DNA of 32,000 nucleotides from Candidatus Methanoperedens sp. (GTDB lineage: Archaea; Halobacteriota; Methanosarcinia; Methanosarcinales; Methanoperedenaceae), in the NCBI GenBank assembly GCA_041494705.1, contig JBGQBI010000001.1, positions 360,001 to 392,000 on the forward strand, read 5' to 3'. Each line of letters opens with the position of its first letter. Within the stretch, counting starts at the first letter, position 1. A program made the translations under genes and the position numbers. The notes under the pieces were generated by a model. That model worked only from the letters and a program-made list of their open reading frames with translations, was not told the origin of the DNA and searched no databases. Below, piece after piece: positions 1-32,000 of this stretch.

Positions 1-4
1 AACA

Positions 5-250
5 GTGATAGACATTGTATTTGTGGTTATTTCAATCATCACGATTTTATCATCAATAATGGTGGTCCAGGCAAAAAAATTAGTCCATAGCGCCGTATAT
101 CTTGCAGGCGCCCTTATCGGTACGGCCGGGCTTTTCATTCTGCTCAAGGCTGAGTTCATCGCATGGATACAGGTGCTCGTTTATGTGGGAGCAGTTGTAA
201 CGCTGATACTGTTCACGATAATGCTAACAAGGAAGGGAGAGGAAGAATAA
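5..250 (+). CDS. nuoJ: Complex-I-type (F420H2/NADH) dehydrogenase subunit J, N-terminal piece of a split NuoJ/FpoJ
   Basis: 81-aa hydrophobic ORF. The block AEFIAWIQVLVYVGAVVTLILFTIM matches the conserved NuoJ core. It has a GTG start next to the window edge and is followed directly by the C-terminal piece. Confidence 0.8.
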   Translation: MIDIVFVVISIITILSSIMVVQAKKLVHSAVYLAGALIGTAGLFILLKAEFIAWIQVLVYVGAVVTLILFTIMLTRKGEEE

Positions 251-502
251 ATGCTCAACAAACTCTTAAATTTACTGATTATATTGCTTTTATTTGCAGT
301 ATTGTTCCTGGCAATCGATGACAGTACAAGGGTGTGGGCAGGAAAAGAAGAGGTAACTCCCATCAGTATAGAGGAAATCGCAGGAGGGCCGGCTGCCAGA
401 GGCGGGATATTCAGTGATTATATTTTTTCTTTTGAACTGCTCTCACTGCTGCTGCTGGCTGCGTTAATCGGCGCCCTGTATATTGCAAAAAAGGAGGCGT
501 AG
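251..502 (+). CDS. nuoJ: Complex-I-type dehydrogenase subunit J, C-terminal piece (split NuoJ/FpoJ)
   Basis: The ATG immediately follows the TAA of the previous ORF. The C-terminal [22 protein letters not shown] resembles the last NuoJ helix (pFE..S.LLL.A.iGA). It lies in the J-K-L-M-N gene order. Confidence 0.75.
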
Positions 503-503
503 C

Positions 504-803
504 ATGTCCCTTTATACATATCTATTAATTTCTGCAATCATATTCGCAATCGGTTCATATGGAATAATTACACAGAGAAGTGGAATTAAAATCCTTATGT
601 GCATAGAACTCCTGCTCAATTCTGCAAATCTTAACCTTGTCGCATTTTCAAGTTTCAATGGTAACGCCACAGGCCAGGTTTTCGCCATATTTTCAATCGC
701 AATAGCAGCCGCGGAAGCGGCTATCGGATTTGCCATACTTGTAGCCCTTTTCAGGGTGCGGGATACGATAAATCTCGATGACATCAATATTCTGAGGTGG
801 TAA
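504..803 (+). CDS. nuoK: Complex-I-type dehydrogenase subunit K (NuoK/FpoK)
   Basis: About 100 aa with 3 TM helices. [17 protein letters not shown] and [17 protein letters not shown] are typical NuoK blocks. I chose the ATG at 504, preceded by AAGGAGG, over the track start at 483. Confidence 0.9.
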
Positions 804-804
804 T

Positions 805-2793
805 ATGTTCAGTGATTACGCAGCATTAATTGTGTTACTGCCTGTAATTGCGTTTGTACTGACGCTTTTCCTGGGTAAGAAACTGTATTCAGGCGGAGCA
901 TTGCTACCAATTGCCGCCATTGCAGGCTCGTTTATCATCTCTTTGGGGACTTTCCTTGAGATTTACCCGACAAACGGGATAGTCCAGCAATCGTGGCCGT
1001 GGTTTGCAGGCATGAATATCGGCATACTCATCGACCCGCTTGCGGTCGTTATGCTGATGATGGTTTCATTCGTAAGCCTGCTCATCCATATCTACGCTGT
1101 GGGATACATGTCGCATGACCCTGCAAAACCGAGATATTTCGCAGAAACGTCGCTCTTTACAGCAGCAATGTTGAGCGTAGTCCTCTCTGATAATATTCTC
1201 CAGTTCTTCATATCATGGGAACTCGTGGGTCTTTGTTCGTTCCTGCTTATCGGGTTCTGGTACCATAAGCCGTCAGCAGCAGCGGCAGCAAAGAAAGCAT
1301 TCCTTGTGACAAGAGTGGGTGATGTGCTGTTCCTTGCAGGGATAGTCCTGCTCTATGTCAATATGAGCGAGATTATTGCAGGACGCGGTTTCAGCATAGC
1401 CCAGGGTAACTTTATGCTACAGTTCAAGACCATGTTCGAGGCAATACCACTCATCAATCCCACCCAACTGACCTATATCACTTTACTATTCTTCGGTGGC
1501 GCCATAGGCAAGAGCGGCCAGTTCCCGCTTCACGGGTGGCTGCCTGATGCCATGGAAGGCCCGACAACGGTTTCTGCTTTGATTCATGCCGCAACAATGG
1601 TTACCGCCGGCGTATATCTTGTCGCCCGGACGTTCCCCATGTTTGCGGCAACGCCCTCCACACTTTCACCAGGTGTACCGGATTCGCTACTCATCGTGGC
1701 TTATGTTGGAGGGTTCACCGCGCTATTCGCTGCTACAATGGGACTTGTAATGAACGATATTAAAAGGGTGCTTGCCTACTCGACCGTTAGCCAGCTCGGC
1801 TATATGATGCTCGCCCTGGGAACGGCGGGGGCGGTTGTAGGCTCCCAGGCTGTTGGAATATCCATGTTCCACCTGATAAGCCATGCCTTTTTCAAGGCGC
1901 TCCTCTTCCTCTGCGCCGGAAGCGTTATTCATGCAGTAGGCACAAACGACATTCGCGAGATGGGGGGTTTGTTTAGCAAGATGAAGATTACAGCCACAAC
2001 AATGCTGATAGCAGCGCTTGCGCTTGCCGGAATCGGTATCCCTTTCATCAATATCGGCACGGCAGGTTTCTTCAGCAAGGATATGATAATTGAAAAAGCA
2101 TTTGAATACGGGGAATTGAAAGGAGATTTCATTCCTTATGCTTTTGCAATCATAGCAGCCCTTCTTACATCCATTTATATTTTCAGGCTGTGGTTTATGA
2201 CTTTTACAGGAACGCCGCGCTCAGAGCGGCATTCGCATGAATCCCCGGGAGTGATGACGCGCCCTCTCATGATACTTGCAATATTTGCCCTTTTCTTCGG
2301 GTTTGCGCACCTTGGATTCTATGATTATCTTAACAAGAATTTCGAACTAATGACCGGGGAAACGGCAGTTCCCGAAGGCGAAGCTTTACCAATGTCACCA
2401 ATCATTGTGCTGCTTCCTGTAATTGTCGGGGTACTGGGTTTTCTGATATCGTATATGATATACCATAAACGGATGCTGGATATGAGTAAAATAGTATCAT
2501 CCGAAAATCCCCTGTATAAACTATTATTAAACAGGTATTACGAACCTAAAATCGGTGCAGATATAATAGGAGTGAAACTGACTCATGGTGTTGTTGCGCA
2601 ATCCGGCGAATTCGTGGACAGGAAAATCATCGACGGGCTTGTGATTGATAACATCATTGGCAATACGTTATTCAAACTGGGTGAATTTATCAGGAAACTG
2701 CAAACAGGCGTTGTCCAGAATTATGCGTCCGTTACATTGCTGGGGCTTGGTTTGCTGATACTTATACTTAAAATCAAATTCGGAGGGACATAA
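805..2793 (+). CDS. nuoL: Complex-I-type dehydrogenase subunit L (NuoL/FpoL), antiporter-like
   Basis: 662-aa polytopic membrane protein. It carries Mrp/NuoL signatures WELVGLCSFLLIGFW, GKSGQFPLHGWLPDAMEGPTTVSALIHAATMVTAGVYL and AYSTVSQLGYM, plus a long C-terminal extension. Confidence 0.95.
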   Translation: MFSDYAALIVLLPVIAFVLTLFLGKKLYSGGALLPIAAIAGSFIISLGTFLEIYPTNGIVQQSWPWFAGMNIGILIDPLAVVMLMMVSFVSLLIHIYAVGYMSHDPAKPRYFAETSLFTAAMLSVVLSDNILQFFISWELVGLCSFLLIGFWYHKPSAAAAAKKAFLVTRVGDVLFLAGIVLLYVNMSEIIAGRGFSIAQGNFMLQFKTMFEAIPLINPTQLTYITLLFFGGAIGKSGQFPLHGWLPDAMEGPTTVSALIHAATMVTAGVYLVARTFPMFAATPSTLSPGVPDSLLIVAYVGGFTALFAATMGLVMNDIKRVLAYSTVSQLGYMMLALGTAGAVVGSQAVGISMFHLISHAFFKALLFLCAGSVIHAVGTNDIREMGGLFSKMKITATTMLIAALALAGIGIPFINIGTAGFFSKDMIIEKAFEYGELKGDFIPYAFAIIAALLTSIYIFRLWFMTFTGTPRSERHSHESPGVMTRPLMILAIFALFFGFAHLGFYDYLNKNFELMTGETAVPEGEALPMSPIIVLLPVIVGVLGFLISYMIYHKRMLDMSKIVSSENPLYKLLLNRYYEPKIGADIIGVKLTHGVVAQSGEFVDRKIIDGLVIDNIIGNTLFKLGEFIRKLQTGVVQNYASVTLLGLGLLILILKIKFGGT

Positions 2794-4290
2794 ATGGCTG
2801 CTTTTATTTCATTGATGATTGCAATTCCCTTAATCGGAGCCATCATCACATTTTTGACAAGAACCCGTGAACAGGCGCGCCTGGTAGCGCTTCTGGCTTC
2901 AGGGATTTCACTTGTCATATCCCTGATAATATTTTCACGATTCGACAGTTCAATATCTACCATCCAGTTTGGCGAGTCATATCCATGGATTGCCAGTCTC
3001 GGAGTAAGCCTGAAATTCGGGCTTGACGGGATAGGCATGCCTCTTGTGCTCCTTTCGAACATAGTCATCCCTCTCACAGTTATATTCGCATGGGGTGAGA
3101 CTAAAGAAGCAAACCGGTTCTATGGTCTTATTCTTCTTGAGCTTGTAGGGGTACTTGGAGTTTTTACTTCCCTTGATTTCTTCGTGTTCTACATATTCTG
3201 GGAAATCGTCCTGATACCCATGTACTTCCTGATAAGCATTTGGGGAGGACCGCGAAAAGATTACGCTGCAATCAAATTCTTCATATACACGCATGTGGCA
3301 AGCCTTGTGATGCTGCTTGCGATATTTGCTCTCTATTTCAATGCATGGAATATCTCCGGAACCCCGAGCTTTGATATGTTTTACCTTTTGAAAAATTACT
3401 CCGTAATCCAATCACCGCTGCTTAAGGATGCAATATTCCTGGCGCTGTTGTTCGGTTTTATTGTTAAGATGCCAGCAGTGCCATTCCATACATGGCTTCC
3501 GGACGCACACGTGGAAGCGCCCACAGCTGGCAGCGTCATACTTGCAGCCTTACTGCTCAAGATGGGGGGCTATGGCCTTTTCAGGGTAATCCTTCCCCTT
3601 CTTCCGTATTCCGGTTCCCCTGCTAAATTAATAACATTGATGGCAATAATCGGCGTAGTGAGCATCCTGTACGGGACATTCCTCGCCCTTGCCCAGCGCG
3701 ACCTTAAGAAAATGGTGGCGTACTCAAGCATAAGCCACATGGGGTACGTCATGCTTGGCGCGGCAGCCCTCGTTCCGCTTTCGGTAAGCGGTGCGATGTA
3801 CCAGCAGTTCTCGCACGGGCTCATTACATGCGTGTTGTTCATGTCGTGCGGTGTAATCCAGCATTCCGCAGGCACCAGGATTATCGGCGACCTTGGCGGA
3901 ATTGCAAAATACATGCCAAAACTCACGTTCCTGATGCTTGCCGGCTTCCTTGCCTCGCTTGGGCTTCCGGGAATGAGCGGCTTCATAGCTGAATTCCTTG
4001 TACTTGCCAATTCGTATTTCACGCTGCCCACATTCGTGATACTCGCACTCTTTGGCATTGTGTTCACAGCGGGTTATCACCTCTGGGCTATGCAGCGAGC
4101 GGTATTCGGGACATACAATGAAAAACTGGGGCATATCCATGACGGCGCGAACTATGAGATGGCTTCCATGGGCATACTGATACTGCTCATAATATTCTTC
4201 GGTCTTAATCCAAACCCGGTTCTTAATATGATGACAACGAACGCCGAGCAACTATTGAAATTTGTCGCGCTAAGAGGAGTGATAACATGA
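2794..4290 (+). CDS. nuoM: Complex-I-type dehydrogenase subunit M (NuoM/FpoM)
   Basis: 498 aa. Motifs are FVFYIFWEIVLIPMYFLI, VKMPAVPFHTWLPDAHVEAPTAGSVILAALLLKMGGYG and AYSSISHMGYV. The start abuts the nuoL stop. Confidence 0.95.
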   Translation: MAAFISLMIAIPLIGAIITFLTRTREQARLVALLASGISLVISLIIFSRFDSSISTIQFGESYPWIASLGVSLKFGLDGIGMPLVLLSNIVIPLTVIFAWGETKEANRFYGLILLELVGVLGVFTSLDFFVFYIFWEIVLIPMYFLISIWGGPRKDYAAIKFFIYTHVASLVMLLAIFALYFNAWNISGTPSFDMFYLLKNYSVIQSPLLKDAIFLALLFGFIVKMPAVPFHTWLPDAHVEAPTAGSVILAALLLKMGGYGLFRVILPLLPYSGSPAKLITLMAIIGVVSILYGTFLALAQRDLKKMVAYSSISHMGYVMLGAAALVPLSVSGAMYQQFSHGLITCVLFMSCGVIQHSAGTRIIGDLGGIAKYMPKLTFLMLAGFLASLGLPGMSGFIAEFLVLANSYFTLPTFVILALFGIVFTAGYHLWAMQRAVFGTYNEKLGHIHDGANYEMASMGILILLIIFFGLNPNPVLNMMTTNAEQLLKFVALRGVIT

Positions 4291-5762
4291 ATTATAATTT
4301 ACTGGCTCCGGAAATCCTGCTGACATTACTGGCTTTACTGATTGTCATCTTGGGTCTTTTAATGAGAGACGTTTCCAAGAATATGCTTGGATATATTAGC
4401 GCTGCAGGTCTCCTGGCTTCTATCGTATATGTCCTTGGAAATGGAATGAACGAAGTAGCAAGTTTCTTCTACAATTCCCTGACCATCGACCCGCTATCAC
4501 AGATATTCAAATTGATATTCTTAATAGTTTCATTGATAGTAGTTATTGCCTCTATCGAATATTTCAGGGATAATCGCAGTCAAGATGAGTATTATGCCCT
4601 GCTTCTCCTCGCTACGGTCGGGATGATGGTAGTAGCATCGGCAAATGACCTGGTTGCATTGTTTGTCGGCTTTGAACTTGCCAGCATGTCCACGTACGTA
4701 TTAGCAGGTTTTGAGAAAAAGAACCCCCTGTCCCTTGAGGCTGCATTAAAATATTTCATCATAGGTTCGCTCTCCTCGGCATTGATGCTGTTTGGCATGT
4801 CGCTTGTGTACGGCATAACAGGTTCAACGAATATTCCTGCAATCATTGAGTTCTTTAAATCCAATCCTATGATAGCAACGAGTTCGCTTGATGTAGTCGC
4901 CATGATATTCCTTGTTGCCGGATTCGGATTCAAGATGGCGCTTGTCCCGTTCCACATGTGGGCGCCCGATACATACGAAGGTTCGCCGGGCGTTGTTTCA
5001 TCTCTTCTTGCAGCCGGCTCAAAAAAGATGGGATTCGTTGCCGCATTCAGGGTTCTCGTACTTGCCCTTGTTGCGATACGCATTGATATCCAGATGACGT
5101 TTGCAATTCTTGCAATAATCACCATGACCTACGGCAACATCGTTGCGATATCCCAGCACAGCATAAAAAGGATGCTGGCTTATTCATCCATAGCGCAGGC
5201 CGGGTACATTTCCCTGGCATTTGTGGTCACCACCCAGATGTCAATCGCAGGCGGCATACTACTGGCTCTTGGTCATGCACTGATGAAAGGCGGTGCGTTC
5301 CTTGCAGTTGCACTGGTAGGATATATGGTGCTGTCTGATAACCGGAATGCAAAAAACACTGACGACCTCGGGAACTTTGCAGGGCTTGGAAAACGTGCCC
5401 CGATAACAGCATTCTCGTTGCTTGTATTCTTTTTGGCCCTGGCAGGTATCCCGCCCTCAGCCGGATTCGTGGGGAAGTTTGTGCTTTTCTATTCAATCAC
5501 TATTGAAGCAATCAACCAGGCAAGCAGCTGGCTGCTAATCGTTGTGATTATCGCCATTTTAAACAGCGCCCTCTCCATTTATTACTATGCCCGTGTGATA
5601 AAATACATGTACGTCCTGCCTCCGAATGGAGAGAAAATAAAAGAGCCTGCGCCGTATGTTGTGGCTATCCTGCTTGCAGTGATAGGGACAATCGGCATAG
5701 GATTGTATCCTGAACCCTTTATCCAGATGGCAATGAATGCTGCAAAAGTATTAGGAGTGTGA
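4287..5762 (+). CDS. nuoN: Complex-I-type dehydrogenase subunit N (NuoN/FpoN)
   Basis: 491 aa. Motifs are FKMALVPFHMWAPDTYEGSPGVVSSLLA and AYSSIAQAGYI. The start overlaps the nuoM stop as ATGA. Confidence 0.95.
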   Translation: MNYNLLAPEILLTLLALLIVILGLLMRDVSKNMLGYISAAGLLASIVYVLGNGMNEVASFFYNSLTIDPLSQIFKLIFLIVSLIVVIASIEYFRDNRSQDEYYALLLLATVGMMVVASANDLVALFVGFELASMSTYVLAGFEKKNPLSLEAALKYFIIGSLSSALMLFGMSLVYGITGSTNIPAIIEFFKSNPMIATSSLDVVAMIFLVAGFGFKMALVPFHMWAPDTYEGSPGVVSSLLAAGSKKMGFVAAFRVLVLALVAIRIDIQMTFAILAIITMTYGNIVAISQHSIKRMLAYSSIAQAGYISLAFVVTTQMSIAGGILLALGHALMKGGAFLAVALVGYMVLSDNRNAKNTDDLGNFAGLGKRAPITAFSLLVFFLALAGIPPSAGFVGKFVLFYSITIEAINQASSWLLIVVIIAILNSALSIYYYARVIKYMYVLPPNGEKIKEPAPYVVAILLAVIGTIGIGLYPEPFIQMAMNAAKVLGV

Positions 5763-5767
5763 TTTTA

Positions 5768-6118
5768 ATGGCAGATTGCGACCTGTGCGGTGTGGCAAGA
5801 CCCACCCTTTGTCCTGTAAAAGTGAACGCCCCCTCCGTCTTGTCGGCATACCCGACAGGAACATGGAGGGGAATCAACGAAGAATGTCTTGCCAGTTGCC
5901 ATGAGGCAAATCTTAACAGGGTTCCGGCCAATGGTAAGAAATGCGACCTGTGCGGTATAAAAAACGTACCATTATTCCAGGTGAAAATCCAGGTACCGAT
6001 ATTCCAGGAACCATACCACAGGGAAACAAATAAAAATATATGTGATAGCTGCTTTCAAGCCTGCGAGGACACGATACGAAGACGGGAAGCTGAGAAGGAA
6101 GAGGCGCATCATCACTGA
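5768..6118 (+). CDS. Small Cys-rich protein in the position of FpoO (putative F420H2 dehydrogenase subunit O-like)
   Basis: The ORF directly follows subunit N. AGGAG lies upstream of the ATG at 5768; the track start at 5759 is a GTG overlapping the nuoN stop. It has an internal duplication (DCDLCGVARPTLCPVKV / KCDLCGIKNVPLFQVKI) plus CxxxC and CxxC pairs, which suggests a Zn or Fe-S site. The FpoO assignment rests on synteny, not on a recognised alignment. Confidence 0.5.
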   Translation: MADCDLCGVARPTLCPVKVNAPSVLSAYPTGTWRGINEECLASCHEANLNRVPANGKKCDLCGIKNVPLFQVKIQVPIFQEPYHRETNKNICDSCFQACEDTIRRREAEKEEAHHH

Positions 6119-6216
6119 GGCATCAATTTAAAGGCTTCAAACAAATTAGCTTGTAATAACTACCGCTTGAAAGATATCCGCTATCCGATATTCAGCTCTT
6201 TTATCGTCATCTATTT

Positions 6217-6234
6217 GTATATCAATGCATATAC
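6217..6234. promoter_or_regulatory. Inverted repeat GTATAT-N6-ATATAC just upstream of the RHH antitoxin start; candidate TA operator/promoter
   Basis: Perfect 6-bp arms at 6217-6222 and 6229-6234, ending 8 nt before the ATG at 6243 in an AT-rich TATA-like context. RHH antitoxins typically bind palindromes in their own promoter. Confidence 0.35.
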
Positions 6235-6242
6235 GATAATGT

Positions 6243-6557
6243 ATGACAAGTAATGTAGTACAGGTAAGAATGCCATCTGTAATACTAAAGAATGTCGAAG
6301 ACCTCGTTAAAAAAGGCTTTTACAAAAACAAGAGCGAAGTAATCATTGATGCCGTGCGTCATTTCGTGGGCATAAGGCAAACAGAGAGCGACGTAGCGCA
6401 GTACATAAGGGAAGAACTGCGGGGGAAGCATGTAAAGCGCGGTTACTCAGAAAAAGAACTCGATGCCTTATGGGAGAAAATCAGGCGCGGAAAAGAGTGG
6501 AAGGAGCGTTTCGGAATAAGCGCTGAAAGCGTCATGAAAGAACTCAGGGGAAGATAA
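6243..6557 (+). CDS. Ribbon-helix-helix (CopG/Arc/MetJ-like) antitoxin
   Basis: The N-terminus VQVRMPSVILKNVEDLVKKGFYKNKSEVIIDAVRHF follows the strand-helix-helix pattern. The stop overlaps the start of the downstream PIN gene by 1 nt. Confidence 0.7.
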   Translation: MTSNVVQVRMPSVILKNVEDLVKKGFYKNKSEVIIDAVRHFVGIRQTESDVAQYIREELRGKHVKRGYSEKELDALWEKIRRGKEWKERFGISAESVMKELRGR

Positions 6558-7036
6558 TGATTTTCATCGATACGGATATTTTTGTGATTGAGAAGCTTTT
6601 TAAAGACGATGATAGATACAGCATCGCAAAAGAGTTTTTAAATGGTGATTTAAAGGATAAATGCACCTCAATCTACAATTTGTTTGAGCTTCTCGGCATT
6701 GCTTCTTTTAATCTGAATACATCCGATTTGAAAAAATTGCTTAAAGGATTCCCTGAAGTATATGACATAAAAATACTATTTCCCTCCACAGCATACGAAT
6801 CCACGGATGCCTTTGTAGAGCAGTTATTCGATAAAACATTTTCAAAAATTAGCCTGAAAATGAATTTTATGGATGCTCTGATACTGAATGTGGCTGAGGA
6901 GCATAATTGTTCCAAATTTGTGACATATAATGTGAAACATTTTGAAGGGCGGACAGATATCCCTGTAATGACTCCTGACGGGATATTAACCAGGAAAAAG
7001 ACGGAAGCTGATAAACAGGAAACTCATCATCATTAA
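6557..7036 (+). CDS. vapC: PIN-domain (VapC-like) ribonuclease toxin
   Basis: IFIDTDIF supplies the first acidic residue, LFELLG the conserved E, and MDALILNVAEE...TYNVKHF the distal acidic residues. Size is 159 aa and it is coupled to an upstream RHH gene. Confidence 0.7.
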   Translation: MIFIDTDIFVIEKLFKDDDRYSIAKEFLNGDLKDKCTSIYNLFELLGIASFNLNTSDLKKLLKGFPEVYDIKILFPSTAYESTDAFVEQLFDKTFSKISLKMNFMDALILNVAEEHNCSKFVTYNVKHFEGRTDIPVMTPDGILTRKKTEADKQETHHH

Positions 7037-7126
7037 CTTTTGCAGGGAATGCCTGTTTGAATCAGGAACTGCTGCAACATTTCAACTACTTTTTTTATTA
7101 TCCGGGCTTCTTCAATATGCCACATC

Positions 7127-7154
7127 TTCACACCCTGATTTATATTTGTGTGAA
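7127..7154 (+). promoter_or_regulatory. Putative promoter of the HEAT-CheC gene: TTCACAC-N5-TTTATATTT-GTGTGAA
   Basis: The TATA box (7139-7147) is flanked by a TTCACAC box (7127-7133) and its inverted copy (7148-7154). It lies about 50 nt upstream of the ATG at 7200. Confidence 0.5.
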
Positions 7155-7199
7155 TGCAAGGCAAATGTATCTTTAGAGTATAGCATAAAATATCGAAGA

Positions 7200-9290
7200 A
7201 TGAATGTTTACTCCCCGGAAAGAGGGATTGATTTGCCTTTAGACCATACCGATTTAAAAGAATTGAAAAAACGCGGGGATATTGAGGGGCTGCTGGGTAT
7301 CCTTGATACCGGCGACGTTAAGGAGTGCAGGGATGCGATATGCATTCTGGGCGAGCTTCGGAACAAGAAAGCTATCCGCCCCTTGATCATATTACTTGAG
7401 ACCGATGATGTCCAGATTCGCGCAAATGCAGCATGGGCTCTTGGCGAAATCGGGAATGTAAAGTCCGTGCTTCCACTGATCGCCCTTTTAAATGACCCGA
7501 GTGATAATGTTCGGATACATGCGGCATGGTCGCTTGGAAGGATAGGTGACAAACGGGCTGTTCCCGGGCTTATGGCTGTTTTAAAAAACGGTTCCACAGA
7601 TTTGAGAAAGCATGCAAGGGAAGCAATAGAGAGAATAGAATCGAACGGGAATGGCAACAGGTATGCTTATGAAAATGATGAGACCGATTTTTCTGAAAAA
7701 CGGGTTGATATCCCGCTCGTAACACTGGATATCCCATCTGATTTATTTAAATGCGAGTATTTATCACGCGTGGAAAACGGGGAAACAAAAACCGATTATG
7801 GCAATACAATCCAGTTCTCAAACGATTTGATGATAACGGATACGGAGGATTCAAACGGAACCGGTGAAAATACAAGAAAGATCGTTCTGGGCCTGAAAAA
7901 TGAATTTAATGGATTGGTTTCAGTCGATATTATTTTAAAATATAATGAAAACAATGGCTCTGACACGCAGACGAATTCGATATGGCTGCAAATGGAAAAT
8001 TTGAGAAAAAATAATCCAGCCGGCAGAAGTGCACCCGCAGGAGAACAGGAATGGGAGAAGGAGGAACAAACAGGAGCAATCAAAAGGAGAACACCGGGCA
8101 ATGGCGCAAAAAAAGTTCAATTAAAACCTTTGAGGAAACACAGACCTGCCGGATATGACCTGTCAGGCGAAGTGGCCGAAGATGAGACCAGGGCAGGAGA
8201 ATTGCCTTCTTTTGATTATGATTTTGATTACCCTGAAGAGAATACTGCAAAGAAAAAAGAAATTGTGAGACTTGAAAAGAGGTCTCATAAAAAGCCTGAA
8301 TCTGAGGAACCTGAATTAGAACCGGAAGCTGTTTCTATTAAAGAGAGCGTCAAATCCGAGAAAATAATACATGAGCCTGAAGTAAAGGCGAAAGTTGCCA
8401 GGCCGGAAACCGAACAGGTTAAAGAATCCGTCAAACCCGAGAAAAAATCACCTGAACCGGAAATTAAAGCGAAAGTTGCCAAACCCGAAATAGAAATGGT
8501 TAAAGAAACTATTAAACCTGAGAAAAAATTACCTGAACCTGAAGTAAAAGCCAGAGTCACTGAACCAGAAGTTAAAACCACTGTCATAAAACCGGAAGTT
8601 GAAGCCACAGAGACCGTTAAACCCATGAAAGCAGAACCTCATGCCCCACATGCAAAACCAGAGCCTGCCGCACCACTCAAAAAAGACCAGAATATCGATT
8701 CGGCTGTCAGGCTTTTAAGCGATATAGGGATGTCGGGAATGACAAACGCAGCGTCGACTGTCACCCAGTTATCTGGAGAGGAAGCCGAATCCAGCCATTC
8801 CCAGCTGCGCACCCTCCCGATTGAACAGATGCACGATGAAATAATCAGCCTTGGCGATTCGATAGTAATGATTGGAATCGAACTTCATGGAAAGGGCCCA
8901 ACCGGTGAAGTGAGAGGAGAGATGCAGTTGTATATATCAAGTGAAAATGCTCTGGATATCGCAAACGAACTTCTCTGCAATCCTCCGGACGCTGCATGCA
9001 AGGAGTTCACCGAGGATATAATTTCCACGTTAAAGGAAACAGCAAATATCTTTGGCGGGCAGTATATCAGCGCGGTATCTGAATATATCGAAGTTCCCTT
9101 ATTGCTTAAAGCCCCGACCTTCAAGACCGGCTCATCTTCAAAGATTGCAGAAGCCGCTATGAAAGAGATTGCCGGAAAAGTCGAATTCGCGCTTGCAACC
9201 AACCTGGCCCTGGGAATAAATAAAACCGGGAGGTTGATTATGCTGGTTGACCCGAAGTCGTTTGATATTATAATACAGAAACTGTTCTAA
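7200..9290 (+). CDS. HEAT_PBS-repeat protein fused through a long low-complexity linker to a CheC/CheX-like (CheY-P phosphatase family) domain
   Basis: The N-terminus has repeated ..AAWALGEIGNVKSVLPLIALLNDPSDNVRIHAAWSLGRIGDKRAVPGLMAVL.. units (PBS-lyase HEAT). The C-terminal ~190 aa contain S-TLK-E-TA-N-(22 aa)-P at nt 9024-9116, an exact match to the CheC-family consensus D/S-X3-E-X2-N-X22-P. I took the first ATG (7200) rather than the TTG at 7146. Confidence 0.75.
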   Translation: MNVYSPERGIDLPLDHTDLKELKKRGDIEGLLGILDTGDVKECRDAICILGELRNKKAIRPLIILLETDDVQIRANAAWALGEIGNVKSVLPLIALLNDPSDNVRIHAAWSLGRIGDKRAVPGLMAVLKNGSTDLRKHAREAIERIESNGNGNRYAYENDETDFSEKRVDIPLVTLDIPSDLFKCEYLSRVENGETKTDYGNTIQFSNDLMITDTEDSNGTGENTRKIVLGLKNEFNGLVSVDIILKYNENNGSDTQTNSIWLQMENLRKNNPAGRSAPAGEQEWEKEEQTGAIKRRTPGNGAKKVQLKPLRKHRPAGYDLSGEVAEDETRAGELPSFDYDFDYPEENTAKKKEIVRLEKRSHKKPESEEPELEPEAVSIKESVKSEKIIHEPEVKAKVARPETEQVKESVKPEKKSPEPEIKAKVAKPEIEMVKETIKPEKKLPEPEVKARVTEPEVKTTVIKPEVEATETVKPMKAEPHAPHAKPEPAAPLKKDQNIDSAVRLLSDIGMSGMTNAASTVTQLSGEEAESSHSQLRTLPIEQMHDEIISLGDSIVMIGIELHGKGPTGEVRGEMQLYISSENALDIANELLCNPPDAACKEFTEDIISTLKETANIFGGQYISAVSEYIEVPLLLKAPTFKTGSSSKIAEAAMKEIAGKVEFALATNLALGINKTGRLIMLVDPKSFDIIIQKLF
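8343..8585 (+). repeat. Three diverged in-frame tandem copies of an 81-nt (27-aa) unit inside the HEAT-CheC linker
   Basis: Units are at 8343-8423, 8424-8504 and 8505-8585. They encode ESVKSEKIIHEPEVKAKVARPETEQVK / ESVKPEKKSPEPEIKAKVAKPEIEMVK / ETIKPEKKLPEPEVKARVTEPEVKTTV. Confidence 0.85.
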
Positions 9291-9294
9291 ACAA

Positions 9295-10383
9295 TTAAGA
9301 AATATATACTTCGGTGCTGCGGACTACTTTTTCTACATCCCTTTCAAGCTTTGACAGCATTGTTTTATCAAGCTTCTTTCCTTTTAGCTGCTCAATGAAC
9401 ATAAGCGATTTCGTATGGTCATCCGGGAGGAGTTTCCATGTGGGACGTTCCACGTAATAATCTATCCCGTTCGCATAGGCTATCATTTTTTCGCAGACTT
9501 CCTCGCTTATCCATCCTATGTCAATATAATATTCAAGGACTTCTGTGAGGTTATTCCTTCCCACCTTTTCAAGTAAAAATTCTATCCAGTTAAGAAGTAT
9601 AATCGACGTTTCAGCTTTATTATCCAGATATTGCAGTTTTACATCCCCACCGGCTCTTGTTGCAGGAACTGCGCTCTCAACCTGTTCATGTATCCGGGAT
9701 GACGGCTCCGTAACCATGACTGGTTGCAGGGATTTTTGATCGATTAAGAGTTTAATCTCTTCCAATACCCGTTCGGAAACATTTTTTACCAGGACATCCT
9801 GATTCAATGCTGTTGAATTAATCACTTCGGTCAATGCCTGCAAACTGCCCTCGAGAGCTTTAAATTTAATATCATATTCTTCTTTTATATTCGGGGGAAG
9901 TTCCGGCGCTTTCTGGCTTAAGGCATCGATTTTTTTCTCCATCTGTTCGAGCTTTTCATTCGGGACATTTTCCTTGTCGCCAACAAACGGGTTTACAGTG
10001 CTGGATACCACTTCATATAATGATAATAATTCAAGAAGGCTTTCATCTATTTTATCCAATCTTTCTTTAAATTCATCCACCCGGTTTTTTGTCGCTGAGA
10101 CAGAACTCTCCACTTTGCTTATCTTTGTATCATACTCCTTGATGGATTCGGTCGTGGCGCTGATTTGTTCGGTTTTGGATTTCACTATCTCTTCAATCTT
10201 CTGGGTAATTTCTTCCTGCGCTTTTTTAACCTGTTCGGACAAATCAGGCATTGCTATTGATGGCGTACCTCCGGCTATTGGTACTCCTGCGCCGGGAGTC
10301 TTTTTTATCCTTTCGATTTTTTTAATAAGGGACTCTTCCGGCATCTTTAATTTTTTAAACTTTTCTGAAATATCCTCAAACAT
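9295..10383 (-). CDS. arlCDE: Archaellum accessory protein, ArlC (FlaC) - ArlD/E (FlaD/E) fusion
   Basis: A coiled-coil N-terminal half ends in LLELLSLYEVVSSTVNPF, the FlaC signature (..lYE.vs..iNPF). The C-terminal LLNWIEFLLEKVGRNNLTEVLEYYIDIGWISEEVCEKMIAYANGI matches the FlaD/FlaE domain signature. Confidence 0.8.
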   Translation of the reverse strand: MFEDISEKFKKLKMPEESLIKKIERIKKTPGAGVPIAGGTPSIAMPDLSEQVKKAQEEITQKIEEIVKSKTEQISATTESIKEYDTKISKVESSVSATKNRVDEFKERLDKIDESLLELLSLYEVVSSTVNPFVGDKENVPNEKLEQMEKKIDALSQKAPELPPNIKEEYDIKFKALEGSLQALTEVINSTALNQDVLVKNVSERVLEEIKLLIDQKSLQPVMVTEPSSRIHEQVESAVPATRAGGDVKLQYLDNKAETSIILLNWIEFLLEKVGRNNLTEVLEYYIDIGWISEEVCEKMIAYANGIDYYVERPTWKLLPDDHTKSLMFIEQLKGKKLDKTMLSKLERDVEKVVRSTEVYIS

Positions 10384-10483
10384 CGCCTTTATCCTTCATA
10401 TTATTTTTTTATAAATATGTTATTCTAAGTTATTACATTTTTGTTAATTTAAATTTATTGTATGTACGTGTTATTAAGCATAT

Positions 10484-10517
10484 TTCACACAAACTTCACA
10501 ACTGCGTTTATATAAAA
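10484..10517 (+). promoter_or_regulatory. Putative promoter with doubled box: TTCACAC-N4-TTCACAA-N5-TTTATATAAAA (upstream of the KaiC/ArlH-like gene)
   Basis: Boxes are at 10484-10490 and 10495-10501, with TATA at 10507-10517. GAGGT lies 6 nt before the ATG at 10549. Confidence 0.55.
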
Positions 10518-10548
10518 CATCAATGATACTTCATTGCAGAGGTCGTTT

Positions 10549-11304
10549 ATGAGAGTAAAAACAGGAATAGAAGGTTTAGATGAACTGATCGAAGGAGGTT
10601 TACCCAAGGATAGGCAGTACTTGATTAGCGGCTCCCCGGGCAGTGGGAAATCTACATTCGGAGTGCAATTTTTGGCTGGCGGGGCGCTTGCCGGGGAAGC
10701 CGGTGCATACGTTGTATTATCCGAAAGCGTAGATACTATTATCGAAGACATGTCCCGGTACAATCTGCACATCGAAGAACTGGTCAACAAGAAAAAACTG
10801 TTTTTTTTAGATCTCGGGCCGACGACCCAATACGGGGAATACGAAGAAGTTTCTTCGTTGATAACGCCAAATTATGAGCAGCGTGAAGCCGAATCTCCCG
10901 ATAACACTCCCCCCACGCCATATTCAGTGTTCAAGAATGTTGAGGCAGTGGTAAAGCAGCACAATATCAAGAGACTGGTAATAGACTCATTATCTGCCAT
11001 CAGGTTCACTTCATCGCAGGCGGCGCAGGAAGAGAAATCCATAAGCAGGTTCATCAGGAATCTTAAAACCCTTGGATGCACCACTTTACTTTTATCCGAA
11101 CTTACCAAGCCTGATGCTTATACCATTGAACAGTTCGCATCCCACGGCGTGATATTTCTCCATAATTTCCTGGATAACCAGAAAGGAATGGTGAGAGCGT
11201 TGCAGATAATTAAGATGCGGGGAACAAAACACGACTGTGAAATGCGCTGTATCGAATTCACGAATAAGGGCTTAATTGTCCAGAAACCGCTGAAAAAATA
11301 TTAA
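10549..11304 (+). CDS. Single-domain KaiC-like RecA-superfamily ATPase (possible ArlH/FlaH-type)
   Basis: TGIEGLDELIEGGLPKDRQYLISGSPGSGKSTFGVQFL gives the KaiC-type N-terminus with Walker A. KRLVIDSLSAI is Walker B-like. Size is about 250 aa and it is divergent from arlCDE. I chose the ATG at 10549 over the TTG at 10534. Confidence 0.75.
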   Translation: MRVKTGIEGLDELIEGGLPKDRQYLISGSPGSGKSTFGVQFLAGGALAGEAGAYVVLSESVDTIIEDMSRYNLHIEELVNKKKLFFLDLGPTTQYGEYEEVSSLITPNYEQREAESPDNTPPTPYSVFKNVEAVVKQHNIKRLVIDSLSAIRFTSSQAAQEEKSISRFIRNLKTLGCTTLLLSELTKPDAYTIEQFASHGVIFLHNFLDNQKGMVRALQIIKMRGTKHDCEMRCIEFTNKGLIVQKPLKKY

Positions 11305-11416
11305 GGGGTTTTGAGCTATTACAGGTAAACAGGCTGATAAGGAGCGGCTCATAAAAAAAATTTCCGAGCTGGGATTTGAAGTCGGATACAAGAATCACTC
11401 AGAAATTGGCTGGGTA

Positions 11417-11746
11417 TTGAGAGAATATAATGCCCTTATTAAAGAAGCCCTGGATCTTGGGATTAAATCGCCTGAAACTTATTATTATGAAGGAAAAATA
11501 AAAGGAAAAGCGGGCAGGGACAGGGGGATAGTGGGGCATAAAGTCCAGGAAGAAAAAGAGGAGATAGTTTCGGGCAATGTACCGGCCAAGGATAATGAGG
11601 ATGCAATCAAAACAAAAAAAGAAACCAAATCATATAAGTTACTTAAAAAACCCGATTTTAACTGTATTCCTCATCTGGTTAAAAAAATCAGCATGATAGA
11701 ATTCCCGCAATTTCTCGGGGGATTCAAGCTTTTCAACAGGAAATAG
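11417..11746 (+). CDS. Hypothetical K/E-rich small protein with uncertain start
   Basis: The open frame runs from 11315 with no ATG or GTG before the TTG at 11417. I recognised no domain and the C-terminal half is low-complexity. It may be spurious or may use an unusual start. Confidence 0.3.
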   Translation: MREYNALIKEALDLGIKSPETYYYEGKIKGKAGRDRGIVGHKVQEEKEEIVSGNVPAKDNEDAIKTKKETKSYKLLKKPDFNCIPHLVKKISMIEFPQFLGGFKLFNRK

Positions 11747-11778
11747 TTCACACTTTCTTCACAAATCGATTTATAAAG
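11747..11778 (+). promoter_or_regulatory. Putative promoter with doubled box: TTCACAC-N4-TTCACAA-N5-TTTATAAAG (upstream of MCP1)
   Basis: Boxes are at 11747-11753 and 11758-11764, with TATA at 11770-11778. Spacing is identical to the 10484 and 14626 sites. Confidence 0.55.
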
Positions 11779-11887
11779 AAGAGATTTTCATCTTGCCAAT
11801 TACGGTGAAAAAGCAGTTTTGCTGCTTATGAACAATAGAGAAAGTCCGAAAAACGAAAATGTATTAAAATGGAAAACGGAGGATTTT

Positions 11888-14062
11888 ATGGTAAGTATTA
11901 AAGATATGTCTCTAAGCAAGAAGCTTCTGGGCGGATTCGGCCTTGTCAGCATCTTGCTTATAATAGTGGCTGTGATAAGCATCACTTCCCTCAGTTCCCT
12001 TGACAGCGAGACAAAATCGTTGTTGGGAAATGAAGTAACATTGAAAGAAAAAGCTCTTAATATAGATGTAAAAATGCTTGAGGCAAGACGCTCCGAGAAA
12101 GACTTCCTGATGCGGCTTGATCCGAGCTATGTTGATCTGGTGACAAAAGCTACTGCCGAAGTCAAGCAAAATGCGACAGACATAAAGAAGCTTGATGTCC
12201 CGCAGGAAAGAAAGGATATGGCAGATAAAATAGTGCTGTTGATTAATCAATATGAAACCAAGTTCCTGGAGGTCGTCCAGCTCTATAAGACAAAAGGACT
12301 GGATGAGAATTCAGGGCTACAGGGTGAACTCAGGACTGCGGTGCATGGCGTTGAAGATGACATTAATAAACAGAAGGATAGCGTGCTCCTGGCAGATATG
12401 CTGCAATTGAGAAGGAATGAGAAGGATTACATGTTGCGGGGAGACATTGTGTATCAGAAGACATTACACGATAACGAAAAGATACTCATGAAGGACCTTG
12501 CAGCAAGCAAGATGCCGCAGAATGTTAAAGATGATATTAATAACAAGCTTAAAACCTATACCGCATCGTTTGATAAGTTGGTGGATGTAGACGGCCAGAT
12601 TACAACCAAAATAAATGAATACAGGGATGTTGTCCACCAGATTGAGCCGCTTGTCGCTGAATTTTCTGCCGATGCCGATACGGATAAAGCAGCAAAAATC
12701 GCCGAAAGCGATAAGATGAATTCAACGGCTAAAGCATCTGTAATAATAATATCTATTATAGCAGTGGTAACAGGTCTCGGTATCGGGGTATATATCTCCC
12801 GGGCAATCACCAAACCTGTGGACAGCATGCTCCAGGCATCCAATAAAGTCGCAGCTGGCGACCTTACAGTCCAGCTCACAAATGATTCAAAGGATGAGGT
12901 CGGGCAGCTTTCCATGGCCATATCGACCATGACCGAGAGCTTAAGAGGCGTTCTTTCCAAAGTCCAGGGCTCGGCACTGAGAGTAGCCTCAACAGCCCAG
13001 GAACTCTCAGCATCAAGCGAAGAGATGAAAGCCTCCACCGACCAGATATCCAGCACCACGCAGGATATTGCTTCCGGAGTGAGCCAGCAGGCATCGAAGA
13101 TGGTGGAAATAACGAGGACAGTAAAAGAGATGGCAGACAGCGTACAGCAGGTTGCAGTAAATTCCCAGAAAGCAGCAGAAAGCGCTACTTCAGCCAGCAA
13201 TACCGCCCAGGAAGTGGGCAAGATGTCCAATGATGTGGCGAGCAAAATATCGGAAATCAGGACGACCGTGGATAACTCAGCGTCTGTAATAAAAGAGCTT
13301 GACGGCAGGTCGCAAAAGATTGGTGAAATAATAGGTGTGATAACAAATATTGCAGACCAGACAAACCTCCTTGCATTGAACGCAGCTATCGAAGCTGCAA
13401 GAGCAGGAGAGCACGGCAGGGGTTTTGCTGTAGTCGCTGATGAAGTCAGGAAGCTTGCCGAGGAATCAAGAAATGCCGCAAACCAGATAACTTCACTGAT
13501 AAAAGAAGTCCAGCTGGGAACAAAACAGGCAGTTGATAGCATGGAACAGGGCACCAGGACCGTAGGCGAGGGTGCCAAGACAATCGAGGATGCAGTATCT
13601 GCTATCAATAAGATTGTCACCGCTGCCGGGGAAGTCGCCACCATGGTTCAGGAAATCGCGGCAGCGGCGCAGGAACAGTCTGCCTCGGTTGAAGAGGTTG
13701 CTGCTTCGGTTGAAGATGTATCTGCAATAAGTGAAGAATCCGCTTCAGGCACAGAGGAAGTTTCGGCAGCAGCAGAAGAGCAGGCTGCTTCAATGGACCA
13801 GATGGTGAACGCCGCCCAGGAACTTGCTAAACTGTCAAACGAACTACAGGCAGAAGTTTCGAAATTCAATCTGGGAGAGGCGGTATCCCGGGTCTTTAAA
13901 CAGGCAGAACAAATTAAGCATGAACCTGTAAAGCAGAAAGAGGCAGCGGCGAAGCAAGTGCATACAGAGACGCATGACCAGAAATCCGGAACCAGACAAA
14001 ATGATTCAATGAAAACAGGGAAAAAGACGGTATCTCATGCAGATGAAACAAAGCCGGAATAG
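11888..14062 (+). CDS. Methyl-accepting chemotaxis protein with a large helical extracellular sensor domain, HAMP and signalling domain
   Basis: Start is the ATG at 11888, preceded by GGAGG. TM1 is [22 protein letters not shown]. The ~280-aa ectodomain has two RR(S/N)EKD(F/Y)(L/M)(M/L)R modules. TM2 is [21 protein letters not shown], followed by HAMP. The conserved hairpin tip is [38 protein letters not shown]. Confidence 0.9.
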
Positions 14063-14071
14063 GAGATAAAA

Positions 14072-14599
14072 ATGGCAGAGAAAACTCAAGACCCAAAGGC
14101 ACAACCATCAGCGAACGACGAGCTCCAGCTCGTCGTTTTCATGATAGGCAGCGAAGAATTCGGTGTTGAGATAACCAACGTGCAGGAGATTATCCGCATG
14201 ACCAGCATCACCAGGATTCCCCAGGCGCCGAATTACGTCAGGGGAATAATCAACCTCAGGGGCCGGATTATAGTTGTGCTCAACCTGAATGTGATAATGG
14301 GCATGGAAAGCAAAGAGCAGGACGAGAATACGCGCATTGTGGTTGCGAACATCGGCGAGACTGTGATGGGTTTCATTGTTGACTCCGTAAGTGAAGTCAT
14401 CCGCCTCCCCCAGAAGAACGTTGAGCCTGCACCGGCTGTTATCGCTAACAAGATAGGCACGGAATATGTCCGGGGAGTTGGCAAGATGGATAACAGGCTT
14501 CTGATTCTCCTTGATCTTGATAAGTTACTCAGCGCAAACGAACTGCACAGTGTTCACACTATTTCCCAAGAAGCCGCAGAGGCAGCAGTAACAACCTGA
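14072..14599 (+). CDS. cheW: Chemotaxis coupling protein CheW
   Basis: 175 aa. LQLVVFMIGSEEFGVEITNVQEIIRMTSITRIPQAPNYVRGIINLRGRIIVVLNL is a canonical CheW core. It starts 9 nt after the MCP stop. Confidence 0.9.
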   Translation: MAEKTQDPKAQPSANDELQLVVFMIGSEEFGVEITNVQEIIRMTSITRIPQAPNYVRGIINLRGRIIVVLNLNVIMGMESKEQDENTRIVVANIGETVMGFIVDSVSEVIRLPQKNVEPAPAVIANKIGTEYVRGVGKMDNRLLILLDLDKLLSANELHSVHTISQEAAEAAVTT

Positions 14600-14613
14600 A
14601 AGACTGCCTCCTC

Positions 14614-14638
14614 TTTTTTTCTTTTTTCACACCTTTTT
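14614..14638 (+). terminator. Oligo-T tracts (T7, T6, T5) downstream of cheW-1; archaeal-type terminator candidate
   Basis: CTCTTTTTTTCTTTTTTCACACCTTTTT lies directly after the TGA at 14597-14599. It overlaps the next promoter's upstream box. Confidence 0.4.
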
Positions 14639-14656
14639 CACAAATTAGTTTATTAG
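14626..14656 (+). promoter_or_regulatory. Putative promoter with doubled box: TTCACAC-N4-TTCACAA-N5-TTTATTAG (upstream of MCP2)
   Basis: Boxes are at 14626-14632 and 14637-14643, with a TATA-like element at 14649-14656. AAGGAG lies 6 nt before the ATG at 14711. Confidence 0.5.
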
Positions 14657-14710
14657 TTAGATTGTATCTTTTTAATACTATCGAAAAAATCCAAACATAA
14701 GGAGATTCGT

Positions 14711-16243
14711 ATGGGATTAATAGATATTATAGATAAAGCAAATGAATTGACAATCGGCAGGTTCAATATTGGTATTAAAATCGCTTATAGTTTCATCGTG
14801 GTTGATGCGCTGATGCTAATTATAGCATATATGGGTTTATACGGTGACAGTGTCAGCGCTTTTATTGACCCTAAACAGGCAATCATCCTTGTTATTTTTT
14901 TCGTAATATTTTCATCCATACTAATGTGTCTCGGATTGACCCGTTCTATCATGAAGCCGCTGAATAGTTTTATCAATGCCGCTGACAGGATAGCTGAGGG
15001 GGATTTGACAACAGAAGTGGATGTCTCGTCAAAGGACGAACTCGGACAGCTTGCAGCATATTTCCAGAAAATGACCGGAAATCTGCGGCATTTAACAGGC
15101 AAAGTCCAGGACGTCTCATTAAGAGTTGCGAATACAGCCCAGGAACTATCGGCATCAAGCGAGGAAATGAAAGCTTCATCAGACCAGATATCAAGCACAA
15201 CGCAGGATATTTCCAATGGGGTGAGCCAGCAGGCTTCCAAGATGGCTGAAGTAAGCCGCGCCATGAAAGAGATGGCTGAGAGCGTCCAGCAGGTTGCTCA
15301 AAACTCCCAGAAAGCGGCCGAAGGCGCGACATCTGCCAGCGCAACCGCCCAGCAGGTGGGCAGAATGTCAGGCGATGTGGCGCAAAAGATGGCAGAAATC
15401 CAGGGAAGTGTGGATAATTCAGCGACAGTTATAAAACAGCTTGACGGCAAATCACAGCAAATAGGCGAAATTATCAGCGTGATAACCACTATCGCAGACC
15501 AGACAAACCTTCTTGCCCTGAACGCTGCCATAGAAGCCGCAAGAGCAGGAGAGCACGGCAGGGGTTTTGCGGTAGTTGCAGATGAAGTGCGCAAACTTGC
15601 CGAGGAATCAAGAAATGCCGCGAACCAGATTACCTTGTTGATAAAAGAGATACAGCAGGGCACAAAGCAGGCTGTAACGACAATGGAACTGGGCACAAAA
15701 ACTGTTGGTGAAGGCGCCAGGACCATAGAATCCACGGTATCGGCAATCAACCAGATAGTAAAGGCGGCAGAAGATGTGGCTACGATGATCCAGGAAATAG
15801 CTGCAGCCGCGGAAGAACAGTCAGCATCGGTTGAAGAGGTAACAGCTTCGGTTGAGGACGTTTCATCAATAAGCCAGGAATCGGCTGCAGGCACACAGGA
15901 AACATCAGCGGCGGCACAAGAGCAGGCAGCGTCAATGGACATGCTTGTGAATGCAGCCCAGGAACTTGCAAGATTATCAAGCGAGTTACAGGTTGAAGTG
16001 GGTAAGTTCAAACTCGGCGATGCTGTAACAACAGATTTAAAACAGGTTCATGAACCGGTAAGGATTGAGCAAAAACCTGAGATTGAACACCGGACCGGAA
16101 AGGAAGCGGAACATAAAGCTATTCATGAAAAAATTAAGAAACACAAGCCAGCGGAAAAAGGTAAGGCTGCAAAGAAGGATGAAAAAGCCAGGGCTAAGAA
16201 CAGTTCCTCAGGTTCAAACCCTGATGAAGACATGACAAAATAG
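14711..16243 (+). CDS. Methyl-accepting chemotaxis protein (transducer) with two TM helices and almost no extracellular loop
   Basis: TM1 [23 protein letters not shown], a ~12-aa loop, and TM2 [21 protein letters not shown] are followed by HAMP. The signalling domain is near-identical to MCP1 ([38 protein letters not shown]). Confidence 0.9.
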
Positions 16244-16250
16244 GAACGCC

Positions 16251-16772
16251 ATGGCAGAAAAACAACCACGGGACGCAAAAACCAAATCGGGCGATGAACT
16301 CCAGCTTGTCGTCTTTAACATAGGCAAAGAAGAGTTCGGCGTGGAGATTATGAGAGTCCAGGAAATCATCCGCATGACCAGTATCACGGGAATTCCCCAG
16401 GCTCCGGCTTATATCAGGGGAATAATCAACCTTCGCGGACGGATTATTGTTGTGCTCAACCTGAATGTGATAATGGGCATGGAAACAAAAGAACTGGACG
16501 AGAATACCCGTATAATAGTGGCAAATATAGATGAAACCGTAATGGGATTCATTGTTGATTCCGTGAGCGAGGTTATCCGGCTTCCTGAAAATAATGTAGA
16601 GCCGGCGCCGGCAGTTATCGCAAGCAAGATAGGCACTGAATATGTGCGGGGCGTTGGCAAGATGGAGGACAGGCTTTTGATTCTCCTTGATCTTGACAAG
16701 ATGCTTGGCAGAAACCAGTTGCTCAGCGTCCAAAAAATATCAACACAGGCGTCAGGCGTTGAGGCTGCATAA
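16251..16772 (+). CDS. cheW: Chemotaxis coupling protein CheW (second copy)
   Basis: 173 aa. By hand count about 125 of 146 aligned residues are identical to the first CheW. Confidence 0.9.
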   Translation: MAEKQPRDAKTKSGDELQLVVFNIGKEEFGVEIMRVQEIIRMTSITGIPQAPAYIRGIINLRGRIIVVLNLNVIMGMETKELDENTRIIVANIDETVMGFIVDSVSEVIRLPENNVEPAPAVIASKIGTEYVRGVGKMEDRLLILLDLDKMLGRNQLLSVQKISTQASGVEAA

Positions 16773-16792
16773 AACCCAGCCCTTTTCTTTTT

Positions 16793-17197
16793 TTATTTTT
16801 CCTTTTTCATATCCAGCGCATCGTTCGATAATGTATCAGTACGGGCATTATCTTCCCTGTTAATCCATTTAAAATCTATTTCCTTAAAATTGCTGCAAAG
16901 TTTTTTTGCCTCGTTGAAAAGCGGTATGAGTTTGTCGCTTTTCACCCTGTATTGTCCGGAAATCTGTTTTATTACAAGCTGGCTGTCCCCGCGCACTTCA
17001 AGTTCCTTGCATTCATGCGCAATTGCAAGTTTTAATCCCTCTACCAGCGCGCTCCATTCTGCGATGTTGTTTGTCCCGGTACCAAGGCGTTTTGAGAGTT
17101 CACCAAGTTTTTTTCCATTTTTCATTAATACAACTCCGATAGCCATTGGTCCGGGATTCCCCCTGCATGCTCCGTCAAAGAATAATATGCAACTCAT
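16793..17197 (-). CDS. rnhA: Ribonuclease HI (type 1 RNase H)
   Basis: 134 aa. FFDGACRGNPGP, NNIAEWSAL, VRGDSQLV and NREDNARTD supply the D-E-D-D catalytic pattern of RNase H1. Confidence 0.8.
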   Translation of the reverse strand: MSCILFFDGACRGNPGPMAIGVVLMKNGKKLGELSKRLGTGTNNIAEWSALVEGLKLAIAHECKELEVRGDSQLVIKQISGQYRVKSDKLIPLFNEAKKLCSNFKEIDFKWINREDNARTDTLSNDALDMKKEK

Positions 17198-17235
17198 AAA
17201 AACTGTTTGAAAAACCTGTTATGATTAAGGAATCG

Positions 17236-17967
17236 TTAAAGCTCTCCTTTTTTCTCTTTTACCTTCTGCACAAGTTCAAAAATCTCCTCTGCTCTTTCGC
17301 CAATAACGCACAGGGTTATGGAACCTTCACCGCCTTCCACGCCTCCTGCTCCTATCGGGAAAACATCCTCTGCGCCCAGAAGTGTTAGCGCTTCCACTTC
17401 GGTAACGACTTTGCCCACAAGCGGCGCCATCCCAACAGGAAGACCCGTTGCTTTAATGCAGCGCTGGATTCCGATTCTTTTTGAAATCTCAATTATCGAA
17501 TATGGAATGGATTTTTCAAGACCCACCGGGATTACAAGATTAATGCCTTTTGCCATGACTGGTCCTGTTATGTTTCCCGTGGTGCCGCCCATAGGATTTG
17601 CCAGCATCACACCTGCTATGCCGTCAGGGTCGATGGCGTTTGCCCCTTTTATGACCACGTCCTGGGATGTCATTTCATTGATTATGTTCTCGGCGCTCAC
17701 TTCCCTACCGTTTTTCAAAGCAATCATGGGCAGTCGTTTTTCCTGCGGCACGACTGCAGCCGTCCCGTCAATGTAACCTGCTGCGTATCTTAAATGGTCA
17801 ATTTTCCTGCCCGTAAGCTCTTCGGCCACATACGCATTGGTGGTGCCGAGGGTTATCAGGATTATTCCCTTTTCCAGCGCCTGCCGGACAACCGGGAGTT
17901 TTTTTACTCCCATGGCAATAATTCTTTTTGATTCACGGGGCGTGAGTGTTACCTGTATCTGTTTCAT
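17236..17967 (-). CDS. Conserved hypothetical protein
   Basis: 243-aa soluble protein with good coding character. The pattern VVIKGANAIDPDGIAGVMLANPMGGTTG loosely recalls the eIF2B/MtnA/LUD (NagB-like fold) signature. I recognised no firm family. Confidence 0.5.
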   Translation of the reverse strand: MKQIQVTLTPRESKRIIAMGVKKLPVVRQALEKGIILITLGTTNAYVAEELTGRKIDHLRYAAGYIDGTAAVVPQEKRLPMIALKNGREVSAENIINEMTSQDVVIKGANAIDPDGIAGVMLANPMGGTTGNITGPVMAKGINLVIPVGLEKSIPYSIIEISKRIGIQRCIKATGLPVGMAPLVGKVVTEVEALTLLGAEDVFPIGAGGVEGGEGSITLCVIGERAEEIFELVQKVKEKKGEL

Positions 17968-18055
17968 AATTCATCACTTTTTGTTCTCAAACGAAATAAT
18001 GTTATTCATGTTATATAGCTAGAGAACTAATTTTTCAAACATATTATTGTGAATA

Positions 18056-18121
18056 CTTTGCGTACTTAGCGCCTTTGCGGTGCGTGTTTTTATTCACCGC
18101 TAAGACGCAAAGGTCGCAAAG
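18056..18121. repeat. REP/BIME-like imperfect palindromic element, copy 1
   Basis: 27-nt arms are ctttgcgtacttagcgcctttgcggtg (18056-18082) and caccgctaagacgcaaaggtcgcaaag (18095-18121). They are complementary at 22/27 positions with a 12-nt loop. The same arm sequences recur at 30486-30557. Confidence 0.8.
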
Positions 18122-18164
18122 ATAGTATTAATTGTTTAGTTTTTAACTATAAATAGCTGGTTGG

Positions 18165-18794
18165 TTACCTGTAGCCGTACTCCCTTTTTGCTTTCATCAA
18201 ATCCCCTATCTTCGTAGAGGTCAAAAGTTCAAAGACAATAAGCAATATGAAAAGATAAAAGAGATTCACCGATGCTGCATTTTCACCATTGTAAACGGCT
18301 ATGAAAGCCACAATCACGGGCGCCGCGATAGTCCCAATAACGCCTGATAAGTGCATGAGCGCCCTTCCCAATGCCTTTGCTTTCAGGTATGAGGAGTAAT
18401 CTATTCTGAGCGTTGGCTCAACCCGCGCCGGGCCATTGAGATAATAATGCGTGAACCTGATGCCGGATAAGGCGCCTGTGATATAATGTGAAAGCGGGTG
18501 AAGCGTGGCCATCAAAATAATGGCGCTAGCATACAACATCCAGTTTGAGGTTGCCTGGAATGCCAGGATTATGGCTGCAATTGTGACAATCGTCTCCAAC
18601 AGGTTCCCAAGAGGGACCTTCAGCGTGAAAGACACCTTTTCCCCAAATCTCTTCCTGCTTGTTTTTTCTATAAGCCCGAGCAGCTCGTCATCATTTACCT
18701 TATCTTTTTTCACCTGATTGACGATTGCCAGGAAATTTTTCCCATTGTAACTCGTTTCAATATTTTTAAGTTCAGCTTTTAATTCGTCGTGCAT
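18165..18794 (-). CDS. Hypothetical membrane protein (about 4 TM helices, soluble N-terminus)
   Basis: 209-aa ORF with hydrophobic segments such as IVTIAAIILAFQ, MLYASAIILMATL, GVIGTIAAPVIVAFIAV and LFYLFILLIVFELL. Its start lies 3 nt from the upstream gene's stop. Confidence 0.55.
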   Translation of the reverse strand: MHDELKAELKNIETSYNGKNFLAIVNQVKKDKVNDDELLGLIEKTSRKRFGEKVSFTLKVPLGNLLETIVTIAAIILAFQATSNWMLYASAIILMATLHPLSHYITGALSGIRFTHYYLNGPARVEPTLRIDYSSYLKAKALGRALMHLSGVIGTIAAPVIVAFIAVYNGENAASVNLFYLFILLIVFELLTSTKIGDLMKAKREYGYR

Positions 18795-18796
18795 AG

Positions 18797-19219
18797 TTAC
18801 CCCTTGACCGTAATAATAATTTCATTACCCTCTATGACTGTATTATTATAAACCAGTTCAGCCTTCGCCTGATATTTTATCTCCGTCCCTGCCGCAAGTG
18901 TTGCTCTTATTTCCACTATCCTGAATCCGGAATCCTCACCCGGGCGCAGAGCGCCTAAATCGTAACTTTCAGGGGTAAAATTCACATAATGGCTATCGCT
19001 TGAGTTCACGCTAAACCGGGCAACAGGATGTATAGTGGATTTCCCGTTATTGGTAACTCTAATCATGACCTCGCCGGTTTCACCGTTCTTGATGGCCACT
19101 TCGGAAGGCTTGAGCTCAAAGACCGTATCTTTAGTTTTAAAAGCATTTTCAGACAAACACCCGGCAAAAAGTATTGAAACAATCAGTCCGGCGACAATTG
19201 CAATGTGCTTAAATGCCAT
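18797..19219 (-). CDS. Hypothetical secreted or lipid-anchored protein with a beta-sandwich (CARDB/NEW3-like) pattern
   Basis: The signal peptide has a lipobox-like motif (IVAGLIVSILFAGC). The body alternates beta-type segments (GEVMIRVTNNGKSTIHPV...LRPGEDSGFRIVEIRATLAAG). Confidence 0.55.
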   Translation of the reverse strand: MAFKHIAIVAGLIVSILFAGCLSENAFKTKDTVFELKPSEVAIKNGETGEVMIRVTNNGKSTIHPVARFSVNSSDSHYVNFTPESYDLGALRPGEDSGFRIVEIRATLAAGTEIKYQAKAELVYNNTVIEGNEIIITVKG

Positions 19220-19222
19220 ATT

Positions 19223-20197
19223 CTAGGGTCTTCTCAGATGCTCGCAGTTCCCTGCGACTATTTTTTCAAGCTTTCCTTCATCAGTTTCAAGAATCAGCGC
19301 GCCTTCATTGTCCACGCCTATCGCTTCACCGTATATTGTCCTGCTCTGGGTTGTAATCTTTACCCATTCCCCGATGGTGGCGGACATATTCCTCCATTCT
19401 TCAAGTATGGACGGGAAATCATCTTTCTGGAATCTCAAATAAAGGGAATCGAATTCCGACAAGAGCTTCTGCACAAAATCGACGCGATTTATCTCACGCC
19501 CCAGCTCTTTTTTCAATGATGTTGAACTGTCCCTGATTTCTTCAGGGAATGATTCGGTATCAACATTGGCATCTATTCCGATACCCACCACACAATATTC
19601 TATCATATCGATTTCCGCCTCAATCTCTGTGAGGATGCCGCATACTTTTTTCCCGTTTATCAAAATGTCGTTGGGCCATTTTATTTTTGCAGGAATACCC
19701 AGGCTTCGGATTGTTTTTGCAACAGATACGCCCGCCATGAGCGTAATTCTCGGCGCATATAACGGCTGTATCCTCGGCTTCAGGATGATAGAAAGCCATA
19801 TCCCGCCTTCCGGTGATAGCCATTTCCGCCCGAGACGCCCGCGCCCGCCTGTCTGTGATTCGGCTATCACAACCGTCCCCTCTTCGACTGAACCTGCCAT
19901 TTCACGGGCAATTATGTTCGTGCTTTCGGTTTCCTTAAAATACTGTATGTTTTTCCCGATAATATTCGTCTTAAGCCCTGCTTTAATCCCGCCCGGAGCC
20001 AATGAGTCCGGAGCGCCGGTCAGGCTGTATCCGATATTTGTCGAAGAGTCAATCGAATATCCTTCATCCCTTAATGCCTTGATATGCTTCCAGATAGCCG
20101 ACCTTGAAACTGAAAGCTCATGGGCGAGTTCCTCACCTGAAATGGACTTCCCTTCATTCGTGATGAGTTTTTCAAGAATTTTATCTTTTATATTCAT
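19223..20197 (-). CDS. birA: Bifunctional biotin-[acetyl-CoA-carboxylase] ligase / biotin operon repressor BirA
   Basis: The N-terminal wHTH is GKSISGEELAHELSVSRSAIWKHIKALRDEGYSI. The ligase core is QTGGRGRLGRKW (GRGRxGR motif) and KWPNDILINGKKVCGIL. Confidence 0.9.
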   Translation of the reverse strand: MNIKDKILEKLITNEGKSISGEELAHELSVSRSAIWKHIKALRDEGYSIDSSTNIGYSLTGAPDSLAPGGIKAGLKTNIIGKNIQYFKETESTNIIAREMAGSVEEGTVVIAESQTGGRGRLGRKWLSPEGGIWLSIILKPRIQPLYAPRITLMAGVSVAKTIRSLGIPAKIKWPNDILINGKKVCGILTEIEAEIDMIEYCVVGIGIDANVDTESFPEEIRDSSTSLKKELGREINRVDFVQKLLSEFDSLYLRFQKDDFPSILEEWRNMSATIGEWVKITTQSRTIYGEAIGVDNEGALILETDEGKLEKIVAGNCEHLRRP

Positions 20198-20300
20198 AAA
20201 GGGTCACGCCCCTTTATGACGTCCCGAGTCACGTCTCGGGAGGACGTGTCCGGGTATGGCGCACCATACCCGTCGTTATATAAAACTTTCATAAAGTTTT
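20196..20300 (-). promoter_or_regulatory. Structured pycA-birA spacer with four inverted repeats
   Basis: The four repeats are: ATAAAGGG-tcacgc-CCCTTTAT (20196-20217, overlapping the birA start codon); ACGTCCCGAG-tcacgt-CTCGGG(agg)ACGT (20219-20247); CGGGTATGG-cgca-CCATACCCG (20251-20272); and AAAACTTT-cat-AAAGTTTT (20282-20300). Confidence 0.6.
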
Positions 20301-21785
20301 TCATTTAGCTCCCCCTGCTCTTGCATTCTGCATATATGCGCCGATAGCAACTGTTATTGCAGCTACTTTCTTATCGTCCGCGCCAAGAGCCGAAGCCAGA
20401 GTTGCGCCTTTTTCTTTTTCAGCCGCTACTATTTTTTCAACCTCTGCTATGATATTATGGTCTTCGATGAAATGCGTGGTCAGTTCACCTCGCCTGAAAT
20501 ATTCGTTATTCATAACAGCTTTGTGGAAAGGTATGTTCGTGGTTACCCCGACAATAATATATTCGTATAAAGCACGTTTCATACGGGCTATGGCTTCATT
20601 CCTGTCCCTGCCCCATACCGTGAGCTTCGAGATAAGCGAATCGTAGAAAGGCGTTATGGTGAATCCTGTGTGCACGCCGCTGTCCACACGCACTCCCGGA
20701 CCACCTGATGAGCGGTATCTTCGCAATTTCCCTGGAGCTGGCGTAAAGTTGTTAAGCGGGTCTTCAGCATTGAGGCGGCATTCAATCGCCCACCCTATCT
20801 GGCGGATATCCTTCTGTTTATAGCTTAACTTCTCTCCTGATGCTATCCTTAACTGTTCCTTAGCAAGATCCACTCCAGTTACGACCTCGGTTATAGGATG
20901 TTCCACCTGCAAACGTGTGTTCATCTCAAGGAAATAGTAGTCGCCTTTTGAATAAAGGAATTCGATGGTTCCTGCATTGGTATAATTGACCGCTGCGGCG
21001 GCTTTTACAGCATCGTCGCCCATCCTTTTTCTCAATTCCGGAGTCATTATGGGAGAAGGGGATTCTTCAATAAGTTTCTGGTGTCTTCGCTGGATAGAAC
21101 ATTCGCGGTCTCCAACGTGGATGATATTTCCGTATGAATCCGCAAGTATCTGGAATTCTATATGGCGCGGCTCTTCAAGGTATTTTTCTATGAATACCGT
21201 GGCATCCCCGAACGATGATTTTGCCACTCTCCGGGTTGATTCGAGGGTTTCCTGAAGTTCGCTTGTTTTCCGCACAACTTTCATCCCTATGCCGCCGCCG
21301 CCTGCCGAAGCTTTCACGATGACAGGATAACCTATCTTTTCTGCAACTTCCACCGCCGTATCCAGGTCTTCGATGCCATTCTCGCTTCCGGGTATGACCG
21401 GGATTCCAGCCGCCCTCATGGTTTTTTTGGCTTCAATTTTGCTTCCCACGCTTTCAATTGTATGACTTGAAGGGCCTATGAATTTTATTCCTTCTTTTTC
21501 GCATCTCCCTGCAAATTCCGGGTTCTCGGCAAGGAAGCCGTAACCGGGATGAATCGCCTCAGCTCCTGTTTTATGCGCAACATCGAGTATGGCATCCATA
21601 TTCAGGTAGCTCTGAACAGCCGGGGCTGGACCTATGGGATAGGCTTCATCCGCATATTTTGCAAATAAAGCATTCTTATCAACCTCACTGTAAACCGCAA
21701 CAGTCTTAATGTCAAGTTCCCTGCACGCACGCATGACACGGATTGCGATTTCACCGCGGTTTGCTATCAATACTTTCCTGAACAT
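20301..21785 (-). CDS. pycA: Pyruvate carboxylase subunit A (biotin carboxylase)
   Basis: 494 aa. [23 protein letters not shown]-grasp [25 protein letters not shown], and its position upstream of the carboxyltransferase/BCCP subunit support the call. Confidence 0.9.
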
Positions 21786-21789
21786 GTCT

Positions 21790-23505
21790 TCACCCGATTA
21801 CGAGCAATACATCCCCTGCGCTCACCGTGCTGCCTTCTTTAACTAATATGTCTTTCACGGCGCCGCCATGGGGTGCATGGATATTGTTTTCCATCTTCAT
21901 GGCTTCAAGAACCATCACGACATCGCCTTTAGCTACCGAGTCGCCCTTTTTCACCTTTATTTTGAGAACCATCCCCTGCATGCTCGCTGTAACGGCGCCG
22001 TCCACTGCTTTTGGCCTTTCCGCCGCTTCTGCGGGGCGAACTGACATTCCGCCTCCGGCGGACACGATTTTAACATTGAATAAATCGCCGTCAACCTCCA
22101 CTTTGAACTCGGTTGGCAGGGGCGCAGCTTTCCCGTTATTGGGTTTTGGAGCCTCAAGCGCTTCTTCCTTAGCTTCCCCGCGCAAGAATTTTGGAGCTAT
22201 CGCCGGATACAGCGCATACGTCAGGATATCTTCCGGTTTTTTGACAATTCCGAGAGCTTCCGCCTCTTTTGTCACCCTCTCAAGCTCAGGAGGCAAAAGG
22301 TCAGCAGGCCGGCATGTAATGGGTTTTTCATCCCCGAGTATTTTAGTGATTATCTCCCTGCTTATCGGGGCAGGCGTGCGCCCGTACAAACCCTTGACAT
22401 AATCCTTCACTTCTTTCGGTACTATCTTGTAGCGCTCACCCATCAGCACGTTCAGCACGGCCTGCGTGCCCACTATCTGGCTCGTGGGCGTAACAAGCGG
22501 GGGATAACCCAGTTCTTCACGTACCCGCGGCATCTCAGCAAGGACAGCTTCGTATTTGTCAAGCGCATTCTGCTCTTTTAACTGCGATACGAGATTGGAG
22601 AGCATTCCTCCCGGAATCTGGTATTTTAGCACGTTCGTGTCAATTCTTTCCGAAATGGGGTCAAGGATGCCGCGATATTTTTCCTTTAATTCTTCGAAGT
22701 ATTTCTTTATCTCTGTGAGAAGAAGCAGGTCAAGTCCCGTATCATAAGGCGTCCCGCGCAGCGCAGCTACGGTCGTTTCCGTTGGCGGCTGTGATGTACC
22801 CCATGCAAAAGGCGAGAAAGCTGTATCAAGAATATCAACCCCTGCCTCGCATGCAAACATGTAGCTCATGGGAGCCATCCCGCTCGTGCAATGGCTGTGC
22901 AGGTCAACAGGAATGCTGATTTCTTCCTTCAGGGCGCTCACAAGGTCATAGGCGTTCTGCGGCGAGATGAGACCTGCCATATCCTTGATGCATAGTGAAT
23001 CACATCCCATTTCCTCAAGCTCCTTTGCCATCTTTACATACAGCGGAATGGGATGTACCGGGCTGATTGTGTAACATACAGTGCCCTGCACATGGGCGCC
23101 CACACGCTTTGCGGTTTTAATCGATACTTCCATGTTCCTGATGTCGTTTACAGCATCGAAAATCCTGAAAATATCAATGCCGGATTCGGCGGCATGTTCC
23201 ACGAATTTGACAACAATGTCATCAGAATAATGCCTGTAACCCACGAGGTTCTGACCGCGAAGGAGCATCTGGAGCGGGGTTTTCCTGATGACCTTTTTAA
23301 GCGCCCGGAGCCTGTCCCACGGGTCTTCGTTTAAATAGCGTATTGAGGCGTCGAAGGTCGCGCCGCCCCATACCTCGAGAGAGAAAAAGCCTGCCTCGTC
23401 CATCTTTTCTGCAATGGGAAGCATGTCCCTTGTTCGCATACGTGTGGCGATGAGGGATTGGTGGGCGTCGCGGAGGGTTGTGTCTGTGAGTTTTACAGGA
23501 GCCAT
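21790..23505 (-). CDS. pycB: Pyruvate carboxylase subunit B (carboxyltransferase + biotin carboxyl carrier domain)
   Basis: 571 aa. It has [24 protein letters not shown] and a C-terminal biotinyl domain with EAMKMEN. It is also related to oxaloacetate decarboxylase alpha subunits. Confidence 0.9.
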
Positions 23506-23553
23506 GGTTTCTTTGGCTTAATTGGCGTTGTTGTTATTTAATTTATGGTATTT

Positions 23554-24693
23554 TTAATGGTTTTTCTGATTCAGTTCCCTCACAACCCCCTTTATCTCCT
23601 CAATCCCTGCATCCGTCTTGAACGAAATTCCGGAAAAATGTGTCCGTGAAGCTTGAAAACCTCTCTCTCTCAAAGCAGAAATAAGGTCGACCGTCGACAT
23701 CGCAGTTATCCCAAGGGTTTTACACACTTTATGAATGTCGTAATGCATCGGAATATCAAGCTCATCCCTGCATGTGGCAATGAGTTTCAGAGCTTCCTTA
23801 AATCCCCGTTTTTCAATCTCACCGAGTAACTCCCCGCAAAAATCGCTATCATGCAGCCTTCCAAGCCAGAGAGGCCCGGCAAGCGATGTGGTGTGCCCGC
23901 ACACATGGCATTTCTCTTCCATGTGTACCGCAAGCCCGTATTTCCACTCCCTTGCGCCGCAGCCAAAGCAGTGGGAAATGAATCCCATATTCTTCAAACA
24001 TTCATCCGCCTCGTTGATTCCTTTTTTTACTGTTGCAAAAAGCCTGACATAATGCGCCGAAGCGTAGGATAAAAGAGGCGTCATGGCTTTATCGTGCTTC
24101 GCCAGAGTCCTCGCTACAGCGCCCATGAGGATGCGGACTCCCATCTCAGGATAATACTCGGTCTTAAGGGGAACGGCGGCATAGTTCCTGATACCAGCTT
24201 TCTTGTGCGCGCCGCAAAGTGGCGCCGTATCTGTGGCTGTAATGCACAGGAGGCGCTTTGTCGAGCGGCATGCTGCGTCCAAAAACGGCGCCGGGCTTCC
24301 GAAAGGGTCAAGGTCTATGATGTCGAAGCTGTTGTCAAGCATCACCACGTTGGCGTTTCTTTTAATCGCTGTGCAATTTGCGAGGGCGTTGAGTTCGATA
24401 TTTTTCTTTATCAGTTCAAAGGATGTATCTTCCCAATCGCTCATCGTGATATTGAGCCCGACCTCTTTTGCGATGCGAAGTCCCCGGATTCCTGACGCTG
24501 AGAGGGCGTCAAGGTATGTGTATTCGGGATTATTTTTTGAGAAACATGCTATTGCTGCCACGGCTACATCACGGTTCATTTGCATTGCGGGATTGTAGAA
24601 TACTGCGACCGAAGATGGGGGGAAATTCGAGTCTTCATCCGGGACTGGCACCTCAACACTTGTTGTACCTTCAATGATGATTTTGGTGAGCAT
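23554..24693 (-). CDS. trm1: tRNA (guanine(26)-N(2))-dimethyltransferase Trm1
   Basis: 379 aa. FYNPAMQMNRD, LDALSASGIRGLR, IDLDPFGSPAPFLDAA and a C-terminal Cys cluster (CFGCG...CHVCGH) are typical of Trm1. Confidence 0.85.
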   Translation of the reverse strand: MLTKIIIEGTTSVEVPVPDEDSNFPPSSVAVFYNPAMQMNRDVAVAAIACFSKNNPEYTYLDALSASGIRGLRIAKEVGLNITMSDWEDTSFELIKKNIELNALANCTAIKRNANVVMLDNSFDIIDLDPFGSPAPFLDAACRSTKRLLCITATDTAPLCGAHKKAGIRNYAAVPLKTEYYPEMGVRILMGAVARTLAKHDKAMTPLLSYASAHYVRLFATVKKGINEADECLKNMGFISHCFGCGAREWKYGLAVHMEEKCHVCGHTTSLAGPLWLGRLHDSDFCGELLGEIEKRGFKEALKLIATCRDELDIPMHYDIHKVCKTLGITAMSTVDLISALRERGFQASRTHFSGISFKTDAGIEEIKGVVRELNQKNH

Positions 24694-24785
24694 TGGAGTG
24701 CCACATTTAGCATGAATAGTTTATAAGTTATTTGTATGATGCGGATGGATAAAAATTGTAAAAAGTTGGAGAAAATGTATCTGGA

Positions 24786-24857
24786 AGCCCCGGGAGGGAA
24801 TTGAACCCTCGACCTCGTCCTTACCAAGGACGCGCTATACCTCTAAGCCACCGAGGC
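24786..24857 (-). tRNA. tRNA-Thr (anticodon GGU)
   Basis: Hand-folded from the minus-strand sequence GCCTCGGTGGCTTAGAGGTATAGCGCGTCCTTGGTAAGGACGAGGTCGAGGGTTCAATTCCCTCCCGGGGCT. The acceptor stem is GCCTCGG/CCGGGGC, the anticodon stem CGTCC/GGACG with loop TTGGTAA, and the T arm GAGGG-TTCAATT-CCCTC. CCA is not encoded and there is no intron. Confidence 0.85.
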
Positions 24858-24888
24858 GCTATTGATTTTTGCCAGGATATATTTTAAG

Positions 24889-24963
24889 CGGGCCCGGAGG
24901 GATTCGAACCCTCGACATCCGGGTTAGAAGCCCGGCGCTATATCCAAGCTAAGCCACGAGCCC
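24889..24963 (-). tRNA. tRNA-Arg (anticodon UCU)
   Basis: Hand-folded from the minus-strand sequence GGGCTCGTGGCTTAGCTTGGATATAGCGCCGGGCTTCTAACCCGGATGTCGAGGGTTCGAATCCCTCCGGGCCCG. The acceptor stem is GGGCTCG/CGGGCCC, the anticodon stem CCGGG/CCCGG with loop CTTCTAA, and the T arm GAGGG-TTCGAAT-CCCTC. CCA is not encoded. Confidence 0.85.
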
Positions 24964-24989
24964 AGCGCGAAACTCCAAGATGTTTTGTT

Positions 24990-25009
24990 TATTTAAAAAG
25001 CTTTGTGAA
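24990..25009 (-). promoter_or_regulatory. Putative tRNA-Arg promoter: TTCACAA-N5-TTTAAATA (minus strand)
   Basis: The TATA box ends about 27 nt upstream of the mature tRNA 5' end (24963). A single TTCACAA box sits at the same N5 distance seen in the taxis-gene promoters. Confidence 0.55.
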
Positions 25010-26053
25010 TCAGACACCGTATTCTTTTTTCAGGGAATCGATTTCAGGCAATAAAATATAATCAAGCGACGTACCTTTCGCTTCTCTTATCTGCATTACC
25101 TTGATAAGCTCGGAATATTTCCCCCCCGCAAGACCATTCGCAATAAGCGCAGCTCCCTGGGCTGCTTCTTTAACGTTCTTCACACCAAAACCCCCAAGTC
25201 TTCTTACCGGCGCAACATCTATTCGCCTTTTTAATTCATCAAAAAGCCCCTTGACCCTTGAAATCCTCCCCGAAACAAGGATTTCATCCGGTTTAACCGA
25301 TGCTGTAAGCGCAAGGACATTTTTGGTTGCACCCTCAAGATATGCATTCAAAGCATCCTCATGTTCCATCAATTTTTCGGGTGTTTTTGCAAGAGTCTCA
25401 ACGCCCCCTTTGAAAATAAGCTCTTTATTAAATCCTCCCAGAAGATAAGCAAGCTCTGCGTCCATGCTGCCCAGAGAAAGAAAACCAATATTACCGGAGC
25501 TTCCTCCGATACCATCTACGATTTTTCCATTGTTTACTGCAATGGCAGCCGTATATCCGTATCCCATTTCCAGTAATATGAAACATGTTTCACTGTAACT
25601 CTTTTCGTACCTCAATGCCTGGTCCCGAATCCCAAGAGCGGCGCAGCATAGTTTATCAGCCGTACCCATATCGATTTTATTTAATTTCCGAAAATTCGGG
25701 ACTGTCGGGAGATGAATCACACCTGGAATGAAAAAGACGGGAAGCTCATTTTTTTTCATCTGGTTAATCGATGCGCGCATCCCGAGATTACTTTTTTTGT
25801 CTTCTTTTTTGATAAGCGACATAAGGAACAATTCCCTCTCTCCTATGTCTTTGATACCGGTTACCGGAATGCCAAACCCGGATGGCCCCACCACGAGTTC
25901 GGCTCCGGTTTTTTTTATAATATCAGAGAGCAGTCCGGGGTCTTTGATTATATCCCTGGTTGGTATCGAAGTATCAAGGATTACCGTGTCATCTTCCAGA
26001 CCGCAAAAATCAAAACTTTTCGTGCCCGGGTCTATGCCGATTACTCTGACCAT
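25010..26053 (-). CDS. ASKHA-fold protein, DUF1464 / predicted butyrate-kinase-like family
   Basis: The N-terminal VIGIDPGTKSFDFCG is an actin/hexokinase-type phosphate-1 motif. At 347 aa the overall look is that of the archaeal DUF1464 family; this assignment is from memory. Confidence 0.55.
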   Translation of the reverse strand: MVRVIGIDPGTKSFDFCGLEDDTVILDTSIPTRDIIKDPGLLSDIIKKTGAELVVGPSGFGIPVTGIKDIGERELFLMSLIKKEDKKSNLGMRASINQMKKNELPVFFIPGVIHLPTVPNFRKLNKIDMGTADKLCCAALGIRDQALRYEKSYSETCFILLEMGYGYTAAIAVNNGKIVDGIGGSSGNIGFLSLGSMDAELAYLLGGFNKELIFKGGVETLAKTPEKLMEHEDALNAYLEGATKNVLALTASVKPDEILVSGRISRVKGLFDELKRRIDVAPVRRLGGFGVKNVKEAAQGAALIANGLAGGKYSELIKVMQIREAKGTSLDYILLPEIDSLKKEYGV

Positions 26054-26085
26054 ATCCCCAATTTATCATACTAGCTCTTTAAGGT

Positions 26086-26268
26086 TTATGTTCTTGCGGG
26101 CTTCCTTTCAACAACTTTTATCCAATGACCAGGGCTCACCTCGGCAAGAACCGCAGCATCAGGTGGAAGTTCGTCAAAATAAATTGTTTCATCGCTCAGC
26201 GGATGGATTTCACCGCCGCACACCGGGCATTTCTCAGAATACGTTTTTCTTTTTTTAAGAACTGGCAT
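26086..26268 (-). CDS. Small hypothetical protein with one CxxC knuckle
   Basis: I chose the start at the second ATG ([24 protein letters not shown]...), 8 nt downstream of GGGAGG. The longer track ORF would overlap the gatD promoter/start region. It lies directly upstream of the DUF1464 gene. Confidence 0.45.
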
Positions 26269-26380
26269 AGACATAACCTCCCTTTCTATGTTATTACTGT
26301 GTGACCACTGCGACATAATAGTATTGGTTGGTGAAGAGCATAGTTTTTTATTATCTTCTGCTATTATAAAACAGGATAAC

Positions 26381-27631
26381 ATGCAGGCAGAAGAATACGA
26401 TAAAGTCAGGGTGGAAAGTAAAGGCGTCCGCTATGAAGGGGTACTGATGCCTTCACAGACGGAAAGCATAGTCCTGAAATTAAAAAATGGTTACAATATC
26501 GGGCTTGAGCGCGAATCCGCATCCATAACCCTGCTTGAGAAAAAAGAAGAGAAAAAACCACACAGTGAACCTGTTCGCGCCGGGAAAAAAAAAGGAAAGC
26601 TGCCTAACATCTCCATCCTCTCGACAGGCGGGACAATCGCAAGCAAGATAGATTACCGCACAGGCGCCGTGACTTCGCAATTCTCGGCAGATGATATCCT
26701 TCGTGCAATCCCTGAACTTGAAGAAATAGCAGATTATAACTGCCGCATGATTTACAGTATCCTTAGCGAGAACATGCGCCCTTCCTACTGGGTGGAGCTT
26801 GCGCGCGCTGTATATGAGGAAATCAAAAATGGCGCCGACGGTATCATTATTACGCACGGCACTGATACCATGATGTACACGGCCGCAGCATTATCGTTCA
26901 TGATTGAAACGCCTGTTCCTATCGTGCTTGTCGGCTCCCAGCGAAGCGCAGACAGGCCAAGCAGCGACAATGCCATGAACGCTATATGCGCCGCTTCTGT
27001 GGCGGTGAGCGACATCGCCGAGGTATGCGTGGTGATGCACGGCGGAACTAGCGACGATTTCTGCTATATCCACAGGGGAACAAAGGTACGGAAAATGCAC
27101 ACTTCGCGCCGCGATGCATTCCAGTCAATCAACACAAAGCCAATAGGACGGGTCGAATACTCGTCACGCGAGATTAGGCCCCTCACATCGTATGTTAAGC
27201 GGGGCGAGAAAGAACTGGCGATCCATGATAAGCTCGAATCCAAATGCGCCCTTTTAAAATACGTTACAGGCGCAAGCAGCGAATCTCTTTTATTCCATTC
27301 AGGCTCAGGTTATAAAGGCATTGTGATTGAAGGCACCGGTCTCGGGCACGTTTCAACAGAATGGGTTCCGGTTATCAAATCAACAGTAGATGCCGGCATA
27401 CCGGTTGTCATAACCTCGCAATGCATCAGCGGGAGGGTATGCGACCGCGTTTACGATACGGGCAGGGATATGTTAAAGGCGGGCGCAATCGAAGGAGAAG
27501 ACATGCTTTCTGAAGTGGCGCTTGTCAAACTTATGTGGGTATTGGGGCAGACGCAGGATATCGAAAATGTGAAAAAGATGATGCATACAAATATCGCAGG
27601 CGAGATAACCCGGAGCACATGCATATCATAA
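26381..27631 (+). CDS. gatD: Glutamyl-tRNA(Gln) amidotransferase subunit D (GatD)
   Basis: The N-terminal GatD-type domain is [17 protein letters not shown]. The asparaginase domain has [16 protein letters not shown] and LVGSQRS. I took the start at the ATG at 26381 (MQAEEYD...). Confidence 0.9.
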
Positions 27632-27712
27632 TGATAATAATAATTATTTATATCATATAATATAAGCGTAAATATTAAATACTATTAAAACCTTCATGAA
27701 TATTGTTGTAGA

Positions 27713-27779
27713 ATTAGGTATCTAATGCCTTTAGTACCCTCAGTCTCCTTCGACCCATCGTTTTTATTAGATACCTAAT
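27713..27779. repeat. Perfect 14-bp inverted repeat (ATTAGGTATCTAAT ... ATTAGATACCTAAT) with a 39-nt spacer in an AT-rich convergent intergenic region
   Basis: Arms are at 27713-27726 and 27766-27779, between the 3' ends of gatD (+) and moaC (-). A T5 run at 27761-27765 precedes the right arm. Confidence 0.7.
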
Positions 27780-27790
27780 CCCTACTCCTA

Positions 27791-28252
27791 TTAATGTTCT
27801 TTGAATTTCTCTAATACCTTGATGTTTTTGATTAATGTAAACGGATAGTTACCCGTTTCGTCTTTTTCTTGTGATTTCACCATATCCCATATTGTAAGCA
27901 GCGCCACATTAACACCGTGCAGCGCTTCCATCTCCACCCCTGTTTTTCCAATCGTTCTTACTTCGACTGTTGCAATTATTGAGTCCCCGTTTATCTCAAA
28001 CCGGACATCGATGCCTGTTACAGGTATCGGATGGCACATCGGTATCACAAAAGACGTCTGCTTGACTGCCATGATTGAAGCGATGCGCGCGGTTTCAAGC
28101 ACCGACCCCTTCTCAATTTGTTTGTTCTTGATAGCCTCGATGGTTCCGGGCTTCAATTGTATCTCGCCGACAGCCACCGCACGCCTTTTAACCTCTTTCT
28201 TATCGCTGATATCAACCATCTTTGCCCTGTCATCCTGTATATGCGAAAACAT
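27791..28252 (-). CDS. moaC: Cyclic pyranopterin monophosphate synthase accessory protein MoaC
   Basis: MVDISDK, IPMCHPIP and GVEMEALHGVNVALLTIWDM are canonical MoaC blocks. I preferred the ATG at 28252 over the TTG at 28258. Confidence 0.9.
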   Translation of the reverse strand: MFSHIQDDRAKMVDISDKKEVKRRAVAVGEIQLKPGTIEAIKNKQIEKGSVLETARIASIMAVKQTSFVIPMCHPIPVTGIDVRFEINGDSIIATVEVRTIGKTGVEMEALHGVNVALLTIWDMVKSQEKDETGNYPFTLIKNIKVLEKFKEH

Positions 28253-28254
28253 TT

Positions 28255-28425
28255 TCAATCTATCCGAACTTGTTTTCTCTTTTCAAAATCCGAAAGCAGT
28301 TCATCCAGTTTTCCTGACAGGGCTTTTGCCTCATTTAGTTTTAACCGGATTATGGTCCCATCTTCATCATGCTTGAATACCAATCTTATTCTATTTCGTT
28401 CTATATCTGCCAGTATCTCTCTCAT
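28255..28425 (-). CDS. Unannotated 56-aa ORF translationally coupled between nnr and moaC
   Basis: Hand translation gives MREILADIERNRIRLVFKHDEDGTIIRLKLNEAKALSGKLDELLSDFEKRKQVRID. Its ATG overlaps the nnr stop (ATGA) and its TGA lies 2 nt before the moaC ATG. It falls below the 60-aa cutoff of the ORF track. Confidence 0.5.
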   Translation of the reverse strand: MREILADIERNRIRLVFKHDEDGTIIRLKLNEAKALSGKLDELLSDFEKRKQVRID

Positions 28426-29876
28426 GTTTTCATCACCGCCGGGATATAATCAATGACATCAGTCGCAAGAAGGCCGTATCCAAATTCCGTAAATGCAAGG
28501 TCGCCAGCTGCGCCATTAATAAACGCTCCTGCGCATGCCGCTGGGAAAGCTTCGTGTTTTGCATAAAGGGCGCCTGTCAGGCCTGCAAGCACGTCTCCCG
28601 TCCCACCGACGGTCATACCTGCATTTCCCGTCCTGTTTGCTCTGACCTCGATTCCATCTGAGATGATATCAATGGCGCCTTTTATCAGTACATTTACTTT
28701 ATATTCTCTGGCGAAATCCATAATGAATTTGGTTTTTTCTTTTTGGTCAAGGGGAACATCAACACCGGATAATCGTTTCATTTCACCCTTATGAGGCGTA
28801 ATGATTATGTTCCTGTTCAGCAGGTGAACAAGTTCCGGCGTCAGGGCATCGGCATCGATTACGGCTTTCCTGCACAGAGGAACTATTTTTTTAATAGCCG
28901 AAAAGGTCTCATCCTCTGTCCCAAGTCCCATTCCCATTACGACCACATCATGTTTTGCGATAAGCTCGGAGATAACAGGAATATCGTCTTCCACTAACCT
29001 ATCGCCTGAAAGCCCGCGAACGATGAGATTTGGGGAAAAAGAAGCGATTATATCTGAAACATTCCGCGGCGCTGCCACCGTAACTATATCGGCGCCGGCA
29101 CGGAGAGCCCCTAGTGCGGCAAGCGCTGGTGCTCCTGAATATGCGCCGCCTCCTATGACCAGAACCCTTCCCGCATCGCCTTTATGACTTTCTACAGGTC
29201 TTTTCAAAAATGGCTGGATATCGCCGGGGCCAACAAAAAATTCAGCTTCCGGAGGTATGCCTATATCAACCACACGGATTTCGCCTGCATATTCACGGGC
29301 GTTTTCGGATAGCAATCCCGTTTTCATTTTATGGAACGTAAGGGTCAGCCCTGCATGAACGGATTTCTCAAACTCGCCCCCGTCAGGGTCAAATCCGGAC
29401 GGCACATCCACTGAGATGACAAAAGAGCCTGAGCCATTGATAAGATCGATGGCGGAAGATTCAGGTTCGTGTATTTTCCCGCGAATTCCTGTCCCGAAAA
29501 TCCCGTCAATAATCACGTCGGCATCTTTTATCATGGAACGGTCAATCGCTGTTGAATCTGCGGCTTCGATTAGCTGAATTGATGTATTTTCAAGAGCTTT
29601 CCAGTTATGCGCAGCCTCTTTTGTTTTAAGCTCTTCTTTTTTTCCGATAAGAATCACCGTGACATCATATCCTGATAGGTGCCGCGCAGCCACGAATGCG
29701 TCGCCTCCATTATTCCCTCTTCCTGCAATGATTACGATTTTGCCCGAGCTTATCCTTTCTTTAACGGCCCGTGCGACAGCAGCGCCTGCATTTTCCATGA
29801 GCTGTATGCGTTTTATCCCGAGATATTCGCAATTGGCGTCGATGGCTGCCATGCGGGATGAGGTGATTGCTTGCAT
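28422..29876 (-). CDS. nnr: Bifunctional NAD(P)H-hydrate repair enzyme Nnr (epimerase + ADP-dependent dehydratase)
   Basis: The YjeF-N part is IIAGRGNNGGDAFVAARHL. The C-terminal carbohydrate-kinase part is VIGGGAYSGAPALAALGALRAGAD and GTGDVLAG. I chose the start at MQAITSSRMAAID (29876) rather than the track start at 29951. Confidence 0.9.
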   Translation of the reverse strand: MQAITSSRMAAIDANCEYLGIKRIQLMENAGAAVARAVKERISSGKIVIIAGRGNNGGDAFVAARHLSGYDVTVILIGKKEELKTKEAAHNWKALENTSIQLIEAADSTAIDRSMIKDADVIIDGIFGTGIRGKIHEPESSAIDLINGSGSFVISVDVPSGFDPDGGEFEKSVHAGLTLTFHKMKTGLLSENAREYAGEIRVVDIGIPPEAEFFVGPGDIQPFLKRPVESHKGDAGRVLVIGGGAYSGAPALAALGALRAGADIVTVAAPRNVSDIIASFSPNLIVRGLSGDRLVEDDIPVISELIAKHDVVVMGMGLGTEDETFSAIKKIVPLCRKAVIDADALTPELVHLLNRNIIITPHKGEMKRLSGVDVPLDQKEKTKFIMDFAREYKVNVLIKGAIDIISDGIEVRANRTGNAGMTVGGTGDVLAGLTGALYAKHEAFPAACAGAFINGAAGDLAFTEFGYGLLATDVIDYIPAVMKT

Positions 29877-29974
29877 AATTGGTAATTTCACCCGCGAACA
29901 CTTATAATTTATTAAACTGTTAAGGGATATAATGAAATATGATTCGTTCATATTCAGCGTTTGCGGAGTATTAA

Positions 29975-30478
29975 ATGTCTCAAATGTCCCAACAACATGC
30001 GTCCCATCTAAAGCGCATCAGAACCATAGCCGACTACCAGTTTGGTCTCGGCGCCGGCGAAGCTCTTTTCCCTGACAACGTGGAATTCAAGTTCTCAACA
30101 ACAAAAAGAATCCGCCAGATACTGCTTGATAATAACCGGATAGCCACAATCAGGGCAAAGGACGGCATGCTTACACTCAGCATCATGGGCGCAGGGAAGC
30201 TTCATGGATTAATTGGCTATCCCGGTCGCAGGGTAGTAGTTAACAGCGATGCTGCGCCTTTCGTGGCGAAGGGCAAAACCGCTTTTTCGCGGCATGTGGT
30301 TGCTGTTGACCCTGATGTCAGGGCTGGCGAGGAAGTTCTCGTGGTGGATGAAAACGACCGCCTGCTCGCTACAGGGAAAGCCGTGCTGTCTCCACTTGAA
30401 ATGCTCGCGTTCAAGAAGGGCATTGCTGTGGATGTGAGGAACGGGATAGAAACCGGGGATAAAACCGATAGTGAGTGA
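29975..30478 (+). CDS. PUA-domain RNA-binding protein
   Basis: 167 aa. The C-terminal VVAVDPDVRAGEEVLVVDENDRLLATGKAVLSPLEMLAFKKGIAVDVR is a typical PUA pattern. The N-terminal IADYQFG block resembles archaeal PUA proteins. Confidence 0.6.
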   Translation: MSQMSQQHASHLKRIRTIADYQFGLGAGEALFPDNVEFKFSTTKRIRQILLDNNRIATIRAKDGMLTLSIMGAGKLHGLIGYPGRRVVVNSDAAPFVAKGKTAFSRHVVAVDPDVRAGEEVLVVDENDRLLATGKAVLSPLEMLAFKKGIAVDVRNGIETGDKTDSE

Positions 30479-30485
30479 ACTAATT

Positions 30486-30557
30486 CACCGCTGAGGCGCA
30501 AAGACCGCAAAGGACACAGCTATTGTCCAACTCAGCGTCCTCTGCGTCTTTGCGGTG
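30486..30557. repeat. REP/BIME-like imperfect palindromic element, copy 2 (arms in the opposite order to copy 1)
   Basis: caccgctgaggcgcaaagaccgcaaag (30486-30512) matches the copy-1 right arm at 23/27. ctcagcgtcctctgcgtctttgcggtg (30531-30557) matches the copy-1 left arm at 21/27. A small central hairpin GGACA-N7-TGTCC lies between them. Confidence 0.8.
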
Positions 30558-30651
30558 ATTTAACTCGTACCTCTATTTTATTACTCTGGGTTATCTACTC
30601 GCATGGTAAATATTATATATAGTAATGTTGTATTATGCCTCGGTGAAGTTA

Positions 30652-31926
30652 ATGAGTCACGTTATCGGATTGAAATGCAGGGAATGCGGCGCCGAGTACC
30701 CTGCGGTTATCCAGAATACATGTTATGAGTGCTTTGGCCCCCTTGAAGTCAATTACGACTGGGATTATATTTCTAACCATATCAGCAAAGAGAAAATCGC
30801 AGCAGGCCCGAAATCCATATGGAGATACGCAGACCTCCTGCCCCTTGAATCCGAAAAACGCATCGACCTCGGTGCGGGTTTCAATAAGCTTCATCACGCA
30901 GACCGCCTTGGCGCGGTGCTTGGCCTTGATGAACTTTATATCCTTGATGAATCCGTGAATCCCACCAACTCCTTTAAAGACAGGGTGACATCGGTAGCTA
31001 TATCAAAAGCAATCGAATTCGATGTAAAAGCCGTGGGATGCGCAAGCACGGGCAACCTCGCGGCAGCCGTAGGGGCGCACGCAGCGAAGGCAGGATTGCC
31101 AGCTTATATTTTCATCCCTGCCACAATCGAGCTTGGCAAGATTGTCCAGATGCTCATCTACGGCCCCAACGTCGTCGCGGTGGAAGGCACGTACGACGAC
31201 GCCAACCGCCTTGCAAGCGAGGTGGCAGACTCGCATCCTGACTGGGCTTTTGTGAATATAAATATCCGTCCTTATTATACTGAAGGTTCCAAGACGCTGG
31301 CTTATGAAACGGCTGAGCAGTTGAAATGGCAGGTTCCCGACCATATCGTGGCTCCAATGGCAAGCGGGGCGCTGCTGTGTGCCATTTCGCGCGGGTACAA
31401 GGAACTTGAACGTGTTGGCCTTGTGGACAAAGCGGATGTCAGGATTTCAGGGTCGCAGCCGCTCAATTGTTCACCAATATCCTGCGCTGTCCAGCATAAT
31501 AGCGAAGTAATCCCGGTGAGAAACTTCGAGACAGTGGCGCACAGCCTTGCGATAGGCAATCCGGCTGACGGGTACTATGCAAAGAAGACAATCCTGGATT
31601 CAGGCGGCTATGCGGCAACACCTACCGATACCGAAATCATTGAAGCAATACATCTTCTTGCAAGGACTGAAGGCATATTCACAGAACCCGCAGGAGGCAC
31701 TACCATCGCGGGTTTACAGAAACTTGTTGAAAGCGGACACATACAGCACGATGAACGCGTCGTGGTCTATGTTACAGGAAATGGTCTCAAGGCGCAGGAG
31801 ACATTACTTAAATCATTGCAGCGCCCGCCTGTTATTAAGCCCATGCTGAGCGAGTTTGAAAAACTCACCGCGCCCGGCATTGATATTCATAAACAGCAAG
31901 TGGCTTCACCCCTTGCGCATTCCTAA
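30652..31926 (+). CDS. thrC: Threonine synthase family PLP enzyme with an N-terminal Zn-ribbon
   Basis: The Zn-ribbon is CRECG-x13-CYEC. The PLP-lysine motif is NPTNSFKDR. It also has CASTGNLAAA and YVTGNGLK. I took the start at the ATG at 30652. Confidence 0.8.
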   Translation: MSHVIGLKCRECGAEYPAVIQNTCYECFGPLEVNYDWDYISNHISKEKIAAGPKSIWRYADLLPLESEKRIDLGAGFNKLHHADRLGAVLGLDELYILDESVNPTNSFKDRVTSVAISKAIEFDVKAVGCASTGNLAAAVGAHAAKAGLPAYIFIPATIELGKIVQMLIYGPNVVAVEGTYDDANRLASEVADSHPDWAFVNINIRPYYTEGSKTLAYETAEQLKWQVPDHIVAPMASGALLCAISRGYKELERVGLVDKADVRISGSQPLNCSPISCAVQHNSEVIPVRNFETVAHSLAIGNPADGYYAKKTILDSGGYAATPTDTEIIEAIHLLARTEGIFTEPAGGTTIAGLQKLVESGHIQHDERVVVYVTGNGLKAQETLLKSLQRPPVIKPMLSEFEKLTAPGIDIHKQQVASPLAHS

Positions 31927-31937
31927 AGGTGATACAA

Positions 31938-32000
31938 ATGGTCAAAATAAGATTTTCATCTGCATTGAGCAATGTTACCCATGCTCGCGAAACGATTCTG
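31938..32000 (+). CDS. 5' end of a small ORF resembling MoaD/ThiS-type ubiquitin-like sulfur carriers (truncated by the window edge)
   Basis: AGGTGAT lies 5 nt upstream of the ATG. MVKIRFSSALSNVTHARETIL resembles the first beta-strand and loop of MoaD-like proteins (M.i.v.fFa.lre..g...). Only 21 codons are visible. Confidence 0.35.
   Translation, partial: MVKIRFSSALSNVTHARETIL

Follow-up and report, generated by a model that had tools for sequence, protein, structure and literature searches.

The window, a 32-kb stretch of DNA from the methane-oxidising archaeon Candidatus Methanoperedens, carries on its forward strand an open reading frame that begins either at a TTG at position 7146 or at an ATG at position 7200 and ends at position 9290. 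Read from the ATG, the gene (7200..9290) encodes 696 amino acids plus a stop codon, and its product is 100% identical to a database protein of 696 amino acids (P0014) from a 2.07-Mb Methanoperedens contig. The domain searches and a full-length predicted model divide the protein into four parts: a PBS-type HEAT repeat domain (aa 19-148), a beta-rich domain (aa ~169-266), an E/P/K-rich disordered linker of about 230 residues and a CheC-fold domain (aa 497-696).

The N-terminal domain (7254..7643, forward strand) matches the Pfam families HEAT_2 (E-value 8e-20, 71.3 bits against a cut-off of 27.7) and HEAT_PBS (PF03130; 7e-16, 57.3 bits against a cut-off of 20.9), both above the gathering threshold, and is modeled as an alpha-solenoid of nine helices with a pLDDT of about 94. 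The assignment of PBS-lyase-type HEAT repeats to the N-terminus, made earlier in a sequence-only reading of this locus, is therefore correct, with an extent of residues 19 to 148. The closest structures found by Foldseek are alphaRep and PBS-HEAT designs, at about 38% identity and an rmsd of 1-2 Å, along with CpcE. The latter match (5n3u), together with matches to the NCBIfam models CpcE (5e-14) and NblB (1e-9), would agree with a bilin-lyase-like enzyme (CpcE, CpcF or NblB type) in place of a scaffold. We find this scarcely credible because all of these scores fall far under the curated cut-offs (for example, 52 versus 330 bits). Furthermore, the matches span only generic repeats, the nearest structures are alphaRep proteins, which are binders designed on a consensus of HEAT-like repeats, and phycobiliproteins are not known from these archaea.

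The region between the HEAT repeats and the C-terminal domain had been described as some 360 residues of low complexity, a description that applies to residues ~267-496 and fails for residues ~169-266. The latter segment (7704..7997, forward strand) is a conserved beta-rich domain, which shows no variation at R226 and W262 and very little in many other columns of the family alignment, and which is modeled with seven strands at a pLDDT of 50-60. It has no Pfam match in the window protein; the equivalent region of a divergent family member (P0139) shows a weak match to CARDB (E-value 0.019), and a Foldseek search with the full-length model returned output dominated by HEAT and CheC matches. This predicted domain is possibly an Ig/CARDB-like sandwich. 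The linker that follows (aa 267-496; 7998..8687, forward strand) is modeled without secondary structure at a pLDDT of 30-45. Across the family its composition is 17% E, 13% P and 13% K, its length ranges from 13 to 293 residues with a median of 216, and family members share a mean identity of 38% with the window protein in this part. Tandem Repeats Finder locates repeats within the linker at 8338..8610, where units of 81 nt (27 amino acids; 2.6 copies) are followed by units of 27 nt (2.9 copies).

The C-terminal domain (8688..9287, forward strand) is related to CheC, as several methods agree. The NCBIfam model CheC_Thtogales matches residues 502-695 with an E-value of 3.4e-11 (43 bits, where the cut-off is 250), and phmmer aligns the domain with Thermotoga maritima CheC (1xkr/2f9z) at 6e-6. 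The AlphaFold model of the domain, with a pLDDT of about 90 outside helix 1 (aa 537-696), displays the CheC-type alpha/beta fold with pseudo-twofold symmetry. Its best Foldseek matches are a CheC-like protein of H. marismortui (3qta, E-value 2e-10) and T. maritima CheC (1xkr, 4e-10, TM 0.67), followed by FliY (4hyn, 2e-7), CheX (3hzh) and the middle domain of FliM; the top matches 3qta, 1xkr, 2f9z, 4hyn and 3hzh all have a probability of 1.00 and TM scores of 0.5-0.67. A C-terminal domain of the CheC/CheX/FliY fold had been proposed from the sequence, and this holds. The curated Pfam and NCBIfam models are a different matter. Pfam recognizes the HEAT repeats above its cut-offs, but CheX reaches only 23.5 bits, under a cut-off of 27, and the Pfam CheC family does not match the window protein at all; no curated CheC or CheX threshold in either collection is passed. 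Some orthologues have precomputed matches to PF13690 and PF04509. Few parts of the protein are better conserved than this domain, which has a mean identity of 76% to the window protein across the family.

The published active-site consensus of the CheC family, D/S-x3-E-x2-N-x22-P, is matched exactly in the second pseudo-repeat by S-TLK-E-TA-N-x22-P, which comprises S609, E613, N616 and P639 (aa 609-639; 9024..9116, forward strand). The same pattern arises by chance in 0.3% of shuffles of this C-terminal domain and in 2.7% of shuffles of the entire protein. All four residues are invariant in 102 of 102 and in 74 of 74 aligned relatives, down to 29-50% overall identity. Alignment with T. maritima CheC by phmmer places E613 and N616 at CheC positions 112 and 115, and in the model this pair lies on the helix formed by residues 605-630, with P639 just ahead of the strand 640-645. 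The protein carries at least one such motif on a repeat helix, as do members of the CheC/CheX/FliY (CXY) superfamily of CheY-P phosphatases. The first pseudo-repeat (aa 504-511; 8709..8732, forward strand) reads R-x3-D508-x2-M511, in which D508 aligns with E13 and M511 with N16 of T. maritima CheC. This degeneration is family-wide, the glutamate being replaced by D or N (D in 79 and N in 21 sequences at position 508) and the asparagine by M (93 sequences at position 511). The exact consensus and the presence of at most one remaining active site are thus as the sequence-only reading had it, although its coordinates for the first pseudo-repeat (8703-8756) need correction, since LLSDIGMSGMTNAAS occupies positions 8712-8756. 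Conservation of the degenerate first helix equals that of the active helix (mean identity to the window protein 87% versus 88%), and for that reason the CheC domain may have a second, non-catalytic binding role.

The fusion of these domains within a single frame is a property of the family. In every informative species-level genome, meaning those with upstream DNA (25 of 25), the frame is open from the HEAT repeats to the CheC domain; all of these genomes belong to Methanoperedenaceae, and the scan used family-specific peptide patterns, which distant fusions elsewhere could escape. About 90 full-length cluster representatives have the same architecture. An exhaustive search of protein representatives yielded 15 members at E<1e-30, then a gap in score from 176 to 82 bits, and then ordinary stand-alone CheC proteins; among the long matches that were checked, HEAT repeats are confined to the close clade. 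By these scores, the HEAT-CheC proteins form a distinct clade apart from ordinary CheCs. An initial search with the C-terminal domain had given only short, apparently stand-alone proteins of 121-282 residues, as would be expected if a HEAT gene and a cheC gene were read through after a sequencing error or a recent loss of a stop codon, so that the fused gene were an artefact or a decaying gene and a stand-alone form of 198-282 residues the genuine one. On long-read ENA contigs, however, the short CheC-like proteins sit immediately 3' of a HEAT gene, the two halves being in shifted frames or divided by one stop codon, and further genes on these contigs are broken as well. We therefore do not take the short proteins for native products: they are fragments of the fused gene, which is broken on long-read contigs prone to error. 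Given the unbroken frame in all 25 genomes and the roughly 90 full-length representatives, we take the fusion to be real and under selection, and an artefactual origin to be very improbable. The gene most likely encodes a lineage-specific CheC-family CheY-P phosphatase of Methanoperedenaceae, in which a HEAT scaffold, a tether and a catalytic domain make up one chain.

The gene is part of a motility and chemotaxis island. Its stop codon (TAA, 9288-9290) lies 4 nt from the stop of a convergent gene on the reverse strand (9295..10383), which encodes an ArlC-ArlD/E fusion, a protein of the archaellum switch or "C-ring" (FlaC_arch 5.7e-13, Arch_fla_DE 7.2e-26); the 4-nt spacing and the identity of the neighbor, both proposed beforehand, are evident at positions 9288-9297 and from the two Pfam matches. 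Divergent from arlCDE is a gene conserved in the cluster (10534..11304, forward strand), whose product is a KaiC-like ATPase of the RecA superfamily (Pfam KaiC ATPase, 3.5e-49) that scores only 45 bits with the NCBIfam ArlH model, where the cut-off is 215. It is followed on the same strand by a gene for a conserved protein of about 144 residues (11315..11746), which has orthologues in three related loci (L004, L005 and L007) and no Pfam match. At the position of the ATG of its L007 orthologue, the window has ATT. Two pairs of genes complete the island, again on the forward strand: an MCP gene (11819-14062), a cheW gene (14072-14599), a second MCP gene (14711-16243) and a second cheW gene (16251-16772), with MCPsignal and HAMP matches for both MCPs and CheW matches for both CheW proteins. 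In L004 the island continues into a response regulator gene and archaellin genes. A Pfam scan of the open reading frames found no cheY, cheA, cheF or cheD within the 32-kb window, and DUF439, the CheF family, matched neither the scanned frames of the window nor the related loci; the che genes of Methanoperedens are otherwise covered only by a remark in a published figure legend.

Of the roughly 22 informative loci, 15, spread over divergent genomes of the genus Methanoperedens, have a convergent arlCDE gene downstream of the HEAT-CheC gene, and it is the immediate neighbor, at a distance of 4-24 nt, in the clade of the window and in that of M. nitroreducens. In four other loci, genes are inserted between the two, and in 6-8 loci arlCDE is missing from the flank, for instance in BLZ2 (L020) and METP1 (L018). 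Adjacency to fpoO, presumably a non-functional link, is about as frequent, and the order of HEAT-CheC and arlCDE may therefore be a product of common ancestry in a single genus and not of selection. A further connection comes from a protein (P0137) in which the FlaC_arch and Arch_fla_DE domains are followed by the CheC-like domain of the HEAT-CheC clade (252 bits). It is a single protein from one 4.3-kb metagenomic contig (JAXAXH0104402249), which also bears a frameshifted cheW, and since a search with P0137 for further ArlCDE-CheC fusions returned only P0137 itself, we regard this fusion as anecdotal. The earlier proposal of a physical link between dephosphorylation of CheY-P and the archaellum switch thus stands in part: the arlCDE neighbor recurs and P0137 joins ArlCDE and the CheC-like domain in one chain, but because the synteny is lost in 6-8 loci and is no better kept than that of fpoO, we infer the coupling rather than observe it.

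HEAT_PBS proteins have been connected to archaeal chemotaxis before. In Halobacterium salinarum, the HEAT_PBS protein OE2401F itself bound CheD and OE2402F; archaellar switching requires OE2401F, whose contacts are CheD and CheF1 (Schlesner 2009, PMC2666748). The sequence-only reading had attributed to it a wider set of partners, of which CheD is borne out; the contacts with CheY, CheC2 and FlaCE/FlaD are those of two DUF439 proteins (Schlesner 2009, PMC2666748). No proteins of this kind were found in che regions outside haloarchaea, and according to the same study, orthologue searches are defeated by repeat proteins (PMC2666748). CheC2 binds both CheF1 and CheF2, and dephosphorylation at the switch has therefore been suggested (PMC10117864).

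What is established here is how the domains are arranged, the fold, that the catalytic residues do not vary among relatives, that the fusion is family-wide and which genes lie around it. We consider it somewhat probable that the protein acts as a CheY-P phosphatase with one active site and is held close to the archaellum switch, which would make it an analogue of bacterial FliY; its activity as a phosphatase, the CheY-P substrate and the docking partner we infer. In such a mechanism, the HEAT and beta modules would anchor the protein to a component of the motility and chemotaxis machinery, most likely the switch ring of ArlCDE or something attached to that ring, and the flexible E/P/K tether of about 230 residues would let the catalytic domain sweep its surroundings. 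CheY-P reaching the switch would be dephosphorylated locally, ending the reversal signal. Only the second pseudo-repeat would be catalytic, through E613 and N616 of helix 605-630, in a domain of CheC topology with a single site as in CheX. A bolder form of the proposal, which we hold to be rather doubtful, makes the protein a fixed component of the archaellar switch, an archaeal counterpart of FliY that would join the roles of Halobacterium OE2401F and CheC2 in one chain.

The CheC-like domain could instead be a binding module, comparable to the middle domain of FliM or to CheC acting as a regulator of CheD, in which case the protein would be a structural adaptor or a part of the switch, binding CheY-P or CheD but dephosphorylating nothing. 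The middle domain of FliM has this fold too and is among the Foldseek matches, the equal conservation of the degenerate first helix suggests a conserved binding surface, scores against the curated CheC and CheX models are low, and CheD is bound by OE2401F and found in complex with T. maritima CheC (PDB 2f9z). On the other hand, a domain with no catalytic function would hardly be expected to keep S, E, N and P invariant in all 102 relatives, FliM is known to lack the E/N pair, and the best structural matches are phosphatases rather than FliM; we judge a purely non-catalytic domain to be unlikely. The protein might also be a CheY-P phosphatase whose HEAT repeats target it elsewhere, to the MCP/CheW array, to CheD or to the KaiC-like ATPase, with the arlCDE adjacency being simply an inherited gene order. 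Consistent with this are the MCP and CheW genes of the same island, the existence of CheW-CheC fusions, which show arrays to be a possible destination for CheC domains, the loss or interruption of the arlCDE adjacency in many loci together with its parity with fpoO, and the fact that OE2401F bound CheD and CheF1 and did not bind Fla proteins directly (PMC2666748). The ArlCDE-CheC fusion P0137 nevertheless points toward the switch, as does the immediate neighborhood of arlCDE, at 4-24 nt, in the clades of the window and of M. nitroreducens, and we think a target away from the switch improbable.

The claim that this architecture had gone undescribed needs to be narrowed. About 90 cluster representatives carry it, JGI names family members "CheY-P-specific phosphatase CheC" or "CheC/HEAT repeat protein", and many have precomputed HEAT and CheX Pfam matches; what stands is that no paper on a HEAT-CheC fusion was found in the literature searched, with most subscription journals outside its scope. 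Most of the family proteins are labeled by NCBI only as "HEAT repeat domain-containing", an annotation that the present finding corrects, and surveys of motility in Methanoperedens, an environmentally important methane oxidiser, may be counting the fusion as cheC. The wiring of bacterial-type chemotaxis to the unrelated archaeal motor is only partly understood, with CheF and ArlCDE as known players. The HEAT_PBS-CheC fusion beside arlCDE, together with P0137, leads to the testable hypothesis that it is the HEAT_PBS module that brings the phosphatase to the switch, which would bear on both the role of the essential haloarchaeal HEAT_PBS protein and the site of CheY-P dephosphorylation. If the protein were indeed a fixed switch component, HEAT_PBS proteins would have a general role as adaptors, keeping CheC-type phosphatases and possibly CheD at the ArlCDE/CheF switch, which would explain the loss of switching upon deletion of OE2401F, a puzzle since 2009.

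Among known systems, CheC (1xkr/2f9z; 3qta) shares with the C-terminal domain the alpha/beta fold, the two pseudo-repeats, a length of about 200 residues (TM 0.6-0.67) and an identical S/D-x3-E-x2-N-x22-P spacing at the second site. Sequence identity is 17-20%, and the window protein scores below the curated HMM thresholds and belongs to a clade of its own. Class I CheC proper has two active sites, whereas the first site is dead in the window family (D/N508, M511), and the CheC-like domain here sits at the C-terminus of a multi-domain protein of 696 residues. Dependence on CheD is typical of CheC. CheX (3hzh from B. burgdorferi, 1xko from T. maritima) resembles it in having a single functional site in the second repeat and is its best Pfam match, yet below the cut-off. 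The CheX chains in the matched structures have about 150 residues, while the window domain has about 200 with both repeat helices, and the structural match to CheX (TMq 0.46-0.49) is lower than that to CheC (0.67). Distant matches to the domain include CheW-CheC, CBS-CheC and tandem CheC proteins, in which a CheC-like domain is likewise joined to a localisation or sensor module; their partner domains are different, and both HEAT repeats and a long disordered linker are absent from all of them. OE2401F is alike in its HEAT_PBS repeats and in being encoded among che and archaellum genes. It has no other domain and is always found beside a DUF439/cheF gene (PMC2666748), in contrast to the window gene, which has no cheF nearby, and the likeness is at the level of the repeat family only, because HEAT_PBS repeats are generic binders. 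The closest functional analogy is provided by FliY of Bacillus and Thermotoga (4hyn), in which a CheC-fold phosphatase domain is brought to the motor switch by the rest of the protein around it. FliY has a FliN domain, two active sites and a position in the bacterial C-ring, where the window protein has HEAT_PBS repeats and a beta domain, no Pfam match to FliN/SpoA, a CheC-like domain that is itself C-terminal, and the unrelated archaellum as its presumed motor. FliY dephosphorylates CheY-P at the flagellar switch of Bacillus and Thermotoga and, like the CheW-CheC and CBS-CheC fusions, is a precedent for a tethered CheC-fold domain.

The HEAT-CheC gene starts at either a TTG codon (7146) or an ATG codon (7200) and ends at 9290 on the forward strand, and its product (696 aa counted from the ATG) is identical to P0014, a database protein encoded on a 2.07-Mb contig. 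The HEAT repeats (residues 19-148) match both Pfam HEAT_2 (8e-20) and HEAT_PBS (7e-16) above cut-off; the region is predicted to form nine helices with a pLDDT of ~94, and Foldseek aligns it with the alphaRep designed HEAT-like repeat proteins (~38% identity, rmsd 1-2 A). A bilin-lyase function for this part was rejected. The sequence-only reading had taken the entire middle of the protein to be low complexity. This holds for residues 267-496, a disordered linker (pLDDT 30-45; E 17%, P 13%, K 13%) that carries tandem repeats of 81-nt and 27-nt units at 8338-8610 and varies among orthologues from 13 to 293 aa, with a median of 216. It does not hold for residues ~169-266, a conserved beta-rich domain with seven predicted strands (pLDDT 50-60), in which R226 and W262 are invariant and many columns near-invariant among 74 relatives; no Pfam or other family assignment was obtained for it. 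The remainder (residues 497-696) is the CheC-like domain.

Sequence evidence for the CheC-like domain is significant but weak. The NCBIfam model CheC_Thtogales matches over its entire length at 3.4e-11 (43 bits; cut-off 250), and T. maritima CheC matches at 6e-6 in phmmer. Profile searches for the domains named by the sequence-only reading succeeded for HEAT_2 and HEAT_PBS but not for Pfam CheX (23.5 bits, under the cut-off of 27) or Pfam CheC, which gave no match to the window protein. The fold of the C-terminal domain is settled by predicted structure. In a model made from 12 sequences (pLDDT ~90 except for the first helix), the top PDB match is the H. marismortui CheC-like protein 3qta (2e-10), followed in order by T. 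maritima CheC (1xkr/2f9z, TM 0.67), FliY (4hyn), CheX (3hzh) and FliM middle domains, in keeping with the CheC/CheX/FliY fold originally suspected.

The second-site motif, S609-x3-E613-x2-N616-x22-P639, lies at nucleotides 9024-9116 with exactly the position and spacing first reported. In shuffled sequences the motif arises by chance in 0.3% of cases for the domain and in 2.7% for the full-length protein. In the predicted model E613 and N616 sit on the helix spanning residues 605-630, and P639 is found just ahead of the next strand. The counterparts of E613 and N616 in T. maritima CheC are residues 112 and 115, reportedly its second active site (Park et al. 2004). All four motif residues are invariant in 102/102 aligned C-terminal domains and in 74/74 full-length relatives. 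The first site, already suspected to be degenerate, is dead across the whole family, because the position of the CheC Glu is occupied by D in 79 sequences and N in 21, and that of the Asn by M in 93.

With the C-terminal domain alone as query, the initial matches were all short proteins (121-282 aa). On their contigs a HEAT gene lies immediately upstream, the two halves being frame-shifted or parted by one stop; these contigs are long-read assemblies in which other genes are broken too. We therefore rejected the short proteins as a native stand-alone form and regard them as artefacts or pseudogenes. On the ENA long-read contigs of ERZ25039554 and ERZ25039513 (loci L001, L002 and L003), frameshifts and stops split both the HEAT-CheC and the fpo genes, giving rise to spurious "stand-alone CheC-like" database proteins. 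A full-length search yielded ~90 cluster representatives with 45-92% identity and 97-100% query coverage, and the frame from HEAT to CheC is open in 25/25 loci having upstream DNA, on which grounds an artefactual fusion was rejected. Every near relative is named Candidatus Methanoperedens, and in a scan with one genome per species all 27 loci but one belong to Methanoperedens/Methanoperedenaceae. That exception (L036, CAJPFH010000076.1) is a 1.5-kb contig holding a fragment of the gene in a "Flavobacteriales bacterium" bin; it is probably mis-binned, its CAJPFH series adjoining the CAJPFJ series of the Methanoperedens MAG METP1. As far as tested, the fusion is thus confined to Methanoperedenaceae. 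An exhaustive search of protein representatives gave 15 at E<1e-30, nearly all of them long and with the domain C-terminal; scores then fall from 176 to 82 bits, where ordinary ~200-aa CheCs begin (e.g. Spirochaetota, Bacillales), a gap that marks the HEAT-CheC domains as a separate clade at the sequence level.

Upstream of the gene lie the F420H2 dehydrogenase genes fpoL, fpoM, fpoN and fpoO; together with the naming of the near relatives, they assign the window to an ANME-2d archaeon that oxidises methane. The order in the window is fpoO, an RHH/PIN pair, HEAT-CheC, the convergent archaellum switch gene arlCDE (9295-10383, reverse strand), a KaiC-like ATPase gene, a ~144-aa gene, and then MCP, CheW, MCP and CheW; the 4-nt gap between the convergent stops is as first noted. 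The core cluster (HEAT-CheC, convergent arlCDE, the KaiC-like and ~144-aa genes, then CheW and MCP) is kept in relatives with only ~50-55% overall identity, and in one locus (L004) it extends to response regulator and archaellin genes. Convergent arlCDE follows in 15 species-level loci, with 0.9-5.4 kb inserted between the pair in 4 of the 15; in 6-8 loci, strain BLZ2 among them, the available flank lacks it. Upstream, fpoO is present in ~14 loci. Gene order alone therefore cannot distinguish functional coupling from shared descent within the family. In L018 (METP1), L020 (BLZ2), L021, L026, L029 and L035, HEAT-CheC is intact and the available 3.5-10 kb of downstream flank contains no arlCDE, KaiC-like or CheW cluster.

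The RHH antitoxin (104 aa) and PIN toxin (159 aa) genes, at 6243-7036 with a 1-nt overlap, look like a strain-specific insertion, since the corresponding intergenic stretch in related genomes is just ~120-180 nt long. The KaiC-like RecA-superfamily ATPase gene (10534-11304), divergent from arlCDE, is conserved together with it across Methanoperedens; the product was rejected as an ArlH orthologue on its NCBIfam score (45 bits; cut-off 215). Always following it in the arlCDE cluster is the conserved ~144-aa gene (11315-11746), whose product carries the motif ELGFEVGxKNHSEIGWVLREY and has no Pfam match. At the position of the ATG in the L007 orthologue the window reads ATT, and starting from the first canonical codon, TTG at 11417, would cut off the conserved N-terminus; the gene may use a non-canonical start or be decaying, or the ATT may be an error. 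Elsewhere, three consecutive reverse-strand ORFs of 243, 209 and 140 aa (17236-19219) are flanked on one side by an RNase H-like gene (16793-17197) and on the other by birA; none has a significant Pfam match, the 140-aa ORF showing a weak CARDB/Ig-like one (E 0.02). The sole Rfam/ARAGORN matches within the window are tRNA-Thr(GGT) and tRNA-Arg(TCT) at 24786-24963 (reverse strand).

A different fusion is encoded by P0137 (628 aa; L008, 867-2768), on the 4.3-kb metagenomic contig JAXAXH0104402249.1 of GCA_036705545.1. Here FlaC_arch and Arch_fla_DE are followed by a K/E/P-rich linker and a CheC-like domain of the HEAT-CheC clade (252 bits), with S-x3-E-x2-N retained. Preceding the gene on its strand are cheW and a small ORF. 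The two halves of P0137 have diverged about equally from the window proteins (39% and 50%), and this argues against chimeric assembly. The cheW gene on this contig is frameshifted, and our search found no second ArlCDE-CheC fusion, so as independent fusion evidence this singleton is suggestive only.

The analysis establishes the domain architecture, the fold, the invariant residues, the conserved fusion and the gene context, whereas catalysis, substrate and docking partner are inferred. The evidence best fits a single-site CheY-P phosphatase of the CheC family that would act locally at the archaellum switch. The long flexible linker would tether the phosphatase domain to a docking module of HEAT repeats and beta domain, and dephosphorylation would be local to ArlCDE with CheF. 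Published work places CheF, which binds CheY-P, on the ArlCDE ring (PMC9126983), and H. salinarum CheC2 binds CheF1 and CheF2, suggesting dephosphorylation at the switch (PMC10117864). One rival reading makes the CheC-like domain protein a non-catalytic adaptor. The dead-site helix is 87% conserved, against 88% for the active helix, which hints at a conserved binding role for it; the catalytic motif itself is invariant in every aligned relative. Another rival directs the protein to the receptor array or CheD instead of the switch. The H. salinarum HEAT_PBS protein OE2401F, found solely in haloarchaeal che regions, binds CheD as well as CheF1 and is needed for switching (PMC2666748).

The sequence-only reading knew of no description of the architecture. 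No paper on it was found in the literature searched, whose coverage is incomplete, but public databases do contain such proteins, and automatic annotation catches them in part: the names given at JGI are "CheY-P-specific phosphatase CheC" and, in one case, "CheC/HEAT repeat protein", while NCBI has only "HEAT repeat domain-containing protein". What appears to be new is the targeting module joined to a putative CheC-family phosphatase. The fusion is of value chiefly because it offers a way to test what HEAT_PBS proteins, whose part in archaeal motor switching is so far unexplained, do there. A switch-located HEAT-CheC phosphatase, as proposed here, would parallel FliY in the switches of Bacillus and Thermotoga.

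Follow-up and report, generated by a model that had tools for sequence, protein, structure and literature searches.

A doubled TTCACA box beside the TATA box of archaellum and chemotaxis promoters in Methanoperedenaceae: a putative shared regulatory element

The window analysed here is a stretch of 32,000 nucleotides from a member of the Methanoperedenaceae, the family of the methane-oxidising Methanoperedens archaea; in it, three promoters of the + strand have the same two short direct repeats just ahead of the TATA box. The archaellum genes of this family are regulated, being induced in planktonic cells and on electrodes (PMC13046784). The question raised by this locus is whether the repeats are the site of a factor that acts on motility and chemotaxis genes, or a feature of promoters in general.

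Doubled boxes and their genes in the window

The doubled box consists of two 7-bp direct repeats, TTCACAC (distal) and TTCACAA (proximal), with a T-rich spacer of 4 bp in between and 11 bp from start to start; the proximal one ends 5 bp before the TATA box. The first-pass annotation had described this layout, TTCACAC-N4-TTCACAA-N5-TTTAT, at three places, and our re-reading of the window confirms the coordinates and sequences of all three and finds exactly these three sites. Promoters were assigned on the basis of TATA-like elements and of their distance to start codons, and transcription start sites (TSS) were placed by the -26/-27 rule relative to the TATA box (quoted in PMC5512572). In site 1, the distal box (10484–10490) is followed by the spacer AAAC, the proximal box (10495–10501), CTGCG and the TATA box TTTATATA (10507–10514), with a predicted TSS at about 10537. 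In site 2, the distal box (11747–11753), the spacer TTTC, the proximal box (11758–11764) and ATCGA precede the TATA box TTTATAAA (11770–11777), and the TSS is inferred at about 11800. Site 3 comprises the distal box (14626–14632), the spacer CTTT, the proximal box (14637–14643), ATTAG and a TATA-like element TTTATTAG (14649–14656), with an inferred TSS at about 14679. Relative to the predicted TSS, the distal box thus lies at approximately -53 to -47 and the proximal box at -42 to -36. The distal box of site 2 begins one base past the stop codon of orf109, and an oligo-T run that follows CheW1 directly precedes the distal box of site 3.

The genes downstream of these sites, all on the + strand, code for a KaiC-domain protein (10549–11304, ATG at 10549), for MCP1, with HAMP and MCPsignal domains, and CheW1 (11819–14599, CheW1 being 14072–14599), and for MCP2 and CheW2 (14711–16772; MCP2 14711–16243, CheW2 16251–16772). 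The likely start of MCP1 is the ATG at 11889, which is preceded by GGAGG. The earlier labels hold for the two MCP-CheW pairs, for the KaiC domain, for a HEAT-repeat protein fused to CheC/CheX (7200–9290, + strand; the ATG at 7200 agrees with that of the orthologues) and for an ArlC/D/E-like protein (9295–10383, - strand). The KaiC-domain protein scores 168 bits against Pfam KaiC and only 45 bits against the NCBIfam model of ArlH, whose cut-off is 215; judged by these scores, it is a KaiC-like paralogue of ArlH and not ArlH itself. The ArlC/D/E-like gene is divergent from the KaiC-like gene, and its upstream region (10384–10470) contains no box on either strand, as first reported; the corresponding gene of one related locus is likewise devoid of a box.

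The promoter of the HEAT-CheC gene (7127–7154, + strand) is a variant in which the TATA box is flanked by a single box on either side: TTCACAC (7127–7133), CCTGA, TTTATATT (7139–7146), a T, and the inverted box GTGTGAA (7148–7154), in agreement with its initial description as a single box at the N5 distance followed by an inverted copy. This two-sided arrangement is kept at the HEAT-CheC promoters of four related loci, and it is also found at one RHH222 promoter.

When both strands of the window are searched for TTCACA-N5-TTCACA with at most one mismatch, the only matches are the three doubled sites, and the doubled form is indeed confined to taxis genes in the window. Shuffled windows give a mean of 0.16 matches, and none of 100 shuffles reaches 3. 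The pattern TTCACAM-N5-TTTAW is found five times, compared to 0.04 expected: these are the three proximal boxes, the HEAT-CheC site and a site upstream of tRNA-Arg. The bare 7-mer is not enriched in the window (14 matches versus 8.6 expected), therefore the signal lies in the arrangement of the boxes.

The site upstream of tRNA-Arg (25009–24990, - strand), which reads TTCACAA-AGCTT-TTTAAATA, was present as noted at first, and it had suggested that the box next to the TATA box might belong to promoters in general. This concern is now largely removed. Among 17 related tRNA-Arg promoters, 13 have G at the second position of the would-be box and only 2 have T, so that the look-alike is not conserved as a box. 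Neither the other promoters of the window nor 18 control TATA promoters of related loci contain the box.

Occurrence and conservation in related genomes

The doubled box is found, in the same register to the TATA box, at no fewer than 50 promoters in more than 25 Methanoperedenaceae genomes. A pattern scan of species genomes, which covered no single genome exhaustively, listed at least 119 loci, among which 27 Methanoperedens/Methanoperedenaceae loci carry 34 sites; the chance expectation, calculated with equal base frequencies, is about 4 × 10^-4 sites per 3.5-Mb genome. The first open reading frame starts 45–179 nt downstream of the distal box.

A census with a slightly relaxed pattern, which covered the window and 32 loci, gave 48 sites. 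The gene downstream codes for an MCP at 14 of them, an archaellin at 10, a KaiC-like protein at 9, RHH348 (AF_0136_C) at 5, a small membrane protein of about 155 amino acids at 5 and a 117-amino-acid membrane protein at 2, while a REC-PadR regulator, a histidine kinase and a cheY operon account for one site each. None of the 48 census sites precedes a housekeeping gene, the motif always reads toward the downstream gene, and additional near-matches precede these same gene families. Altogether, the sites, at least 50 in number, front about ten recurring families: archaellin (arlB) operons, the cheY-cheB-cheA operon, MCP-CheW operons, the KaiC-like gene, the histidine kinase and a few uncharacterised genes, the latter located mostly within the motility supercluster. 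These observations support the specificity for taxis genes implied by the initial proposal, which was of a site next to the BRE/TATA for a tandem or dimeric regulator, perhaps a winged-helix protein.

Six loci were chosen by protein instead of by motif, and all six contain the box. It lies upstream of arlB in 4 of 4 cases and upstream of the cheY operon in 2 of 2, and at these loci the KaiC-like gene, MCP genes, RHH348 and the gene of the small membrane protein are likewise preceded by it. In total, eight related loci have an arlB gene with the doubled box 5 bp before its TATA box.

The consensus is TTCACAC-nTTT-TTCACAA, and the TCACA core is invariant in the boxes of motility promoters. Of the positions that were left free in the search pattern, the seventh base of the distal box is C in 36 of 37 sites and that of the proximal box is A in 34 of 37. 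Positions 2–4 of the nTTT spacer are T in 25–28 of the 37 sites, the N5 stretch reads mTynR, and TTTA is followed by T in 36 of 37. The N5 spacing to the TATA-like element is found at every site, including those that were detected without this constraint, which supports the fixed geometry claimed from the window alone. The flanks, on the contrary, are not conserved: in the KaiC-like promoters of eight related loci the box is kept while the flanks have diverged, and when orthologous intergenic regions are aligned, conservation is limited to about 28 bp, made up of the boxes and the TATA box. At some promoters, in four loci, the 11-bp phase is continued by a third to fifth box, which is compatible with cooperative binding along a single helical face. 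Degenerate copies of the box are seen only among the far-upstream extras. The BRE positions read AAmTynR at boxed promoters, while two promoters of the window that lack the box have GAAAGT and CAAAGCTT; the control set of related loci (18 promoters) is too small for a BRE consensus to be derived from it.

Possible functions of the doubled box

We propose, with a probability of roughly 0.6, that the doubled box is a shared cis-regulatory element of the archaellum-chemotaxis regulon of Methanoperedenaceae, where a putative factor, probably an activator, would bind beside the BRE/TATA. Subunits of this sequence-specific factor would occupy the repeats in tandem, along the same helical face, and the one nearer the promoter, at the upstream edge of the BRE, would help or stabilise the binding of TFB/TBP. 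Dispersed operons would thereby be switched on together: arlB-J, cheY-B-A-R-C-D, many MCP-CheW pairs, the KaiC-like gene, the histidine kinase and several small membrane proteins. The position of the box, directly before the BRE/TATA and in fixed helical phase, counts in favor of an activator, since this is where the archaeal activators EarA, TFB-RF1, Ptr2 and the ara-box factor act (PMC5512572, PMC10665913). Activation by TFB-RF1 in Pyrococcus, Ptr2 in M. jannaschii and the ara-box factor in Sulfolobus is thought to offset poor recognition of the BRE/TATA (PMC5512572). Their sites abut the BRE/TATA as the doubled box does, but differ from it in form, some being palindromes, and act at one promoter or a few. 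The leading candidates for the factor are two AF_0136-like proteins with a putative RHH-like N-terminus.

The boxes may instead be the operator of a repressor that covers the BRE/TFB site and silences the motility genes until a signal releases it. The expression of motility is conditional (PMC13046784), the proximal box enters the upstream edge of the BRE, its last two A's being at -7 and -6 from the TATA box, and the additional inverted box of the HEAT-CheC promoter, between the TATA box and the predicted TSS, is in a typical repressing position. We nevertheless consider this unlikely. Archaeal repressors bind, as a rule, over the TATA box, over the TSS or further downstream (PMC5512572), whereas the tandem boxes lie, at the 50 promoters found, wholly upstream of the TATA box, where the characterised activators bind. 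A distal box at about -50 is unnecessary for occlusion, and the strict helical phasing with the TATA box suggests protein–protein contact.

Another hypothesis is that the box is a site of the EarA type. EarA sites are also short direct repeats just upstream of the BRE/TATA of the archaellin operon: TACATA occurs four times in Methanococcus maripaludis and A(C/G)(C/G)TACA(T/C) one to three times in Thermococcales, where the distance from the site to the BRE is fixed, and EarA is proposed to act by recruiting TFB (PMC10665913, PMC5512572). The doubled box thus shares with EarA sites their place before the first archaellin gene and their logic, EarA homologues are said to be widespread in non-haloarchaeal Euryarchaeota (PMC10117864), and an ACA core is common to the three motifs. 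This trinucleotide is, however, all that the consensus TTCACAC/TTCACAA has in common with EarA sites, and the strict two-box unit, with its 11-bp register and its 5-bp distance to the TATA box, is a further difference. The motifs of Thermococcales are reported only before the first arlB, while the box described here marks a whole regulon, which includes che, MCP, KaiC-like, kinase, RHH348 and membrane-protein genes. The gene pair that codes for a wHTH protein of about 110 amino acids (arCOG03422) and a SAM-methyltransferase was not found within 7–10 kb of the arl/che clusters in the six loci chosen by protein, and the slot upstream of arlB is held by RHH222 and REC210. We regard an EarA-type site as improbable.

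We regard as still more doubtful the idea that the boxes form an extended core-promoter element read by a specialised paralogue of TFB or TBP, with no separate regulator. It would account for the absolutely fixed distance to the TATA box, for the overlap of the proximal box with the BRE and for use across a whole regulon, which resembles promoter classes of the sigma-factor type. But TFB contacts the BRE about 6–10 bp upstream of the TATA box (PMC5512572), and the distal box (-23 to -17 from the TATA box) and the phased third to fifth boxes are beyond its reach; moreover, direct repeats point to two copies of one DNA-binding module.

Last, a generic promoter feature or a piece of a dispersed repeat or mobile element, devoid of regulon specificity, is suggested by the tRNA-Arg look-alike and can be practically dismissed: this look-alike is not maintained, the promoters of unrelated genes that were examined have no boxes, conservation stops at the boxes and the TATA box, the orientation to the downstream gene is constant, and the sites are restricted to the recurring families.

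Resemblance to other regulatory sites

The bacterial pho box, which is recognised by PhoB (OmpR family), likewise pairs two 7-bp direct repeats across an A/T-rich spacer of 4 bp, for a period of 11 bp. Its repeats stand at a set distance from the core promoter and define a regulon, and PhoB binds them head-to-tail along one helical face and contacts the basal machinery. The resemblance to the doubled box, next to its own core promoter, is only architectural, and the basal machinery is TBP/TFB here and sigma70 there. No winged-helix regulator of the OmpR/PhoB type was found near the boxed genes: REC210, the receiver protein that adjoins arlB, has a receiver domain and a three-helix bundle and no wHTH, and the sole fusion of a receiver to a DNA-binding domain behind a box is the REC-PadR protein of one locus.

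In the late flagellar and chemotaxis promoter class of bacteria that depends on sigma-28 (FliA), one signature couples flagellin, che and MCP genes across operons. Here, likewise, archaellin, che and MCP genes from several dispersed operons share one promoter signature, except that a putative factor site is added to a normal TATA promoter, instead of an alternative sigma factor being used.

SurR and TrmBL1/Tgr of Thermococcales activate from a motif located upstream of the BRE/TATA and repress from the same motif located downstream. By analogy, the two-sided HEAT-CheC promoter could behave like their sites, to which its motif is unrelated, as are the proteins; occupancy by a factor of the inverted box, which lies between the TATA box and the predicted TSS, would presumably weaken or reverse the response.

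The omega repressor of plasmid pSM19035 binds, as ribbon-helix-helix dimers, non-palindromic (A/T)ATCAC(A/T) heptads and represses bacterial promoters. These heptads resemble the doubled box in being 7-bp non-palindromic units with a TCAC core, arranged in arrays as direct or inverted repeats, and the putative RHH-like N-terminus of the candidate factors is a further likeness. The omega heptads are contiguous, with a period of 7 bp, unlike the boxes described here, whose period is 11.

Doubled boxes in the window

The window encodes the F420H2 dehydrogenase subunits FpoL/M/N/O, a HEAT-CheC fusion, an ArlC/D/E-like protein on the opposite strand, a KaiC-domain protein (10549-11304), the 109-residue orf109 (11417-11746) and two MCP-CheW pairs. 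An RHH-PIN toxin-antitoxin-like pair (6243-7036, + strand) separates the fpo operon from the HEAT-CheC gene; the gene upstream of HEAT-CheC in Ca. M. nitroreducens (locus L121) is a different one. The NCBIfam ArlH model, with a cut-off of 215, gives the KaiC-domain protein 45 bits, and this protein is therefore not ArlH. In L121, the KaiC-like gene beside ArlC/D/E (3927-4676) is a paralogue separate from the true ArlH (13732-14424), which in the relatives is encoded within the arl operon. A small conserved ORF always follows the KaiC-like gene (orf109 here, 144-149 residues in the relatives).

The first-pass annotation had described doubled boxes, TTCACAC-N4-TTCACAA at a fixed distance from a TATA-like element, upstream of the KaiC-like gene and of both MCP genes, and all three are present in the sequence at the positions it claimed. 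In site 1, the distal box TTCACAC (10484-10490) is followed by AAAC, the proximal box TTCACAA (10495-10501), CTGCG and TTTATATA (10507-10514). Site 2 reads TTCACAC (11747-11753), TTTC, TTCACAA (11758-11764), ATCGA and TTTATAAA (11770-11777), and site 3 TTCACAC (14626-14632), CTTT, TTCACAA (14637-14643), ATTAG and TTTATTAG (14649-14656). An oligo-T run, CCTCCTCTTTTTTTCTTTTTT (14600-14625, + strand), directly follows the CheW1 stop codon, and is probably an archaeal terminator that parts the two MCP-CheW operons.

A search of both strands of the window for TTCACA-N5-TTCACA with at most one mismatch returns these three sites only, while shuffled versions of the window contain 0.16 matches on average and none of 100 shuffles reaches three. 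The pattern TTCACAM-N5-TTTAW occurs five times against 0.04 expected; the box 7-mer by itself is not enriched in the window. The promoter region of ArlC/D/E has no box in the window, as had been claimed, and neither have the remaining window promoters that were checked. Comparison of the sites with Rfam gave no known RNA family.

It had also been cautioned that the proximal box could be a general promoter element, on account of a look-alike ahead of tRNA-Arg. This concern is largely dispelled by the box-less window promoters and by the fate of the look-alike in 17 related promoters, located via the tRNA sequence: what they conserve is CACAAAGCTTTTTAAAT, and at the second position of the would-be box 13 of the 17 have G and two have T. 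The look-alike is thus not conserved as a box, and we rejected the tRNA-Arg promoter as a member of the regulon. The tRNA-Arg(UCU)-tRNA-Thr(GGU) promoter CACAAAGCTTTTTAAATAAACAAAACATCTTGGAG (24786-25009, - strand; L128-L144 in relatives) is almost invariant in 15 of 17 related metagenome contigs, and offers an example of a strong Methanoperedens promoter that is useful to define the local BRE.

The promoter unit across Methanoperedens

When one-genome-per-species contigs were scanned for TTCACAM-N4-TTCACAM-N5-TTTA, at least 119 loci were retrieved, and among the matches listed 27 loci with 34 sites belong to Methanoperedens or Methanoperedenaceae. The calculated chance rate of the pattern is about 4e-4 per 3.5-Mb genome at equal base frequencies, which amounts to about 70 matches over the whole scanned collection, so the roughly 85 bacterial matches among those listed are background. 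Among these bacterial matches, in uncultured gut Clostridia (L002, L008, L010, L014, L016, L020, L023, L025, L027 and some 20 further bacterial loci), the sequence is TTCACA(A/C)AAAATTCACAAA-N4-TTTTAGCA-N7-TTGACA-N-TGCTAA: the doubled box, in a promoter family with TTCACAAAAAATTCACAAA ahead of a CIRCE-like TTAGCA...TGCTAA repeat, lies upstream of this inverted repeat, in which a -35 element is embedded. This architecture is a conserved bacterial promoter type with no relation to the archaeal element.

The closest loci among the matches listed are from Candidatus Methanoperedens, with 91-93% identity for the KaiC-like protein and about 90% for MCP1, which places the window in a member of the Methanoperedenaceae (ANME-2d). 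The genes behind the archaeal sites encode MCPs, the KaiC-like protein, archaellins, a small membrane protein family, a 482-residue histidine kinase, a 344-349-residue protein, a 117-residue membrane protein and a REC-PadR regulator. Relaxing the scan added sites in which the first or last letter of a box varies or the TATA box is of the TATATAT type; the same gene families lie downstream, and the gap between proximal box and TATA box is always 5 bp. The resulting census comprises 48 sites, which precede genes for MCPs (14), archaellins (10), the KaiC-like protein (9), RHH348, an AF_0136-like protein (5), small membrane proteins (5), the 117-residue membrane protein (2), and, once each, REC-PadR, the histidine kinase and the cheY operon.

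Loci retrieved via proteins instead of the box pattern provide a motif-independent check. In L121, the motility genes form a single 20-kb supercluster, in the order HEAT-CheC, ArlC/D/E, KaiC-like, CheW, MCP, small membrane proteins, a zinc-ribbon protein, RHH348, RHH222 (a second AF_0136-like protein), REC210 (a receiver protein), two copies of arlB followed by arlF/G/H/I/J, and cheY-cheB-cheA. Doubled boxes are found ahead of the KaiC-like gene, the MCP gene, RHH348, arlB and cheY, and no box at all ahead of ArlC/D/E, RHH222 or REC210. Five further loci, four reached through RHH222 homologues and one through an archaellin, agree with L121; over the protein-fetched loci, the box precedes arlB in 4/4 cases and the cheY operon in 2/2. 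Among its best 120 matches, the archaellin homologue search returned Methanoperedens only. Two ENA contigs (L126, L127) have fragmented archaellin, receiver and ArlI genes, which are probably the result of frameshift errors in long-read assembly rather than pseudogenes.

In alignments of the regions upstream of orthologous KaiC-like and arlB genes, only the boxes and the TATA box are conserved. The last base of each box was free in the search pattern, and is C in 36/37 distal boxes and A in 34/37 proximal ones. The spacer between the boxes has the consensus nTTT, the pentamer ahead of the TATA box is (A/C)-T-(C/T)-n-(G/A), and the TATA box itself TTTAT(A)(T/A). The TCACA core is invariant in promoter boxes, including those of protein-seeded loci, and degenerates only in far-upstream extra copies.

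Two other conserved stretches were observed near these promoters. One, GTACGTGTTATTAAG (window 10464-10478, + strand), lies in the intergenic region between ArlC/D/E and the KaiC-like gene, 5 bp upstream of the distal box; its orthologues have the form GT(T)ACnTGTTATTAA(G/A), and it is kept in L024, L049, L086, L088, L093 and L125 and not conserved in L100 and L121. It could be the site of another factor, or part of the divergent ArlC/D/E promoter. The other, AGAAG(C/T)A(A/C)GG(A/T)nnGGCGTA(A/T), is conserved some 45-65 nt past the arlB TATA box, where the 5' leader of the first archaellin gene is predicted to lie (L006, L033, L065, L095, L121, L126, L127).

Position at the promoter and probable mode of action

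The boxes are non-palindromic 7-bp direct repeats, offset by one helical turn; the spacer between them is T-rich, and the TATA box follows at a constant distance. Such an arrangement suggests a protein whose subunits would bind in tandem along one face of the DNA and touch the basal factors. The bacterial pho box has the same layout, tandem repeats beside the core promoter; the Methanoperedens element shares this architecture, but no PhoB-type regulator was found near its genes. Since the archaeal TATA box is usually centred at -26/-27 (PMC5512572), the boxes would lie at about -53/-47 and -42/-36 relative to the predicted TSS. EarA (the euryarchaeal activator at archaellin promoters), TFB-RF1, Ptr2 and the ara-box factor act at the equivalent position (PMC5512572, PMC10665913). 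Because of this position and of the pho-box-like layout, we favour the idea that the doubled box is an activator site which would couple all motility and taxis operons, with a probability of about 0.6.

The boxes could also be the operator of a repressor, which we find unlikely. The HEAT-CheC promoter is relevant here: it reads TTCACAC-CCTGA-TTTATATT-T-GTGTGAA in the window (7127-7154), exactly as first annotated, and TTCACAC-N5-TTTATAT-(T/A)-GTGTGAA is found in the five HEAT-CheC promoters examined (the window, L049, L086, L093 and L121), so that the TATA box is flanked by one box per side. The same type of arrangement occurs at one RHH222 promoter (L125). A protein on the downstream box, between TATA box and predicted TSS, should hinder initiation.

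It is less probable still that an EarA homologue binds the boxes: the element is predicted to work like an EarA-type upstream site, but its consensus differs, it is not restricted to the first archaellin gene as EarA promoters are, and its regulon-wide use and the gene neighbourhood in the six protein-fetched loci also argue against this assignment. We consider it very improbable that the boxes are a specialised TFB/TBP element, since the distal box, and the third to fifth boxes that several promoters (L095, L126, L037, L119) contain in the same 11-bp phase, are beyond the reach of TFB. A generic or mobile sequence is contradicted by the data, and we give this explanation hardly any credence; none of the 48 census sites precedes a housekeeping gene.

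As an activator site, the element would be a regulator site adjoining the archaeal core promoter, made distinctive by its regulon-wide use and strict geometry. This one signature joins arlB and cheYBARCD to a large number of MCP-CheW pairs and to several genes not studied so far, in a predicted regulon that spans an entire family of methane-oxidising archaea. It nominates motility links for the KaiC-like ATPase, the histidine kinase and the small membrane proteins, it points to candidate regulators, and the doubled box provides a 28-bp probe for DNA-affinity purification. To our knowledge, the transcriptional control of archaeal motility is understood in detail for few regulators only, namely EarA, the Arn network and CsmR, and next to nothing is known of the coupling between archaellum genes and those for chemotaxis and receptors. 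Our literature search returned no paper on this motif or on the promoters of Methanoperedens motility genes; a recent review goes no further than noting regulation of the archaellum genes (PMC13046784). A handle on this regulation is useful, because discussions of the planktonic/biofilm life cycle and of extracellular electron transfer in Methanoperedens bring in archaellum expression (PMC13046784).

Candidate factors

In every locus, RHH222 and then REC210 precede arlB or cheY. RHH348 is encoded nearby, with a doubled box ahead of its own gene in 5/5 genomes; the two RHH proteins are paralogues (E = 1e-18), both within the motility supercluster. Both have an N-terminus that hardly varies, (M)xRKN(V/I)S(I/L)...GN(L/F)SAAMR, that of the AF_0136-like family being MxxRKN(V/I)S(I/L)...G-N-x-S-A-A-x-R. 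In the AlphaFold2 monomer model, it consists of a coil (1-9) and two helices (10-22 and 27-45), and from sequence and model we infer that it may be ribbon-helix-helix-like; searches of Pfam, NCBIfam, PDB sequences and profiles, and Foldseek gave no support for this fold. The family (Pfam label AF_0136_C) has as few as 86 representatives in a set of 1.84 billion proteins, and members are found in ANME-2, Syntropharchaeia and Methanofastidiosia as well. Two members, P0132 and P0141 (L145 194-1612), combine an RHH222-like/AF_0136_C module and a C-terminal receiver domain in a single protein, which links RHH222 to its neighbour REC210. The loci of distant RHH222/REC210 homologues (L145-L149) have a non-motility context and no canonical sites. 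A further AF_0136_C branch (P0145) is annotated as 'hydrocarbon binding protein'.

We tentatively propose, as a possibility rather than an assignment, that the AF_0136-like proteins are archaeal transcription factors of a so far uncharacterised family, with the boxes as their operators, and that RHH348/RHH222 together with REC210 may form a split two-component regulator, which would control a sigma-28-like regulon of archaellum, chemotaxis and MCP genes through a pho-box-like tandem site and contact TFB.

Other candidates were rejected: orf109 and its 144/149-residue orthologues have no detectable DNA-binding domain, while orf140, orf209 and orf243 are a lipoprotein-like, a membrane and an unknown protein, respectively. 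REC210 was ruled out as a DNA binder, its AlphaFold2 model (pLDDT 88) consisting of a receiver domain and a PorX-like three-helix bundle, with no HTH. In the REC210 family (alignment A2; e.g. L065 4763-5395), N-S or D-S replaces the acidic pair after strand 1 (ILIVNSEP) and the phospho-acceptor Asp is kept; judging from these residues, REC210 may be an atypical or pseudo-receiver.

Most RHH222 promoters are devoid of TCACA boxes. They contain two to four ATCAT/ATCAC repeats, direct and inverted (e.g. TTATCATTATCATAATAA), immediately downstream of the TATA box (L121 9790-10000; L126/L127 6800-7000; also upstream of RHH222 in L033, L048, L065, L006 and L124). These repeats look like an auto-operator, distinct from the TCACA core yet reminiscent of it.
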